In this document: piece by piece, positions 1 to 64,000 of the stretch
Layout of the letters: each line of letters starts with the position of its first letter
Numbering within the stretch: position 1 is the first letter of the stretch
From: Candidatus Eiseniibacteriota bacterium
GTDB taxonomy: Bacteria > Eisenbacteria > RBG-16-71-46 > CAZAMP01
Length of the DNA stretch: 64,000 nt
Assembly (NCBI GenBank): GCA_965224245.1
Contig: OZ245046.1
Coordinates: 1,440,001 to 1,504,000, forward strand
Direction of reading: 5' to 3'
Made by a program: the position numbers and the translations under genes
The notes under the pieces: generated by a model
The model's input: only the letters and a program-made list of their open reading frames with translations
Database searches by the model: none
What the model was told of the DNA's origin: nothing

Positions 1-952
1 GCGGTGAGGACGCGTCGGCCAGCGTGACCTCCTCGCCTCCGATCTCGATCTCGACGGCGTCGAGAAAGACGATGCGGGCGATGGCGTAGTTGGCGCCGCC
101 GTTGATGGGGTCGGCGCACGAGGCGAGCCCGTGCGCGCGCATCTCGAACTCCATGCCGGCCGAGGCGCCGAACGTCTGGAACATCCCCGACGGGCTCTCG
201 GGCGTGAAGGTCGAGAACATCTTCGCCGAGCCGGGGGCCGTCCGCACGAAGCTGCCGTTGCCCTCCGCAAAGGCGTTGCCGAACGTGCTCCAGCCCGACA
301 GTCCCGAGTCGAAGCTCGCGTTGGCCAGGAGGTTTCCGGTCGGGGGCTCGGGCGCCGACAACTCGACCAGCGACACGTCGTCCACGAACACCGCTCCGGC
401 GTCGCATGCCGGCTGGAGGAACAGGAACAGGGCCTCGACACGGAGCGCGCCGCTCGGGGTCGGCGCCGAGACCGAGAACGCGTTCCACTGGTCGGGGACC
501 GTCTGCCAGTCTCCGATGACGATCTCGTTGGACGAGATCTCCGCGCCACCGGACACCGCGTCGAAGAACGCGATCTTGGCGATCAGCCGGTTCGACGCGC
601 ACGTGTCCGAGCCGGGAATCGGGTCTCCACTCTGGACGTAGGCGTATCCGCCGAACTCGTAGACCATGTCCGGCGCGGGCGTGAACGCCTGAAAGAAGCC
701 ACCGACGTCGAACTGCGGGAAGTCGGGGCAGTTCGTGAACTCACCGAAGATCTTGGCCGACTGAGCGCCGGTCCGGGCCTCGTCGCCGCTGATGTTCGGC
801 CCCGATCCGAACACGGTCCACCCGGTGAAGAGCGGCCGGTCCTCGAACCCTGGATTGTCCAGGAGATTGACGCCGGCGACGGCCTGTGACCCGATCGCGG
901 ACGCGACGAGGAGCGTCAGCGCCACACGGGCGGGCGTAACGGAACGCTTCAT
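1..952 (-). CDS. Secreted protein with tandem CBM4/9-like (galactose-binding-like) domains; 3' end runs off the window
   Basis: Absent from the ORF track because there is no stop in the window. Hand translation from ATG at 952 gives MKRSVTPARVALTLLVASAIGSQAVAGVNLLDNPGFED..., a signal peptide, then two repeats beginning NLLDNPGFE and NLLANASFD, the first ending VEALFLFLQ...GAVFVDDVSL. Clearly similar to the 1107-1739 product. Confidence 0.8.
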   Translation of the reverse strand, partial: MKRSVTPARVALTLLVASAIGSQAVAGVNLLDNPGFEDRPLFTGWTVFGSGPNISGDEARTGAQSAKIFGEFTNCPDFPQFDVGGFFQAFTPAPDMVYEFGGYAYVQSGDPIPGSDTCASNRLIAKIAFFDAVSGGAEISSNEIVIGDWQTVPDQWNAFSVSAPTPSGALRVEALFLFLQPACDAGAVFVDDVSLVELSAPEPPTGNLLANASFDSGLSGWSTFGNAFAEGNGSFVRTAPGSAKMFSTFTPESPSGMFQTFGASAGMEFEMRAHGLASCADPINGGANYAIARIVFLDAVEIEIGGEEVTLADASSP

Positions 953-1106
953 CCTTCACCTTCCCACGTTCGTTGAAAACGGTTTCGAGCGCGGCCGTCC
1001 GCGTGGCGACGGGGAGTCATGCATGGTGTGCGGCACCCGCAGGGTCCGATCACGATCGGTGAGGCGGCGCCGACTCGGGCGCGCGCCACCCCACCGGTCG
1101 GGGCTC

Positions 1107-1739
1107 CTACCTTCCGTACTGCGCCTTCAGCCGGCTCCAGGTCGCGGGCTGGACCGGCACGGCGCTCAGGTCGACCAGCTCCACGTCGTCGATCTGGACC
1201 GCGCCCGGGTCGAACCCGAGCTGCACGAACAGGATGAACGCCTCGACCTGCACGGTCCCCGCCGGGGCGACCCCGACGATCGGTGCGGCCGCATGCCACA
1301 TGTCCGTCGCGAAGCTCGGATCGAGGATCGTGGACTCGACGGCACCGATCTCCACGTCCGCCGCGTCCTTGAACACGATCTTCTGCACGACGAAATTGTC
1401 ACCGATCACGGCGTCGCCGCTCCAGTGCCGCGCGTTCGACGACATCTGCCACTCGGCACCCTCGGCGGTCGGGAACTCCTGGAACATGCCGCTGACCACC
1501 GAGCCGTCGAACGGACCGAAGAGCACTGCCAGCTGGTTGCCGCTGAGGGGCTCGAACTGGGGTGGGTTCGCGGCCTCGGTGAAGACGTTCGCGAACGTGA
1601 TCCAGTCCTGCACGCCGGGTCCGGGCGGTCCGTCTTCCATGCCCGGGTTGGCCAGCTCGTTCGCCGACGCGAGCGAGACCGTCGCGAACACGACGAGACT
1701 CGTGGTCGCGACCCGCTTCATGAAGGTTGGGAGATGCAT
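1107..1739 (-). CDS. Secreted single CBM4/9-like domain protein with C-terminal TWxxxKxxY tail
   Basis: Signal peptide (MKRVATTSLVVFATVSLASA; the true start may be this second Met), NELANPGME...GAVQIDDVEL jelly-roll signature, ends VPVQPATWSRLKAQYGR. Confidence 0.75.
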   Translation of the reverse strand: MHLPTFMKRVATTSLVVFATVSLASANELANPGMEDGPPGPGVQDWITFANVFTEAANPPQFEPLSGNQLAVLFGPFDGSVVSGMFQEFPTAEGAEWQMSSNARHWSGDAVIGDNFVVQKIVFKDAADVEIGAVESTILDPSFATDMWHAAAPIVGVAPAGTVQVEAFILFVQLGFDPGAVQIDDVELVDLSAVPVQPATWSRLKAQYGR

Positions 1740-1854
1740 CTTCCTCGGCGCCTTTCCTTGGATCGGTCAGCCGCCGGCGAGCCGGAGCTGACGAGACTCG
1801 CGTCCGCGCCACGACGACACGGGCGCTGGATTTCCGCTCTCGGCGAGCGGCGTG

Positions 1855-1926
1855 TTGACACGAACACCGTCATCCTACACTATGTTCGGTAGTCGAACAA
1901 AGTAATGTTCGCCAATCGAACGAAGT
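1855..1926 (+). promoter_or_regulatory. Sigma70-like promoter with two tandem ROK-type operator palindromes
   Basis: TTGACA at 1855-1860; ACTATGTTCG-N5-CGAACAAAGT at 1879-1903 and GTAATGTTCG-N5-CGAACGAAGT at 1902-1926; AT-rich patch between divergent genes. Confidence 0.75.
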
Positions 1927-1947
1927 CCCAAATCAGAGCGAGGCATC

Positions 1948-2961
1948 GTGCAAGCCGGTTCCCGCCCCGCCGAGCCCGTGGTCGACGTCCGAGGCCTCCG
2001 AAAGGCGTTCTCGTCTGCGGGATCGCTGACCCGATCGCGGCGCGTCGTGGCCGCCGAGGACGTGTCGTTCCGGATCCACCGGGGGGAGGCGGTCGCCCTG
2101 GTCGGGGAGTCCGGGAGCGGTAAGAGCACCATTGCCAAGCTCTTACTGCGTCTGGAGCGACCCGACGGCGGGGAGATCCGGATCGACGGGGCCGACGTGC
2201 TGAGCCGCGAACGACGGCGAGCGTCTGTCGGGTACCGGAGACGGGTCCAGATGGTGTTCCAGGACCCGTTCGGCTCGCTGAACCCGGTCCACGACGTCGC
2301 CCACCACCTGATCCGGCCCCTCCTCCGCCACCGCCGCGCCGCGCCGCCGGATGCACGCCGGCGGGCGGCCGATCTCTTGCGCACGGTCGGGCTGGAGCCC
2401 GCCGAGGACTATCTGGGCCGCCATCCGTACGAGCTCTCGGGCGGCCAGCGGCAGCGGGTCGCGATCGCACGCGCGCTCGCGGTGGAGCCGGACGTGCTCG
2501 TGGCCGACGAGCCCACGTCGATGCTGGACGTCTCGATCCGCATGGACATCTTGAACCTGCTCGCACGCCTCAAGCGAGATCGGGGACTCGCGATCCTGCT
2601 CATCACGCACGATCTGGCCTCGGCGCGCTTTCTCGCCGAGCGCGTCCTGGTGCTGTTTCAGGGACGGGTCGTCGAGAGCGGGTCGAGCGCCGACGTGGTC
2701 TCCACACCTCTTCACCCGTACACGCGGGCGCTCGTCGACGCGATCGCCGACGACCGGCCCCGGGACGCGCGGAGCCCACACGCCACCTTCGCCCTCGAGG
2801 CGCCCACGGGGTCCGGCTGCCCGTTCGCATCCCGATGCCCCGAGGTCTTCGACCCCTGCCTCACGAGCGATCCCGGCCCGACCGAGGTCGACGGACGTGA
2901 GGTGCGCTGTCACCTCCACCGGGACGCGCACCGTCCCGGCTCGACGGGAGTCCAGACGTGA
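1948..2961 (+). CDS. Oligopeptide/oligosaccharide ABC transporter ATP-binding subunit (OppF/DppF-like)
   Basis: GESGSGKS Walker A, LSGGQRQR signature, ADEPTS Walker B, HPYT and GCPFASRCP C-terminal motifs. Confidence 0.92.
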   Translation: MQAGSRPAEPVVDVRGLRKAFSSAGSLTRSRRVVAAEDVSFRIHRGEAVALVGESGSGKSTIAKLLLRLERPDGGEIRIDGADVLSRERRRASVGYRRRVQMVFQDPFGSLNPVHDVAHHLIRPLLRHRRAAPPDARRRAADLLRTVGLEPAEDYLGRHPYELSGGQRQRVAIARALAVEPDVLVADEPTSMLDVSIRMDILNLLARLKRDRGLAILLITHDLASARFLAERVLVLFQGRVVESGSSADVVSTPLHPYTRALVDAIADDRPRDARSPHATFALEAPTGSGCPFASRCPEVFDPCLTSDPGPTEVDGREVRCHLHRDAHRPGSTGVQT

Positions 2962-4349
2962 CGACCCGGCGGTTTCCCGAGGGCTTCGTCTGGGGCACGG
3001 CCACGTCGTCCCATCAGATCGAGGGCGCAATCCACGCGGCGGGACGCGGGGAGTCGATCTGGGATCGCTTCGCGTCGGTGCCGGGCAACATCGCGGACGG
3101 AAGCGACGCCAGCGTTGCCTGCGACCACTACCATCGCTGGCGCGAGGACGTCCGCCTCCTCGCCGAGCTCGGCGTCGACGCCTATCGGTTCTCGATCGCG
3201 TGGCCCCGCATCCTGCCGACCGGGTGGGGGCCGCTCAACGTGCGCGGGCTGGACTTCTACGACGCGCTGGTGGATGCGCTCGTCGAGGCGAACATCCGAC
3301 CGTTCGTGACCCTGTACCACTGGGATCTCCCGCAGTCCCTGGAGGATCGCGGCGGGTGGACCTCGCGCGACACGGCGGAGGCGTTCGTCGAGTATGCCGC
3401 GGTCGTGACGGCACGACTCGGGGATCGCGTGCGAGACTGGGCCACGCACAACGAGCCCTGGTGCATCGCCGCGCTCGGGTACGGGAGCGGTCAGCACGCG
3501 CCCGGGCATCGAGACCCGTTCGAGGCCCTGATCGCCGCGCACCACGTGCTTCTGTCGCATGGATGGGCGGTGCCCGAGATCCGCCTGGCGTCGCCGGAGG
3601 CGGCGGTCGGCATCGTGCTCAGCCTGTCGCCCGCGAGCGCCCGCACCGATTCCGACGCCGATCGGGATGCGGCCCGACATTTCGACGGAGCATTCAACCG
3701 CTGGTACCTGGATCCGGTCTTCCGCGGACGGTATCCACGGGACGTGATCGCCGATCACGTCCGCGCCGGTCATCTCGATGCGCCGGCGCTCCCGTTCGTG
3801 CGCGACGGCGATCTCGGGGCGATCGCGACCCCGATCGACTTCCTCGGCGTCAACTACTACACGCGGACCGTTCTCGAGGCCGGCCGGAACGGAGCGCCCG
3901 CCGCGGTACGCATGGCTCCCCAGGACGAGCTGACGGACATGGGCTGGGAGGTGCATCCGGATGGGCTCCGTGAGATCCTCGTCCGCATCACCCACGACTA
4001 CGGGCCGGCCGAGATCCACGTGACCGAGAACGGCGCCGCCTACGCCGACGGTCCGGACGATTCCGGTCGGATCGCCGACGCGCGCCGGATCTCGTTCATG
4101 CAGTCTCACCTGGCCGCGGCGCATCGCGCGATCGGCGAGGGCGTTCCGCTCCGGGGCTACTTCGCGTGGTCGCTGCTCGACAACTTCGAGTGGGGGCACG
4201 GCTACGCCAAGCGCTTCGGTCTCCACTGGGTCGACTACGCGACGCAGCGGCGACTTCCCAAGGATAGCGCGTTGTGGTATCGCGACGTCATCGCCGCCAA
4301 CGCGGTGGACGACGCCGTGACGGAGACCATTCGAGGAGGCTCGACGTGA
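2958..4349 (+). CDS. GH1 beta-glucosidase
   Basis: FPEGFVWGTATSSHQIEG, TLYHWDLP, THNEP (acid/base), VTENG (nucleophile), WSLLDNFEW. Confidence 0.95.
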   Translation: MTTRRFPEGFVWGTATSSHQIEGAIHAAGRGESIWDRFASVPGNIADGSDASVACDHYHRWREDVRLLAELGVDAYRFSIAWPRILPTGWGPLNVRGLDFYDALVDALVEANIRPFVTLYHWDLPQSLEDRGGWTSRDTAEAFVEYAAVVTARLGDRVRDWATHNEPWCIAALGYGSGQHAPGHRDPFEALIAAHHVLLSHGWAVPEIRLASPEAAVGIVLSLSPASARTDSDADRDAARHFDGAFNRWYLDPVFRGRYPRDVIADHVRAGHLDAPALPFVRDGDLGAIATPIDFLGVNYYTRTVLEAGRNGAPAAVRMAPQDELTDMGWEVHPDGLREILVRITHDYGPAEIHVTENGAAYADGPDDSGRIADARRISFMQSHLAAAHRAIGEGVPLRGYFAWSLLDNFEWGHGYAKRFGLHWVDYATQRRLPKDSALWYRDVIAANAVDDAVTETIRGGST

Positions 4350-7300
4350 GCGCGTTCGGACAGGACCTCTCGTGGCCGGTGCTGGCGCGTCGCGCCGGCG
4401 TCGCGCTCGTGATCGTCGCGGCCACGACGGCGGGAACGTTCGCCGCGGAGCGTGCGCCGATGCCCGAGATTTCCATCTCGTCCGGTGACGCGGGCGAGAT
4501 GCTGATCGTGGACGGGCGGCCGTTCATGGTCTTCGGAATGAACTGGGACTACGTCCCCATCGGGCAGAACTACGCCTACAGCCTGTGGAACGAGCCCGAC
4601 GACGTGATCGAGGCCGCGCTCGCGAGAGAGATGCCGCTCCTGGTCGACATGGGCGTCAACGCGATCCGGCAGTACGCGGGGGTCCCGCCCCGATGGGTGC
4701 AGTACATCTACGAGCGCTACGGCATCTTCACGGTGCTCAACCACACCGTGGCCCGCTACGGCTTCACGCTGGACGGGGTGTGGGTGCCGGCCGTCGACTA
4801 CTCGGATCCGCGTCTTCGTGACGCGGTGACCACGGAGGTCGTGGATCTCGTCGAGGCGTTCCGCGACACGCCGGGCGTCTTGATGTGGCTCCTCGGGAAC
4901 GAGAACAACTACGGCCTCTCCTGGACCTCGTTCGAGATCGAGGCCTTGCCCGAGGGTGAGCGCGATGCCGCCCGCGCTCGCCATCTCTACAGCTTGTTCG
5001 AGGAGATCACGCGCGCCATCAAGGCGCGGGACACGGCGCGACCGGTCGCGATCGCGAACGGTGACGTCCAGTACATCGAACTCATCGCCGAGGAGTGCCC
5101 GTCGCTGGACGTCTTCGGCACCAACGTGTATCGGGGGATCTCCAGCCGGGATCTGTTTCAGGTCGTGCACGACCGGCTCGGGCTGCCGGTGCTGTACACC
5201 GAGTTCGGAGCGGACGCGTTCGACGCCAAGCGGATGCGCGAGGATCAGATCATGCAGGCTCGCTATCTGATCGGTCAGTGGAAGGAGATCTACGAGCAGT
5301 CGCGCGGGAAGGGGCGCGTCGGCAACGCGATCGGAGGGCTCGTCTTCCAGTGGAGCGACGGATGGTGGAAGTTCCGGCAGGAGGAGCGGCTGGACGTCCA
5401 CGACACGAACGCGTCCTGGCCCAACGGGGGCTACGTGGAGGACTACGTCGAGGGCGACAACAACATGAACGAGGAGTGGTGGGGGATCACCGCCAAGGGA
5501 AGGCCGGACGCGAGCGGTCTGTACCCGGTCTACCCGCGTGCGGCCTACTACGCCCTTCAGCGGTGCTTCCGTCTCGAGCCCTACGCCCCGTCGACCACGC
5601 TCCAGCGGATCTCCGACCACTTTGACGCCATCACGCCGGCATCGGCCGAGCTGGAGGCCCGGGGGAGTCGCGCGACGCTCCTGGCCACGACCACGAGCCG
5701 GCTTCGCGTCAGCGAGCTCCGGCTCGAGCTCGAGACGTTCAGCACCGGGGGGACGCGCGTCAGCACGCCGGAGAGCGAGGAGGAACCGGCCACGTTTCCC
5801 GCGTTTCAGGGCTTCGATCAGCTCCAGTCGTTCTACGCCGGACTCGAGGCGCAGCCCGCCCCCAACGTTCTGGGCCGGCTCACGATCAACGTGCTGGGCG
5901 ACGTTCCCACCAACCCGATCGACGAGATCTTCTACGAGAACCGCGGGCGCAGGCGCACGCTGGAGTCGGACGACACGACGTTCGACCTGGAGGGAATCGA
6001 GCGGGTGAAGGTCTACGACGCAGCGGTGTCGTGGGACGAGCGGATGTTCCAGCTGGAGGGCTTCTACCGGTCGGGACATTACCACTGGGGATACGAAGGT
6101 GACCTCTTCGGCCTGTACCGCGAGGCGTACTACGGCGAGAACATCGACATCTACAACGGCGAGGCGCCGGTCGGCGTGGTGATCGCCGGCAAGCGCTCGA
6201 TGTCGGGGCTGACGCTCGCGTTCGGTCAGGAGCTCTGGTGGGGGGCGAACCCCGCGATCCTGGTGAAGGCGCGGCGTCAGCTCGGCGACGTGGACGTGAC
6301 CGCGATGTTCCACGAGGACCTGGCGGAGCAGTCCGGGGCCAGGACCTCCAGCGCGGTGCCGCTGCCCGAGACGCGCAAGGCGACCCTCCAGCTCGCCACG
6401 TCGTACCGCGGGCTCGGGATCGAGGTCGGTGGGATCTGGTCGGGTGACACGAAGGTCGGTGACACGTTTCAGATCGCCGACGAGCTTCCGGACGGGGGTT
6501 ACCGGATCCTGCAGGACGAGATCTACGACGAGGACACGATCGGGGGAAAGGCGAGACTCACCTACCAGCGCGGCCGCTGGAACTGGTATGCGCAGGCCGC
6601 CTACATGGGACTCGTGGCCGACGGCGGTCCGACCCAGACCGTGACGTATACGGGGTGGTCGCTGAAGGACACGGGGTCGGGCAACCAGAAGAACGTCGTC
6701 ACCGGGCTCGCCGTCAACCTGGGTCGGTTTCAGGTGTCTCCCAACTTCCTCTACCAGACGCCGATCGTGGGGCCGATCCCCGGCGACGTTCCGTCCCCGG
6801 GACTGCCGCGCAACGTGCTCGACGATCCGTTCGCGGTGCGCGCGAACCGGGAGACGGTCGGCTCGGAGCTCATGATCACCTACGATCCCACGCCGGCGAC
6901 CTGGATGTGGCAGTGGGACGCCGTCGCGCGCGAAGACGCGCGTCTGGCGGCCAGCCTGGGCTTCGTTCATCGCCACCTGCCGACCACGCAGGATGCGGCC
7001 ATCGGCGTTCTGGAGGATGGGTCGACGACGTTCGCGTTCTCGGGGGCGCCGCCGGCCCGGGACCTCTGGGAGATCCGAGCGCGCATCATCTCGCGGCTGG
7101 GGGCGGGCACGCGCCTCGTGGCGAACCTCTTCGGCGGGCGCGGCGAGCCCAACGGCGACGACGATCGTGTCGTGGAACGGGTCGGCGGTGATGCGCGTCT
7201 CGCGGTGGGATCGGTGGCCGTGGAGGTGGCGGCGGCGTTCGACGACTGGGGGCCGTACGACTACCACCGTGACTTCAACCTGACGTTTCCGGTCCAGCTC

Positions 7301-7522
7301 CGCGGAGATGTCTCGTACAGCCTGGGACGCCAGCGCTGGCTCGGAGATCCCCAGACCCGGTTCGGGGTGCGGGGCACGTGGCGGTCCCTCGATCGATACT
7401 CGCCGCGGTACTGCCCGGTCGAGATCCTGAATGCCGACGGCACCGTGGACTGCGATCCGCTCGGACCGGGCGAGCACGGCAACGAGTGGGAGATCCGGAC
7501 CTACGTCCACTTCGCGATGTAG
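4346..7522 (+). CDS. Clan GH-A (GH2-TIM/GH158-like) glycoside hydrolase fused to a probable C-terminal outer-membrane beta-barrel
   Basis: GTG start overlaps the GH1 stop; signal peptide; MWLLGNENNY and LYTEFGAD catalytic motifs; C-terminal ~600 aa with alternating amphipathic strands, ending EWEIRTYVHFAM. Confidence 0.75.
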   Translation: MSAFGQDLSWPVLARRAGVALVIVAATTAGTFAAERAPMPEISISSGDAGEMLIVDGRPFMVFGMNWDYVPIGQNYAYSLWNEPDDVIEAALAREMPLLVDMGVNAIRQYAGVPPRWVQYIYERYGIFTVLNHTVARYGFTLDGVWVPAVDYSDPRLRDAVTTEVVDLVEAFRDTPGVLMWLLGNENNYGLSWTSFEIEALPEGERDAARARHLYSLFEEITRAIKARDTARPVAIANGDVQYIELIAEECPSLDVFGTNVYRGISSRDLFQVVHDRLGLPVLYTEFGADAFDAKRMREDQIMQARYLIGQWKEIYEQSRGKGRVGNAIGGLVFQWSDGWWKFRQEERLDVHDTNASWPNGGYVEDYVEGDNNMNEEWWGITAKGRPDASGLYPVYPRAAYYALQRCFRLEPYAPSTTLQRISDHFDAITPASAELEARGSRATLLATTTSRLRVSELRLELETFSTGGTRVSTPESEEEPATFPAFQGFDQLQSFYAGLEAQPAPNVLGRLTINVLGDVPTNPIDEIFYENRGRRRTLESDDTTFDLEGIERVKVYDAAVSWDERMFQLEGFYRSGHYHWGYEGDLFGLYREAYYGENIDIYNGEAPVGVVIAGKRSMSGLTLAFGQELWWGANPAILVKARRQLGDVDVTAMFHEDLAEQSGARTSSAVPLPETRKATLQLATSYRGLGIEVGGIWSGDTKVGDTFQIADELPDGGYRILQDEIYDEDTIGGKARLTYQRGRWNWYAQAAYMGLVADGGPTQTVTYTGWSLKDTGSGNQKNVVTGLAVNLGRFQVSPNFLYQTPIVGPIPGDVPSPGLPRNVLDDPFAVRANRETVGSELMITYDPTPATWMWQWDAVAREDARLAASLGFVHRHLPTTQDAAIGVLEDGSTTFAFSGAPPARDLWEIRARIISRLGAGTRLVANLFGGRGEPNGDDDRVVERVGGDARLAVGSVAVEVAAAFDDWGPYDYHRDFNLTFPVQLRGDVSYSLGRQRWLGDPQTRFGVRGTWRSLDRYSPRYCPVEILNADGTVDCDPLGPGEHGNEWEIRTYVHFAM

Positions 7523-7530
7523 CTCGGCGC

Positions 7531-8485
<955 letters not shown>

Positions 8486-8508
<23 letters not shown>

Positions 8509-9442
8509 GGGCGGTCCCGGTCACCACGGGCGTCGATCGGGTGGGTCGAGTGTCGGTGGCCTCGAGATGCCGGCGCCACGCCCGCTCCAGCTGGAGCCGC
8601 GGGTTCGTGATCTCGTCGAAGCCGGAGTTCAGCATCGTCAGCGCGAAGCCCACCAGTGCCACGCACAGGCCGGTCGGCGCGAACGTCCACCAGGCGCCGG
8701 TCAGGAGCGCCGAGTCGTTCTGTGCCCAGTACAGATTGGTTCCCCACGTGAAGGCCGAGACGTCACCGAGCCCGAGGTACTCCAGCCCGACCTGTGCCCC
8801 GATCGCATACACCGTGCTTCCGATGACCTGGGAGACCAGGAGCGACGTCATCGTGGGCAGGATCTCCCGGGTGACGATGCGCAGGCTGGACTCTCCCGCC
8901 ACGACGGCGGCACGCACGTAGTCGCGCTCTCTCTGGGAGAGCGTCTGCGCGCGGAGGACCCGTGCGTTCCACGCCCACCCCGTCACGACGAGAACGAGCC
9001 CCAGCGTGAGCGGACCCGACGGCAGGTAGGCGGCGATGACGATCGCCAGCGGGAGCCCCGGAATCACCAGGAACACGTTGAAGAGGAGCGAGAGCGCGCC
9101 GTCGATCCGGCCGCCGACGTACCCGGCGGTGACCCCGACCAGCGAGCCGACGAGCACGACGACGAGGCCCACGGAGAACCCCAGGACGAGGGAGACGCGC
9201 GTCCCGACGACGAGCTGGGCGAGGACGTCCTGGCCCTGGCCCGTGGTGCCGAGCCAGTGCTCGGTCGACGGTGGCTGTAGCGGGACGCCGACCAGCGCGT
9301 CGGGATCGCCGACCAGGAACGGTCCGAACACCGCGACGAGCACGAAGACGGCCAGGATCACGGCTCCCGCGGCGGCCTTGCGATCCGTGCGGATCGCTCG
9401 TGCCCAGGACAGGAGACCGGTGGGGTTCCGGGAGGCGCTCAT
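8486..9442 (-). CDS. ABC transporter permease (OppC/DppC-like)
   Basis: Start at MSASRNP overlaps the upstream stop; PPSTEHWLGTTGQGQDV and ERDYVRAAVVAG (EAA loop); multiple TM helices. Confidence 0.9.
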
Positions 9443-10422
9443 GAGCCGCCGCCTCTCGTGCGGGGATCGAGCCAGAGATACACGAGATCCACGAGCCAGT
9501 TCGCGCCGAGCACCGCGAACGTGATCAGCAGGAAGATGCCCTGCATCAGTGGGTAGTCCTGACTCCGGACCGCCTGGACCAGGAGGTAGCCCTGTCCCGG
9601 ATACGAGAACACGATCTCGGTCAGGAGCGACCCGCCGAGCACGAACCCGAGCGCCATGCCGAAGCCCGTGACGCTGGGCAGGAGCGCGTTCCGCGCGGCG
9701 TACCGGACGACGACGCGCGTCGGCGACAGGCCCTTGGCCCACGCGAGGCTCACGTAGTCCGAGCCGAGCACCGAGATCATGTTGTTGCGCATCGACAGGA
9801 GCCAGCCACCCAGCGTGGCCAGGACCACGGTGCCGACCGGGAGGGCCGCGTGGCGGGCGACGTCCATCGCGAAGGCGAGCGAGACACGGGGGGTTTCGTC
9901 GCTCCCGTAGGCGTGCCCGAGGGGAAACCAGCCGAGCACGAAGCCCAGCAGGTACAAGGCGACCATGGCCAGCCAGAAATACGGGAACGCGCCGATGAAC
10001 ACCAGGGTGGATGGCAGCCACGTGTCCACCCATCCCCGCCGCCACCATGCGGCGACGATGCCGAGGGCGGTCCCCACGGCGAAGCTGATCACGACCGACG
10101 TGCCGGCCAGGAAGATCGTCCATGCGAGCCCGGTCCCGATGACGTCGGAGACGGGTGATGGGAAGTACGCGACCGAGATTCCGAGATCGCCGGCCAGGAC
10201 GTGGCGAACGTACGTCACGTACTGGCTCCACAGCGGCGCCTCGGTGAGACCGAACGTCTCTCGAAGTGCGTCCAGCGCTTCGGGTCCCAGTCGACCCTTG
10301 AAGCGGGCGAAGAGAGCGGTCGCCGGATCGCCCGGCATCAGCCGCGGCAAGAAGAAGTTGATCGTCAGCGCGACCCAGCCCGCGATCAGGTAGAAGCCCA
10401 GCCGCCCCGCGATGTAACGCAC
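9439..10422 (-). CDS. ABC transporter permease (OppB/DppB-like)
   Basis: FFLPRLMPGDP, DYVSLAWAKGL, RNALLP, TEIVFSYPG, DYPLMQG, LDPR. Confidence 0.92.
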   Translation of the reverse strand: MRYIAGRLGFYLIAGWVALTINFFLPRLMPGDPATALFARFKGRLGPEALDALRETFGLTEAPLWSQYVTYVRHVLAGDLGISVAYFPSPVSDVIGTGLAWTIFLAGTSVVISFAVGTALGIVAAWWRRGWVDTWLPSTLVFIGAFPYFWLAMVALYLLGFVLGWFPLGHAYGSDETPRVSLAFAMDVARHAALPVGTVVLATLGGWLLSMRNNMISVLGSDYVSLAWAKGLSPTRVVVRYAARNALLPSVTGFGMALGFVLGGSLLTEIVFSYPGQGYLLVQAVRSQDYPLMQGIFLLITFAVLGANWLVDLVYLWLDPRTRGGGS

Positions 10423-10431
10423 CCTCGACTC

Positions 10432-12129
10432 CTAACGTGGACGGACGGCGGTCAGGACCAGCAGCACCTCACCCCGGTCGATCTTGTTCGGTGACGGGTC
10501 CGCGTAGGGATCGTCCGCGGTCGGGAATCCCCGGAACCGTCCGACGTTGTACTCCGCCCAGGACGGGTTCGGATAGAGCGGAATGGCCGGTGCCTCGGTC
10601 GCGAACGTGCGCTGGAGCTCGACGCCCAGCCGCCGCTGCTCCAGCGGGTCCGTCGCGGTCTCGAACTCGGCCAGGACCGCGTCCGCGGCCGGGCTTCCGA
10701 ACCGATGCCAGTTCGCGCCCGAGACCTCGCCGAGCGGCTTCACGGTCTCCGAACCCATCAGGCAGCGGTAGAAGGGATAGGGTGTGGCGCCCTCGACGGA
10801 CCAGCCCACCGAGAGGTCGAAGTCCCCCTCCTGCACGCGCTGGAACCACGCCGCAAAGTCGTACGAGCGGACGGACGCCGCGATCCCGATCTCGCCCAGC
10901 CCCCTTGCGATCACCTGGCAGGCGCGCACCCAGTCGGACCATCCGGCGACGGTGAGAATGTCGTAGCGCATCGGAGCGCCGCCGGGAAGCGTGCGTATCC
11001 CGTCGGCACCGCGGGCGAGGCCGGCCGCGTCCAGGAGCGCGTTGGCCCGATCGACGTCGAACAGCACCCAGTCGTTCTCGGCCACGACGTCGCCGCTTCG
11101 CCAGGAGGCGTAGGCGTCGCTCAGTCCCGTGACGTCTGCGGGCCGCGAGTAGCGGTGGCAGGCCACGTCCACGAGCAGCTCCCGGTCGATCGACAGACTG
11201 AGCGCCCTGCGAACGCCGGCGTCCGCAAACGGATCACGCATCGTGTTCGCGTAGAGAAAGACCGTGCTGCCGGTCAGCGGAAACCAGTACCGGTGGTGCT
11301 CAGGATCTCGTCCCACGTACACGCGATCGACCGCGGGGATGAAGTTGCCCGCCCAGTCGACCTCGTCGAACACGAGCGCGAGGTTGGCCCGGTCGTTCCC
11401 CGGATAGGCCGGGAAGCGAAGCGCGTCGATGTGCGGCCGATCCGGCTGCCAGTAGTGCGGGTTCCGGCCCAGCTCGAACACCTGTGACCGGAAGAACCGG
11501 ACCTCGGTGAACGGCCCGGTCGCCACCGGGTGCTCGTTCAGGAACGACACCGGCTCGTCGACGTCGCGCCACACGTGCTCGGGCACGATGGGCTGCGCCG
11601 CGATCTCGTCGAACCCGGGGACGAAGACGCGCCGGAACCGGAAGTCGATCGTTCGCGGGCCGACCTGCTCGACGTCGTCCAGGAACTGCCACACCCGCCG
11701 CCGATCCAGCGCGGGGTGGGCTCGCATCAGCTCGAACGTGTACACGACGTCTCGGGCCGTGAACGGGCGCCCGTCCGACCAGAGCACCGAATCGCGGAGC
11801 GCGACCCGGAGCGTCGCGTTGCCGTCGCGCCACTCGCGCGACAGCGCCAGCCAGGGGACGTGGCGGGCCTGGATGCTGTTGAACACGAACAGGGGCTCGT
11901 AGATGCCCGCCGTCGTCGGCCACCGCGCGGTGCTCGCCGTGGTCAGGGGGTTGAAGTTGCGGATCCACGACGCCGTCTGCTCCTGCGAGACGACGAGGAC
12001 GCCGTCGGGCAGCACGGGACGCTCCCGGACGCACGCGGTGGCCAGGAGCACGGTGCCGAGCGCGAGCGTCGCCCCGACGGCCCGCGAGGGGAACCGGGGA
12101 CCGGTGCACGGCATCCGTCCGACCGTCAT
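10432..12129 (-). CDS. Family 5 ABC substrate-binding lipoprotein (OppA-like, probably binds beta-glucan oligosaccharides)
   Basis: Lipobox LATAC, NFNP, WSDGRPFTARDVVYTF, PVATGPF, GWSDW; lies among glycoside hydrolases. Confidence 0.88.
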   Translation of the reverse strand: MTVGRMPCTGPRFPSRAVGATLALGTVLLATACVRERPVLPDGVLVVSQEQTASWIRNFNPLTTASTARWPTTAGIYEPLFVFNSIQARHVPWLALSREWRDGNATLRVALRDSVLWSDGRPFTARDVVYTFELMRAHPALDRRRVWQFLDDVEQVGPRTIDFRFRRVFVPGFDEIAAQPIVPEHVWRDVDEPVSFLNEHPVATGPFTEVRFFRSQVFELGRNPHYWQPDRPHIDALRFPAYPGNDRANLALVFDEVDWAGNFIPAVDRVYVGRDPEHHRYWFPLTGSTVFLYANTMRDPFADAGVRRALSLSIDRELLVDVACHRYSRPADVTGLSDAYASWRSGDVVAENDWVLFDVDRANALLDAAGLARGADGIRTLPGGAPMRYDILTVAGWSDWVRACQVIARGLGEIGIAASVRSYDFAAWFQRVQEGDFDLSVGWSVEGATPYPFYRCLMGSETVKPLGEVSGANWHRFGSPAADAVLAEFETATDPLEQRRLGVELQRTFATEAPAIPLYPNPSWAEYNVGRFRGFPTADDPYADPSPNKIDRGEVLLVLTAVRPR

Positions 12130-12953
12130 CGACTTCCTCGGTAGACGCGCACCCAGTCCACCAGCATCGTCTGCGGGAACGCCGTCGTCTCGTCCGGCGG
12201 CCCGACGAAGTGACCGCCGACCGCCACGTTCAGGATGATGAAGAACGGGTGATCGAACACCCAGCGTCCCCGATCCGCGATCGAGCGCGGGGTCAGCGTC
12301 TGGTAGCGCACGCCGTCCACCGTCCACGTGATCCGGTCCGCAGTCCACTCCACTCCGAAGACGTGAAACCCGGCGCCGAAGTCCCCGGCCGGCAGCGTGT
12401 ACCGCGCGGTCACGGCGCTGCCGCCGGAGTAGCCCGGCCCGTGAACGCTCCCCAGCACCAGGTTCGGCTCTTGCCCCCGGTACTCCATGATGTCGATCTC
12501 GCCGCAGTCCGGCCAGCCGGTGGTGGGGAAGTCGGCTCCGAGGAGCCAGAACGCCGGCCAGATGCCCCGTCCCACCGGGAGGCGGATCCGTGCCTCGAAG
12601 CGACCCTCCTCCTGCTCGAACAGGCCGAACGTCGTCAGCCGCGCAGACGTGTAGTCGCGTCCGCCGTAGCGCTCCTCCCTGGCCACGATCGCCAGATGGC
12701 CGGCCCCGTCGAGGGACGCGTTCTCGGGTCGGTCGGTGTCGTACTCCAGCTGCTGGTTGCCCCAGTCGGTGCCGACGTCGAACGTCCATCGCGACGTGTC
12801 GGGGAGCTCGCCGGCGGGTCCATCGAACTCGTCCTGCCACGACAGCTCCCAGGTGAACGCGTCCTCCCCGCAGGACGCGCCGACGAGCACGCTCCACGCG
12901 AGCGCGGCCAGCAGGATGCGTGCGACCGGAGGTGACGAGGTCGGGCCGCTCAC
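12126..12953 (-). CDS. GH16 laminarinase-type (endo-beta-1,3-glucanase) lipoprotein
   Basis: WQDEFDG, GIWPAFWLLG, GEIDIME catalytic motif, FFIILNVAVGG, VDWVRVY; lipobox-like GASC; GTG overlaps the ROK stop. Confidence 0.92.
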   Translation of the reverse strand: MSGPTSSPPVARILLAALAWSVLVGASCGEDAFTWELSWQDEFDGPAGELPDTSRWTFDVGTDWGNQQLEYDTDRPENASLDGAGHLAIVAREERYGGRDYTSARLTTFGLFEQEEGRFEARIRLPVGRGIWPAFWLLGADFPTTGWPDCGEIDIMEYRGQEPNLVLGSVHGPGYSGGSAVTARYTLPAGDFGAGFHVFGVEWTADRITWTVDGVRYQTLTPRSIADRGRWVFDHPFFIILNVAVGGHFVGPPDETTAFPQTMLVDWVRVYRGSR

Positions 12954-14227
12954 TGGGGCCTCGGACGCGCCGCATCGGCGGGAAACAGACGGGAGTCGCC
13001 GAGGGCGGCCTTCAGCACCAGCGTCGACGCGCCGATCGCGATCGTGCGCGGGCCGAGCTCGCTGGTGCAGATGTCGGTCGCGTCGATGGAGCTCAGGAGC
13101 GTGCGATGCCGAAGCGTCTCGCGCAGCGGGGCGAGCAGTCGTTCTCCGAGCCGCGAGAAGCCGCCGCCGATGATGACCCTGGCGGGGTTCATGAGGTTCA
13201 ACATACCGGCCAGCGCGACGCCGAGGTGTTCGGCCGCCTCGTTGACGACCTGCGTGGCCAGCTCGTCTCCCTGCAGTGCGGCGTTCTCGATCTGGGCCAC
13301 GGTCTGTGTTCCCGCCGCGACGGTGCTGTCGGGGTACTCGCCGGCGAGCGCACGGGCTCGGGCGACCAGGGCGTCGGCGCCCACGAACGTGGCCAGGCAG
13401 CCCCGGAGGCCGCACAGGCACGGGCCCCCGTTGGGATCGATCGCCATGTGACCGATCTCACCCGCGACCCCGGTCGCGCCGCGGTAGATCTCGCCCGCGA
13501 CGACGTGTCCGGAACCGACGCCGGTGGCCACTTTGACGTACGCGAAGTCCCGCAGCCCCTTGCCGGCCCCCCACCATTGCTCGGCCAGCGCGCCGAGGTT
13601 TGCGTCGTTGTCGATCAGGATCGGAACCTCGAAACGGCCGAGCACCTCTCGCACGCCGCTTCGCCCGTGCCACGCCGGCAGTACCGTCTCCGAGAGGTGG
13701 TCCGGATCGGCGGGATCGTGGGGGCTGGGAACGGCGACTCCGATGCCGAGGAGCGGTGGTGCATCAGCGGGTCGTGCCGCAAGACACTCGTTGCACAGCG
13801 CGACCATGACCGCGCGCGTGCCGTCGGGGTCCTCACGGACCTCGTGAGCGCGCTGTCGCCACGCGAGGACGCGTCCCCGCAGGTCGGTGAGGGCGACGGC
13901 CACGTGAGCGGCGCCCATCTCCACGCCGAGGATGCAGCAGGCGTCGTCGCGGAACTCGAGCACGATCGGACGCCGTCCGCCGCGGGAGCGACCCAGCCCG
14001 ACCTCGTACACGAGCCCGGTCGGGATCAGCGTGCTGACGATCTCCGAGATCGTCGATCTGGCCAGCCGGGTCTCGCGAGCCAGATCGGCGCGCGAGATGC
14101 GCCTCGCCTCCCAGATCAGGCCGAGCACGGTGTCGGTCAGCGGACGTGCGCGGGCGGGACTGGTGGCGCCGGAGTCACCGGACGGTGGGGCGTCGACCGG
14201 CGTCGAGCTCTCCTTGTCCACGTGCAT
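12950..14227 (-). CDS. ROK family transcriptional repressor (XylR/NagC-like)
   Basis: N-terminal HTH ISRADLARETRLARSTIS, GGRRP, IDNDANLGALAE, GEIGH...CLCGLRGC. Confidence 0.93.
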   Translation of the reverse strand: MHVDKESSTPVDAPPSGDSGATSPARARPLTDTVLGLIWEARRISRADLARETRLARSTISEIVSTLIPTGLVYEVGLGRSRGGRRPIVLEFRDDACCILGVEMGAAHVAVALTDLRGRVLAWRQRAHEVREDPDGTRAVMVALCNECLAARPADAPPLLGIGVAVPSPHDPADPDHLSETVLPAWHGRSGVREVLGRFEVPILIDNDANLGALAEQWWGAGKGLRDFAYVKVATGVGSGHVVAGEIYRGATGVAGEIGHMAIDPNGGPCLCGLRGCLATFVGADALVARARALAGEYPDSTVAAGTQTVAQIENAALQGDELATQVVNEAAEHLGVALAGMLNLMNPARVIIGGGFSRLGERLLAPLRETLRHRTLLSSIDATDICTSELGPRTIAIGASTLVLKAALGDSRLFPADAARPRPQ

Positions 14228-14251
14228 CTCCCGGGGTGGGTCGCCGGCCCT

Positions 14252-15658
14252 TCAGCGGTCCGAACGGAAGTAGAGGTTGTCGACGAACGCGACCGGCGTC
14301 GTCGTGCTGCCCTTGAGGATCATCTGCGCCAGGTGCTCGGTGCTCGCGAGGGACGCGAACGCGCTCAGCGGCACGTCCAGGCCGACCCATTCGCCGGTGG
14401 TGAGCGGCGGGTCGGAACTCGCGGTGAAGATGAGCTCTGCTTCGGTGTCGTCGCCGCTCTCGTCGAACACGCCGTTGGCACCGAAGTCGACCAGCTTGAT
14501 CAGAAGCCCGGTTCCCACCGGAAGGAACACGTCGACGTGGAGGTGCGTCATGTCCGACGCGTCGATCGTCGGCGCGTCGAACACGATGGCGGCGAAGCCG
14601 GGCGCCGCGATGTTCGAGTACGCCTTCACGTCGTCACCCGCGATGCGCACGTCCTCGACGGTGGCCGTCTCGGTCGCCCAGTCGGTCGAGAACGTGGTGA
14701 CCGGCACCGACGGGTACGCGTTGCTGAACAGCGAGATGACCGAGCCGCTGGGGGCGGTGGGCGCCGGAGCCGGGGCCGTCGGACCCTGGAGGTTGACGAG
14801 CGTCAGCGCACCCGTCGCGGGAATGTCACCCAGGCGCGCGGTGATGACCGCATCCCCCGGTCCGACGAGTCGGACGCGATCCCCGGAGATCGTGGCCACG
14901 CGCTCGTTGGACGAGGTGAACGTGAAGTAGCCGGGCTCGTGCCCGATGATCCGGTCGACGCCGTCGATCGAGAACGTCGTCGTGGTCCCCTCGACGGTCA
15001 GCGTACTCCCGACGAAGGTGGTGCGTGACTCCTCGGGCATCGCGGGGCGCGGGTCGGTGATCGTGCTCGACGTCACGAACCGGATCTCGTCGAACCAGAT
15101 CCGGTGCCCGCTCCCGTCGGGAGCCTCGAAGCCCTCGCCAAACCAGAAGAGCCCGCGCTCGTCGACGAGCTTCGCCGGCAGCGGAATGGGAATGACCACC
15201 TTCTGCCAGCTCGTGGTCAGCGGGATGTTCAGGCGGGCAACGCCGAAGCGAGAGGTTCCGGTGTTGTCGTTGCCCAGGCCGGCGGCGTTCAGCGTGCTCG
15301 GAACGCTCGACCTCGCGTAGAACGTGAGCGCGTTGTATCCGGTCAGGTTGCGGGCGTAGGTGGTGGTCATCGCCCCGCCGGCGAACAGGTTCTCGGTGGT
15401 GCCCGGCGGCTGCTCGGGGGGCACCACGACCTCCAGAGACGAGGTCCCGGCGAAGCGATCGCTCGAGACGACGTCGACCGCGTCGTACTTCGAGCCCAGG
15501 AAGGCCTCGAAGGTGACGGCCTCCCCGAACTCGTCGTCGAACACGATCGGATCGACGTTCGGCGGGGCTGGCTTCAACGTGTCCAGGTCTCGTCCGCTGC
15601 AGCCGAGGGCGAGAGCCGCCAGGGCCGGGACGAGGGCGAGAGCCGTCGAGCGTCTCAT
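14252..15658 (-). CDS. Surface glycan-binding-like lipoprotein (two CBM-like domains around an Ig-like/Big_2 domain)
   Basis: Lipobox LALGC; jelly-roll motifs (WQKVVIPIP, WFDEIRF, FVDNLYF); FTSSNERVATI Big_2-like segment; Pro-rich linker; no catalytic motif recognised. Confidence 0.7.
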   Translation of the reverse strand: MRRSTALALVPALAALALGCSGRDLDTLKPAPPNVDPIVFDDEFGEAVTFEAFLGSKYDAVDVVSSDRFAGTSSLEVVVPPEQPPGTTENLFAGGAMTTTYARNLTGYNALTFYARSSVPSTLNAAGLGNDNTGTSRFGVARLNIPLTTSWQKVVIPIPLPAKLVDERGLFWFGEGFEAPDGSGHRIWFDEIRFVTSSTITDPRPAMPEESRTTFVGSTLTVEGTTTTFSIDGVDRIIGHEPGYFTFTSSNERVATISGDRVRLVGPGDAVITARLGDIPATGALTLVNLQGPTAPAPAPTAPSGSVISLFSNAYPSVPVTTFSTDWATETATVEDVRIAGDDVKAYSNIAAPGFAAIVFDAPTIDASDMTHLHVDVFLPVGTGLLIKLVDFGANGVFDESGDDTEAELIFTASSDPPLTTGEWVGLDVPLSAFASLASTEHLAQMILKGSTTTPVAFVDNLYFRSDR

Positions 15659-15720
15659 GGGTCGGACTCCCCTCCACGTGGCCAGGGGGCGGATCGGACA
15701 TCGGGGGCGAGCGCCCCGGG

Positions 15721-15772
15721 ACTTTGTTCGGTTCACGATCAAACTATGCGAGGTGGACGTGGCGGCTGTCAA
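15721..15772 (-). promoter_or_regulatory. Sigma70-like promoter with third ROK-type operator
   Basis: Minus-strand TTGACA (15772-15767)-N18-CATAGT; palindrome ACTTTGTTCG-N5-CGATCAAACT at 15721-15745 overlapping the -10. Confidence 0.72.
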
Positions 15773-15877
15773 GACGTGACTCCGGAGTCGAGGACCCGTC
15801 CGTGCTCCGGGGGCTGGGGTGCGCCTCGAAGCAGGGGCTTCCGCGGTGGCATCGGGTCGAGTAACGTCGTCGTCATC

Positions 15878-16111
15878 ATGAGCCTACGCAACGAACGCCG
15901 CGTCTCGAGCGCGATCCTGGCGATGGTCCACGCGCTCCTGGCCGCCGCGCTGGTGGCGATGATGGCGAGCTACTGGCGGTACGTGTCCCCCGAGACGCGC
16001 GAGGCGCTCCCCCCATGGCTCGAGATCGGCTTCCCCGTTGCAATCTGCATCGGTGCTCTGCACTTCCTCCGCCGCTCGCTCCAGGCCTGGCGCCGGTTTC
16101 GGAACCCGTAA
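15878..16111 (+). CDS. Small two-TM membrane protein
   Basis: MSLRNERRVSSAILAMVHALLAAALVAMM...; two hydrophobic segments; fills an intergenic gap. Confidence 0.5.
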   Translation: MSLRNERRVSSAILAMVHALLAAALVAMMASYWRYVSPETREALPPWLEIGFPVAICIGALHFLRRSLQAWRRFRNP

Positions 16112-16223
16112 GTCGTTGTCCCTAATGTCGCGGGGATCCAGCCCACCGTGATGGCACGGTGCGTGCTCAACCATGCGGGACGCATTCCAACCGGACGACG
16201 GCGCTGCATCACGGGAGAAGGAC

Positions 16224-17171
16224 ATGTCCGACCAGTCGCGCACGGTGTTGCTGAGCCACGTGGCCCGCAGGCTCCTGGTTTCGGCGACGCGGCGGGCGCG
16301 CGCACCGATCTACTTGGATCTGGCCCGGGAACTGGTCGGAACAGGCGACGCGATCGCCCTCTGGAGACGCCGCGACGGCGCACACCGGGTCTCCATCGCC
16401 GGCGACCGCGTGAAGCGCGAGACGTTTGCTCCGCGAACCGATGCCTACGACGCCATTCAGCTGATCGAACAGCTCGCCGAGGGGGAGCAGTCGTTCGCGC
16501 GGCACGACCTGACGTGGTTGCCGGCGGATCGCGATCGGCCGGTCCGGCTCGTGCTGCCGGAGGGGCGGGCGCTGGGGGCGCTCCGACTGCTCGTCCCCTG
16601 CGGAGAGAGGGCCGGGTTCAGCGAGCTGTACGCCATCCTGCGGGCCCTCCGGCCACACTGGATCAAGTCGCGCCGGCTCCGGCGAGAGGCGGCGATCGAC
16701 CATCTGACCGGGGTCTTCAACTACGGTCACCTCCGACGCTACCTGAAACGGCTCTGCACGACGTCGACGACCCCGTTCTCGGTCATCATGCTGGATCTGG
16801 ACCACCTCCGGGACTACAACGCACGCTTCGGTCACCTGATGGGAAGCCAGGTGCTCGCGCAGCTCGGCGGCATCCTGAAGAAGACGCTCCGGAACGGGGA
16901 CTTCGTGGCCAAGTACGGCGGCGACGAGTTCGTCGTGATCCTCCGGGGCGCGTCGCGCTCGGACGCCGCGGACGTGGCGCTCCGGGTCAAGAACGCCGTG
17001 TGCCGGGCGAGCTTCTTCGGCGTGAGCCAGGGCTTCATCACGTGCTCGTTCGGAGTGGCCAGCTTCGACGAGGACGGTGACACGTTCGAGACGATCCTGC
17101 GCTCGGCCAACGAGGCGATCTTCGAGGCCAAGAACCGGGGTCGCAACACGATCGTCGTGGCCGGTCGGTAG
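16224..17171 (+). CDS. Diguanylate cyclase (GGDEF domain)
   Basis: DHLTGVFN, DLDHLRDYN..FGH..G, RNGD I-site, KYGGDEF; RBS GGAGAAGG before ATG 16224. Confidence 0.9.
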   Translation: MSDQSRTVLLSHVARRLLVSATRRARAPIYLDLARELVGTGDAIALWRRRDGAHRVSIAGDRVKRETFAPRTDAYDAIQLIEQLAEGEQSFARHDLTWLPADRDRPVRLVLPEGRALGALRLLVPCGERAGFSELYAILRALRPHWIKSRRLRREAAIDHLTGVFNYGHLRRYLKRLCTTSTTPFSVIMLDLDHLRDYNARFGHLMGSQVLAQLGGILKKTLRNGDFVAKYGGDEFVVILRGASRSDAADVALRVKNAVCRASFFGVSQGFITCSFGVASFDEDGDTFETILRSANEAIFEAKNRGRNTIVVAGR

Positions 17172-17275
17172 GCGCGGCTTCTCGGGTCCGACGCCGTCGG
17201 GTACGATGCGCGAGAACGCCGATCGTCCCGGCCACGGCGGCCGGGCAGCCTCGCACCCGGCCACGAACGGGGGTT

Positions 17276-17944
17276 GTGTTGACGGGCGACGTGAAGGCCC
17301 TCGTTGTCTCTTACGTGTACGTGTTCGCGATCATTGCGGTGGCCGAGCTCGTGCGACACCGATTGCGGCTGCCGGTGGACTTCACGCGCAAGGTCGTGCA
17401 CGTGGGCGTCGGGATCTGGGTCGTACCCACGCTTCTCCTGTTCACGGACTGGCGCTGGGCGATCGTGCCGCCGGCCACGTTCGTGGTCCTGAACCTCCTC
17501 TCGTACCGGTTCCGGCTGGTCGGGTCGATGGAGGAGGAGGGCACGGGCAATCTGGGAACCATCCTGTTTCCCATCGCGTTCATGGTTTTGATCGTCGTGT
17601 TTTGGCCACGCGGACGGCCGGACGTGGTCGCCGGCGGAATCCTGGTCCTCGCTCTCGGCGACGCCGCCGCGGCCATCGTCGGACGCCGGCTCGGACGGCA
17701 CCGGTACCGCGTGGGGTCCGCAGAACGCTCGATCGAGGGATCGGCGGCGATGGCGGTTTTCAGCTGGCTGGGGCTCCTGGCGGCCACCACGGTCTTCCCG
17801 GTCTCGGTCGCGCCGGGCGCGCTGGTGGCGGTGGCGCTGATCGCCACGGCCCTGGAGGCCGTCTCGGTGTATGGTTTCGACAACATTCTCGTGCCGGCCG
17901 GGACGGCGTTTGCGCTGTACGGGCTGGCGGGCCCGCCGATCTAA
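17276..17944 (+). CDS. Phytol/dolichol kinase-like CTP-dependent membrane kinase (cytidylyltransferase family)
   Basis: RKVVH, LALGDAAAAIVG, RSIEGS, EAVSVYGFDNI; polytopic membrane protein. Confidence 0.8.
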   Translation: MLTGDVKALVVSYVYVFAIIAVAELVRHRLRLPVDFTRKVVHVGVGIWVVPTLLLFTDWRWAIVPPATFVVLNLLSYRFRLVGSMEEEGTGNLGTILFPIAFMVLIVVFWPRGRPDVVAGGILVLALGDAAAAIVGRRLGRHRYRVGSAERSIEGSAAMAVFSWLGLLAATTVFPVSVAPGALVAVALIATALEAVSVYGFDNILVPAGTAFALYGLAGPPI

Positions 17945-18042
17945 GATAGAGTGCGAGCCCCGGCCGGTCGGTCCGGTGGCCCACCGTCGGATCCGCCGAG
18001 CCCTTTGCCGGTCACTCGACCCACACGACGGGAGTAGTCGCA

Positions 18043-21000
18043 ATGCGGAGGACCTCAAGGGTGATCGCCCGGGCGATCACCTCGACCGTGGCCGCGCTGG
18101 CCGTGCTCGCGGTCGTCCCGACGGGCGCCGGTGCGCAGTACTTCGGGAAGAACAAGGTCCAGTACCGCGAGTTCGAGTGGAAGGTGCTCGAGAGCGACCA
18201 CTTCGACCTCTACTTCTACGAGGGCGAGCGCCGCATCGCGGTCGACGCCGCGCGCATCGCCGAACGGGCCTACGACCGGCTGAGCGCCATTCTCGACCAT
18301 GAGTTCGAAGAGAAGATCCCGCTGATCATCTACGCGTCGCACACCGATTTCCAGTCCACGAACGTCTCGCCCGGACACATCAGCGAGGGAACGCAGGGCG
18401 TGACCGAGCTGATGAAGCGCCGCGTGTTCCTGCCGTTCACCGGCTCGTACTCGGAGTTCGTGCACGTGCTGGAGCACGAGCTCGTGCACGCGTTCCAGCT
18501 CGACATCCTCCTGCGTCGGTCCGACTCGGTGCTGGCCACGTCCACGAGCTACATCCCGCCCCTGTGGTGGATGGAGGGCATGGCCGAGTACCTGTCGTTG
18601 ATGGAGATCGACGAGCACACCGAGATGTGGCTGCGTGACGCGGCGCTCTCGGGCTACCTGGTCAGCGTGACCGACATGGCGTACGTCGGCGACATCCGGG
18701 TCTACCGGTTCGGGCAGGCCATCCTCGCCTACATCGGGGAGCGGTTCGGCAACACCAAGATCGGGGAGATCCACAAGGCGTCGCTGCGCACGCGTTCGCT
18801 GGAGCGGGCGATCGAGGACGTGCTCGGCATCTCGATCGAGCGCTTCTCCGAGGACTGGACGCAGCACGTGCGGCGCACGTACCTGCCCACGATCGCCGAC
18901 CACCTCAAGCCGACCGAGTTCGCCCGCCGCCTCACCAACGGTCGGGAGGACCTGGCGAACTTCAACCTCGCCCCGAGCGTGGATCCGGAAGGGCGTCGCT
19001 TCGTCTTCATCTCCGATCGCTCGCTCTACAACGACATCTACCTGGCCAGCGCGATCGATGGACAGGTGGATCGGCGCCTTATCAAGGGCGAGCGGACCGG
19101 CTCGTTCGAGTCGCTCCGCTTTCTCTACGCGAACATCGGCTGGTCTCCCGACGGGCGCGAGCTGGCGCTGGTGGCGAAGGACGGCGGAGAAGACGTCATC
19201 GTGATCTTCGACGTCGAGAGGCGCAAGGAGGTCGAGCGCATTCGACCCGATCTGGACGGCGTCCTCTCGCCCAGCTTCTCGCCCGACGGCGCTCGCATCG
19301 CGTTCAACGGACTCTCCCAGGGGTACTCGGACGTCTACGTGGTGTCGCGCGACGGCGGGGCGCCCGAGCGGCTGACCGCCTCGCGAAACGCCGCGCGGGA
19401 TCCCGTTTGGTCACCCGACGGCAAGTGGATCGCGTTCACGACCGACATCGGCCCGGGCACCGACTTCGACCAGCTCCGGTTCGGCGACTTCGTGATCGGG
19501 CTCTACGAGGTGGCCTCCGGCCGGGTCGTCGTACCGGACGGACAGAGCGGAAAGTGCATCAACCCGCAGTGGTCGCCGGAGGGCGACAAGATCCTCTTCG
19601 TGTCGGATCGCTCCGGGATCTCAAACGTGTACGCGATGTCGCTCGACGGGTCGGACGTGCGCCAGCTCACGAACATCCTCTCGGGCGTGACCGGCATCAC
19701 GTCGCTCTCACCGTGCTTCAGCCTCTCGCGCGACGGCAGCCGTCTGGTCTTCTCCGCGTTCTCGGGCGGCGGCTTCGACGTGTTCGCGATGGACTATCCG
19801 CTGGGAGTGCCCGAGGGCGACGAGGACGCGCCGAGGCCGGCCGCGTGGATCGTGGATGCCCGAGGGCTTCCCGGCGAGGACTTCGGCGAGGTCAGCGGAG
19901 TCGAGGGGACGACGGGGCGCGGAGCGACATCGGATCACGGGAGCGATGCGTCGGCCGCTGCCGTCTCCGAGCCGGGCGACGCCGACCTGATCGCCGACTC
20001 GGCGCCGGGCCGCGTCGAGGAGACCGGCGAGGACGTCGAGCCGTTGGCCGCCGACGTCGGCGACAGCGCTCCCTCCGATCCCACGGGTGCCGACGCCGAC
20101 GCGGACGCCGCAGGGGTGAGCACGTCGACCGGGACGGACGCCGCCGGCGAATCCGGGTCGAGCACGAGCGACATCGTGCCGACCGCGGACGACGTCTTCG
20201 CCACCGCGCGCGCCGACCTCGACGACGTCGTGGAGCCCGACCGGGACATCTACCGTCCCTTCGGCGAGGGCAGCCTCCCCGATTCCTCGAGCTTCAACTA
20301 CCACGACTATCGGCTGCGCTTCAGCCCCGACTTCGTCGCCGCCAACGGGCTCTTCGCATCCAACATCGGCGTGGCCGCCAACACGGCCATCGGCTTCAGC
20401 GACGTGCTCGGAAACCATCAGTTCGTGCTGGGGGCATCGGTGTACGGGTCGCTCCTGGACGCCGACATCTTCCTCAGCTACGCCAACCTGTCGCGGCGCA
20501 CGAACTGGGGCGTCTCCCTGTTCCAGTACCGGAGCGACTTCATCGTCGAGACCGCCGATGCCGACGGCGACAACGACTACATCAGCCAGATCCACCGGGG
20601 CCTCGAGTTCGCCATCAGCCGGCCGTTCAGTCGCTTTCGCCGGCTCGAGCTCGGCGTGGAGTTCCTGGGGATCGAGGAGCGCGTGTTCGGCTCCACGTAC
20701 GTCAGCACCTACGGACCCACCACGTTCATCGACCTGCCCGGAGACGGGGGAAGCCGCTTCTTCACCCGGCCCAGCGCGGCCCTCGTGTCCGACAACGTGA
20801 TCTACGGGAACACCGGCCCCATCTCGGGCTCGCGGTCCCGTCTCGAGGCCAGCCGCGCGGTGGGAGGCGTGGACTTCACGACCTTCTTCGGGGACTATCG
20901 AACGTACCTCAACACGCGGCAGCGCTACGTGGTCGCACTGCGCACGATCGCGGCCACGTCGTTCGGCGTCAATCCGCAGACCTTCCGCATCGGCGGGCCT

Positions 21001-21375
21001 TACACGCTGCGCGGGTACGATTTCGGTGAAGTACGGGGCCACAACGTGGTATTGACCAACCTCGAGTTCCGGTTCCCGCTCATCGACTACGTGAAGCTCG
21101 GTTGGCCGCTGCCGATCGGCTTCCAGGGTATCCGCGGCCTCATGTTCTTCGACGTGGGGGCGGCCTGGGACGACGCCGAGGGCTTCAAGCCGATCGGCGG
21201 CCAGGAGGGCCGCTCGGGGTTCTATCTCAACGACATCCAGGCGTCCTACGGGTTCGGCATGCGGATGAACGTCTTCGGGTTCCTCATCGCGCGATGGGAC
21301 ATCGCCCGCAAGACCGACATCAAGAGCGTGCGCGGCCCGTGGCTCGGGCGCTTTGCCCTGGGTGCGGAGTTCTGA
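18043..21375 (+). CDS. Peptidase MA-like / TolB-like PD40 propeller / Omp85 (BamA-TamA family) barrel fusion protein
   Basis: QYFGKNKVQY, HELVH and EGMAEY zincin motifs, repeated WSPDG/FSPDG, LRGY and LEFRFP Omp85 motifs, terminal F. Confidence 0.85.
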   Translation: MRRTSRVIARAITSTVAALAVLAVVPTGAGAQYFGKNKVQYREFEWKVLESDHFDLYFYEGERRIAVDAARIAERAYDRLSAILDHEFEEKIPLIIYASHTDFQSTNVSPGHISEGTQGVTELMKRRVFLPFTGSYSEFVHVLEHELVHAFQLDILLRRSDSVLATSTSYIPPLWWMEGMAEYLSLMEIDEHTEMWLRDAALSGYLVSVTDMAYVGDIRVYRFGQAILAYIGERFGNTKIGEIHKASLRTRSLERAIEDVLGISIERFSEDWTQHVRRTYLPTIADHLKPTEFARRLTNGREDLANFNLAPSVDPEGRRFVFISDRSLYNDIYLASAIDGQVDRRLIKGERTGSFESLRFLYANIGWSPDGRELALVAKDGGEDVIVIFDVERRKEVERIRPDLDGVLSPSFSPDGARIAFNGLSQGYSDVYVVSRDGGAPERLTASRNAARDPVWSPDGKWIAFTTDIGPGTDFDQLRFGDFVIGLYEVASGRVVVPDGQSGKCINPQWSPEGDKILFVSDRSGISNVYAMSLDGSDVRQLTNILSGVTGITSLSPCFSLSRDGSRLVFSAFSGGGFDVFAMDYPLGVPEGDEDAPRPAAWIVDARGLPGEDFGEVSGVEGTTGRGATSDHGSDASAAAVSEPGDADLIADSAPGRVEETGEDVEPLAADVGDSAPSDPTGADADADAAGVSTSTGTDAAGESGSSTSDIVPTADDVFATARADLDDVVEPDRDIYRPFGEGSLPDSSSFNYHDYRLRFSPDFVAANGLFASNIGVAANTAIGFSDVLGNHQFVLGASVYGSLLDADIFLSYANLSRRTNWGVSLFQYRSDFIVETADADGDNDYISQIHRGLEFAISRPFSRFRRLELGVEFLGIEERVFGSTYVSTYGPTTFIDLPGDGGSRFFTRPSAALVSDNVIYGNTGPISGSRSRLEASRAVGGVDFTTFFGDYRTYLNTRQRYVVALRTIAATSFGVNPQTFRIGGPYTLRGYDFGEVRGHNVVLTNLEFRFPLIDYVKLGWPLPIGFQGIRGLMFFDVGAAWDDAEGFKPIGGQEGRSGFYLNDIQASYGFGMRMNVFGFLIARWDIARKTDIKSVRGPWLGRFALGAEF

Positions 21376-21381
21376 TCACAC

Positions 21382-23235
21382 ATGACGCGATGGATCCTAG
21401 TCGCGCCCGTCGTGCTCGCGCTTCTCGGCGCGGGCACGAGCACGGCGCAGATCATGGAAGATCCGACGCTACCGGCCGCGCGCTCGGGCGTCGACGACAC
21501 CCGCTGGTCGAACCTGCTCAGCGAGAACGAGGGCGTCAACGCGATCCTGAACTGCGAGTTCGATCGCGCGAACGCGTACTTCGAGGAGATGCGCCGAGCC
21601 GATCCGCAGTCGCCGGCGGCCGAGCTGGGCCTCGGACTCTCGGACTGGTGGCACATGGTGGCCGGCGGGTCGGACGTGAGCGCCGAGGACATCGAGGCGC
21701 ACCTCGAGCAGGTCATCAAGCTGGCCAAGAAGCACACCCGCAACGGCGGTGAGCGCGCCGAGGCGCTGTACTACTCCGGCCGCGCGAACTCGCTCCTGTC
21801 GAGCCTGTACCTGATGTACAACGACAAGCTGAAGGCCGCTCGCGCGGCCCAGCGCACGCGCTCGTACCTGGAGAAGTGCCTGGACGAGGACCCGGAGTTC
21901 CACGACGCGAATCTCGGCCTGGGGCTCTACCACTACTACGCCGACGCGCTGCCCAAGTTCTTCAAGCTCCTCGGATGGGTCTTCGGCGTGCGGGGCGATC
22001 GCGAGCAGGGGCTCGCCGAGCTGCGCGATGCGCTGGCCAACGGCGGCACCACGGGGGCCGAGGCGGCCTACTTCCTGACGAACGTGCTCACCAACTTCGA
22101 GCGTGAGCCCGACGATGCGCTGTCGCTGATCCGCTGGCTCATCCAGACGTATCCGAACAACCACATCTTCTTCCTCGAGTACCAGAACGTGCTCGAGTCA
22201 CTCGGATACTACCGCGAGGCCGAGGCCAACCTGCGACGCGAGATGGCCCCGGGGGCGCGGTTCCACGATCGGCGGACCCTGCACATGATGCTCGGGCGCA
22301 ATCTCTATCGCCAGGCGCGCTACGCCGAGGGCGCCGAGGTGCTGGAGGCTCAGCTTCCCAAGGTGCCCAGCGAGAACCGACCCGCCGAGCCCTGGTTCTA
22401 TTACTTCGCCGGACGCTGCCGCGATCTCATGGGGGACCGTGCGGCGGCCGAGCGCCACTACGCGGCCGCCGAGTCGTACAAGACCGGCGGCAACGTGGGG
22501 ATCCTGGCCGAGGATCGCCGGAAGAACCCGGAGGCCACGATCGATCGTCGCCTTCGAGTGGCCCGGGGGCTCACCCGGCAGCTGGGGCGTGGAGGCGAGG
22601 CCGCCCGGGCGTGGGCGACGCTGGTGTCCGACGTCGATGCCGAGCGCGTCAGCACGGACGTCTCCCGGGACGTGCTCGTGTTCCGGGAGGCGCTCTCGTG
22701 GGAGGAGGACGGGGCGTATGCCACCGCCGAGGCCCGATATCGTGCCGTCGGCGCCCACCACGAGCTGGGGGGGCGCGCCGGGCTCGGCATCGCGCGGAGC
22801 CGCTGGCGCACCGGAGACGTTGACGGGGCGATCGCGCTCCTCGACTCGCTGGCGGCCGATCCCGACTTCGGCGCCCGGGGTACCGCACGGCGGCTGACGA
22901 ACGCGCTGGGTGACGGCTGCCGTCCCGATTCGATCGCCGCCGCGGGCGGCCTCGACGTCCGCTACGTCGACCCCGAGGCGTGGGTGGTCGACGTCGTGTG
23001 CCGGGACGAGGACGGCGGTGAGATCTGTGCGCCGCTCCGATTCGAGCAGGGCGCCTGGGTCGGCTCGTTGCCCGTTGCGGGCGAACAGGTGCGCTACTAC
23101 TATCGCGTCGACGGGTTCCGGCGGGAGCCCGATCCCCTGGCGCGGTGGGAACGCGGATCGGACAACGCGATCTGGTCGGTCGCCGCATGGTCGCCGCCAA
23201 TCGACAGTGAATGGCCCAGACTCTCCGCACGCTGA
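21382..23235 (+). CDS. Secreted TPR protein with C-terminal CBM48/AMPK-beta-like domain
   Basis: Signal peptide; TPR-like DPEFHDANLGLGLYHY; C-terminal YYYRVDG...DP resembles glycogen-binding domains. Confidence 0.6.
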   Translation: MTRWILVAPVVLALLGAGTSTAQIMEDPTLPAARSGVDDTRWSNLLSENEGVNAILNCEFDRANAYFEEMRRADPQSPAAELGLGLSDWWHMVAGGSDVSAEDIEAHLEQVIKLAKKHTRNGGERAEALYYSGRANSLLSSLYLMYNDKLKAARAAQRTRSYLEKCLDEDPEFHDANLGLGLYHYYADALPKFFKLLGWVFGVRGDREQGLAELRDALANGGTTGAEAAYFLTNVLTNFEREPDDALSLIRWLIQTYPNNHIFFLEYQNVLESLGYYREAEANLRREMAPGARFHDRRTLHMMLGRNLYRQARYAEGAEVLEAQLPKVPSENRPAEPWFYYFAGRCRDLMGDRAAAERHYAAAESYKTGGNVGILAEDRRKNPEATIDRRLRVARGLTRQLGRGGEAARAWATLVSDVDAERVSTDVSRDVLVFREALSWEEDGAYATAEARYRAVGAHHELGGRAGLGIARSRWRTGDVDGAIALLDSLAADPDFGARGTARRLTNALGDGCRPDSIAAAGGLDVRYVDPEAWVVDVVCRDEDGGEICAPLRFEQGAWVGSLPVAGEQVRYYYRVDGFRREPDPLARWERGSDNAIWSVAAWSPPIDSEWPRLSAR

Positions 23236-25316
23236 CACTCGTCTTCCTGGTCGCGGCCGTCGCGTTCGTCACGCGATGGCCGCTCTCATCGGCGGTCACC
23301 TCCGAGGCCGCTCTCGCACCCGAAACGGTCGCCACGGCGGTGGCGCGACTCGCGCCGCCCACGCGCGGCGCCGCCGACGCCGTCCCGACCCGCATTCCGA
23401 TCCTCGCGCCCGAGGCGCTCCGGCTCTTCTACGCGGCGACCGCACGGTCGACGGGGTCGACACCCCCGAGGAACGCCGCGCTGGCCCTGGCCGCCGGCTT
23501 CCACGCGGGCGAGCCCGAGGCGGTGATCGCGGCGCGCCGGCTCTGGCTGGCTCTCGACGCGGTCGTGCTGGCGCTCCTCGTGATCGCCGGACACGCGACC
23601 GGGCGGATCCTCGCGGAGCGCGGCGTGCTCGCCCACCGCGGCGTCTCCGCGAGCGCGTCGGTCTCCACGGGCGCCGTCGCCGTCGTGGACGCGCCCGTGC
23701 CGAGCGACCGGCTCGCGCGCCGCATCGTCTCCTGGCTGCCCGCTCTGCTGTATGCCCTGTCGCCGGCGGCGGCGGCTCAGGTCGTGGGAGTGTCGCCGAC
23801 AGTGCCGGCTCTGGTCCTGGCGCTGGGATCGGCGGCGCTGCTTCTCACGCGTCGCCCGCCGGGCGTGGGGCGGGTTCTGATGGGAGGCGGGTTCGCCGGG
23901 ATGGCGGTGGCCGCACACCCCGCGGGCGTCGTGCTTCTGCCGCTCGCGCTCACGCTTGCCGCGAGAGGCGAGCGGCACCGCGCGGTCACGTCGGTCGCCG
24001 TCGTCGTCATCGCGCTCGTGATCGGAACGCTCCTCGGTGACCCGCGGATCGCGAACGACGCCCGGATTCTGACGGACCGCGCCGTGACGGCGCTGACGCG
24101 CGTGGGGCCGTTCGGTGTGGATCCGGCCGTCGTGGCGCTGGGACGGGCGGTGGGGGTCCTGGGGGCCGTGATCGCCTGCGTCGGCGTGTGGCGGCTGGCG
24201 GCGTGCCGGGCGGGACGTCCGGTGCTGCTCGCGGTGGGGCTCCCGGTGGCGATCGCGGCGACGGTGCGCGTCGGGGGGGCGGTGCCGCTCGTCTTGCCGC
24301 TGGCGTTTCTGCTGGTCGCGGCGGGGGCGGCGGTTGCGGTCTCGGTCACGACGTCGCACCGACCGGCGCTGGTCGCGGCCGTCGTGGGGGCGACCCTCGT
24401 GGGGCCGGCGCTGGGCGCGTCGGACACGCTGGCCCGGGCGCGGCGGGGGGATGCCCGCGACGCGGCCCGCGCCTGGCTCGCCGCGTCGCTACCGGACTCG
24501 GCGCGGGTCGTGGTCACCCCGTACGGGCCGTCTCTCGACGATCGGCGCACGCGTTTCAGCTTGCCGTTCGACTCGGTCAATCCGGAGCGGTTCGCCGGCG
24601 CCTACGATCTCCGCTGGTACGACGGCTTCGACACGTTCGTGGTGTCGGATGCGCTCTTCGATCGCTATGCGCGCGATCCCGAGCGGCACACGGCGCCGCT
24701 CCGGTTCCTGCACGAGCTGCGTGCATCGTGCCGGAAGCTGGCCACATTCGACGACACCGAGTATCTCGGGAGCACGGTGGAGGTGTTCGCGCGGACGCAC
24801 CGCGCGCCCCTGACCGGTCTGGAGACGCTGCTGGCCCGCCCGGCTCCCGACCCGGTCAGCGCGGAGTTTCACCTGTCGCTGGGAAGCGCCTACTTCCGGA
24901 TCGGGCACCGATCGCATGCGATCGCGCTCTTCGAGATCGCCGCGCAGATCGCGCCCACCGATCCGCGCGTGGCGGTGAACCTGGGTGGGGCGTACATCGA
25001 GGAGGGCCGCCTGATGGAGGCCGATCAGCTCCTTCGGGACGCGGTGCGCGCGCATCCCGAGGCGGCGCTCGTACGGTATCAGTACGGACGGGTGAAGGCG
25101 AAGCGCCGGCTGTGGGGCGAGGCGATCGCCGAGTACAAGTTCGCGGTGCGCCGCGACCCCACGTTCCTGGAGGCACATTTCAACCTCGCGTCGGCCTACC
25201 TCGAGGTGGGCAACCTCGAGGGAGCGACCGGGGGATTCCGCCGCGTGATCGAGCTGGGCGGTGACAGCCCGCTGGCCGAGCGGGCGCGCGCCGTGCTGGC
25301 ACAGCTGGAGCCGTGA
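23211..25316 (+). CDS. Polytopic membrane protein (GT-C/ArnT-like) with C-terminal TPRs
   Basis: Many TM helices; AARAWLAASLPDSARVV periplasmic-domain motif; four TPRs (DPTFLEAHFNLA). Confidence 0.55.
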   Translation: MAQTLRTLTLVFLVAAVAFVTRWPLSSAVTSEAALAPETVATAVARLAPPTRGAADAVPTRIPILAPEALRLFYAATARSTGSTPPRNAALALAAGFHAGEPEAVIAARRLWLALDAVVLALLVIAGHATGRILAERGVLAHRGVSASASVSTGAVAVVDAPVPSDRLARRIVSWLPALLYALSPAAAAQVVGVSPTVPALVLALGSAALLLTRRPPGVGRVLMGGGFAGMAVAAHPAGVVLLPLALTLAARGERHRAVTSVAVVVIALVIGTLLGDPRIANDARILTDRAVTALTRVGPFGVDPAVVALGRAVGVLGAVIACVGVWRLAACRAGRPVLLAVGLPVAIAATVRVGGAVPLVLPLAFLLVAAGAAVAVSVTTSHRPALVAAVVGATLVGPALGASDTLARARRGDARDAARAWLAASLPDSARVVVTPYGPSLDDRRTRFSLPFDSVNPERFAGAYDLRWYDGFDTFVVSDALFDRYARDPERHTAPLRFLHELRASCRKLATFDDTEYLGSTVEVFARTHRAPLTGLETLLARPAPDPVSAEFHLSLGSAYFRIGHRSHAIALFEIAAQIAPTDPRVAVNLGGAYIEEGRLMEADQLLRDAVRAHPEAALVRYQYGRVKAKRRLWGEAIAEYKFAVRRDPTFLEAHFNLASAYLEVGNLEGATGGFRRVIELGGDSPLAERARAVLAQLEP

Positions 25317-26329
25317 TGCGATTCGCCGTCCGCCCGCCCAACTGGCTCGGCGACGCGGTGATGTCGTTGCCCGCGCTGGCGGACCTCGAGTCGACGTTTC
25401 CCGACGCGGGCATCGACTACTTCGTGACGCCGGCGGCCGCGGAGGTGTGCGAGCGTGCCCGGCTCCGCGGTCGTGCGGTTCGGCTGGACACTCGCGGGCG
25501 CGCGCGACTGCTCGCCGGCGCGCTGGGCGCGCTCCGGCGCACCTCCTACGACGCCGGCCTCGTGCTGCCTCCGTCGTTCTCGTCCGCGCTCCTGTTCCGG
25601 GCGGGCGGAGTTCCCGAGTGCGTCGGCTTCTCCTCGGACGCGCGCGACTGGCTCCTGGCCCATGCCGAGCGGCGCGTCCCTCGCGGCCAGCGCCACCTGC
25701 GCGACGAGTATCGCGATCTGGTGCGCGCGCTGGCGCGGCGGCGGGGCGCCGAGTCCGCGAACGCCGACGAGCCGATGCTCGTGCCTCGCCCCGAGGACCG
25801 AGACCGGATCGCCGTACGACTGGGAGCGGTCCCTCGCCCATGGATCGTCCTGGCGCCGGGGGCAGTCTACGGACCGACGAAGCGCTGGCCGGCGTCCCGG
25901 TTCGCCGCTCTCGCCGACGTGCTCCACACACGACACGGCGGGACGACGCTCGTGGTCGGCGCGGGCGGGGACGCCGTGGTGGCCGCGGAGGTGGAGCGGG
26001 CCGCGGAGACGACGCTCGTGAACCTTGCCGGCGCATCCACGCTGGGAGAGCTGATCGCGCTCCTGGCCGACGCCGACGTCGTCGTCTCGAACGACTCGGG
26101 GGCGATGCACGTGGCCGGGGCCGTGAACGCGCCCCTGGTGGCGATCTTCGGCTCGACGAACCCCGAGTGGACGTCACCGGCCGGCCGTCGGGTGACGATC
26201 GTGCGTCGCGACGAGCCCTGCGCGCCGTGCTATCGACCTGACTGCGCGATCGGGATCGTCTGCCTCACGCGGATCGACGTGGGCGAGATCGCCGACGCCG
26301 CCTCGCGCGCCCTGGGAGCCGCGTCGTGA
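25313..26329 (+). CDS. waaF: LPS heptosyltransferase II (GT9)
   Basis: PNWLGDAVM, PGAVYGPTKRWP, SNDSGAMHVA, FGST, CAPC. Confidence 0.88.
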   Translation: MMRFAVRPPNWLGDAVMSLPALADLESTFPDAGIDYFVTPAAAEVCERARLRGRAVRLDTRGRARLLAGALGALRRTSYDAGLVLPPSFSSALLFRAGGVPECVGFSSDARDWLLAHAERRVPRGQRHLRDEYRDLVRALARRRGAESANADEPMLVPRPEDRDRIAVRLGAVPRPWIVLAPGAVYGPTKRWPASRFAALADVLHTRHGGTTLVVGAGGDAVVAAEVERAAETTLVNLAGASTLGELIALLADADVVVSNDSGAMHVAGAVNAPLVAIFGSTNPEWTSPAGRRVTIVRRDEPCAPCYRPDCAIGIVCLTRIDVGEIADAASRALGAAS

Positions 26330-26910
26330 CGCCGCGCCCGGTCGTCTTCGTCGATCGCGACGGGACGCTGAACGAGAACGTCGGGCACCTCGCCGATCCC
26401 CGGCGGCTCCGGCTGCTGCCAGGGGCCGCCGACGCCGTGCGGCGGCTCAACCGGGCGGAGATCGCGGTCGTCGTGGTCACGAATCAGTCGGTCATCGCCA
26501 GAGGCCTCGGCCGCCCCGCCGACGTGGCGCGCGTCAACGACGCGCTGGTGACGGCGCTCGCGTCCGGCGGCGCTCGCCTCGACGGCATCTACCTGTGTCC
26601 CCACCATCCCGACTTCGATCGGGTGTGCGCGTGTCGCAAGCCGGGCACCGAGCTTCTGGCCCGAGCGGTGCGCGATCTGGGCCTGGACTGGCGCCGAGCT
26701 GCGATCGTGGGGGATGGGCCGGGAGACATCGAGGCCGGTCGCCGCGTCGGCATCACGAGCGTGCTCGTGTCGACCGGTCACGGCCGCGAGGTGGCCGCCG
26801 AGGCGCCCTGGGAGCCCGGTCCGGGACCGGATGCGATCGTCGCCGGCATCGGCGACGCGGTCAGCTGGCTGCTCGGCTCGGGCGCGTTCGATCTCATCGA
26901 AGACGACTGA
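26326..26910 (+). CDS. gmhB: D-glycero-D-manno-heptose 1,7-bisphosphate phosphatase
   Basis: DRDGTL, VTNQS, CPHHP, CACRKP, GD motifs; coupled to waaF. Confidence 0.88.
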   Translation: MTPRPVVFVDRDGTLNENVGHLADPRRLRLLPGAADAVRRLNRAEIAVVVVTNQSVIARGLGRPADVARVNDALVTALASGGARLDGIYLCPHHPDFDRVCACRKPGTELLARAVRDLGLDWRRAAIVGDGPGDIEAGRRVGITSVLVSTGHGREVAAEAPWEPGPGPDAIVAGIGDAVSWLLGSGAFDLIEDD

Positions 26911-26952
26911 CGTCCGGGATCGGCGCTGCCACGAGACGGGAGAGGGGCAGGC

Positions 26953-27795
26953 CTACGGAACCTGTCCCCACAGGCGCAGCCCGATGTAGATCGACGCGCC
27001 CACGACCACCACCGCACCCGCCATCACCGCCACGCGCAGCCCCGCGGGCGGTGTCTCGGCGCCCTGTGCGATGCGCTCGATGTGGCTGGGGGCCTTGACG
27101 ACCTCGGCGACGCCGGCGTCCACGAGACCCTGGAGCATCGGCACCATGTCGTTTCGCGGCAGGCGCGTCGCGTCCAGGATACGGCCCACCGTGTTGCGTC
27201 CGTCCACCAGACGCAGGAGCGCCCCGTGTACGTGGTTCTCGGGCACCGGACGCTGGCCGGGCTTGATGCGCGGCGTGCACAGGAGCGGGAGGCTCTCGGA
27301 GAGCGTGAGGTTCGTCTCGTCCGAACGTCGTCCCGCCTCCATCATGATGAACTCGGTCTTCTCCGCCAGTGGGATGGCGAAGAGCCGCTCGGTCTGGTGT
27401 GACTCGAACGACAGGAACCCGTCGCGCGCCTCCATCAGCTGATCGACGACACCCTGCGTGTGGAGCAACAGCAGCTCCTCGAGCGTCTCGCGCGTCGCGA
27501 TGCCGACCTCCATCAGGTGCTCGAGTGGATCCCGGTTCGGGTTCTCGACCTGCCAGCCGGCCAGGATCTTCCAGTGCTCGGGCGGAATGATCCGGAGCTC
27601 TTTCAGCAGCGCGACGAACGAGTCGTCGGGGTCGGCTCCCGGGCGCCGAGCCTGGAGGAGGTTTCCGCGATTGAAGTACAGCACGAACGTCCCGTCGTCG
27701 GTGGAGACGTCCAGGTGTCCCGACTTCTCCTGCCGGGCGATGAAGCCCAGGGCCTCGCTCGCCGGAAGGTCTCGCAGCTGCCCGTTCAGCGCCAT
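26953..27795 (-). CDS. DUF4388 (PATAN-like) domain protein with C-terminal TM helix
   Basis: MALNGQLRDL...KSGHL...LYFNRG N-terminus, LVDGRNTV wHTH-like segment, C-terminal hydrophobic helix. Confidence 0.7.
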   Translation of the reverse strand: MALNGQLRDLPASEALGFIARQEKSGHLDVSTDDGTFVLYFNRGNLLQARRPGADPDDSFVALLKELRIIPPEHWKILAGWQVENPNRDPLEHLMEVGIATRETLEELLLLHTQGVVDQLMEARDGFLSFESHQTERLFAIPLAEKTEFIMMEAGRRSDETNLTLSESLPLLCTPRIKPGQRPVPENHVHGALLRLVDGRNTVGRILDATRLPRNDMVPMLQGLVDAGVAEVVKAPSHIERIAQGAETPPAGLRVAVMAGAVVVVGASIYIGLRLWGQVP

Positions 27796-29673
27796 CTATG
27801 CCGCCGCGTTGGACGCGTAGTCCTCATCGAGAAGTTCTCGGTCGGCGCCGGCACGCTGCCAGCGCCACGTGAGCAACCGTGACATCGCGTACATGACGAC
27901 CGCCGCCACGATCAACAGCCCCTGCGGCAAGGCGGGGGCGGTTCCGTGCGGGTTCCCGGACACCGGCAGCTCGGGCAGGCTGATGGCCAGGAGCGCGGCG
28001 CTCGCGAACGTGAGCACGACGATCGAGCGTCCGATGGGCCAGTTCGCGACCTCGGCCCACCCGGGCAGGAGCCAGCGTACGACGGTGGTCAGAATCGAAC
28101 GTGGCGTGTAGCGCCGCCGGAAGTAACGCTCGAGGAGCGCCTTCGAGTACTCGGCGGAGCAGTCGGCGGACAGCGTGTTTCCGCAGTCCGCGCAGTACGC
28201 GGCACCGTCGAGCCGCACCAGGCAGCGCCGGCACACGATCGCCCCGCAGGACTCGCACGCGTACGTCGTGACCGTGCGCTGCAGCCACTGGCCGGCCAGC
28301 GTGCCGAGGAGCCACATCGCGAGGAGGCCGAGCGGCATGAACGCGATCTTCCCGCCGGGGCTGACGATGCCGAGACCGGGGGGAAGCGAGAGGTGCCCCG
28401 ATACGCCCTGACCGCGCAGCGTCGCCAGCCAGAACGGCCAGTTGGATGGAAGGACGTCGATCGCGGGCCGGACGAGCGTCACCGCCGGACCGTCGCCGAA
28501 GTCGGTGATGCGCTCGTAGTCCAGACGCATCGCCTCCTGCATGGCCTGATCGGCGCGGATCAGATCCAGCTGCTCGGTCAGGACCTGGGAGAGGTTGTAG
28601 TGCGCCTCCGCCGATCCAGGGCTCCTGGCGATGACGCGCTCGTATGCCTCACGCGCCGCGTTCAGATCCCCGCGCGCGAACTGCACGTTGGCGAGATCGA
28701 TCGCGGCTCCGCTCTCGCGCGGGAGCGTGTTCGCCGCCTGCCGCAGCGACTCCTCGGCGGCGGCGAGGTCGCCGGCTCGCTTGGCGGCCATGCCACGGGC
28801 CCAGTCGACGTAGCCGGCCGGCTCCTCGAAGTCCATCGGGTCCTCGTACCCGGAGCCGGCGGCGGCCTCCAGCGCGGCGGCCACGCGGAACGGCTCGTGG
28901 TCCGGACCGGGCTCGGCGAGGGGGCCCGGACCCCAGAAGTGGGCCACCCACAGCACGGCCCCCACGGCCACCAGCCCGTGGGCCAGGGCGCGCTCCTGGC
29001 GCCGCATGATGTGTCCGAACCAGAGGATGAAGAACACGAGGGTCGGGAGCAATCCCACGCCCCAGAGCAGCGGCACGAACAGCAGGAAGCCCGCGACCAG
29101 CGGCGCCGCCGAGCCCCCCACGCGGCGCTTGAGCGACTCCTGGAGGCTGTGGTGCACGTGCCGGACGTAACGGAACACGATCGCCCCGGCCGTCCCGACG
29201 ACGCCGAGCGAGATCGCCCAGAGCGTCAAGAGGAGGATGTTCAGGGCCAGCACGAGCTGGTTCGGAAAGCCCTGGATGGCCGCGCGTCCCACGGCCCGAT
29301 AGGCCTCCAGTGCCGCACCGGGGTCGAGGCCGACGCGGCTCGCTCGCAGCAGATGTGCGTGCACGCTGGCCGGATCGTGGGCGAGCGCGATCTGGATCTG
29401 GACGTCCGCCTCGGCCGTGCGGCCCTCGTCGAGAAGGTGCCGGGCCGCGTCGACGGCGGCCCGGGCCATCACCACGTCGCGCGGAACCTGCGTTCTGGCA
29501 CGGGCTTCGGCGATCTCGACCGGGTCGTCGTCGGGGGCGGCGACGCTCGGGGAGGACAGCGAGCACGCGATCGAGATCGCGCCCACGAGGATCCACAGGA
29601 GTCGCGACGGACGCGCCCATCGCGGGGCGAGGGCGCGGTGCGTGCGGGGCGAGAGCTGATTGGCGACGATCAT
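27796..29673 (-). CDS. TPR-containing membrane protein with Cys-rich Zn-binding domain
   Basis: TPRs (PGSAEAHYNLS), TM segments, CESC...CRRC...CADC. Start uncertain. Confidence 0.65.
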   Translation of the reverse strand: MIVANQLSPRTHRALAPRWARPSRLLWILVGAISIACSLSSPSVAAPDDDPVEIAEARARTQVPRDVVMARAAVDAARHLLDEGRTAEADVQIQIALAHDPASVHAHLLRASRVGLDPGAALEAYRAVGRAAIQGFPNQLVLALNILLLTLWAISLGVVGTAGAIVFRYVRHVHHSLQESLKRRVGGSAAPLVAGFLLFVPLLWGVGLLPTLVFFILWFGHIMRRQERALAHGLVAVGAVLWVAHFWGPGPLAEPGPDHEPFRVAAALEAAAGSGYEDPMDFEEPAGYVDWARGMAAKRAGDLAAAEESLRQAANTLPRESGAAIDLANVQFARGDLNAAREAYERVIARSPGSAEAHYNLSQVLTEQLDLIRADQAMQEAMRLDYERITDFGDGPAVTLVRPAIDVLPSNWPFWLATLRGQGVSGHLSLPPGLGIVSPGGKIAFMPLGLLAMWLLGTLAGQWLQRTVTTYACESCGAIVCRRCLVRLDGAAYCADCGNTLSADCSAEYSKALLERYFRRRYTPRSILTTVVRWLLPGWAEVANWPIGRSIVVLTFASAALLAISLPELPVSGNPHGTAPALPQGLLIVAAVVMYAMSRLLTWRWQRAGADRELLDEDYASNAAA

Positions 29674-29951
29674 GTCCGTTCCGGGGAAAGGGATGGGGTA
29701 TGCCGTGCGTGGGGGCCCGCCACTTCGACACGGCGCTGGACCGTCCTGATATGAGGTTTCGGGCGGCCGGGGGCACACGTTCAGCCACGGCGGCGGCCGC
29801 CGGTCGAACTCGGCCGGAGCGCTGGCACGAAGCGGAGTCCATGCCGGGAGCCGGGTTGACGCGGCCGGTCGCGTGGCGTTAGATTGAGGCCGTGCTCGTT
29901 CCCTCCGACCCATGGCGAATCCACTCCCACGGTCGCCTAATCGTTTGCTAG

Positions 29952-29981
29952 TTGACGGACTAGCGGACAGTTTCCTAGACT
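29952..29981 (+). promoter_or_regulatory. Sigma70-like promoter of the exbB-exbD-exbD-tonB operon
   Basis: TTGACG-N18-TAGACT. Confidence 0.5.
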
Positions 29982-30146
29982 CCATCGGTCTCTTTACCGG
30001 TGGTGAGTTTCGATTTGTCGTGCGAGCTTCCGAGGCAGTCCAGAGGTCGTCCCTCCGCTCGGGGGGCGTTGCGTTGCGCCGCGGCCGCGGCGTAGGGTGG
30101 CTGGGTGGTTCGGGTCGACTCCAGTAGCGAGAAGGAGCACAACACG

Positions 30147-30890
30147 ATGTCCAGAGCGCAAACCGTGCGTTGGGCGATCTTCGGCGGGTGGGTCGTGGTC
30201 GCGGCCCTGTTTCCAGATTTCGTGGCGGCGCAGGACGAGATCCCGACGCCCGAGCAGATCGAGCACAAGTCCGGGCTCGTGACGCTGTTCGAGCAGGGAG
30301 GGCCGTTCATGTGGCCGCTGCTCCTGTGCTCCCTGATCGCGCTCGCGGTGACCCTGGAGCGGCTCTTCTCGTTCCAGCGCGCTCGCACCGACACGCGCAA
30401 GCTGATGGACGCCATTCTCAGCGACATTCACCAGAGCAACGTACCCGGTGCGCTCGAGGCGTGCAGCCGCACGCGTGGCCCGATCGCGGCGATCCTGGCC
30501 GCCGGCCTGATGAAGCACGAGCGCGGCAAGGAGGCGGTCAAGGAAGCGATCGAGTCGTCGGGCGCGATCGAGCTGTCGTTCCTGCAGCGGGGTCTGATCG
30601 TGCTCGCGTCCATCACGAACATCGCGCCGCTCGTCGGCTTCCTGGGCACGGTCTCGGGTATGATCAACGCGTTCGCGGCCATCGCGCAGGCCGAGCAGGT
30701 CAGCGCCAAGCTGGTGGCCAGTGGTATCCAGGAGGCGCTCATCACGACCGCCACCGGTCTGGCCATCGCCATCCCGGTGCAGATCGCCCACTCGTTCTTC
30801 GTCTCGCGCGTGGATCGCTACGTGATCGAGATGGAGGAGGCGGCGGTGGATCTGGTCGATGCGCTGACGGAGAAGGGGTTGACCCGGTAA
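30147..30890 (+). CDS. exbB: MotA/TolQ/ExbB proton channel
   Basis: GGPFMWPL, APLVGFLGTVSGMI, GIQEALITTATGL; RBS AAGGAG. Confidence 0.9.
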   Translation: MSRAQTVRWAIFGGWVVVAALFPDFVAAQDEIPTPEQIEHKSGLVTLFEQGGPFMWPLLLCSLIALAVTLERLFSFQRARTDTRKLMDAILSDIHQSNVPGALEACSRTRGPIAAILAAGLMKHERGKEAVKEAIESSGAIELSFLQRGLIVLASITNIAPLVGFLGTVSGMINAFAAIAQAEQVSAKLVASGIQEALITTATGLAIAIPVQIAHSFFVSRVDRYVIEMEEAAVDLVDALTEKGLTR

Positions 30891-30945
30891 TCATCGCGGC
30901 CGCGCGCCCTGCGCGCCGCCGGACGCCCCTTCGAGGAGTGCCGAC

Positions 30946-31344
30946 GTGAAGCTCAAGAAACACAAGATCGATGAGATCCCGCAGTCGTCGATGTCCGACA
31001 TCGCGTTCCTGCTTCTCGTCTTCTTCATCGCCACGACGATCTTCAACACCGAGCAGGGTCTGCCGATGACGCTGCCGGGCAAGACCTCGGTCGCCTCCAC
31101 CGTCAACCCCAAGAACGTGCTCAAGATCAGCTCCGACGCGTCGGGCAACGTGTTCATCGGCGACGATCCGATCGCCATTCACGAGCTGGCCCCGCAGATC
31201 GAGGAGCGGCTCGCCGAGAACGACAAGCTCATCGTGTCGATCGAGTCGCATCCGGAGTCCCGGTACGAGGTGATGGTCGAGGTTCTCGATCAGGTGAAGT
31301 TGGCCAAGGCGACCCGCGTCAGCCTGAAGATGCGGCTGATCTAG
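30946..31344 (+). CDS. exbD: ExbD/TolR family protein
   Basis: SMSDIAFLLLVFF TM with the conserved Asp. Confidence 0.88.
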   Translation: MKLKKHKIDEIPQSSMSDIAFLLLVFFIATTIFNTEQGLPMTLPGKTSVASTVNPKNVLKISSDASGNVFIGDDPIAIHELAPQIEERLAENDKLIVSIESHPESRYEVMVEVLDQVKLAKATRVSLKMRLI

Positions 31345-31357
31345 GCGGAGGCGACAC

Positions 31358-31777
31358 GTGTCGAAGTTCGAAACAGACGTCGCGGTCGAGAACAAGGTCC
31401 CGACCGGCTCCATGGCCGACATCGCGTTTCTGCTCCTGATCTTCTTCATGGCGACGACGATCTTCCGGATCGAGGAAGGGCTCGACGTCACCCTGCCGAG
31501 GGCCACGCAGGGCCAGAAGCTCCCGCGCCAGAACCTCGCGCACATCTGGATGGACGCCGTCGGTCGCATCACGATCGACGACGCGCTCGTGCAGATCCCG
31601 CAGATCGAAGTCATCATGCTCCAGAAGGCCGAGGAGAACGACCAGCTCATCGTGGCGTTCAATACCGACCGCAACGTCCCCTACGAGCAGATGCACCTGG
31701 TCATGGAGCAGCTGAAGGCGGCCAACGCGACGAACGTGGCCTTCAACCACGACAAGAAGGGCGGGGGAGGGTCGTAG
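31358..31777 (+). CDS. exbD: ExbD/TolR family protein (second copy)
   Basis: SMADIAFLLLIFFM; DRNVPY. Confidence 0.88.
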   Translation: MSKFETDVAVENKVPTGSMADIAFLLLIFFMATTIFRIEEGLDVTLPRATQGQKLPRQNLAHIWMDAVGRITIDDALVQIPQIEVIMLQKAEENDQLIVAFNTDRNVPYEQMHLVMEQLKAANATNVAFNHDKKGGGGS

Positions 31778-31779
31778 CG

Positions 31780-32397
31780 ATGTTCCGCGGCGAAGCCAAC
31801 AATCTCTTCAGCGCCAGGTATGGTCGTTACATGACCACGGCGCTGGTCGCGGCGGCGCTCGTGCACACGGGAGGCGCCCTATACGCGCCGCCCTACGCGC
31901 CGGCGCCGTACCAGCTGCGCGAGCGCAAGGAGACCGTCGTCGACATCGCGCAGGAGTTCGAGATCCCCAAGCCACCCGACGAGATCCAGCGCCCGCAGAT
32001 TCCGACCGAGATCGAGGAATCCGAGGAAGCCAGCGAGGAAGAGACCATTGCTCCCACCGAGTTCGACGTGGAGGATCCCCCCGATCTCTTCGACGACGAC
32101 GAGGGCTACGACTCCTTCTTCGCCTACGACACGGCGCCCGAGGTCGTGCGGTCGGTTCCGCCCGAGTATCCCGAGCTTGCGCGCCGCGCCGAGGCCGAGG
32201 GCAAGGTGTGGATCCGGGTCACGATCAGCGAGACCGGCCGCGTGACGAAGGCCACCGTCGAGCGCTCGGAGGTGATTCCGAGCCTCGAGAAGGCGGCGGT
32301 CGACGCCGCGATGCAGTGGCTCTTCCGTCCGGCCAAGCAGCGCGACAGGCCCGTCAAGGTGCAGATCGTGATCCCGTTCACGTTCTCGCTCAACTAG
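31780..32397 (+). CDS. tonB: TonB family energy transducer
   Basis: TM with His, acidic/Pro linker, PEYPELARRAEAEGKV, WLFRPA TonB_C domain. Confidence 0.88.
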   Translation: MFRGEANNLFSARYGRYMTTALVAAALVHTGGALYAPPYAPAPYQLRERKETVVDIAQEFEIPKPPDEIQRPQIPTEIEESEEASEEETIAPTEFDVEDPPDLFDDDEGYDSFFAYDTAPEVVRSVPPEYPELARRAEAEGKVWIRVTISETGRVTKATVERSEVIPSLEKAAVDAAMQWLFRPAKQRDRPVKVQIVIPFTFSLN

Positions 32398-32465
32398 CGT
32401 CGCACCAGCACGCGACCACGAGCACGGCGTCGACCGGGCCGATCCGGATGCCGTTCGACCGACTC

Positions 32466-32492
32466 ACGGGGCGCCCACCGCGGGCGCCCCGT
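32466..32492 (+). terminator. GC-rich hairpin, probable terminator after tonB
   Basis: ACGGGGCGCCC-accgc-GGGCGCCCCGT perfect 11-bp stem; weak U-tract. Confidence 0.5.
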
Positions 32493-32515
32493 TCGATTCC
32501 GTCCGTGCCCGAAAC

Positions 32516-32541
32516 TGAAACCCGATCCCGCGTCCGGCGTA
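32516..32541 (+). promoter_or_regulatory. ECF sigma-type promoter upstream of the TolC gene
   Basis: TGAAAC-N16-CGTA. Confidence 0.45.
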
Positions 32542-32715
32542 CCTCGGCGAGTCCGGCACTCGGCTCTTGCCGAGACCGATCGGTGCCCCCAAGCTGTATC
32601 GACTCGACGCGCGGACGACGCGCACCCACGCCACTCGCCCGCCGAGGCGATCGGACTCGTGTGGTCGTCAACGACGACGGCCGCCGCGTGGCGTGTCTCG
32701 ATGAAAGGAGCTGTC

Positions 32716-34089
32716 ATGACCCACGGGGTCACTTCGCGTCCGGCCGGGCGCGCCCACGGACGCTTGGGGCTTCCAATCGTGCTCACCGTCTCGCTCGCCG
32801 CCACGGCGCTGGCCCAGTCCGAGTCCCCGAGCTCGGAGCTGTCGCTGGCGGACTGTCTCCAGCTCGCGTTCAGCCAGAGCTCGGAGTACCGCGAGGCCGT
32901 CGCCAACGCCGAGCTCTCGCGCGGTGGGGCCGTCAGCGCCTGGAGCAACGTGCTGCCGAACGTCTCGGCGAGCGCGTCCAAGACCCAGCGATCGAGCGGC
33001 GGCGAGCGGGTCACCGTCTCCGGCGTCGAGCAGTCCGCGACGTTCACCCAGTGGGGCATGTCCGGCTCGGTCCGGCAGAACCTGGTCGATCTCGAGAGCT
33101 ACTACCGCTTCCGTTCCAGCCGGCGCGACTGGACGGCCGCCCGGCACGGGCTCGAGGCGCGACGCCAGGACATCGCGCTGGACGTGGCGGGACGCTTCTT
33201 CGACGTCGTCACGGCGATGCGCACGGCCGATCTCCGGCGTGAGTCGCTCGGCCTCTCCGAGGATCAGCTCCGGCGCACCCAGGCACTCTACGACCTGGGC
33301 GCGGTGGCCAAGGCCGACGTGCTCGAGTCGCGCGTCAGCGTGAGCCGCGACAAGCGCGACCTCATCTCGGCGGAGAACGGGCTCGTCATCTCCAAAGGGC
33401 TCCTGAACCTCGCCATCGGGCGCGCGGCGGACTCCCCGCTGGAGATCGACTATCAGCCGTCGAACGTGCCCGAGACGCTGCCCAGCGTGGACGAGGCCCT
33501 GGCCACCGCCCGCGACGCGCGGCCGGACCTGCTCGAGACGCGCGCAGCCCTGGAGGCCGCCTCCCTGGAGAAGAAGTCCGCCTGGTGGGCCAACATGCCC
33601 TCTCTGACGGGCTCGCTCTCGTACGACAAGGACCTGCCGACCTTCGAGGACACCTTCGACTTCGGCGAGCTGAAGGGAGAGGGGAGTCGCTGGGGCTACA
33701 CGCTCTTCCTGAGTGTCCCGATCTTCGACGGTCTGGTCACGAAAGGGCAGAAGATCCGCGCCGCGGGCTCGCAGGTGGCCGCCGCCGAGGCGCTCGAGCG
33801 CACCGAGCGAACGGTGCTGTTCGAGGTCCGCCAGGCGCTCCTCGACATCGAGGCCGCCCGGGCCAGCCTCGAGGTCTCGGTGGAGGAGATCGCCTCCGCC
33901 GAGGAGAATCTGCGACTCCGCGAGGCGATGTACGATCAGGGCGCGGCCACGATCCTCGAGCTGATCCAGGCGCGGGTCGACCTCACCACGGCCCGGGCCG
34001 ATCAGATCGCCAACGAGACGGCGTTCGACCTGGCGTGGTACTCGTTCCGCAAGGCGATCGGTGATCCCCTGATGGGCGGCTCCGAGTAG
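32716..34089 (+). CDS. TolC family outer-membrane efflux protein
   Basis: RBS AAAGGAG; signal peptide; [10 protein letters not shown]; duplicated OEP repeats ([14 protein letters not shown] / [14 protein letters not shown]); LSVPIFDG. Confidence 0.88.
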
Positions 34090-34120
34090 TGCCCACGGCG
34101 CGCGCCGCCGAGCCGGCGCC

Positions 34121-34843
34121 GTGATCGCGGCGCCGCCCGGACCCCGCGCGCCTGCCGGCACCGGCCCCGTCATCCGCCTGGAGAACGTACACCGCCACTA
34201 CGACATGGGGGGGGCGCTGGTGCGCGCCCTCGACGGCGTGAGCCTGACCATCGAGCGCGGCGCCTACGTGGCGGTCATGGGATCGTCGGGGTCGGGCAAG
34301 AGCACGCTGATGAACGTGCTCGGCTGCCTGGACACTCCCACCGGGGGCGAGTACTGGCTGAACGGCCGCCCGGTCGCCGCCGAAGACGACGACCGACTTG
34401 CGCACACGCGAAACCGGGAGATCGGCTTCGTCTTCCAGACGTTCCACCTGCTGCCGCGAACCTCGGCGCTCGCCAACGTGGCGCTCCCGCTGGTCTACGC
34501 GGGGCTGACCCCGGCCGAGCGGGACGCGCGGTCCCGGCGCGCGCTCGAGATCGTCGGCCTCGCCGATCGCATGGCCCACGCCCCCAGCGAGCTGTCGGGA
34601 GGGCAGCGCCAGCGGGTGGCGATCGCGCGAGCCATCGTGAACGACCCCGCGATCGTGCTGGCCGACGAGCCCACCGGCAACCTGGACTCGGTCACGAGCG
34701 CGGACATCCTGACGCTCCTGGGCGAGCTGCACGCGCGGGGCACCACGCTCGTGCTCGTCACGCACGAGGCGGACGTGGCCGCGCACGCCGAGCGGATCAT
34801 CCGGCTGGCCGACGGTCGGATCGTGTCGGACACGACCGCGTGA
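34121..34843 (+). CDS. MacB/LolD-type ABC ATP-binding protein
   Basis: [41 protein letters not shown]. Confidence 0.92.
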
Positions 34844-34942
34844 CCGGCGGGCGCGCGCGTTGACCGGAGCACCGATTACGGAGGTGACGGCGGCCGGCGC
34901 CGACGATCGTCGAGCAGGCTGGGCACGCGGGGAGCGGTCCGA

Positions 34943-34972
34943 TTGACCCTCGCTCCTGGGGGGCCGTATACT
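34943..34972 (+). promoter_or_regulatory. Sigma70-like promoter of uvrA
   Basis: TTGACC-N18-TATACT. Confidence 0.55.
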
Positions 34973-35041
34973 CGTCCGACCGGCATCTCATCCGACAGCG
35001 CTTCGTTTCCACCATCCCCGGCGCGAGCGAACGAACCGATC

Positions 35042-37918
35042 ATGGACGAAATCACCATTCGAGGTGCGCGCGAGCACAACCTCCAGGACATCTCCGTGCG
35101 CATTCCGCGCAACCGTCTCACCGTCATCACCGGCGTCTCGGGCTCCGGAAAGTCGTCGCTGGCCTTCGACACGATCTACGCCGAGGGACAGCGGCGCTAC
35201 GTCGAGTCCCTCTCGGCGTACGCACGGCAGTTCCTGGGCCGCATGCAGAAGCCCGACGTGGACCGGATCACGGGCCTCAGTCCGGCCATCGCGATCGAAC
35301 AGCGTACGACGTCACGCAATCCGCGCTCGACGGTGGCCACCACCACCGAGATCTACGACTACCTCCGCGTGCTCTACGCGCGCGCCGGGCGCCAGCACTG
35401 TCATCGTTGCGGACATCGCATCGGGGGACAGACGGTGGTGCAGATGGTCGATCGCCTGCTCGAGCTTCCCGGCGGCACGCGCCTGACGATCCACGCGCCG
35501 ATCGTGCGCGGGCGCAAGGGCGAGTACCGGAAGGAGCTCGACGCGCTCCGGCGGCAGGGCTACGTCCGGGTGCGGATCGACGGCGACGTGCACGAGCTGG
35601 ACGAGGACATCGCGCTGGACAAGCGCAAGCGCCACACGATCGAGGCCGTCATCGATCGCATCAAGGTCGAGCCCCGCTCGCGCACGCGCCTTCACGAGTC
35701 CATGGAAGCGGCGCTCCACCTCGCCGACGGGCTGGCCAGCGTCGACGCGACCGGTGGCAAGGGCGGTCCGATCCGGACGCTGGAGTTCAGCGACAAGGCC
35801 GTGTGCACCAGCTGCGGCATCTCGTTCCCGCCGCTCGATCCGCGGAACTTCTCGTTCAACTCGCCCTACGGCGCGTGTCCCGATTGCGAGGGGCTGGGCA
35901 TGACGCGCACCGTGGATCCGGCCCTCGCCGTGAACGCGGACCTGAGCCTTCGCGAGGGCGCGCTCTCGGGGTGGAAGAACCTCGAGGGGTGGTCGGGCAA
36001 CGTGCTCCAGGCGGTGGCCGAGGCCTACGACATCGATCTGGACCGCCCATTCAAGAAGCTCACCAAGCGCGCGCGACGCGTGCTCCTGGAGGGCACCGGC
36101 GAGAAGGAAGTCTCGGTCAAGATCACCCGGAAGAAGGGCAAGATCGAGTGGCGTACGCGGTTTCCCGGCGTGATCCCGGCGCTGATGAAGCGCTATCGCG
36201 AGACGTCGAGCGATCACGTGCGGGGGAAGATCGACGAGCTGATGACCGAGCAGCCGTGTCCGGCGTGCGAGGGGAGTCGCCTGCGTCCCGAGTCGGCCGC
36301 GGTGCGGGTCGGGGACCACCGCATCCACGAGATCGTGGCGCTCGACGTCGGACATGCCGTGGCCGTGGTGGACGGGCTCGAGCTGAGCGAGCGCGAGGCC
36401 GAGATCGCCGCACCGATCGTCAAGGAGATCCGCTCGCGCCTGTGCTTCCTCGCCGACGTGGGGCTCGACTACCTCACCCTGGATCGTGCGTCGGGCACCC
36501 TGTCGGGGGGCGAGGCGCAGCGCATCCGGCTGGCCACGCAGATCGGCTCGCAGCTGACGGGCGTCCTCTACGTGCTCGACGAGCCGTCGATCGGTCTCCA
36601 CCACCGCGACAACGCGAAGCTCCTGTCCACGCTCCAGCACCTCCGGGATCTCGGGAACACGGTCCTCGTGGTCGAGCACGACGAGGAGACGATGCGCGAA
36701 GCCGACTACGTGATCGACCTCGGTCCCGGCGCCGGGCGACACGGTGGCTGCGTGGTGGCCGCGGGCACGCCGGCCGAGGTCACGGCCACCGAGGCGAGCC
36801 TCACCGGACGGTATCTCGCCGGTCAGGATCAGATCCCGGTGCCGCCGGCGCGCCGCCCCGGCAGCGGCGAGGCGCTGGTCGTGCACGGGGCGTCGGCCAA
36901 CAACCTCCGCGATCTGGACGTGACGTTTCCGCTGGGGACCTTCACCTGCGTCACCGGCGTCTCGGGATCGGGGAAGAGCACGCTCGTGCGCCAGGTGCTC
37001 TACCACACGCTCGCGCGGCAGCTCCACCGGGCCAAGCTCACCCCGGGCGGCCACCGGCGGATCGCGGGGCTCGAGCACGTGGACAAGGTCATCGAGATCG
37101 ACCAGAGCCCGATCGGCCGGACGCCGCGCTCCAACCCGGCCACGTACACCGGTGCGTTCGGGCACGTTCGCGATCTCTTCGCGCAGCTCCCCGAGTCGCG
37201 CGTACGGGGCTACAAGCCGGGGCGCTTCTCGTTCAACGTGACCGGGGGGCGCTGCGAGGCGTGCCTGGGCGACGGCGTGGTCAAGATCGAGATGCACTTC
37301 CTGCCCGACGTGTACGTGAAGTGCGATGCCTGCGGGGGCCGGCGCTATCATCGCGAGACGCTCGAGGTGACCTATCGCGGCAAGTCCATCGCCGACGTGC
37401 TCGACTTGACGGTGGAGGAGGCGCTGGAGTTCCTCGACGCGATCCCGGCGCTCAAGCGCAAGCTCGGTGTGCTGAACGACGTCGGGCTCGGCTACATCCA
37501 CCTGGGTCAGCCGGCCACGACGCTCTCGGGCGGTGAGGCGCAGCGCGTGAAGCTGGCCACCGAGCTCTCACGGGTGGCAACCGGGCGGACGGTCTACATC
37601 CTCGACGAGCCCACGACGGGACTCCACTTCCACGACATCCGGATCCTCCTGGACGTGCTCCAGTCGCTCGTGGATCGCGGCAACACGGTGATCGTCATCG
37701 AGCATCAGCTCGACGTCATCAAGTGCGCCGATCACGTGATCGACCTCGGACCGGACGGCGGGGAGCGCGGGGGCACGGTCGTGGCCGCGGGGACCCCCGA
37801 GCAGGTGGCCGGCGTCCGCGCGTCGTACACGGGACAGGCGCTGTCGGTGGCGCTGGGGATGCGGCGCCGAGCGGGCCGGAGGCGCGCCTCCGATCAGCTG
37901 GGATCGGCGGCCGGCTGA
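35042..37918 (+). CDS. uvrA: Excinuclease ABC subunit A
   Basis: [32 protein letters not shown], two LSGGEAQR signatures, Zn fingers. Confidence 0.98.
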
Positions 37919-38165
37919 TCGCCGTGCCTCGACGTCCGGCGCGGGAAGTTCGTCCCACGAAACGGGTTCGGACCGCACCCACCGGTTCGCGCGACCTTGA
38001 CGGGCCTCCGGAAATGGGGGATCCTTCGCGTTCGCGTTTCGCACGCGCGCCGTCACGTAACTCTCTGAATCCGTGGAACATTGCGCGTACCCCCGCGGCG
38101 ACCCGGGCCCTCGCGGACCCCGGCCCGCGCCGAGTGCGCCCACCCGCGCGGGAGCGCCACCGGAC

Positions 38166-39287
38166 ATGTCCGCCGATCCCAACCCTCCGGGCGACACCGC
38201 ACGCCGGACGCCGGTTCACGACCGCTACGCCGACCACGGCGCGCGTCTGACGGAGTTCGCCGGCTGGACGATGCCCGTTCAGTTCGAGGGGGTCATGGCC
38301 GAGCACCGCGCCGTGCGGACGCGCGCCGGACTGTTCGACGTCAGCCACATGGCCCGGTTCGACGTGGGCGGACCCGGCGCCGAGGCGTTCCTCGATGGTC
38401 TCCTGACCAACGATCCGCGAAAGCTCGCCCCCGGGGCGCTCTTCTACACCGCGCTGTGCCAGGAGGACGGGGGCACGATCGACGATCTCGTCGTGTACCG
38501 TCTCGCCGATCGATTCCTCGTCGTGGCCAACGCCGCGAACCACGATGCGGTGTGGAGCTGGTTCACCCGGCACGCCGGCGACGGCGTCGTCCTGACCGAT
38601 CGGACCCATGCGATCGCGCAGCTCGCGCTCCAGGGGCCTCGAAGCCAGTCCGTCCTGGGCCGTGTGCTCGCCGCCGATCTCGACGCGATCGGCTACTACC
38701 AATGGGCCGAGGTCAGCTTCAAGGGGCGGCCGATGCTGATCTCCCGGAACGGCTACACCGGGGAGGACGGCTTCGAGCTGTACCCGGTGCGCGACGATGC
38801 GGGGGATCTGTGGCGGGCCCTGTTCGAGGCCGGTGGCGACGAGCTGTCACCGGTCGGTCTGGGCGCCCGCGATACGTTGCGCCTCGAGGTCGGCTTCGCG
38901 CTCTACGGCCACGAGCTCTCGCGCGAGACGACGCCGGTCGAGGGCGGCATCGGCTGGGTGGTGAAGACGAAGGAGCGCACCTTCGTCGGTCACGAGCGGC
39001 TGCGGGCGCAGAAGAAGAAGGACGGGCTCTCCCGGGGCCTCGTGGGCCTGGAGTTCGAGGGCCGGCTGATCGGCCGCCAGGGCGCGCGCGTGATGCGCGA
39101 CGGACGAGACGTCGGCGAGGTCACGAGCGGCACGTTCGGGCCCTCGGTGGAGAAAGGCATCGCGCTGGCGATCCTCGACACGGCGGCATCCGACGCCGGC
39201 ACCGCGGTCGAGGTGGACGTGCGGGGGCGCGCGGTCCGGGCGACGATCACGACGCTGCCGTTCTACACGGAGGGATCACATCGTTGA
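38166..39287 (+). CDS. gcvT: Glycine cleavage system aminomethyltransferase T
   Basis: FAGWTMP, GLFDVSHM, GYTGEDGFE, GLGARDTLRLE. Confidence 0.95.
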   Translation: MSADPNPPGDTARRTPVHDRYADHGARLTEFAGWTMPVQFEGVMAEHRAVRTRAGLFDVSHMARFDVGGPGAEAFLDGLLTNDPRKLAPGALFYTALCQEDGGTIDDLVVYRLADRFLVVANAANHDAVWSWFTRHAGDGVVLTDRTHAIAQLALQGPRSQSVLGRVLAADLDAIGYYQWAEVSFKGRPMLISRNGYTGEDGFELYPVRDDAGDLWRALFEAGGDELSPVGLGARDTLRLEVGFALYGHELSRETTPVEGGIGWVVKTKERTFVGHERLRAQKKKDGLSRGLVGLEFEGRLIGRQGARVMRDGRDVGEVTSGTFGPSVEKGIALAILDTAASDAGTAVEVDVRGRAVRATITTLPFYTEGSHR

Positions 39288-39395
39288 CACGCGACGTCGT
39301 CTCACGACCGTGGCCGCGGTCACACGGGGGCGAGGTCGCTCGATGATCTGTGGATGGGTCGGGCCCGGCGCGGCTGCCGACCGGAGGGGGTTCTC

Positions 39396-39779
39396 GTGAG
39401 CGAGATCCGTGACGATCTCCGATACACGTCCGAGCACGAGTGGGTTCGCCTCGACGGCGACGAGGCCGTCGTCGGGATCACGGACTACGCACAGGGCGAG
39501 CTCGGAGACATGGTCTACATCGAGCTTCCGGAGGTCGGAAGCACGATCACGTACATGGAGGCGTTCGGGACCGTCGAGGCGGTCAAGGCCGCCAGCGATC
39601 TGTACGCGCCCGTCACCGGCGAGGTCGTCGACGTGAACACGGCATTGGCCGAGGATCCGGCGCTCGTGAACTCGTCTCCGTACGAGGAGGGCTGGTTCGT
39701 GCGCGTCAGGATCACCGACAGCTCGAAGCTGGACGACCTGCTGGCGGCCGACGCCTACAAGGAATCCATCGGCGAGTGA
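39396..39779 (+). CDS. gcvH: Glycine cleavage system H protein
   Basis: YTSEHEW, GITDYAQGELGD, VEAVKAAS (lipoyl Lys), NSSPYEEGW. Confidence 0.95.
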   Translation: MSEIRDDLRYTSEHEWVRLDGDEAVVGITDYAQGELGDMVYIELPEVGSTITYMEAFGTVEAVKAASDLYAPVTGEVVDVNTALAEDPALVNSSPYEEGWFVRVRITDSSKLDDLLAADAYKESIGE

Positions 39780-40342
39780 CCGACCCGAACCACGATGCGA
39801 CGCGGGCGGCCATCTCGGACGGCCCGGCGGCCGGCCCGGACACGGCGGTCGAGTGGCAGGCGTGGCCGCTCCGCGAGCGACCGGTCGCCGGCGGGGTGGC
39901 GTTCGTCGTGATCGTGGGCTCGGGAGTCGCGGTGGTCGCGATCGGCGGTCACGTGCTCTTCGGATTGATCGCGGTGGCGGTGCTGTTCGGGTCGTTGAAC
40001 CCGTTCTTCTCGCCGACGCGGTTTCGCCTGGACGAGGACGGCGTTCGCGTCGAGCGGTGGCCGGTCACGAAGGTCCGCGCCTGGCACGAGATCCGTGCCT
40101 GCTACGTCGACGCCCGCGGCGCGACGCTGAGCCCGTTCGTGGGGCGGCCGTGGCTCGAGCCGTATCGCGCGATCCGGCTGCTGTTCGCCGGACACGACGC
40201 GGCCGGCGGTGGCACGGGCGGGTCTCGCGAGCAGGTGGTGGCGTTCATCGGGTCGCATTGGGAGGGAGAGATCACGCGTGTGGGAGTGGCTTCTGGGGCG
40301 GCGACCGAGCCCGGATCGGAGCCCCGGACACCCGCCGGTTGA
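39776..40342 (+). CDS. Two-TM protein with PH-like C-terminal domain, unknown function
   Basis: GTG overlaps the gcvH stop; WQAWPLRERP, two TMs, PFFSPTRFRLDEDGV...RAWHEI. Confidence 0.65.
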   Translation: MTDPNHDATRAAISDGPAAGPDTAVEWQAWPLRERPVAGGVAFVVIVGSGVAVVAIGGHVLFGLIAVAVLFGSLNPFFSPTRFRLDEDGVRVERWPVTKVRAWHEIRACYVDARGATLSPFVGRPWLEPYRAIRLLFAGHDAAGGGTGGSREQVVAFIGSHWEGEITRVGVASGAATEPGSEPRTPAG

Positions 40343-40733
40343 CGGCGAGTCCACGTCGTCGGGCTCGCCCGACGGCGCGTCGTCGGACGCGCTCGACGAG
40401 ACGACCGACGAGGAGCTCCTGGAGCGCGTGGCCCGGGCAATCGTACTGCGCCGGATGGGCATGCCGGCGATACTCTTTCTGGAGAGCTCGAAGCCGCTCA
40501 GCTTCATCGGTAGCCAGTTCATGGTGTTCATGGAGCCGTTCGTGAAGACGTTCTTCACGGTGCGGAGCTACGAGCGGTTCGCGGAGATGATGGAGGACCG
40601 TGACAACTACGAGCGCCTGATCACGAAGATCGAGGCGCACGAGGCGGCGCGCGTTCGCGAGGAGAAGGCCGGAAAGGCCGCGCGGACGGGCGGAGGCGGT
40701 TCACGGTCACGTGATGAAGAAGGCGGGACGTGA
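40278..40733 (+). CDS. Conserved hypothetical protein
   Basis: LLERVARAIVLRRMGMPAILFLESSKPLSFIGSQF; typical codon usage; stop overlaps the next start. Start uncertain (GTG after GGAGGGAG). Confidence 0.7.
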   Translation: MWEWLLGRRPSPDRSPGHPPVDGESTSSGSPDGASSDALDETTDEELLERVARAIVLRRMGMPAILFLESSKPLSFIGSQFMVFMEPFVKTFFTVRSYERFAEMMEDRDNYERLITKIEAHEAARVREEKAGKAARTGGGGSRSRDEEGGT

Positions 40734-42583
40734 TGGCAAACCGGAACATCGATCCGTCGTCGATCCGATCGGTGCTCGCCACCGACTGCGGAAGTACGAC
40801 CACCAAGGCCATTCTGATCGAGCGCGTCGACGGCGAGTATCGTCAGACGGTTCGAGGCGAGGCGCCGACCACGGTGGAAGCGCCGTTCGAGGACGTGACC
40901 CGTGGCGTCCTGAACGCGATCAAGGAGCTCGAGGAGCTGGCGGGTCGGAGGTTCCTGGACGGCGAGACGATCATCACGCCGCAGAACGGCGACGAGGGCG
41001 TGGATCTGTACCTCTCCACGTCCTCGGCGGGCGGCGGTCTGCAGATGATGGTCACCGGCGTGGTGAAGGCCATGACCGGCGAGAGCGCCGAGCGAGCCGC
41101 ACTCGGAGCCGGCGCGATCGTCATGGACACGGTCGCGTCCAACGACGGGCGTCTGCCGCACGAGAAGATCCGCCTGATCCGAAACCTCCGTCCCGACATG
41201 ATCCTGCTCTCCGGCGGGGTGGACGGCGGCACCAAGACCCACGTCGTCGAGCTGGCGCAGCTCATCGGCGCCGCGGCCCCCAAGGCCCGCCTGGGCGCCG
41301 GCTACGAGCTTCCGGTCATCTTCGCCGGCAACCAGGACGCGCGCGGGGACGTCGAGGAGGAGCTGGGCGACAAGACCGCGCTCTCGGTCGTCGACAACAT
41401 CCGGCCCACGATGGAGCTCGAGAACCTGATGCCGGCGCGCCACGCGATCCATGACCTGTTCATGGAGCACGTGATGGCGCATGCGCCGGGCTACAAGACG
41501 CTCATGAGCTGGACCGACGCGCCCATCATGCCGACGCCGGCCGCCGTGGGCTCGATCATCCAGAAGGTGGCCGAGCAGCGTGACATCTCGGTGATCGGCG
41601 TCGACATCGGCGGGGCCACCACCGACGTGTTCAGCGTGTTCCAGGACACGTTCAACCGCACCGTGAGCGCGAACCTCGGCATGAGCTACTCGATCTCCAA
41701 CGTGCTCGCCGAGGCCGGGATCGACAACGTGATCCGATGGGTCCCCATCGACGACGTGGATGAGGCCGAGCTCCGGAACCGGATCAAGAACAAGATGATC
41801 CGCCCCACGACGATCCCGCAGGCCCTGAGCGAGCTCATGATCGAGCAGGCGATCGCGCGCGAGGCGCTCCGCCTGGCGTTCGAGCAGCACAAGAACCTCG
41901 CGGTGGGGCTGAAGGGCGTTCAGCAGGAGCGCACGATCTCCGACACGTTCGAGCAGTCGTCCACCGGCGCCACGCTGATCAACCTCCTGGATCTGGACCT
42001 GCTCGTCGGCTCGGGAGGCGTGCTCTCGCACGCGCCGCGGCGCCGGCAGTCGGCGGCGATGTTGCTGGATGCGTTCCTCCCCGAGGGCTTCACCACGCTG
42101 GCGGTGGACTCGATCTTCATGATGCCCCAGCTCGGCGTGCTGGCGCCGATTCACGGCGAAGCGGCCACGCAGGTGTTCGAGCGGGACTGCCTGATCATCC
42201 TGGGACCGAGCGTGGCGCCGATCGGCAACGCCAAGCCGGGCGAGAAGGTCATGGACGTCACGCTGGACGTGGAGGGGGGCGAGGCCATCCGCGAGACGAT
42301 CACCCACGGCCAGCTGAAGCTGATCCCGTTCGGGCTCGAGCAGTCCGGTCGGCTCACGGTCGAGCCCACCAAGAAGTTCGACATGGGCGCCGGGCGTGGC
42401 AAGCCCGCCAGTCGTCTGGTCAAGGGCGGCGTCGTCGGACTGATCCTCGACGGTCGCGGGCGCCGCCCGTTCACGATCCCGACCGCGCCCGCCGACCGCA
42501 TCGGCAAGCTCCAGGAGTGGTACGCGGCGCTCGATCTCTACCCGGCTCGCGACGCGGTCGCGGCCCAAGCGGCGCACGCGTAG
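40730..42583 (+). CDS. GlmL/MutL (glutamate mutase L-like) ASKHA-fold ATPase
   Basis: DCGSTTTK (phosphate 1), SSAGGGL, PDMILLSGGVDGG, MPTPAAV, DIGGATTDVFS (phosphate 2), RTV..NLGM, GSGGVL. Confidence 0.85.
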   Translation: MMANRNIDPSSIRSVLATDCGSTTTKAILIERVDGEYRQTVRGEAPTTVEAPFEDVTRGVLNAIKELEELAGRRFLDGETIITPQNGDEGVDLYLSTSSAGGGLQMMVTGVVKAMTGESAERAALGAGAIVMDTVASNDGRLPHEKIRLIRNLRPDMILLSGGVDGGTKTHVVELAQLIGAAAPKARLGAGYELPVIFAGNQDARGDVEEELGDKTALSVVDNIRPTMELENLMPARHAIHDLFMEHVMAHAPGYKTLMSWTDAPIMPTPAAVGSIIQKVAEQRDISVIGVDIGGATTDVFSVFQDTFNRTVSANLGMSYSISNVLAEAGIDNVIRWVPIDDVDEAELRNRIKNKMIRPTTIPQALSELMIEQAIAREALRLAFEQHKNLAVGLKGVQQERTISDTFEQSSTGATLINLLDLDLLVGSGGVLSHAPRRRQSAAMLLDAFLPEGFTTLAVDSIFMMPQLGVLAPIHGEAATQVFERDCLIILGPSVAPIGNAKPGEKVMDVTLDVEGGEAIRETITHGQLKLIPFGLEQSGRLTVEPTKKFDMGAGRGKPASRLVKGGVVGLILDGRGRRPFTIPTAPADRIGKLQEWYAALDLYPARDAVAAQAAHA

Positions 42584-42592
42584 GAGGGACCC

Positions 42593-43717
42593 ATGGCCAA
42601 CGTCTTCACCCCCGCGCTCAAGGTCACCCGGCGCACGCACGTCGCACGTGACCGGCGGCTTCCGCTGAAGGGAACCGTCGTCGTGGGCAACGGCGACCGC
42701 GTGAAGGCCGATCAGGTCGTCGCGCGCACCGAGCTCCCCGGCAACGTGCACATGGTCAACATCGCCGGCCTCCTGAACGTGCACCAGTCCGACGTGCCGT
42801 CGTTCATGCTGAAGGCCGTGGGCGACCCGGTCGAGAAGGACGAGAACATCGCGATGTCCAAGGGGCTCTTCGGCCTGTTCAAGAGCTACTGCAAGGCGCC
42901 GATCTCGGGAACGATCGAGTCGGTCTCCAACGTCACCGGCCAGGCGGTCTTGCGTGAGCCGCCGATGCCGGTCGAGGTGAACGCGTACGTCGACGGCGTG
43001 GTGACCGAGGTGATCCCCGACGAGGGCGTGGTCGTGGAGTGCGACGGTGCGTTCCTCCAGGGCATCTTCGGCATCGGGGGCGAGGTGCACGGAGCGATCG
43101 AGATCGTGGCGTCCTCGCCCGGTGAGGAGGTGTCGACCGATCAGATCACGCCCGCGATGGCCGGGAAGATCCTGGTCGTGGGCCGTCTGGCGTCGGTGGC
43201 GCTGCTCGAGCGCGCGGCCGAGGTGGGCGTGAGCGCCATCGTGGCCGGCGGCATCAACGCGCAGGACCTGAAGGAGTTCCTCGGATACGACCTGGGCGTG
43301 GCGATCACGGGCTCGGAGGAGAAGGGCATCACGCTGGTCACCACCGAGGGCTTCGGGCCGCTGGCCATCGCCGACAAGACGTTCGCGCTCCTGTCCGAGA
43401 ACGCCGGCCGGCCGGCCGCCGCCAACGGGGCCACCCAGATTCGTGCCGGCGTGATGCGTCCCGAGATCATCATCCCCGACAGCGCGGGCGAGGAGGTTCC
43501 CCGCACGTCGCAGCAGGGGGCCGGCATCGTCGTCGGGAGCCCGATCCGGATCATCCGGGCCCCCTACTTCGGTCAGCTGGCCGAGGTGACCGAGCTACCT
43601 CCCAAGCTGGAGAAGATGGAGAGCGAGACCCTGGTGCGCGTGCTGCGGGCGCGCATCGAGTCCGGTGAGACGGTGACTGTGCCGCGCGCCAACGTCGAGA
43701 TGATCGAGGAACGCTGA
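42593..43717 (+). CDS. Hypothetical protein with barrel-sandwich-hybrid repeats and C-terminal KOW/SH3-like domain
   Basis: GDRVKADQVVA, GDPVEKDENIA...KAPISGTI, AYVDGVV; TEGFG; GSPIRIIRAPYFGQLAEV. Confidence 0.7.
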   Translation: MANVFTPALKVTRRTHVARDRRLPLKGTVVVGNGDRVKADQVVARTELPGNVHMVNIAGLLNVHQSDVPSFMLKAVGDPVEKDENIAMSKGLFGLFKSYCKAPISGTIESVSNVTGQAVLREPPMPVEVNAYVDGVVTEVIPDEGVVVECDGAFLQGIFGIGGEVHGAIEIVASSPGEEVSTDQITPAMAGKILVVGRLASVALLERAAEVGVSAIVAGGINAQDLKEFLGYDLGVAITGSEEKGITLVTTEGFGPLAIADKTFALLSENAGRPAAANGATQIRAGVMRPEIIIPDSAGEEVPRTSQQGAGIVVGSPIRIIRAPYFGQLAEVTELPPKLEKMESETLVRVLRARIESGETVTVPRANVEMIEER

Positions 43718-43724
43718 GGGGCCC

Positions 43725-44510
43725 GTGGAGCCGAACACGTCGCCGTTCAACCCCGACCGCCTGAACGTCCTTCTGATCCTGGGCGTGTTCTTCGCCCTGG
43801 TGTTCGGGTACATCGCGCGTGCGGGCCGCGTGCGGCTGTTCCTGCGCAAGATCGCCGGGCTCGACGCGATCGAGGAGGCGGTGGGGCGCGCCACCGAGAT
43901 GGGCCGCTCGGTGCTCTACGTGCCGGGCATCGACGACGTGAACAACATCCAGACCATCTACTCGATGGTCATCCTCGGGCACGTGGCCCGCACGGTCGCC
44001 CAGTACGAGACGAAGCTGATCGTGCCCCTGGCGAAGGCGTTCGTGGTGCCGCTGGCTGAGGAGACGGTCCGCGCCAGCTACATGGACGCCGGCCGACCCG
44101 AGCTGTTCAATCCCGACGACATCCGCTACCTGTCCGACGAGCAGTTCGCGTTCACCGCCGGAGTGGACGGCATCATGCTGCGCGAGAAGCCCGCGGCCAA
44201 CCTGTACCTCGGGTCGTTCTTCGCCGAGAGCCTCGTCCTGGCCGAGACGGGCTTCTCCACCGGAGCGGTCCAGATCGCCGGCACGGCGAACATCCACCAG
44301 CTTCCATTCTTCGTGGTCGCCTGTGACTACACGCTCATCGGCGAGGAGTTCTTCGCGGCCACGGCGTATCTCTCTCGCGATCCGAAGGTCGTCGGCACGA
44401 TCAAGGGAACCGACGTGATGAAGCTCCTGATCATCGCCGCGATCGTGATCGGGGTCGTCCTGTCCACCGCGGGCAACACGAGCTTCGCCGCCTGGTTCCA
44501 GGTGCGCTAG
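43725..44510 (+). CDS. Membrane-anchored conserved protein (resembles DUF6754)
   Basis: RKIAGLDAIEEAVGRATEMGR, YLSDEQFAF, QLPFFVVACDYTLIGEEFFAA; N- and C-terminal TMs. Family name recalled, not searched. Confidence 0.7.
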   Translation: MEPNTSPFNPDRLNVLLILGVFFALVFGYIARAGRVRLFLRKIAGLDAIEEAVGRATEMGRSVLYVPGIDDVNNIQTIYSMVILGHVARTVAQYETKLIVPLAKAFVVPLAEETVRASYMDAGRPELFNPDDIRYLSDEQFAFTAGVDGIMLREKPAANLYLGSFFAESLVLAETGFSTGAVQIAGTANIHQLPFFVVACDYTLIGEEFFAATAYLSRDPKVVGTIKGTDVMKLLIIAAIVIGVVLSTAGNTSFAAWFQVR

Positions 44511-44519
44511 GGAGGACGC

Positions 44520-45158
44520 GTGCGCAAGGAAGTGCCGCTGTTCATCACGTTCCTGTTCGGCGCGTTCATGATCCTCGACTTCTTCGTGCCGCACCATCGC
44601 GTGACCATGATCGGCGAGATGTTCAAGCAGTGGACGGTCATCATCACCGCGTTCGCGTTCGTTCTCGGGGTGGCCAACCTGGCACGCATCAACCTCCACA
44701 AGCTGACCCGCCAGGGTAGCGACCGCTTCTACGCCGGTGTGCTCCTGTTCGGTCTGTTCGGCATGCTGGGCGCGGGGCTCATCGGCGGCATCGAGAGCGG
44801 CTCGTTCGCGTACGACCTCTTCGAGTACGTGTTCACGCCGATGCAGGCCACGATGTTCAGCCTGCTGGCGTTCTTCATCGCGTCGGCGGCGTTCCGCGCG
44901 TTTCGCGTCCGGAGCCTCGACGCGGGCCTGCTGGCCCTGACCGCGCTCCTGGTGATGATCGGGCGCGTGCCGGTGGGCGATCTCATCTCCGACCGCCTGC
45001 CGGAGTCCTGGCCGTCGATCTCGGCCGCGCAGGGCTGGATCATGAACGTGCCCAACCTGGCCGCGAAGCGGGCCATCCTGATCGGCGCCGCGCTCGGCGC
45101 GATCAGCACCGGGCTCAAGATCATCGTCGGCGTCGAGCGCAACTACCTGGGAGAGTGA
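44520..45158 (+). CDS. Polytopic membrane protein, unknown function
   Basis: About six TMs; PMQATMFSLLAFFIASAAFRAFR; RBS GGAGG. Confidence 0.75.
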   Translation: MRKEVPLFITFLFGAFMILDFFVPHHRVTMIGEMFKQWTVIITAFAFVLGVANLARINLHKLTRQGSDRFYAGVLLFGLFGMLGAGLIGGIESGSFAYDLFEYVFTPMQATMFSLLAFFIASAAFRAFRVRSLDAGLLALTALLVMIGRVPVGDLISDRLPESWPSISAAQGWIMNVPNLAAKRAILIGAALGAISTGLKIIVGVERNYLGE

Positions 45159-45997
45159 CGGTGGGTGTCGTCGATCGCATGCTGCGGCTGGATCGCCGGT
45201 GGATCTTCGCGGCGATGTGGCTCGCCGTGTCCATTCCGCTCTGGACGAAGCTCGAGATCGGCGTGCGTCCGTCGCCCGAGGTGAGGGCGTTCCACGAGGC
45301 GATCGAGCGTCTCCCCGAGGGGAGCGTGATCTACCTGGCCGCCGACCTCGATCCGGGCTCCCAGGCCGAGCTGGATCCGATGCTGCGGGTCGCAGTCGCG
45401 CACGCGTGCCGCAAGAACCTGAAGGTCATCGGGGCCGCTCTGTGGCCGGCCGCGCCGCCGATCCTGGAGCGGGCGTTCAACGAGATCGCGGTCGGCGAGT
45501 TCGGCAAGGAGTACGGACGGGACTTCGTGAACCTCGGGTTCAAGGAGGGTCGCGAGGCGGTCATGGTCATGGTGGCCGAGGACATCCGGGCCGCCTACCC
45601 GGCCGACTACTACCGCACGCCGCTGGATCAGATTCCGCTGATGGCCGACATCCGGGGCTTCGGAGACGTGGCGCTCCTGGTCAACATCTCGGCCGGCTAT
45701 CCGGGCACGAAGGAGTGGGTGCAGCAGGTGCAGGGCCGCTTCTCGGTCGACATGGTGTCGGGCTGCACGGCGGTCAGCGCGCCCGAGTACTACCCGTACG
45801 TTCAGGCGGGCCAGCTCGACGGGCTCCTGGGCGGGCTGGCCGGGGCGGCGGAGTACGAGACGCTGGCCGATCGGCTGGGTGAGGCGGCGCGCGGCATGAA
45901 CGCGCAGTCGCTCGGACACCTGGCGGTGGTGCTGTTCATCCTCGTGGGGAACGTGCTGCACGTACTCGGGCGACGTCGCGAGAAGGCGGTGGGCTGA
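45155..45997 (+). CDS. Membrane protein with extracytoplasmic alpha/beta domain, unknown function
   Basis: N- and C-terminal TMs; YGRDFVNLG, YPYVQAGQLDGLLGGLAGAAEYE. Confidence 0.75.
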   Translation: MTVGVVDRMLRLDRRWIFAAMWLAVSIPLWTKLEIGVRPSPEVRAFHEAIERLPEGSVIYLAADLDPGSQAELDPMLRVAVAHACRKNLKVIGAALWPAAPPILERAFNEIAVGEFGKEYGRDFVNLGFKEGREAVMVMVAEDIRAAYPADYYRTPLDQIPLMADIRGFGDVALLVNISAGYPGTKEWVQQVQGRFSVDMVSGCTAVSAPEYYPYVQAGQLDGLLGGLAGAAEYETLADRLGEAARGMNAQSLGHLAVVLFILVGNVLHVLGRRREKAVG

Positions 45998-46674
45998 TGG
46001 ACGTGACCACCACGACCGCGATCTGGACCACGATCGCCGGGCTGTTGACGCTGGCGATCTTCTCGTTCCTGTATCGCGACAACCCGGTCTACAAGTTCGC
46101 GGAGTATCTGTTCGTGGGCGTGGCGGCGGGGTGGTTCCTGTGCCAGCAGTTCTACACCGTCTTCCTGCCCAGCCTCTGGACGCCCTGGACCGAGGGGCTC
46201 GGGAGCCTCGGCGGGGGAGACGGCTCGCTCAGCGGGCTCTGGCTCACGTTCCCGTTCGTGCTCGGCATCTTCATGTTCACGCGTTTCGTCCCGCGCGTCT
46301 CGTGGCTCAGCCGTTGGCCGATGGCGCTGATGGTGGGTGCGTTCTCGGGGCTGGCCATCATCGGCTTCGCGCAGGGCGATCTCGTCACGCAGATCCAGGC
46401 CAGCATGGTCGATCTCGGCACCGGAGGGGCGGGAACGGTCATCTCCGAGGTGCTGCTCCTGATCGGGCTCCTGACCACGCTCGTCTACTTCTTCTTCTCC
46501 ACCGAGCACAGGGGCGCGATGGGGGCGATGTCGCGGGTCGGGATCGCCTTCCTGATGATCTCGTTCGGAGCGTCGTACGGCTTCACCGTCATGGCTCGCA
46601 TCTCGCTTCTGATCGGTCGACTGCTGTTCCTGTACGAGCGCTGGCCGGAATCGATCAGGGCGCTTCTGTCCTGA
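45997..46674 (+). CDS. Polytopic membrane protein, unknown function
   Basis: FSFLYRDNPVYKFAEYLFVG, LVYFFFS, MISFGASYGFTVMAR; about six TMs. Confidence 0.75.
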   Translation: MDVTTTTAIWTTIAGLLTLAIFSFLYRDNPVYKFAEYLFVGVAAGWFLCQQFYTVFLPSLWTPWTEGLGSLGGGDGSLSGLWLTFPFVLGIFMFTRFVPRVSWLSRWPMALMVGAFSGLAIIGFAQGDLVTQIQASMVDLGTGGAGTVISEVLLLIGLLTTLVYFFFSTEHRGAMGAMSRVGIAFLMISFGASYGFTVMARISLLIGRLLFLYERWPESIRALLS

Positions 46675-46825
46675 TCCGATGGTGAGGCCGATCACCCCCG
46701 ACGCCGATCATTCCGTCGAGGACCGGCGGAACCTCACGCATCGCCCGCGCGTTTCACGGCGTAGCACGGCCGCACGGCCGCACGGCGGGGTCGGCAGGGA
46801 GAGGATTCGAGCATGGAGAGACGCC

Positions 46826-47899
46826 TTGCCGATCGATGAGCTGACCTGGGACGGAGCCCCTCACGAGCCGCACGAGTTTCCCGAGCAATCCGCCGCCGAG
46901 CGACGCCGAGACCGCATGAAGGCGTGGCTCGCCCATCAGCCGCTGGTCCACCGGCTCCTCGACGTGGCGCTGGTGGGCGCGCTGCCCGGCATCGGGGCCT
47001 ACGCCCGCTTCTTCGCGCCGCACACGCTCGAGATCACCGAGCACATGGTGCCGGTGGTGGACCTGCCGCACGAGCTGGATGGTCTCAGGATCGCGCACCT
47101 GACCGACCTGCACGCCGGTCGCACGGTCCCCATCGACTTCCTGGCCCGCTGCATGGACGTGGTCGCCTCGTGCCGACCCGACGTGATCGCCGTCACCGGC
47201 GACTTCCTCCAGTGGGATGCCGGCTACGTCGACGTCGTGGCGGACGTCGTCGGCCGCCTCGACGCGCCGCTCGGCGTGTTCGCGGTGCTGGGCAATCACG
47301 ACTACGGCCTGAACAGCCCGCAGGGAATCCGGTTTCTCGACCACGCCACGGCACGCCTGGTATCCGCACTCGAGGGCCGCGGCGTGCGCGTGCTCCGGAA
47401 CGCGTTCGAGACCGTGCGGGTCGGCGCGAGCGCGCTCCACGTGGTCGGCGTCGAGGACCTGTGGAGCGGGGAGTGCGATGCGCAGGGGGCGTTCGCCCAG
47501 GTGCCCGACGAGGGGACGCGACTGTTCCTCTGCCACAATCCGGACGGCTACGGCTACCGAGATCGCCACCGCTTCGAGCTGATGCTCTCCGGTCACACGC
47601 ACGGGGCACAGGTTCGCGTGCCCGGCTCGCCGAGGGCCCTTCTGCCGGTGCGCGACACGCGACTCCTGGCGGGCTACTACGGCCGGCGCGGCGGGTGGGT
47701 GTACGTGAACCGGGGACTCGGCTACATCTGGCGCGTGCGACTGAACTCCGCGCCCGAGATCGCCTGTCACACGCTTCGCCGCGAGCTCGGTCCGGGGGAC
47801 CGGCCCGTCAGCTACCGGCGCCACCGCGAGCGCTGGCGAGGTGGACGACTCGATCGGCGGCCGATCCGACCGGGCACGAGCCCGGCCGCGCTGGCGTAG
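46826..47899 (+). CDS. Calcineurin-like metallophosphoesterase (YkuE/YaeI-like)
   Basis: DLH, GDF, GNHD, HNP, GHTHG, VNRGLG. Start uncertain (46679, 46826 or 46916). Confidence 0.85.
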   Translation: MPIDELTWDGAPHEPHEFPEQSAAERRRDRMKAWLAHQPLVHRLLDVALVGALPGIGAYARFFAPHTLEITEHMVPVVDLPHELDGLRIAHLTDLHAGRTVPIDFLARCMDVVASCRPDVIAVTGDFLQWDAGYVDVVADVVGRLDAPLGVFAVLGNHDYGLNSPQGIRFLDHATARLVSALEGRGVRVLRNAFETVRVGASALHVVGVEDLWSGECDAQGAFAQVPDEGTRLFLCHNPDGYGYRDRHRFELMLSGHTHGAQVRVPGSPRALLPVRDTRLLAGYYGRRGGWVYVNRGLGYIWRVRLNSAPEIACHTLRRELGPGDRPVSYRRHRERWRGGRLDRRPIRPGTSPAALA

Positions 47900-47961
47900 C
47901 CGGCGTGCCCGCTCCGTCGGAGCGTCACCGGCCGCCTCGGTCTGGCGCCCAGACGCCTCGC

Positions 47962-48180
47962 GTGAACGGGCGTGTCCGCTGGTTCGACGCCGTCCAGGGT
48001 GTCGGGGTGGCGGAGCTGCCGGATGGTGGACATCAGATCCATCTCTATTACAAAGAGATACGGCGCGAAGGTTACAGAGCTCTCGAACCGGGGGACGAGA
48101 TCTCGTTCTGGGTGGACGACTCGGTCGGCGGGCGCGTGGCGCGGGACATCCGCTGGGTACGATCTCTGCCGCGGGAGTGA
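47962..48180 (+). CDS. Divergent cold-shock domain protein
   Basis: VNGRVRWFDAVQGVG...IHLYYKEI...GYRALEPGDEISF...ARDI follows the CSD pattern. Confidence 0.7.
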   Translation: MNGRVRWFDAVQGVGVAELPDGGHQIHLYYKEIRREGYRALEPGDEISFWVDDSVGGRVARDIRWVRSLPRE

Positions 48181-48472
48181 TCTGGGCGATCTGGCCCACC
48201 GAGTGGGGCAAACCGCCCGGGCTCGGGACCGCTCCCGCCGCACCCGCGCGCCGGCCGGAGCGCGCGGCCGTCGGTCGCAACGCGTTCCCGCCCAATGGAC
48301 AAGCGCGAAACCGCCCGTCGGGCGCGCCGGTGGCCCCGGACTTGCGACCATCGTTCCGCGTCGGGGGCCCTGCGCCGGACGACATTCTCCGTGCTTCCAG
48401 CTGTCCCATCCGTGTCAGTATTCACGAGGCTCTGGAGACCGTCGGTTGCGGGGCACCTCCTTTCCCTCCACG

Positions 48473-49540
48473 ATGACGCGCGTCTCCTCGACATCTGCCT
48501 TCTTCGATCCCGTGAGGAACGCAACCGTGCCCGGCTCGTTCTCGCTCAGACCGCTCGAGCTCTCGACGCCCCTCGTTCTCGCCCCGATGGAGGACGTGAC
48601 GAGTGCCCCGTTCCGGGCGCTCTGTCGGCGGCACGGCGCGGACCTCGTGTTCACCGAGTTCATCAACGCGGGGATGCTCGTTCGCGGCACGCGCCGGAGC
48701 ACCGAGAAGCTGCGCCTGCGTCCCGACGAGCATCCGATCGGCGTGCAGATCTTCGGCGACGACCCCGACCGGATGGCCGAGGCGGCCCGGATGGCCGAGG
48801 CCGCGGGCGCGGACGTCGTGGACATCAACATCGGATGCCCGGTCCGCAAGATCGTGCGGAAGGGAGCGGGAGCGGCCTTGCTACGGGATCTCGCGCTGAC
48901 CGAGCGCATCGTGGCCGCGGTGCGGGCGGCGGTCGGCGTGCCTGTGACCGCGAAGGCGCGCATCGGGTGGGATCGGGGGGACGTGCGCATCCTCGACCTG
49001 GCCCGCCTCGCGGCCGACGGCGGCGTGGAGATGCTGACCGTTCACGCGCGAACGCGTGCCGAGGGCTACGACACGCCGGCCGACTGGTCGTGGATCGCGC
49101 GCGTCGTCCGCCATGTCCCGATCCCGGTGATCGGCAACGGCGACGTGCTGGCCGGGCCCGACGCGGCCCGACTCGTGGCCGAGACCGGCGCCGCCGGCGT
49201 CATGATCGGGCGGGGCGCAATCGGCAACCCGTGGATCTTCCGCGACGCGCGGGCGGCCCTCGACGGCGCGGCACCTCCGCCGCCGGTGACCACGCGTGAT
49301 CGCGTCGGGGCGGCGCTCGCGCATCTGGACGCGCTCGTCGCCGAGTTCGGGGAGTCCCGGGGCGTTCGACTCATGCGGCGTCAGATGGCCGCATATCTCC
49401 GGACCGAGGCCGGCTGGCCGGCGCTGCGCCGGGAGCTGTCGACGGCCGACTCCGTCACCCGGGTCCGGGAGATCGTGCTCGTCGTAGAGTCCGCGATACG
49501 ACCGCCGAGGCCTTCTCGCCATCAGAGTTCGAAGGTATGA
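48473..49540 (+). CDS. dusB: tRNA-dihydrouridine synthase
   Basis: LAPME, QIFG, DINIGCP, HARTR, GNGD, MIGRGAIGNPWIF. Confidence 0.9.
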   Translation: MTRVSSTSAFFDPVRNATVPGSFSLRPLELSTPLVLAPMEDVTSAPFRALCRRHGADLVFTEFINAGMLVRGTRRSTEKLRLRPDEHPIGVQIFGDDPDRMAEAARMAEAAGADVVDINIGCPVRKIVRKGAGAALLRDLALTERIVAAVRAAVGVPVTAKARIGWDRGDVRILDLARLAADGGVEMLTVHARTRAEGYDTPADWSWIARVVRHVPIPVIGNGDVLAGPDAARLVAETGAAGVMIGRGAIGNPWIFRDARAALDGAAPPPPVTTRDRVGAALAHLDALVAEFGESRGVRLMRRQMAAYLRTEAGWPALRRELSTADSVTRVREIVLVVESAIRPPRPSRHQSSKV

Positions 49541-49545
49541 TGGCA

Positions 49546-49920
49546 CTAGGCGCCGGCCACCAGGCCGATGACAGTCGCCACCTTCTTGACGGCGGCGGCG
49601 ATCTTCGCCGCGTTCTCCGCGGTGGTTGCCGTGCCACCGAGTATCTTGCCGAGACGCTGGAAAGCCGCCGTCATTCGCCCGGTCGTCGTGGCGTGGTCCT
49701 CGATGACCTCGAGCTCCTGCTCGACCGCTGCCATCTCGCCAGGGGACAGCGGCACACCAACCAGCGCGTGCCGAAGCTCCGCGAGATGCCGGGCCAACGA
49801 GTCGAAGTCGACCGAGTCGACAGTGGATTCCGCGTGCGCGTACGGTCCGAATGCGGCGTTTCCGATGGACACGTTTCCCCGGTTCGCGATGATCCCGTAG
49901 TTATCCCGATCGGACGACAT
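49546..49920 (-). CDS. Small protein: N-terminal Gly/Asn-rich motif plus helical domain
   Basis: NYGIIANRGNVSIGNAAFGPYAHA, then amphipathic helices; start lies within the 3' end of the upstream gene. Confidence 0.7.
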   Translation of the reverse strand: MSSDRDNYGIIANRGNVSIGNAAFGPYAHAESTVDSVDFDSLARHLAELRHALVGVPLSPGEMAAVEQELEVIEDHATTTGRMTAAFQRLGKILGGTATTAENAAKIAAAVKKVATVIGLVAGA

Positions 49921-51739
49921 TCCTGATCCTTTCCCCTGGGGTCTTCGCGGCCGTACCGTGGCGGGCCGACGCCCCCTTGCCCACGGCTACGTTGGTCGCC
50001 GCGAAGTCGCCCTGGACCACGATACCGTGGTTCATGATCGTCGACTGCCGTTCCCTCATCTCTGATGTGTCGATCCCGTGTGCGTCGAGGAAGTCGATGA
50101 TCGCATCCAGCACGCGGCTGTCGAGTGACTTTCGATGGAAGTCGGTATCCATGCGTTGGTAGTAGTGGAGATACCTCCGACTCGACATGCTCTCTCGAAG
50201 GCTCGCAGCGCCGTAGTTGTAGAGCGGGTTCGCCTGCACCTCGCGACGGATGGCACTCTCACCGAAGACCAGATCGTGCACGAACGAGGACGCTTTTGCC
50301 AGGAGGAGGAGCGGGGAGAACGCCACGATGAAGGGGAACTTGACCAGCTCGATCAGGAGCCAGCCGATGTAGGAGCTGAAGGTCATGCCGCGAATGGCGT
50401 CCACGCGCCGGTAGGTGTCCGCGAGTGGTGTCAGCAGATGCTGGGACGTCTCTACGAAGAGATTGCGGCCGCGGATCACGCAGCGCAGGAAGTACGAGAA
50501 ACACAGCTCGTGACCCCAGTCCGTGATCTGAACCCACGTGTAATGGCGCACCGAGCGATCGCTGCCTCCAACGAAGCCCTCGATCGTGTTGGGGTCGAGT
50601 CGTTGTCGGGGTCGAGAAAGTGGGGTCGTCAGGATCTGGTCGTTGTGTCTGATGTCCGCGCCGTTCACGAAGAGGTAGTCCGTCGTGGAGAGCCCGGGCC
50701 TGGCCATCTCCCGCAAGGTGGAGTCAATCGCTTCCTTGAGCTCGGTCTCGCTGAACATGACCGGGTTGTCGCCCCCGAACTCCCGGGTTCGGGAGATGTC
50801 GATCGAGAAGGACCACGCACCAACAGGCTCGCCCGCCCCTTCGAACGGGGAGAAGCCGCGATAGACCGCCACGTTCTGTTTCTCGTCCGGTATACCCAGC
50901 TCGATGTCAGGGGGGATTGCGGTGCCGGCGTAGGCGGCACGCACCGCATCCGGGTCGAAGTCGTCGCGATGGAAGGGCTTCGCCAAGCGGTAGTCTTCGG
51001 CGTGGCGCTTGACCAGGAACGCGGCGACCAGCCCCAGCAGGAGCACGACGGCGATCACGGTCTGCCCGGCGGCAGCAAAAGCCAGTGCAAGGCCGCCGAG
51101 AATGGTGAAGACGGCCTGAAAGCCCGTCTCCCGACGCTCGAGCGTGACCGCGATGCGTGCCAGCGTCGTGCAGTCTAGTCCGTGCTCGATCGATCGAGCA
51201 CGGTAGGGCTCCTTGAGGTGCGCGAGGATGCGTTGACGGTGGAGCGATCCGAGCAAGACCGCGCTGGCCCAAGCGTGGCGGTTCACCTCATCGTTGGAAT
51301 ACCCCATGCTCCATGTCTCCTCACGTTTGAGCGACAGGCGGGCGTCGAGCCCGGCGTCCGAGCCGGTTGGCCGGGCCCACCAGATCGCGAGAGCGAGAAT
51401 GCCGAACGGGGACAACCGCCCGAGCAGCTGGGTCAGATCGTTGGCCAGAACGGGCGCTTCGAAGATCCAGGAACTGTCCAGCTCCGACACACGGTATCTC
51501 CACACGTGCGCGAAGGGCATCAGAAGCGCTCCGGTGACCACCTGCGCGGCAAACGCCGCGAGCGCACTGACGAGCACTCCCCCACGGAGGCGTAGTCTCG
51601 CCCACCGTGCCGCGGCGTAGGCGGCGAGCGCGGAAATGCCTCCAACGGGAGCCCCGAGAAGATCCACGTAACGATACGTGAACCCATTCAAGGCGCTGGA
51701 TGCGGTGCCAAGCACGAATAGGACGATGACTCGGTTCAT
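49901..51739 (-). CDS. 612-aa membrane protein with C-terminal Gly/Asn-rich motif
   Basis: Several TM segments, large soluble domain (VYRGFSPFEGAG), tail NHGIVVQGDFAATNVAVGKGASA; more A/T-ending codons than the flanks. Confidence 0.75.
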   Translation of the reverse strand: MNRVIVLFVLGTASSALNGFTYRYVDLLGAPVGGISALAAYAAARWARLRLRGGVLVSALAAFAAQVVTGALLMPFAHVWRYRVSELDSSWIFEAPVLANDLTQLLGRLSPFGILALAIWWARPTGSDAGLDARLSLKREETWSMGYSNDEVNRHAWASAVLLGSLHRQRILAHLKEPYRARSIEHGLDCTTLARIAVTLERRETGFQAVFTILGGLALAFAAAGQTVIAVVLLLGLVAAFLVKRHAEDYRLAKPFHRDDFDPDAVRAAYAGTAIPPDIELGIPDEKQNVAVYRGFSPFEGAGEPVGAWSFSIDISRTREFGGDNPVMFSETELKEAIDSTLREMARPGLSTTDYLFVNGADIRHNDQILTTPLSRPRQRLDPNTIEGFVGGSDRSVRHYTWVQITDWGHELCFSYFLRCVIRGRNLFVETSQHLLTPLADTYRRVDAIRGMTFSSYIGWLLIELVKFPFIVAFSPLLLLAKASSFVHDLVFGESAIRREVQANPLYNYGAASLRESMSSRRYLHYYQRMDTDFHRKSLDSRVLDAIIDFLDAHGIDTSEMRERQSTIMNHGIVVQGDFAATNVAVGKGASARHGTAAKTPGERIRNVVRSG

Positions 51740-51946
51740 CTCGAAACCTGCGAATGGCCTGTAGATTGGCGGCGGACGTTATTGACTACAATGGTCTCAC
51801 GTGACGCCAGTGTGTCAAGTAAGAAATAGTCATCGCGGCGGCCAGAGCGCTCGACGAGATCTCGTTCCCTGGGAGCGACTCAGCAGCAACGACTTCGGAG
51901 TCTCACCAGGAACGCGTGCCCCGGAACCAATGTCAGGCGCGGAGGC

Positions 51947-53035
51947 TCAAGGCAGGAACTTCTCGGGCGCAGCCAGCTTCTCGGGCAGATAGCGTTCGAT
52001 GACGTAGTTGAGCCCGTGCTTGGCCAGCGCCTGCTGCTCGACGCGGACGCCCATCTTCAGCATCTGCTCGATCGCCTTCTGCCACGGCTTGTGGTGCAGG
52101 ATGAACGGATCGTTCTTCAGGGCGTCCTTGGCCCGCTTGACGTCGACCTCCTTCAGCGGGTGCGTCGGCAGATCGTACGTGATGATGTCCTGTGGCGTGA
52201 CGCCGAGGTACCGGGCCTGCGGCACGCAGAAGAACTCGTTGATGTGGGCCGCGTTTCCCGATCCCACCTTCAACGTGCGGTAGATGTTCGAGATCCCGTA
52301 CGGATCGCCGTCGACGAACGCGTACACCGGGAGCTTCTTCTCGTCGGCCAGGCGCCGGATGAAGCGGCGGCAGGCTCGCGTGGGCACGCCTCCCATCGAC
52401 ACGAGGATGCAGGAGGCGTCCTTCCAGTAGTTGTGCTTCACGAGGCGCTGGAACATGCCGGCGGTCTCGATGACCAGCACGAACTTCGCCTTCGTCTCGA
52501 ACTTCAGCTCCTCGACCGAGATGGGCACCGAGTAGGCGCCGGACCCGAACCTCGTGCAGTCGATCCGGAGCTCCTCGCCGGTGTCACGATCGTGGTCGAT
52601 CACCACGAGCTGACCGGCCACGTCACCGCCCTTCTCCTCGGGGATGAAGCCCAGCTGCTCGCGGTTGACCGAGAAGAGGGCCTCGACGTCGTCCATGACC
52701 GCGTCGCTCTCCGGTTGCTCGTCGAACCGGCAATCGCCCCAGTTCTTGGAGACGTAGTAGGCCTCTCGCTTGGTGGCGATGTCGTCGTCGTCGATGAGCT
52801 CCTTCGAGAGCGCCATCATGCGCAGCGACTGCGCGAACGTCTTGACCGTGTTGACGGTCAGCGTACGCTCCTTCTTGGCGCCCTTGATCTCGAAGTAGCC
52901 CTTTCGGGGCGTGTACTTCACGTTCGACAGCGCGCGAAGGGGCAGCTTGAGCGTGGGCTTCTTGCCCTCCAGGATGACCCCGCGGACGCGGGCCGCCTCG
53001 TCCTTGATCTGGCGCTTGAGGGTCTTGCGACTCAT
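51947..53035 (-). CDS. top6A: DNA topoisomerase VI subunit A (Spo11-like)
   Basis: TKREAYY (catalytic Tyr), QPESD, TOPRIM VLVIET, GGVP, DGDPYG, EQQAL. Confidence 0.93.
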   Translation of the reverse strand: MSRKTLKRQIKDEAARVRGVILEGKKPTLKLPLRALSNVKYTPRKGYFEIKGAKKERTLTVNTVKTFAQSLRMMALSKELIDDDDIATKREAYYVSKNWGDCRFDEQPESDAVMDDVEALFSVNREQLGFIPEEKGGDVAGQLVVIDHDRDTGEELRIDCTRFGSGAYSVPISVEELKFETKAKFVLVIETAGMFQRLVKHNYWKDASCILVSMGGVPTRACRRFIRRLADEKKLPVYAFVDGDPYGISNIYRTLKVGSGNAAHINEFFCVPQARYLGVTPQDIITYDLPTHPLKEVDVKRAKDALKNDPFILHHKPWQKAIEQMLKMGVRVEQQALAKHGLNYVIERYLPEKLAAPEKFLP

Positions 53036-54144
53036 CGATGTCCTCCGCAGTGGCGAGCGACGGACGCATCCGCGGCGCTCGCAGTTCGACGACGGGGTCC
53101 CTGCGCTCGCGATCGCCGGCGCGGGGGGCGACGCGGCGCGACGAGGCCGGCGACGCGCGCCTCCACCTTCCGGACGTAGTCGGCGGCGAGCCCGACGAGA
53201 TGGGGATCGCGCGCGTTGAGCACGAAGTTGCACAGGACGAGCGCACGCCCGGCGATGAGGACATCCAGATCCTCGTCGTCGAGGTCCGGCCACGCGCGGA
53301 CGTGCTCGTAGCCCCGCTTGAACGCGGTCAGATGGGCGGCCCAGTCCGATCGATCTCGGATGTGGTGGAGCCCGATCGCGACGTCGTGCGCGGCGTGGCC
53401 CAGGAGCATGTCCTCGAAGTCGATCGCGTGGGCGCGGCCCCCGGCCACGCGCACGTTCCAGGGGTGCAGATCGGCGTGGATCACGTGACGCTCGGCCGAG
53501 CGACTCCAGAAGTGCTCCACCCGCTCGCTCACGCGGGCCAGCGCGTCCGCGAAGACGCGGCGCGTGCGTGCGGACAGGCGCTCGTCGGCACCGGCGCCGG
53601 CGAGCCGGTTCGGCTCCACCGGGGGATGGGCCGCGTTGGCGTACGGCAGCGCCGAGGCGTGGGGCCGTGGAGGTGGGCCGGGGAGCACGAACCGGGCGGC
53701 GTGCTCGTGAAGCTCCGCGGCCAGGGTGCCCCAGAGCTCGGTATCCGTGAGCGACGGCGTGGCGCCGATCGTGCGGCCGGGGACCCAGCCGAACACCACG
53801 GCGTGGCGCGGCTCGGGCATCCCCGGTATCGACTCGGTCGTGAAGCGCCGGCCGTCACGGGTGCGACGCATGACCGGCACCACGAGCGTCGTGTCGGCGG
53901 CGAGCGCATCCAGCCAGCGGCTCTCGCGCTCGATGTCGTCGGGACCGTGACAGCCGGACGGATCGTAGACGCGGAGCACGAGGCGCTCTCCGGTATCGAT
54001 GCGAACGACGAAGAGGGCGTTCGTGGTGTTCGGAATCCGGCGGAGCGACACGACCCGGAGCCGGTGTCGCGAAAGTGCCCGCTCGGCCAGAGCACGGAGC
54101 CGGCGGCTCCGGGTCCGTACCGACGCCTCGTAGTACGAGCGCAT
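53032..54144 (-). CDS. APH/SrkA-like phosphotransferase (protein kinase-like fold)
   Basis: LVLRVY, E..W, IHADLHPWN catalytic loop, IDFED. Confidence 0.85.
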   Translation of the reverse strand: MRSYYEASVRTRSRRLRALAERALSRHRLRVVSLRRIPNTTNALFVVRIDTGERLVLRVYDPSGCHGPDDIERESRWLDALAADTTLVVPVMRRTRDGRRFTTESIPGMPEPRHAVVFGWVPGRTIGATPSLTDTELWGTLAAELHEHAARFVLPGPPPRPHASALPYANAAHPPVEPNRLAGAGADERLSARTRRVFADALARVSERVEHFWSRSAERHVIHADLHPWNVRVAGGRAHAIDFEDMLLGHAAHDVAIGLHHIRDRSDWAAHLTAFKRGYEHVRAWPDLDDEDLDVLIAGRALVLCNFVLNARDPHLVGLAADYVRKVEARVAGLVAPRRPPRRRSRAQGPRRRTASAADASVARHCGGHR

Positions 54145-54146
54145 GC

Positions 54147-55895
54147 CTAGAGCTTCCGGCTGCGTTCGAGCGTGTCGGTGAGCGTCTCGATGATGTCGGC
54201 CTTCTGCTTCTCGGTGAGCCCGAGAATGTCCTCGAGGGCGATCCCGATGTGAGGGATGTACTTCTCGATGTACGCGCGCTTCTTCAGCGAGTCGGCCTCG
54301 CGCTTGCGCCGCTTCAGGTACTGTCCGAGCTTCCGGCCGCAGTCCTGGAGCGCCAGGCGCATCTCCTTGAGGATCTCCGGGTAGTGGGCGATCGCCTCCT
54401 TGCTCTCGGACGTGAACGGAACCCACACCGAGGCGATGTGCATGAAGAGCACCATGGGGGCGGCCGGGAATGCTCCCCGTGACTGGCTGAGACCGTAGTT
54501 GCGCCATGCGGTGGCGATCACGGCCTTCGAGCACGCGCACGCGGACTGCTGATAGAGCAGCGGGACGCGGTTGGCGAACCGGTGGAGCGTGATCAGCTCG
54601 TCGCCCGGCAGATCGCCGCCGTACGCGATGCCGACCTCGACCTGGAACGGGTTGCCGCGGTACACCGACGGCGCGCGCGTCGTGGTCAGGTAGATGTCGG
54701 CGTTCACCTGGGCCCGGAGGCCGGCCTCCATCGCGTCGGGTCCGATCGGCGACAGGCAGTCGGTGGGGGGCGCCATGATCTTGACCGACTGGATCGACTG
54801 ATAGAGCTCCTCGGCCGCGTCGCGATGGATGCGCGCGGGAGACGCGTTGGGCTTCAGGCCCGCACCGGCGACGATCTCGCCGGAGACCTTCGCGCTGACG
54901 CGGCTGAACTCGGTGTGAAGAAACGCCGACACGGTCCGGGACTTCGTCTCCTTGAGCATCTTCATCAGGAGCCCCAGCTCGATCCCGTGGGGGTGGGGCT
55001 TGATCTCGCGCGGCTCGATCGGGAGATCGGGGCTCGTGCGCTCGAAGATCGTCTCGGGGATCTTCGGGGTCACGTACGTGATTCGCGCATGGGGGTTGGC
55101 CAGCGCGGTGGCCTCGATGTAGCCGTCGACCGAACGCTTGCCCTTCTGGTAGAGCCCTTCCAGCTCCAGCTCGATTCGCGTGCCGTGCCCGGGCTCCCAC
55201 TCGATCTCGGCCTCGCGCGACACGAGCGGCGCGTTCTTGTTGGTGTCGATCTGGATCGCGAACTCGAACGCCTTGTGCCGCTTGCCCGCGCGGCTGATCA
55301 CACGCATGGCCTTGCCGGTGGTGAGCTGACCGTACATGCCGGCGGCCGAGATCCCGATGCCCTGCTGGCCGCGGGACTGGCGCCGGGCGTGGAACTTCGA
55401 GCCATACAGGAGCTGCCCGAAGATCCGCGGGATCTGCGACTTGACGATGCCCGGGCCGTTGTCCTGGACGACGATGCGGTAGCGACCCTCGCGGAGCTCG
55501 TGGATCTCAACGCGGAGCTCGGGCAGGATGCGGGCCTCCTCACAGGCATCGAGCGCGTTGTCGACCGCCTCCTTGATCGTGGTCAGGAGCGCCTTCTTGG
55601 GGTTGTCGAAGCCCAGGAGATGACGGTTCTTCGCGAAGAACTCCGAGACCGAGATCTCGCGCTGTCCTTTCGCCATGTCCTGAGCGGTGCGGGAGGTCGA
55701 GGCGCCGCGAGCCCGTCCGCCCCGCCTGGACGACGCGGGGGCGGAGGACGTCCGCGAGGATGCGCCACGCGCCGACCGGGTGGGGCGGGCCTTGCCGTTG
55801 CTGGACGCCGCCGCGGGCGCGGCGTCCTCGGCGTTCAGGTCCAGCGAGATCTGATCCGAGGCGCGCTTGGTCGTCTTTCGCTTTCGGGTTGCCAT
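54147..55895 (-). CDS. top6B: DNA topoisomerase VI subunit B
   Basis: EISVSEFFAKNRHLLGF, KEAVDNALDACEE, DNGPG, YGSKF, SRGQQGIG (GHKL), RFANRVPLL, VPFTSESKEAI. Confidence 0.95.
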   Translation of the reverse strand: MATRKRKTTKRASDQISLDLNAEDAAPAAASSNGKARPTRSARGASSRTSSAPASSRRGGRARGASTSRTAQDMAKGQREISVSEFFAKNRHLLGFDNPKKALLTTIKEAVDNALDACEEARILPELRVEIHELREGRYRIVVQDNGPGIVKSQIPRIFGQLLYGSKFHARRQSRGQQGIGISAAGMYGQLTTGKAMRVISRAGKRHKAFEFAIQIDTNKNAPLVSREAEIEWEPGHGTRIELELEGLYQKGKRSVDGYIEATALANPHARITYVTPKIPETIFERTSPDLPIEPREIKPHPHGIELGLLMKMLKETKSRTVSAFLHTEFSRVSAKVSGEIVAGAGLKPNASPARIHRDAAEELYQSIQSVKIMAPPTDCLSPIGPDAMEAGLRAQVNADIYLTTTRAPSVYRGNPFQVEVGIAYGGDLPGDELITLHRFANRVPLLYQQSACACSKAVIATAWRNYGLSQSRGAFPAAPMVLFMHIASVWVPFTSESKEAIAHYPEILKEMRLALQDCGRKLGQYLKRRKREADSLKKRAYIEKYIPHIGIALEDILGLTEKQKADIIETLTDTLERSRKL

Positions 55896-56068
55896 GGCGA
55901 GGATCCGCTGTCTCGTGACTCGAGGTGTGTGCGACCGAGGGGACACCGGCGGGGCCGACGGCCCGCCTGCCGGACGTACCGGCGCGCCGGCGTTCTCGGA
56001 CTCGGGGGCCTCGCCAGCACGCCCGACGATTAGCAACGTCTCCGCCCGGAGTCAAGCGCCGCCCGGCA

Positions 56069-56098
56069 TTGACGGCGGCCGCCGGTGGGGTGTAGCTT
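56069..56098 (+). promoter_or_regulatory. Sigma70-like promoter of the BMC operon
   Basis: TTGACG-N18-TAGCTT. Confidence 0.45.
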
Positions 56099-56191
56099 CC
56101 GCCAATTGGTTGACGTAGAACGTCTTTTCGGGCTCGCGCCCGCGCGGACTCCCCGGTGCCGCGGCGCCGAAACGCGAGAGGAAGGCAGAGG

Positions 56192-56485
56192 ATGGAAGAA
56201 GCTCTGGGACTCATCGAGACCCGAGGCTTCACGGCGCTGGTGGAAGCATCGGACGCCATGGCCAAGGCCGCGAAGGTGCGCCTCGTTCGATACGAGAAGA
56301 TCGGCGGCGGCTACGTCACGACGATGGTCCGGGGCGACGTGGCCGCGGTCCGCGCAGCGGTCGAGGCCGGCAGCGCCGCTGCCGCCAAGGTCGGTGAGCT
56401 CGTGGCCGCGCACGTGATCCCGCGTCCGCACGCGATGGTCGACGAGGTGCTCCCGGTGGGCGCTCTGGCGACCGAGACCGCGTAG
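56192..56485 (+). CDS. Microcompartment hexamer shell protein (BMC-H, EutM/PduA-like)
   Basis: [36 protein letters not shown]. Confidence 0.95.
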
Positions 56486-56498
56486 CCGGTCCGGCGCG

Positions 56499-56786
56499 AT
56501 GCAGATCTGCCGCGTCGTGGGCACGGTCGTCGCGACGCGCAAGCAGACCCCGCTCACGGGGATCCGGTTTCTCCTGGTCGAGCCCGTTCGCCCCGACGGC
56601 CACCCCAGTGCCGGGACGCTTGTCGCCGCCGATGCCGTCGGCGCCGGACCCGGGGAGACCGTCCTCATCGCCCAGGGATCGAGCGCGCGCCTCACCGACG
56701 TCTCTCAGGATCGACCGATCGACGCGGTGATCATGGCGATCGTCGACGAGATCGAGATCGACGGAGACGTGGTCTTCCGCAAGTAG
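56499..56786 (+). CDS. Microcompartment vertex protein (BMC-P, EutN/CcmL)
   Basis: VVGTVVATRK, DAVGAGPGETVL, GSSAR, PIDAVIMAIVD. Confidence 0.93.
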   Translation: MQICRVVGTVVATRKQTPLTGIRFLLVEPVRPDGHPSAGTLVAADAVGAGPGETVLIAQGSSARLTDVSQDRPIDAVIMAIVDEIEIDGDVVFRK

Positions 56787-56793
56787 TCACGAG

Positions 56794-58242
56794 GTGGCGT
56801 TGGACGATCGGCGGATCGACGACATCGTCGAGCGCGTGCTCGCACGGCTCGAGTCGGGTCCGGGCTCCGCAAGTGGGCACCCGGGCGAGGCACCCGTGCG
56901 CTCGGGCGAGCGCCCCGGCCGCGGCGTGATCGCCGACCTGGACACGGCCGTGGAGACCGCGCGCCGATCCCAGCGGCAGCTCGCGACGCTCCCTCTGGAC
57001 ACCCGCCGCTTGGCCGTGGTCTCGATGCGGCGCGCGGTGCGCGCGGCGGCCCGCCTCCTGGCTGAGATGGCCGTCCGCGAGACGGGAATGGGGCGCGTCG
57101 AGGACAAGATCAAGAAGAACCTCCTCGTCGGCGAGCAGACGCCTGGGGTGGAGATCCTTCAGCCGACCACCTACACCGGCGACCACGGCATGACGCTGAT
57201 CGAGCACGCGCCGTACGGCGTCGTCGCGTCGGTCACGCCGTCCACGAACCCGTCCGAGACCGTCATCAACAACACCATCGGCATGGTGGCCGCGGGTAAC
57301 GGGGTCGTGGTGGCGCCCCACCCGGGTGCGAAGGCGGTCACACAGCGCACGGTGGAGATCCTCAACGACGCGATCGCGGGCGTCGGGGGCCCCGGTGAGC
57401 TCATCACGGTGCTCGCCGATCCCTCGATCGAGGCCACCGGAGCCCTGATGGCGCATCCCGGGGTTCGGCTCGTCGTCGTGACCGGGGGACCGGGCGTCGT
57501 GTCCGCCGCGATGAAGTCGGGGAAGAAGGTCGTCGCGGCCGGGCCGGGGAACCCGCCGGTCGTCGTGGACGAGACCGCGGACATCCCCGACGCCGCCCGG
57601 CACATCGTCATGGGGGCGTCGCTCGACAACAACATCGTGTGCTCGGACGAGAAGGAGGTCATCGCCGTCGACCGCATCGCCGATTCGCTCCTGTCGGAGA
57701 TGGAGCGGGCCGACGCGGTCCGGCTGACGCGATCGCAGACCGAGCAGATCTCGAATCTCCTGTTCGCCGAGGTGCGGGGTCCCCGCCGCCACGCGGTGAT
57801 GAACCGTCAGGTGATCGGCCGGGACGCCGCGGTGCTGGCGTCGCGCATCGGCCTCGCCTGTGATCCGAAGACGCGGCTCCTGGTCGCGGAGGTTCCGGCC
57901 GAGCACCCGCTCCTGTGGACCGAGCAGCTGACCCCGGTGATGCCGGTGACGCGCGTGCCCGACGTGGACGCGGCGATCGAGCTCGCCCGCGGGGTGGAGC
58001 ACGGGTACGGCCACACGGCCGTCATGCACTCCCGCGACGTCGCCAACCTCAGCCGCATGGCGCGCGTCATGGACACCTGCATCTTCGTCAAGAACGGACC
58101 GGCCTACGCCGGGCTGGGCTACGGTGGCGAGGGGCCGACGTCGTTCACGATCGCGCACCCCACCGGAGACGGGCTCTCGAACGCGATCACGTTCTCGCGC
58201 ATTCGCCGGTGCGTGCTCGTCGACTACTTCCGGATCGTGTGA
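56794..58242 (+). CDS. CoA-acylating aldehyde dehydrogenase (EutE/PduP-like) with N-terminal encapsulation peptide
   Basis: IDDIVERVLARL peptide; ETGMGR, PSTNP, TGGPGVV, AGPGNPP, DNNIVC, GEGPTSFTIA. Confidence 0.92.
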   Translation: MALDDRRIDDIVERVLARLESGPGSASGHPGEAPVRSGERPGRGVIADLDTAVETARRSQRQLATLPLDTRRLAVVSMRRAVRAAARLLAEMAVRETGMGRVEDKIKKNLLVGEQTPGVEILQPTTYTGDHGMTLIEHAPYGVVASVTPSTNPSETVINNTIGMVAAGNGVVVAPHPGAKAVTQRTVEILNDAIAGVGGPGELITVLADPSIEATGALMAHPGVRLVVVTGGPGVVSAAMKSGKKVVAAGPGNPPVVVDETADIPDAARHIVMGASLDNNIVCSDEKEVIAVDRIADSLLSEMERADAVRLTRSQTEQISNLLFAEVRGPRRHAVMNRQVIGRDAAVLASRIGLACDPKTRLLVAEVPAEHPLLWTEQLTPVMPVTRVPDVDAAIELARGVEHGYGHTAVMHSRDVANLSRMARVMDTCIFVKNGPAYAGLGYGGEGPTSFTIAHPTGDGLSNAITFSRIRRCVLVDYFRIV

Positions 58243-58835
58243 TGCTCGCGGAACCGGCGCTCGGGGTGGTCGAGCTCGACTCGATCGCGGTGGGGCTCCG
58301 CACCGCCGACGTGATCGTCAAGGAGGCACCGGTCGCCCTCGTCCTGGCGACTCCGGCCACGCCGGGTCGGTTCCTGATCGTCTTCGGGGGCGAGGTTGCG
58401 AACGTGAGCTTCGCGTTCCGGCGCGGTTGCGAGTTCGGCGGGGCCCACCTGGTGGATTCCCTCGAGCTGTCGGTCGTCGACCCGCAGGTGCCGGCTGCGC
58501 TGGCGGGGCCGCGACCGCCCGAGCGGCCCGATGCGCTGGGGGTGGTGGAGACCCGCACGTCCGCGGCGGCCATCGTGGCCGGCGACGCGGCCGCGAAGCG
58601 GGCGCACGTGCACGTCGTCCAGATTGTGGTCAGCCGAGGGCTGCACGGCAAAGGCTTCGTGACCCTCGGGGGGGCCGTGCACGACATCGAGGCGGCCGTC
58701 GACGCGGCGTCCGGGGCGGCGGACGCGCGAGGGGGGCACCTGTCGCGCGCGATCATCGCCAACCCCGATGACGCGATTCGCGCCGTGATCCACCGGGGTG
58801 ACTGGGGACGATGGGGCGACGTCCCGCTCTACTGA
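58242..58835 (+). CDS. Tandem-domain shell protein (BMC-T, PduT-like)
   Basis: Two BMC domains (ALGVVELDSIA / ALGVVETRT), GLHGKGFV, IIANP. Confidence 0.88.
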   Translation: MLAEPALGVVELDSIAVGLRTADVIVKEAPVALVLATPATPGRFLIVFGGEVANVSFAFRRGCEFGGAHLVDSLELSVVDPQVPAALAGPRPPERPDALGVVETRTSAAAIVAGDAAAKRAHVHVVQIVVSRGLHGKGFVTLGGAVHDIEAAVDAASGAADARGGHLSRAIIANPDDAIRAVIHRGDWGRWGDVPLY

Positions 58836-58891
58836 TCGAGTGTGCGGGCGCCGCCGCGCGCGGCGAGGCCGGAGCGGCCCGGAGGTGAGAC

Positions 58892-59164
58892 ATGCACTTC
58901 GCGCGGATCGTGGGAACGGTCGTGGCCACCACCAAGACTCCCGGGCTCGCCGGGCGGCGTCTGGTCGTGCTGGAGCCGACCGATCGGGACGGACGCGGGC
59001 TCGAGCGGGAGCCGGTCGTGGCGGTGGATCTCGTCTCGGCGGCGCCCGGGCAGCGGGTGTTCTTCGTTCGGGCGCGAGAGGCGGCCAACGCTCTGGATGA
59101 CGTCAACAACCCGGTTGATGCAGCCGTTCTGGGCATCGTCGACGCGGTCCGGACCGAGCGCTGA
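58892..59164 (+). CDS. Second BMC-P vertex protein (EutN/CcmL)
   Basis: ARIVGTVVATTK, VAVDLVSAAPG, PVDAAVLGIVD. Confidence 0.9.
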   Translation: MHFARIVGTVVATTKTPGLAGRRLVVLEPTDRDGRGLEREPVVAVDLVSAAPGQRVFFVRAREAANALDDVNNPVDAAVLGIVDAVRTER

Positions 59165-59202
59165 GGCGGATTCGGCGCCCGTCGCCCGAGGGCGCGGGGG
59201 CT

Positions 59203-59237
59203 TTGACACCCGGCGGAGTCCTCTGCTAGAGTGTCAA
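59203..59237 (+). promoter_or_regulatory. Sigma70-like extended -10 promoter of the HU gene
   Basis: TTGACA-N18-TAGAGT with TG extension; flanked by the inverted repeat TTGACAC...GTGTCAA. Confidence 0.5.
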
Positions 59238-59311
59238 CGTTCGGCACGGCAATGCTTTAGCCGAGCACATGGCGCGGCGCGCACGCGGCGGACCCTGACG
59301 CGAGGTGTTGG

Positions 59312-59644
59312 ATGACCAAAGCCGACCTGATCGACGAGATTGCGGCGAAGCGGGGCGCGTCTCGTAGCGAGACCGCCAAGATCGTGAACGGTCTGATCGA
59401 TGCGATTTGTCACGCGCTGATCGATGGACGGCACATCGAGATCCGGAAGTTCGGCACCTTCAAGGTCCGCGAGCGTCGCTCCCGGATCGCACGCAACCCC
59501 CGCAGTGGCGCCACGGTGCGGGTTCCGGCGAAGCTGGTTCCCCACTTCAAGGCCTCGCGAGAGCTCCGGGACGCGGTGGCCGAGAAGCTCGCGCTGGCCG
59601 CCCTGGAGGATCGAACGGACGCGTCGTATCCCGGCACGCCGTGA
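59312..59644 (+). CDS. HU/IHF family DNA-binding protein
   Basis: MTKADLI, IEIRKFGTF, ARNPRSG, VPHFKASRELR. Confidence 0.93.
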   Translation: MTKADLIDEIAAKRGASRSETAKIVNGLIDAICHALIDGRHIEIRKFGTFKVRERRSRIARNPRSGATVRVPAKLVPHFKASRELRDAVAEKLALAALEDRTDASYPGTP

Positions 59645-59831
59645 TCGCCGTCCCGGGTTCACGAACCGGGGGCTGGCGCCGATTGCATGATTCTGGTAGA
59701 AATCTACGCCGATCGAACGTGACGTGACCACGCGCCCTCCGGGTCCGCGTGGGCTGGGAAGGCCGCACCTCGACGCGGCCGATTTTGTCGGACACCGGTC
59801 TGTCCGACGCGACTCAATCGAGGAGGGGCGA

Positions 59832-59924
59832 ATGCCCTGCGGACGCAAGCGCAAGCGCAAGAAGATCGCCACGCACAAGCGCAAGAAGCGACTTCGCGCG
59901 AACCGCCACAAGAAGAAGCGCTAG
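59832..59924 (+). CDS. AURKAIP1/COX24-domain basic peptide (ribosomal protein bS22/mS38-like)
   Basis: MPCGRKRKRKKIATHKRKKRLRANRHKKKR; RBS GAGGAGG. Confidence 0.85.
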   Translation: MPCGRKRKRKKIATHKRKKRLRANRHKKKR

Positions 59925-59927
59925 GTC

Positions 59928-60320
59928 GTGAACGAACGTCGGTACACACCGCGCGCGAACGTCGCCATCGCGTTGCGGACCGGATCCGAGCCGGCGGACG
60001 TCATCCGGACGGTCAATCTCTCCTCGGGCGGGGTGGCCTTCGAGTCGCCCCGCTGGATGGAGCCGTTCACCAAGCTCGAGATGATGTTCGTGTTTCCCAC
60101 CACCGGGACCGAGTCCGGCGACGACGAACGCATCGTCCGGGTGGAGGCCGTCGTCATGCGAACCGAGCCCGAGGACCCGGCCGACGACGTCGACCGCTAC
60201 CGGATCGCGTGCTGCTTCACGGGCATGCGGGCCGCGGACCGGGAGTTCGTGGCCGAGTACGTGGAGGGTGTGATTGCCGCCGAGGAGCGGCGTGCGGCGG
60301 GGAACGAATCCCCGGCGTGA
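59928..60320 (+). CDS. PilZ domain (c-di-GMP receptor) protein
   Basis: ERRYTPR (RxxxR) and NLSSGG (D/NxSxxG). Confidence 0.85.
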   Translation: MNERRYTPRANVAIALRTGSEPADVIRTVNLSSGGVAFESPRWMEPFTKLEMMFVFPTTGTESGDDERIVRVEAVVMRTEPEDPADDVDRYRIACCFTGMRAADREFVAEYVEGVIAAEERRAAGNESPA

Positions 60321-60465
60321 CATGCTGCCGGCCAGCATGTGGGGCCCGCCGAGCCGCGACCCCGGGCGTCCGGGCCACGGCGCGGATTCCCCGCTCTCCG
60401 GAACCCGGCCGCCGGCAGCGTGTATCATCGACGACTCCGGATGCCAGAACCACGAGGCCTCATCG

Positions 60466-61512
60466 ATGAGCATACCGCGACCGTCTCCGACCCCGATTCC
60501 CATCCTGGGCGTCGCCGTCGCCCTCGCGGGCATGGCCGCCGCTCCGGTTCTCGCCGCCGACAAGTACGCAGCGGAGTTCATGAAGATCGGCGTCGGGGCG
60601 CGGGCTCTCGGCATGGGAGGCGCTTTCGCGTCCGTCGCCGACGACGCCAGCGCCGTCTACTGGAACCCCGCGGGACTCACGTTCCTCGCTCGTGGCCAGG
60701 CACTCGGCATGCACGCCGAGCAGTTCGGCGGTGAGGTCGGACACGACTTCGCGAGCGTGGCCTATCCGCTCCGGGGCGAGGGCACGGCGGCCGACGGCAT
60801 CGTCGCCTTCGGATGGGACCGCGTCGCCGTCGACGACATCGAGGTCACGCTCGATGGGCTGCTGGACTACGGGGCCGACGGGGTGCCGGGTACCGGCGAT
60901 GCCGGCGAGGGGAACGGCGCGTACGACTTCGGCGAGAGCTTCGACTTCGACAAGTTCCGGATGGAGAGCAACACCAATCAGGCGTTCTTCTTCACGTACG
61001 CCCGCGCGCTGACCGCCAAGATCTCCATCGGCGGGTCGGTCAAGCTCGTCCGGATGAACCTGGTGGGCACCAACGCGACCGGGGTCGGCGCCGACCTCGG
61101 GCTGATCTACCAGGTGGACCCGTCGTTCACGGTGGGTGTGATGGCGCACGACCTGACCACGACCCGGATCTCCTGGGACACCGGGGCGCGAGAGAGCGTG
61201 GCGCCCGCGTTCGTGCTGGCCACGTACTATGCGCGCTCGGTGGGCGGTCTCGGCATCGTGTCCGGCGCCGCGGACGTGTCGATCACCACGGACGGCCGCG
61301 AGGAGGTCTCGCAGTTCGCCGGCACGGCCGACCTCCACGCCGGAATCGAGTACTGGTACGACCGGAAGCTCGCGCTCCGGGTCGGCACCGATGCCGGTGA
61401 TCTGACGGCCGGAACGGGCGTTCGCTGGCGTCAGTTCGGCGTCGACTACGCGTTCCTGAGCCACAGCGACCTCGACAACAGCCACCGCGTCTCGGCCCAG
61501 CTGAGCTTCTAG
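60466..61512 (+). CDS. PorV/PorQ (UPF0164, FadL-like) outer-membrane barrel
   Basis: FMKIGVGARALGMGGAF...DDASAVYWNPAGL, GADLG, VDYAF, HRVS, terminal F. Confidence 0.85.
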   Translation: MSIPRPSPTPIPILGVAVALAGMAAAPVLAADKYAAEFMKIGVGARALGMGGAFASVADDASAVYWNPAGLTFLARGQALGMHAEQFGGEVGHDFASVAYPLRGEGTAADGIVAFGWDRVAVDDIEVTLDGLLDYGADGVPGTGDAGEGNGAYDFGESFDFDKFRMESNTNQAFFFTYARALTAKISIGGSVKLVRMNLVGTNATGVGADLGLIYQVDPSFTVGVMAHDLTTTRISWDTGARESVAPAFVLATYYARSVGGLGIVSGAADVSITTDGREEVSQFAGTADLHAGIEYWYDRKLALRVGTDAGDLTAGTGVRWRQFGVDYAFLSHSDLDNSHRVSAQLSF

Positions 61513-61772
61513 GCGGCCTCGCCGGCCGCCGCCCGGCCGCCGCCCGCCGGCCGGCCCCGCTCGGCGCGTGGCCCCGGGTATCACCCGGGCGCGTGACCCC
61601 GGGTGTCGCCCGGGGCCTCCGACCTCACCCCGCACCTGCGGGGTCCCACCCGAGCACACTTCCCCGTCAACATCGGTCCGCCGCCGCCGAACTATTTCCG
61701 AGGCAACGCTCGCACGGCGACCTCGCGCGCCACGCGAGCCACGACCCTTCGCAACTCAGCCAGGAGGAGTTG

Positions 61773-62069
61773 GTGGTCCAACCCTCGGAGGATGCTCGAA
61801 TCCACTCGCGCGTCCGCAACGTGCTCTCGCGACGCTGGGTCGACGTCAAACGCCTCAACGTCGGCACGATCGACGGCGTCATCCACATCGAAGGAGAGCT
61901 CAAGCAGTGCCTCAGCCTCGCACCCGCCATCGGTGAAGGCCGACCGTCGCTACAGTTTCTCAGAAAGATCGAGCGCGAACTTCGCTCCATCGCCGGGGTG
62001 CGCGACGTGGTCTTCTCCATCGCCGGTTTCGAAAAGGTGGGCTCGGAATGGAAAAGGAAAGCATCGTAG
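61773..62069 (+). CDS. Small BON-like domain protein
   Basis: EDARIHSRVRNVL...LNVGTIDGVIHIEGEL...IAGVRDV; RBS AGGAGG; no signal peptide. Confidence 0.6.
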   Translation: MVQPSEDARIHSRVRNVLSRRWVDVKRLNVGTIDGVIHIEGELKQCLSLAPAIGEGRPSLQFLRKIERELRSIAGVRDVVFSIAGFEKVGSEWKRKAS

Positions 62070-63400
62070 CACCGGTCCAGATCGTGCTCGATGCGGGGGC
62101 GGCCGCGCGTCAGCTGGTGACGAGTGAGGTCGGCCAGCATCCGGGATTCGCGGATCTCCACAATCGCCTCGGCCTGCTCGAGGTCTACGACGGCCGGCCC
62201 GATCGCGCGGCGCGTGCGTTCCGGGAGGCGCTGGGCATCAACCCCGGCTACTTCTGGGCGGCGTCGAACCTGGCGTTCGCGCTCGTGGGGGCCGGTCATG
62301 CCGAGGAGGCGCTGGACGTGCTGGATCGGCGCTCGCCGCACGCGTCGCATCCCGCGTTCTTCGTGACCCGGGCAGCGCTCCTGCTGGAAGCCGATCGGCC
62401 CGACGAGGTGACCGCGATACTCGACTCGCTCGACGGCGGGTACACCGCGTTCGCGACCCACCTGCGGGCGATGGCGTTGCTGCGCGTCGGAGATCGCCAG
62501 CGCGCGCTGAAGGCGCTGAACGACGCGGCGACCTGCTCGTCGCTGTTGAACCGTCTCTATCGCCAGCGCGAGCTGCTCGGTCCCGGAGCCCTGGAGAAGA
62601 TCAGCCCGCGGCAGGCCGCGTCGCCGATCCGCGTGTTCCCGGGTCTGTTCGAGCTGTACGACTTCTTCGCGGAGATCTACGCGCGACACGGGTTCCGGAT
62701 GCGCGCCCTCGGGTGCTACGAGGAGGGTCAGATCCTGTGGCCGGACCCCGCGCGCCACGCGTGGAACCAGGGCCGGCTGTCCTCGTGGATGGGCGACGCC
62801 ACCGAGGCGAAGCGTCAGTTCGCTCTCGCCATCGAGGAGAACCCCGACATGGTGGACGCGCACATCGCGCTCGCGATGGAGCACGCGTCGGCCGGGCAGA
62901 CCCTCGAGGCGACGGGGGCCTTCGAGCGCGCGGTGGAGCTACGCCCGGGCTACGCGGACATCCGCTACCAGCTCGGGCTCGCGTACATGGAGGGGGGGCG
63001 CCACGTGGATGCCGTCGAGGCGTTCCGCGCCGCCCTGTCGATCAATCCGTCGTTCCACTTCGCCCGGCAGAACCTGGCGCTCGCCCTCCAGCGCGCGTCC
63101 CGGCCCGACGAGGCGATCGTCGAGTACGAGCGCATGCTGGCCGGCGGGCGGCGTTCGGCGGATCTGTTGATGAACTGCGGCATCGCGCTGCTCGAGTGCG
63201 ATCAGGTCGATCGCGCCGAGGCGATGTTCCGGGACGGCATCGCGGCCAACCCGGAATTCACGCTGATCTACTACCACCTCGGAATGGCGTACCAGCGACA
63301 GGGACGGCGCGAGGAGGCCCACGCGGCCTGGCGCCAGTTCCTCGAACGGCACGGACAGTCCGAGCTCGCGCAGAGCGTCCTGCGCGAGCTGGGGGAGTGA
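62048..63400 (+). CDS. Tetratricopeptide repeat protein
   Basis: HPGFADLHNRLG, INPGY, RPGYADIRYQLG, NPEFTLIYYHLG. Confidence 0.85.
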   Translation: MEKESIVAPVQIVLDAGAAARQLVTSEVGQHPGFADLHNRLGLLEVYDGRPDRAARAFREALGINPGYFWAASNLAFALVGAGHAEEALDVLDRRSPHASHPAFFVTRAALLLEADRPDEVTAILDSLDGGYTAFATHLRAMALLRVGDRQRALKALNDAATCSSLLNRLYRQRELLGPGALEKISPRQAASPIRVFPGLFELYDFFAEIYARHGFRMRALGCYEEGQILWPDPARHAWNQGRLSSWMGDATEAKRQFALAIEENPDMVDAHIALAMEHASAGQTLEATGAFERAVELRPGYADIRYQLGLAYMEGGRHVDAVEAFRAALSINPSFHFARQNLALALQRASRPDEAIVEYERMLAGGRRSADLLMNCGIALLECDQVDRAEAMFRDGIAANPEFTLIYYHLGMAYQRQGRREEAHAAWRQFLERHGQSELAQSVLRELGE

Positions 63401-63470
63401 ACGACGCACCGGGAGTCCGCCCTCGCGGGATCTGGCCGCGACGCCGAGAGGTCGTCGGGGTCTGAAGAGG

Positions 63471-64000
63471 ATGCGCCAAATGGAAGCCTTCGGATCACTG
63501 GACATCGGTCTGTCGATCGCCCCGGCGGGCAACGCGCGCACGTGGGGTGACGCAGCCTCCGGCATCGCGGCGCTGGTCTTCGGCGGCGCCACGCAGACGC
63601 ACGCGGACGTGCTCTTCGCGCGTCTGAGCCGTCTCTCCGAGGAGGGGGCGGGTGCGCCCGGGACACCCTACCCGCCTCGCATCATGCAGGCCGCACGCGC
63701 GCTGGAGATCCTCCACGGCGAGCTGTGGCAGCTCCGCCAGCAAGGTCGGTCGGAGTTCGCGCTGAGCGTGCTCGTGGCACTGGTCGAGGACGATCGGACG
63801 TTCGTGCTGCAGGTCGGTCCCGGCAGCGCGTTCCAGGTCGGCGACGGCGGCGTTCAGGCGGTCGCGAGCCCTCAGACGAGCGGCCCGCCGCTCGGGGCCG
63901 AGGTGAAGTCCGGGATCGCCGTTCATGCACCTCGGTTCGAGCCGGGCGATCGGCTGGTTTTGATGGCCGGCGCCCCCGACAGTCTCTCGCCGGCGCTCCT
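63471..64000 (+). CDS. Degenerate PP2C/PPM-fold protein (partial, runs off the window)
   Basis: Hand translation MRQMEAFGSLDIG...IAALVFGG...LSVLVALVEDDRTFVLQVGPGSAF...PPLG...FEPGDRLVLMAG follows PP2C motif order. Confidence 0.55.
   Translation, partial: MRQMEAFGSLDIGLSIAPAGNARTWGDAASGIAALVFGGATQTHADVLFARLSRLSEEGAGAPGTPYPPRIMQAARALEILHGELWQLRQQGRSEFALSVLVALVEDDRTFVLQVGPGSAFQVGDGGVQAVASPQTSGPPLGAEVKSGIAVHAPRFEPGDRLVLMAGAPDSLSPAL

Follow-up and report, generated by a model that had tools for sequence, protein, structure and literature searches.

What might a GlmL-like ATPase be doing among genes for membrane proteins, with no mutase beside it? The question is posed by a locus of a Candidatus Eiseniibacteriota bacterium (GCA_965224245.1, contig OZ245046.1), of which we analysed positions 1,440,001-1,504,000 of the forward strand, a stretch of 64,000 nt referred to here as the window. 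At window positions 39776-46674, on the + strand, lie eight co-directional and closely packed genes (g1-g8), with a coding-type GC3 of 0.83-0.95:

g1, 39776..40342, + strand: 188-aa protein, from its ORF and hydropathy
g2, 40278..40733, + strand: small conserved protein of ~100-150 aa, start uncertain
g3, 40730..42583, + strand: 617-aa ASKHA-fold ATPase, Pfam MutL (GlmL-like)
g4, 42593..43717, + strand: 374-aa constant partner of g3
g5, 43725..44510, + strand: DUF6754 membrane protein
g6, 44520..45158, + strand: 212-aa polytopic membrane protein
g7, 45155..45997, + strand: 280-aa protein with a TM helix at its N- and C-terminus
g8, 45997..46674, + strand: 225-aa polytopic membrane protein

The initial annotation had described eight genes running in one direction with short junctions, and this picture was borne out by the ORFs and by the junctions as read from the sequence: g2/g3 and g6/g7 overlap by 4 nt each (the former as GTGA) and g7/g8 by 1 nt, and gaps of 9, 7 and 9 nt separate g3/g4, g4/g5 and g5/g6, respectively. 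The same close spacing runs on past both ends, into gcvT-gcvH upstream (the start of g1 overlaps the gcvH stop by 4 nt) and into a metallophosphoesterase gene downstream (4 nt after g8), so the eight genes do not mark an operon boundary. The annotation had also treated them as a single unit, which they are not. The cluster is made of two separable units, namely an ATPase unit comprising g2-g3-g4 plus g1, which is less conserved, and a membrane module (g5-g8), the latter present in four copies in the genome (the window's included, the other three without an ATPase alongside), versus one g3 and one g3-g4 pair. No solved structure, named family or paper accounts for the system, and no clue to a substrate came from Rfam, with 0 matches in the window and in the loci of 37 relatives.

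The two small leading genes are the least defined. g1, the least conserved member (median identity 33%, present in 28 of 80 cross-phylum loci), matches no Pfam family at E<=0.01; its hydropathy profile contains one long hydrophobic stretch (residues 35-80), which we read as two TM helices, and its C-terminal part is soluble. g2 likewise matched no family; its ORF opens at 40209, and a candidate GTG start at 40278, preceded by a AGGGAGAG box, would overlap g1 by 65 nt. This gene adjoins g3 in 45/80 loci (median identity 43%) and is located between g4 and g5 in three (L092, L097 and L100).

A GlmL-like ATPase and its constant partner

g3 matches PF13941 (MutL) along the entire profile (E 9.3e-124, 414.1 bits, positions 1-450 of 450, above the gathering score) and gives weak Hydantoinase_A matches in Pfam. 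Across 38 sequences, the ASKHA motifs DxGSTTTK, GGATT and GSGGxLSH are invariant (D19-G21-S22-T23-T24-T25-K26, G294-G295-A296-T297-T298 and G427-G429-G430-S433-H434); we take these to be the phosphate-1, phosphate-2 and adenosine motifs. At the level of sequence, these features establish g3 as an ASKHA-fold nucleotide-binding protein with its full set of ATP-binding motifs intact, in agreement with its initial annotation as a 617-aa GlmL/MutL-like ATPase.

Could g3 be a true GlmL, assisting or reactivating a coenzyme-B12-dependent mutase whose gene lies elsewhere? Its membership of the Pfam family MutL and the 12 B12-binding domains of the genome (PF02310 matches, all outside the window, the nearest ~290 kb off) speak for it. 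Indeed, GlmL/MutL and Or-4 proteins (PF13941; NF040745 and NF040744) share with g3 the family, the ASKHA fold and the ATP-binding motifs, but the identity is ~27-31% over ~460 residues, and g3 is longer (617 vs 455-490 aa), carrying a conserved C-terminal extension of ~130 aa that is absent from mutase-linked GlmL. Moreover, g3 scores 223.1 bits against NF040745 (GlmL), below the curated equivalog cut-off of 475, which genuine members in a Bacillota-type phylum reach (475-698 bits), and 203.8 bits against NF040744 (Or-4), below the cut-off of 600. In a quick IQ-TREE phylogeny (LG+G4, 54 rows), 37 g3-type rows were parted from 17 mutase-linked rows by a branch with an SH-aLRT of 100 and ~1.95 changes per site, where, according to the tool's warning, long branches meet. 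Gene neighborhoods differ as well: GlmS and GlmE adjoined GlmL in 12/12 reference loci checked, and an ornithine aminomutase adjoined the Or-4-like protein in 3/3, whereas the window has neither, and no B12 enzyme was found beside g3 in the loci examined. Conversely, g3 is invariably accompanied by g4, a gene absent from GlmL loci. No B12-binding domain was found in the window, PF06368 (mutase E) was found neither there nor in the 97%-complete genome, and PF09043 (aminomutase) was not found in the genome, a weak blank, since no control genome gave a match either. The earlier view of g3 as a GlmL relative without a mutase is thus upheld: the observations set beforehand as refuting it were not made, since g3 does not group with mutase-linked GlmL, no cognate mutase was found elsewhere in the genome, and the gene order is conserved in other genomes. 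A role as glutamate mutase helper is contradicted by the sub-cut-off scores, the separate clade and the lack of a mutase E or aminomutase gene in the genome, and we regard a true GlmL as extremely improbable.

The predicted model of g4 (pLDDT 85.6) presents three domains, i.e., an N-terminal barrel-sandwich hybrid, a central swivelling beta/beta/alpha domain and a C-terminal KOW/SH3-like barrel. The swivelling domain resembles the PTS enzyme I His domain (2wqd; VIA Z 9.3, rmsd 2.8 over 108 residues) and the swivel domain of rifampin phosphotransferase (Z 8.8), and further matches were to BCCP (VIA Z 7.5-7.8) and to KOW domains (VIA Z ~8); no DdrA chain was among the best 50 structural matches. 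Two functions implied by these folds were rejected. As the mobile (phosphohistidine) domain of a PEP-utilising enzyme, g4 has the swivelling fold but no conserved phosphorylatable His, since none of the 94 columns that are invariant across 21 g4 sequences is a His; as a biotinyl/lipoyl carrier, it has a sole candidate Lys (K90 in 'AMSKG', presumably the hairpin position), in place of which several of these 21 sequences have Arg.

The N-terminal domain raises the further alternative of a redox-driven ion pump of the Rnf/Nqr kind, with g4 as the RnfC/NqrA-like peripheral subunit. Residues ~49-123 share the barrel-sandwich hybrid fold with the RnfC/NqrA N-domains (Z 7.5-7.8, rmsd 1.5-2.5 over 59-64 residues, a level common for unrelated folds), Pfam RnfC_N gives a weak match below the cut-off (E 4.6e-4), and g6 and g8 are similar in size to NqrD/E. 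However, the rest of RnfC/NqrA is missing, with no Fe-S, FMN or NADH-binding domain in g4 by Pfam or structure model, as are the RnfA/D/E/G or NqrB-F membrane subunits, g5-g8 having no Pfam match to Rnf/Nqr subunits. Such a pump is therefore very improbable.

g3 and g4 act as one unit, given that many lineages encode them as a single fused polypeptide: at least 50 protein clusters of 974-1022 aa combine PF13941 with a full g4. The g4 family comprises about 1087 clusters at 50% identity (E<=1e-30). In Poribacteria the two genes lie apart on the chromosome in 4/4 cases, and in G041, the only one also searched for DUF6754, the latter lies at a third place, away from both.

A four-gene membrane module and its distribution

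The most conserved membrane subunit, g5, matches PF20539 (DUF6754) almost end to end (E 2.4e-110, 368.2 bits, profile positions 4-256 of 257, above the gathering score). Its two hydrophobic segments and K+R counts give a layout of TM helix, cytoplasmic Rossmann-like domain and TM helix, and its model (pLDDT 82.4) found only generic Rossmann structural matches. The window's g5 has no N-terminal ectodomain, whereas relatives have an Fn3-like or PQQ-propeller one, the PQQ-like beta-propeller occurring in many of the best 120 long DUF6754 homologues. In none of these 120 is a membrane subunit fused to g3 or g4; g4 and DUF6754 are joined in a single 707-aa protein (P0007), but this is truncated and possibly an artefact of gene calling.

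g6 and g8 each have about six hydrophobic segments and matched no family, and no homology between g6 and g8 was detectable. In g7, single-sequence hydropathy passes only the C-terminal segment, the N-terminal one emerging from an alignment-wide scan (mean hydropathy 2.49, 39 rows), and the ~220-aa domain is predicted to lie outside the cytoplasm (K+R counts and hydropathy, 39 sequences). No Pfam match was obtained for the 39 g7 members even at E<=1, and the Atlas returned only 'hypothetical protein' clusters. Overall, the K+R counts put a single soluble domain on either side of the membrane. g6 follows g5 in 20/20 loci of the class (two hits in L023) and in 4/4 copies in the genome, and g8 closes every copy, showing that g5-g8 form a fixed four-gene module. 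Among the genome's paralogues g7 is the most divergent subunit (34-38% identity); paralogous module copies number 1 to 10 per genome, some as tandem arrays. These copy numbers and arrays, the divergence of g7, the two-sided soluble domains and the invariant ATP motifs were counted in favor of a transporter.

The gene order had been expected to recur in other genomes, and the arrangement g1-g2-g3-g4-(gap)-g5-g6-g7-g8 was retained in 19/20 loci, drawn from 20 genomes of the class. In the cross-phylum set, 67 loci had sufficient flanking sequence: 48 of them carry g3 immediately upstream of g4, and in the other 19 g4 has no g3 alongside; the module is part of the locus in 25 of 43 well-flanked loci and is lacking in 18. 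Compared with the window's proteins, homologues in other phyla have a median identity of 65% (g3), 53% (g4) and 55% (g5), and UvrA and GcvT encoded at those loci give 61% and 44%, respectively; that g3 is about as conserved as UvrA points to strong constraint. In the class, PF13941 and PF20539 are present in the same 38 of 41 genomes and absent from the same 3, and among 301 genomes of the Bacillota-type phylum DUF6754 occurs in 26, the g4 family in 25 and both in 24. The genome sequences thus show co-occurrence of the g3-g4 unit and the module, usually adjacent, in many candidate phyla and in Bathyarchaeia, as the initial annotation had suggested for candidate phyla and some archaea. One 2.5-Mb Bathyarchaeia genome has 10 DUF6754 copies, and the 8-10 module copies of some small genomes imply that the function must matter to these organisms. 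The gene set, which pairs the ASKHA ATPase with four uncharacterised membrane proteins, is hence highly conserved and widespread, and it is still unstudied because DUF6754 is absent from all 14 control model organisms.

A possible ATP-driven translocator

The gene set probably represents a new kind of ATP-driven membrane machine. For such a complex, the initial annotation had listed a transporter, a secretion machine and an energy-conserving machine as candidates. Gene order and co-occurrence are the sole evidence from which we infer that g3-g4 is physically coupled to the membrane proteins, and the best reading, to which we give slightly less than even weight, is a membrane translocator powered by the ASKHA ATPase. 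In such a translocator, g3-g4 would sit at the cytoplasmic face of the membrane, docking most plausibly on the Rossmann-like domain of g5, favoured because it is the only large cytoplasmic domain in the module. The pair would hydrolyse ATP, and the mobile swivelling domain of g4 would drive conformational cycles of the g5/g6/g7/g8 complex that carry a substrate across the cytoplasmic membrane. On the outer side, the substrate or a partner would be bound by the g7 domain that faces outward and, in relatives, by the g5 ectodomain (Fn3 or beta-propeller). In the source genome, the single pair would energise all four paralogous modules. More tentatively still, the system may define a new class of primary-active membrane machine, in which one pair of ASKHA motor and swivel partner, in place of a P-loop, P-type or rotary ATPase, serves several paralogous four-subunit modules, in dozens of mostly uncultured bacterial phyla and Bathyarchaeia.

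Parts of this scheme resemble known systems. Group II ECF transporters and some ABC importers use a shared energising unit for several substrate-specific modules, comparable to the one ATPase unit and four modules here, and also to the module's one subunit with an outward-facing domain. Unlike them, however, the present system has no P-loop ATPase and no subunit homologous to ABC or ECF components, and in the Bacillota-type phylum the g3-g4 pair is multicopy too, so that one motor for many modules is not general. An ABC or ECF transporter was rejected, as no ABC_tran or permease family was found on any of the eight proteins. The B12-enzyme reactivating factors DdrA/PduG and EutA are ASKHA ATPases as well, which open a protein partner at the expense of ATP, and DdrA combines the ATPase with a swivelling domain, a likeness which suggests that g3-g4 may work by ATP-driven opening of a partner; the pair differs in having no B12 enzyme partner and in bearing the swivelling domain on g4 (separate or fused), where it is accompanied by barrel-sandwich and KOW-like domains. 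The membrane-attached actin-fold proteins of PilM-PilN/O, FtsA and MreB-RodZ likewise combine a cytoplasmic ASKHA protein with bitopic membrane partners, but g3 falls in the GlmL/hydantoinase branch rather than with actin and FtsA, and its partners are unrelated to theirs.

Instead of moving a substrate, the ATPase pair could transmit force, switching or positioning proteins outside the cytoplasmic membrane for envelope or surface assembly, in the manner of FtsEX-type complexes, whose ATPase is of the ABC type. The variable g5 ectodomains (Fn3, beta-propeller), being protein-binding, are no less suited to a machine for envelope macromolecules than to a transporter of small molecules, and orphan modules in the class come after TPR proteins, a TMEM260-like GT-C glycosyltransferase, FtsZ, sugar nucleotidyltransferases and secreted beta-helix proteins with Por_Secre_tail; in L024, a polysaccharide deacetylase, a TPR protein and a GT2 enzyme lie between g4 and g5. 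Yet these neighbors are heterogeneous and none recurs consistently, in G334, a Bacillota-type genome, the neighboring genes code for peptidases and central metabolism and not for the envelope, and the system spans Bathyarchaeia and Bacillota, whose envelopes differ widely. We consider force transmission unlikely, and about equally so the proposal that g3-g4 is a soluble ATP-dependent enzyme or chaperone acting on the module's compound or protein (e.g., metabolic trapping after uptake), not a module-bound motor. The kinship of the g3 family with the ATP-hydrolysing hydantoinase/oxoprolinase branch and with cofactor-exchange helpers of B12 enzymes fits the latter, as do the loci in which g4, pair or module stands alone; it is countered by the lack in g4 of an invariant His, a modifiable Lys or a match to any enzyme family, by the very tight genome-level co-occurrence with DUF6754, and by the fact that no candidate catalytic partner recurs among the neighbors.

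Improbable, in our estimate, is that the two units work independently and are adjacent merely through inherited gene order. Synteny can be inherited in these lineages, given that several phyla likewise retain gcvT-gcvH(-gcvPA-gcvPB) and uvrA on the upstream side with no obvious functional link. The module, however, lies either upstream or downstream of g2-g3-g4 depending on the phylum (L037, L060, L077, L089 and L098), so the link between the units survived rearrangement, and presence and absence match in two distant groups.

To our knowledge, all ATP-driven systems for membrane transport or force transmission use P-loop (ABC, AAA+, rotary) or P-type ATPases, and we know of no ASKHA ATPase that energises a transporter. 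If the translocator reading is true, a membrane machine powered by an ASKHA ATPase would introduce a new principle and possibly a fourth kind of motor. Databases, for their part, label g3-type proteins 'glutamate mutase L', which can mislead metabolic reconstructions of uncultured lineages.

Two units at one locus

The eight genes (g1-g8) follow uvrA and the glycine-cleavage genes gcvT and gcvH on the same strand:

34943-37918, + strand, uvrA, upstream of gcvT, gcvH and then g1-g8 with no break
38073-39779, + strand, gcvT-gcvH, directly upstream of g1, the gcvH stop overlapping the g1 start by 4 nt
39776-46674, + strand, g1-g8
46679-47899, + strand, YaeI/LpxG-like metallophosphoesterase, 406 aa

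From gcvH through the phosphoesterase, each junction is an overlap of 1-4 nt or a gap of 4-9 nt (the start position of g2, a small conserved protein, is uncertain). The phosphoesterase, past which dusB is the next gene, has its start 4 nt beyond the g8 stop and is therefore probably co-transcribed with g1-g8; it follows the module in the same-family genome alone (L017/L025), and not in the other 18 loci from the GTDB class of the source genome. Predicted promoters and terminators were not above the shuffled expectation, and Rfam searches at gathering thresholds gave no match in the window or in 37 relatives' loci. Eleven lysine riboswitches (RF00168) were found in five DUF6754-rich genomes, none of them adjoining a DUF6754 gene.

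Gene by gene, the initial annotation described the locus correctly: g3 is a full-length Pfam MutL protein (PF13941, E 9.3e-124), g5 is a DUF6754 protein (PF20539, E 2.4e-110), g4 has a weak Pfam match to the RnfC_N barrel-sandwich, and hydrophobic segments are present in g1, g5, g6, g7 and g8.

The locus is two units, not one. When the eight proteins were searched by tblastn against the whole source genome (6.94 Mb, roughly 70% G+C, 97% complete), g1-g4 were found in single copy and g5-g6-g7-g8 (the module) in four copies of constant order, the three extra copies lying on the same contig as the window (G000:C1:1440001-1504000):

G000:C1:1296836-1299876, module L002, with ftsZ and a TPR protein upstream
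G000:C1:3817348-3820361, minus strand, module L003, with a TMEM260-like GT-C glycosyltransferase with TPR repeats upstream
G000:C1:5032105-5035090, module L004, with a 538-aa protein of no family upstream

Between these paralogous modules, identity is 48-57% for g5, 37-45% for g6, 34-38% for g7 and 43-46% for g8, making the outward-facing g7 the fastest-diverging subunit. No single partner recurred next to the 20 orphan modules surveyed in the class; a TMEM260-like GT-C/TPR neighbour also occurs beside a module in a second genome (G001, L169). Elsewhere, several genomes of 1.9-3.8 Mb carry 8 or more module copies, some in tandem arrays spaced about 3.3 kb, and one 2.5-Mb Bathyarchaeia genome has 10 DUF6754 copies. 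Overall, DUF6754 loci number roughly 1500 or more.

The ATPase g3 and its partner g4

The g3 ATPase is not a glutamate mutase helper. It scored below the cut-offs of the NCBIfam models for GlmL (223 bits, cut-off 475), Or-4 (204 bits, cut-off 600) and TIGR01319 (162 bits, cut-off 204), and its identity to true GlmL is 27-31%, as against 51-80% to orthologues in other phyla. Reference GlmL genes were drawn from 301 sampled genomes of a Bacillota-type phylum, in which the high-scoring GlmL class adjoins a B12-binding gene and glmE in all 12 loci checked, and the middle-scoring class is preceded by ornithine aminomutase in 3 of 3 loci. In a 54-row tree, 13 GlmL and 4 Or-4-like rows are divided from 37 g3-side rows by a branch about 1.95 changes per site long (SH-aLRT 100). 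The 37 comprise the window's g3, 27 orthologues spread over many phyla, 6 paralogues from Bacillota and 3 second-type paralogues from the class. The tree is a quick search under LG+G4, and long branches meet at this split. The methylaspartate mutase E chain was not found in the 97%-complete source genome, none of whose 12 B12-binding domains falls within the window. The aminomutase TIM-barrel subunit was not found there either, a weak blank in that no control genome gave a match. Given the low scores against GlmL, the separate grouping and the missing mutase E gene, the earlier proposal of a GlmL-like ATPase without a mutase is not refuted.

Aligned over 38 sequences, g3 keeps 172 invariant columns; judged from its sequence, it is an ASKHA ATP-binding protein, intact and very strongly constrained. 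A sequence search of solved structures with g3 gave no match at E<=0.01.

The 374-aa g4 is an obligate partner of g3 with a mobile-domain architecture. Its model (pLDDT 85.6) has three domains. The first, a barrel-sandwich hybrid, is nearest to RnfC/NqrA N-domains, BCCP and HlyD (Z about 7.2-7.8); the second, spanning residues about 152-299, is a swivelling beta/beta/alpha domain, and the third (residues 311-374) is a KOW/SH3-like barrel (Z about 8). The swivelling domain matched the PTS enzyme I His domain (Z 9.3), RraA (8.9), rifampin phosphotransferase (8.8), the pyruvate kinase C-domain (7.9) and the aconitase X small subunit (7.8). Because these Z values are near the commonly occurring level, we read the matches of the model as suggesting folds, not family membership. 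No His is invariant in the alignment of g4 relatives, and the sole candidate carrier Lys is Arg in several of them; g4 was therefore rejected as a phosphohistidine carrier and as a biotin/lipoyl carrier.

Among protein clusters of 656-2000 aa, at least 50 clusters of 974-1022 aa, some with up to 223 member sequences, combine PF13941 with 99% of g4 at 43-52% identity and are natural g3-g4 fusions. About 17 further clusters (roughly 800-1060 aa) match about 65% of g4 at 30-37% identity and represent a fused paralogue type also carried by some class genomes. Three of these genomes (G001, G006 and G013; L156, L157 and L158) have such a second, fused MutL and g4-like protein of about 880-920 aa, not adjoining a DUF6754 module and in one case with a TPR protein upstream; the source genome has none of this type. 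In a Bacillota-type genome (G334), four MutL-type genes (L138, L139, L140, L141) are each accompanied by a g4-like gene (373-460 aa). The gene order takes two forms, and in two of the pairs an extra protein of about 285 aa is encoded between the MutL-type and g4-like genes. Fusions of g3 or g4 to DUF6754 were absent from the best 120 long DUF6754 proteins, whose database names suggest Myxococcota and Planctomycetota as candidate cultivable carriers. A 707-aa protein in which g4 runs into the beginning of DUF6754 is a single truncated record of little weight, and a candidate g4-g5 fusion at L019 was rejected, since despite a long open frame g4 ends in a stop and g5 lies in another frame.

Linkage within the class and across phyla

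The g3-g4 unit and the module show tight co-occurrence and frequent adjacency. MutL and DUF6754 are both present in the same 38 of 41 class genomes and both absent from the same 3. According to coordinate tables, 27 of the 38 have MutL upstream of a DUF6754 gene in the same orientation and at a distance of up to 6 kb; in two others the genes are near each other, 9.4 kb apart (G018) or on opposite strands (G005). In the remaining 9, mostly fragmented assemblies, they are unlinked: G014 has them 27 kb apart on a single contig, and the other 8 have them on separate contigs. The order g1-g2-g3-g4, a spacing of 0.05 to 8 kb and then g5-g6-g7-g8 is kept in 19 of 20 fetched class loci, the sole exception being an inverted module (L023), so that the gene order is indeed conserved in other genomes. 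Inserted genes for a polysaccharide deacetylase (1139 aa), a TPR protein and a GT2 glycosyltransferase separate g4 from g5 in G018 (L024:6722-14299). Two MutL genes (G012:C1:1511905-1513299 and G032:C3:209250-210668) and one membrane module (L084:11698-13982) are split over several frames, either as pseudogenes or through long-read assembly errors.

Beyond the class, a g4 profile found at least 584 relatives in one-genome-per-species contigs. The best 80 of these are about 50-56% identical, except for the same-family L025 at 71%, and their record titles name Eisenbacteria, Latescibacterota, Fermentibacteria, WOR-3, Stahlbacteria, Edwardsbacteria, Poribacteria, Cloacimonadota, Zixibacteria, Fidelibacterota, Muiribacteriota, Hydrothermota, Lentisphaeria, Synergistia, Bacillota and Bathyarchaeia; in line with the initial annotation, similar clusters occur in candidate phyla and some archaea. 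Among the matches listed, the nearest named relatives of the window are Eisenbacteria. Directly upstream of g4, g3 was found in 48 of the 67 loci whose upstream flank measures 2.2 kb or more; the other 19 are mostly Poribacteria and WOR-3/Stahlbacteria. The module was present in 25 of 43 g4 loci with enough flank (21 downstream, 4 upstream). All four Poribacteria chromosomes encode MutL at a site away from g4, and in the one searched for DUF6754 that gene occupies a third place, apart from g3 and g4. In the 301-genome sample, DUF6754 occurs in 26 genomes, the g4 family in 25 and both in 24, counts whose statistical weight is overstated by the non-independence of related genomes.

The membrane module and its possible action

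Genes g5-g8 encode a membrane module with a fixed set of four subunits, from which one soluble domain projects on either side of the membrane. The g5 model (pLDDT 82.4) places a Rossmann-like domain between two TM helices, and a fold search with it returned generic Rossmann-like matches only (best Z 10.3, 123 chains at Z>=8). Averaged over 39 sequences, Lys+Arg counts are 3.9 after and 1.1 before TM1 of g5, predicting a cytoplasmic domain; those of g7 (2.9 before TM1, 2.5 in the 5 residues after TM2) predict a domain outside the cytoplasm. For g6, g7 and g8, no family, solved-structure or named Atlas cluster was matched (g7 fell in unnamed clusters); Pfam at E<=1 found no family shared by 39 g7 relatives, profiles of g4, g5 and g7 gave chance-level rows against solved structures, and profile comparisons of g6 with g8 and of g5 with g7 found no homology.

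Our leading reading, held at somewhat under even odds, is a translocator, in which the g3-g4 unit would dock on the module, most plausibly at the g5 cytoplasmic domain, and ATP hydrolysis would be coupled to a conformational cycle moving a substrate across the membrane; in the source genome, a single g3-g4 pair would serve all four modules. We prefer it because of the many paralogous modules per genome, the rapid divergence of g7 and the module architecture. Complex prediction for g5 with g4 (alignments A4, A1) scored 0.00 relative to a mark of 0.32, with no verdict either way on binding. As one of two main alternatives, the system could transmit force to extracytoplasmic partners without transport, which we consider unlikely; envelope-type neighbours of modules in the class favour it, as do the protein-binding ectodomains of DUF6754 relatives, many of which carry a signal peptide and an Fn3-like N-terminal ectodomain, or a PQQ-like beta-propeller. 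The window's g5 is without an ectodomain. It is similarly improbable, in our judgement, that g3-g4 are a soluble enzyme or chaperone pair sharing only a pathway with the module. No paper on the system or its families (DUF6754/PF20539, PF13941, IPR006230, TIGR01319) was found in a search with subscription journals outside its reach.

Neighbouring genes offer several clues, none of which recurs consistently across the loci examined. One Bacillota-type chromosome has C26 and M20 peptidases, an aminotransferase and a serine dehydratase nearby, and in one Poribacteria locus genes for peptide-binding proteins precede g4. The glycine-cleavage operon precedes the system in Eisenbacteria-like and Fermentibacteria records, as seen from gcvPA and gcvPB lying between gcvH and g1 in relatives; the source genome is without them there, gcvH overlapping g1. 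Since uvrA is conserved there too, this linkage may be inherited gene order.
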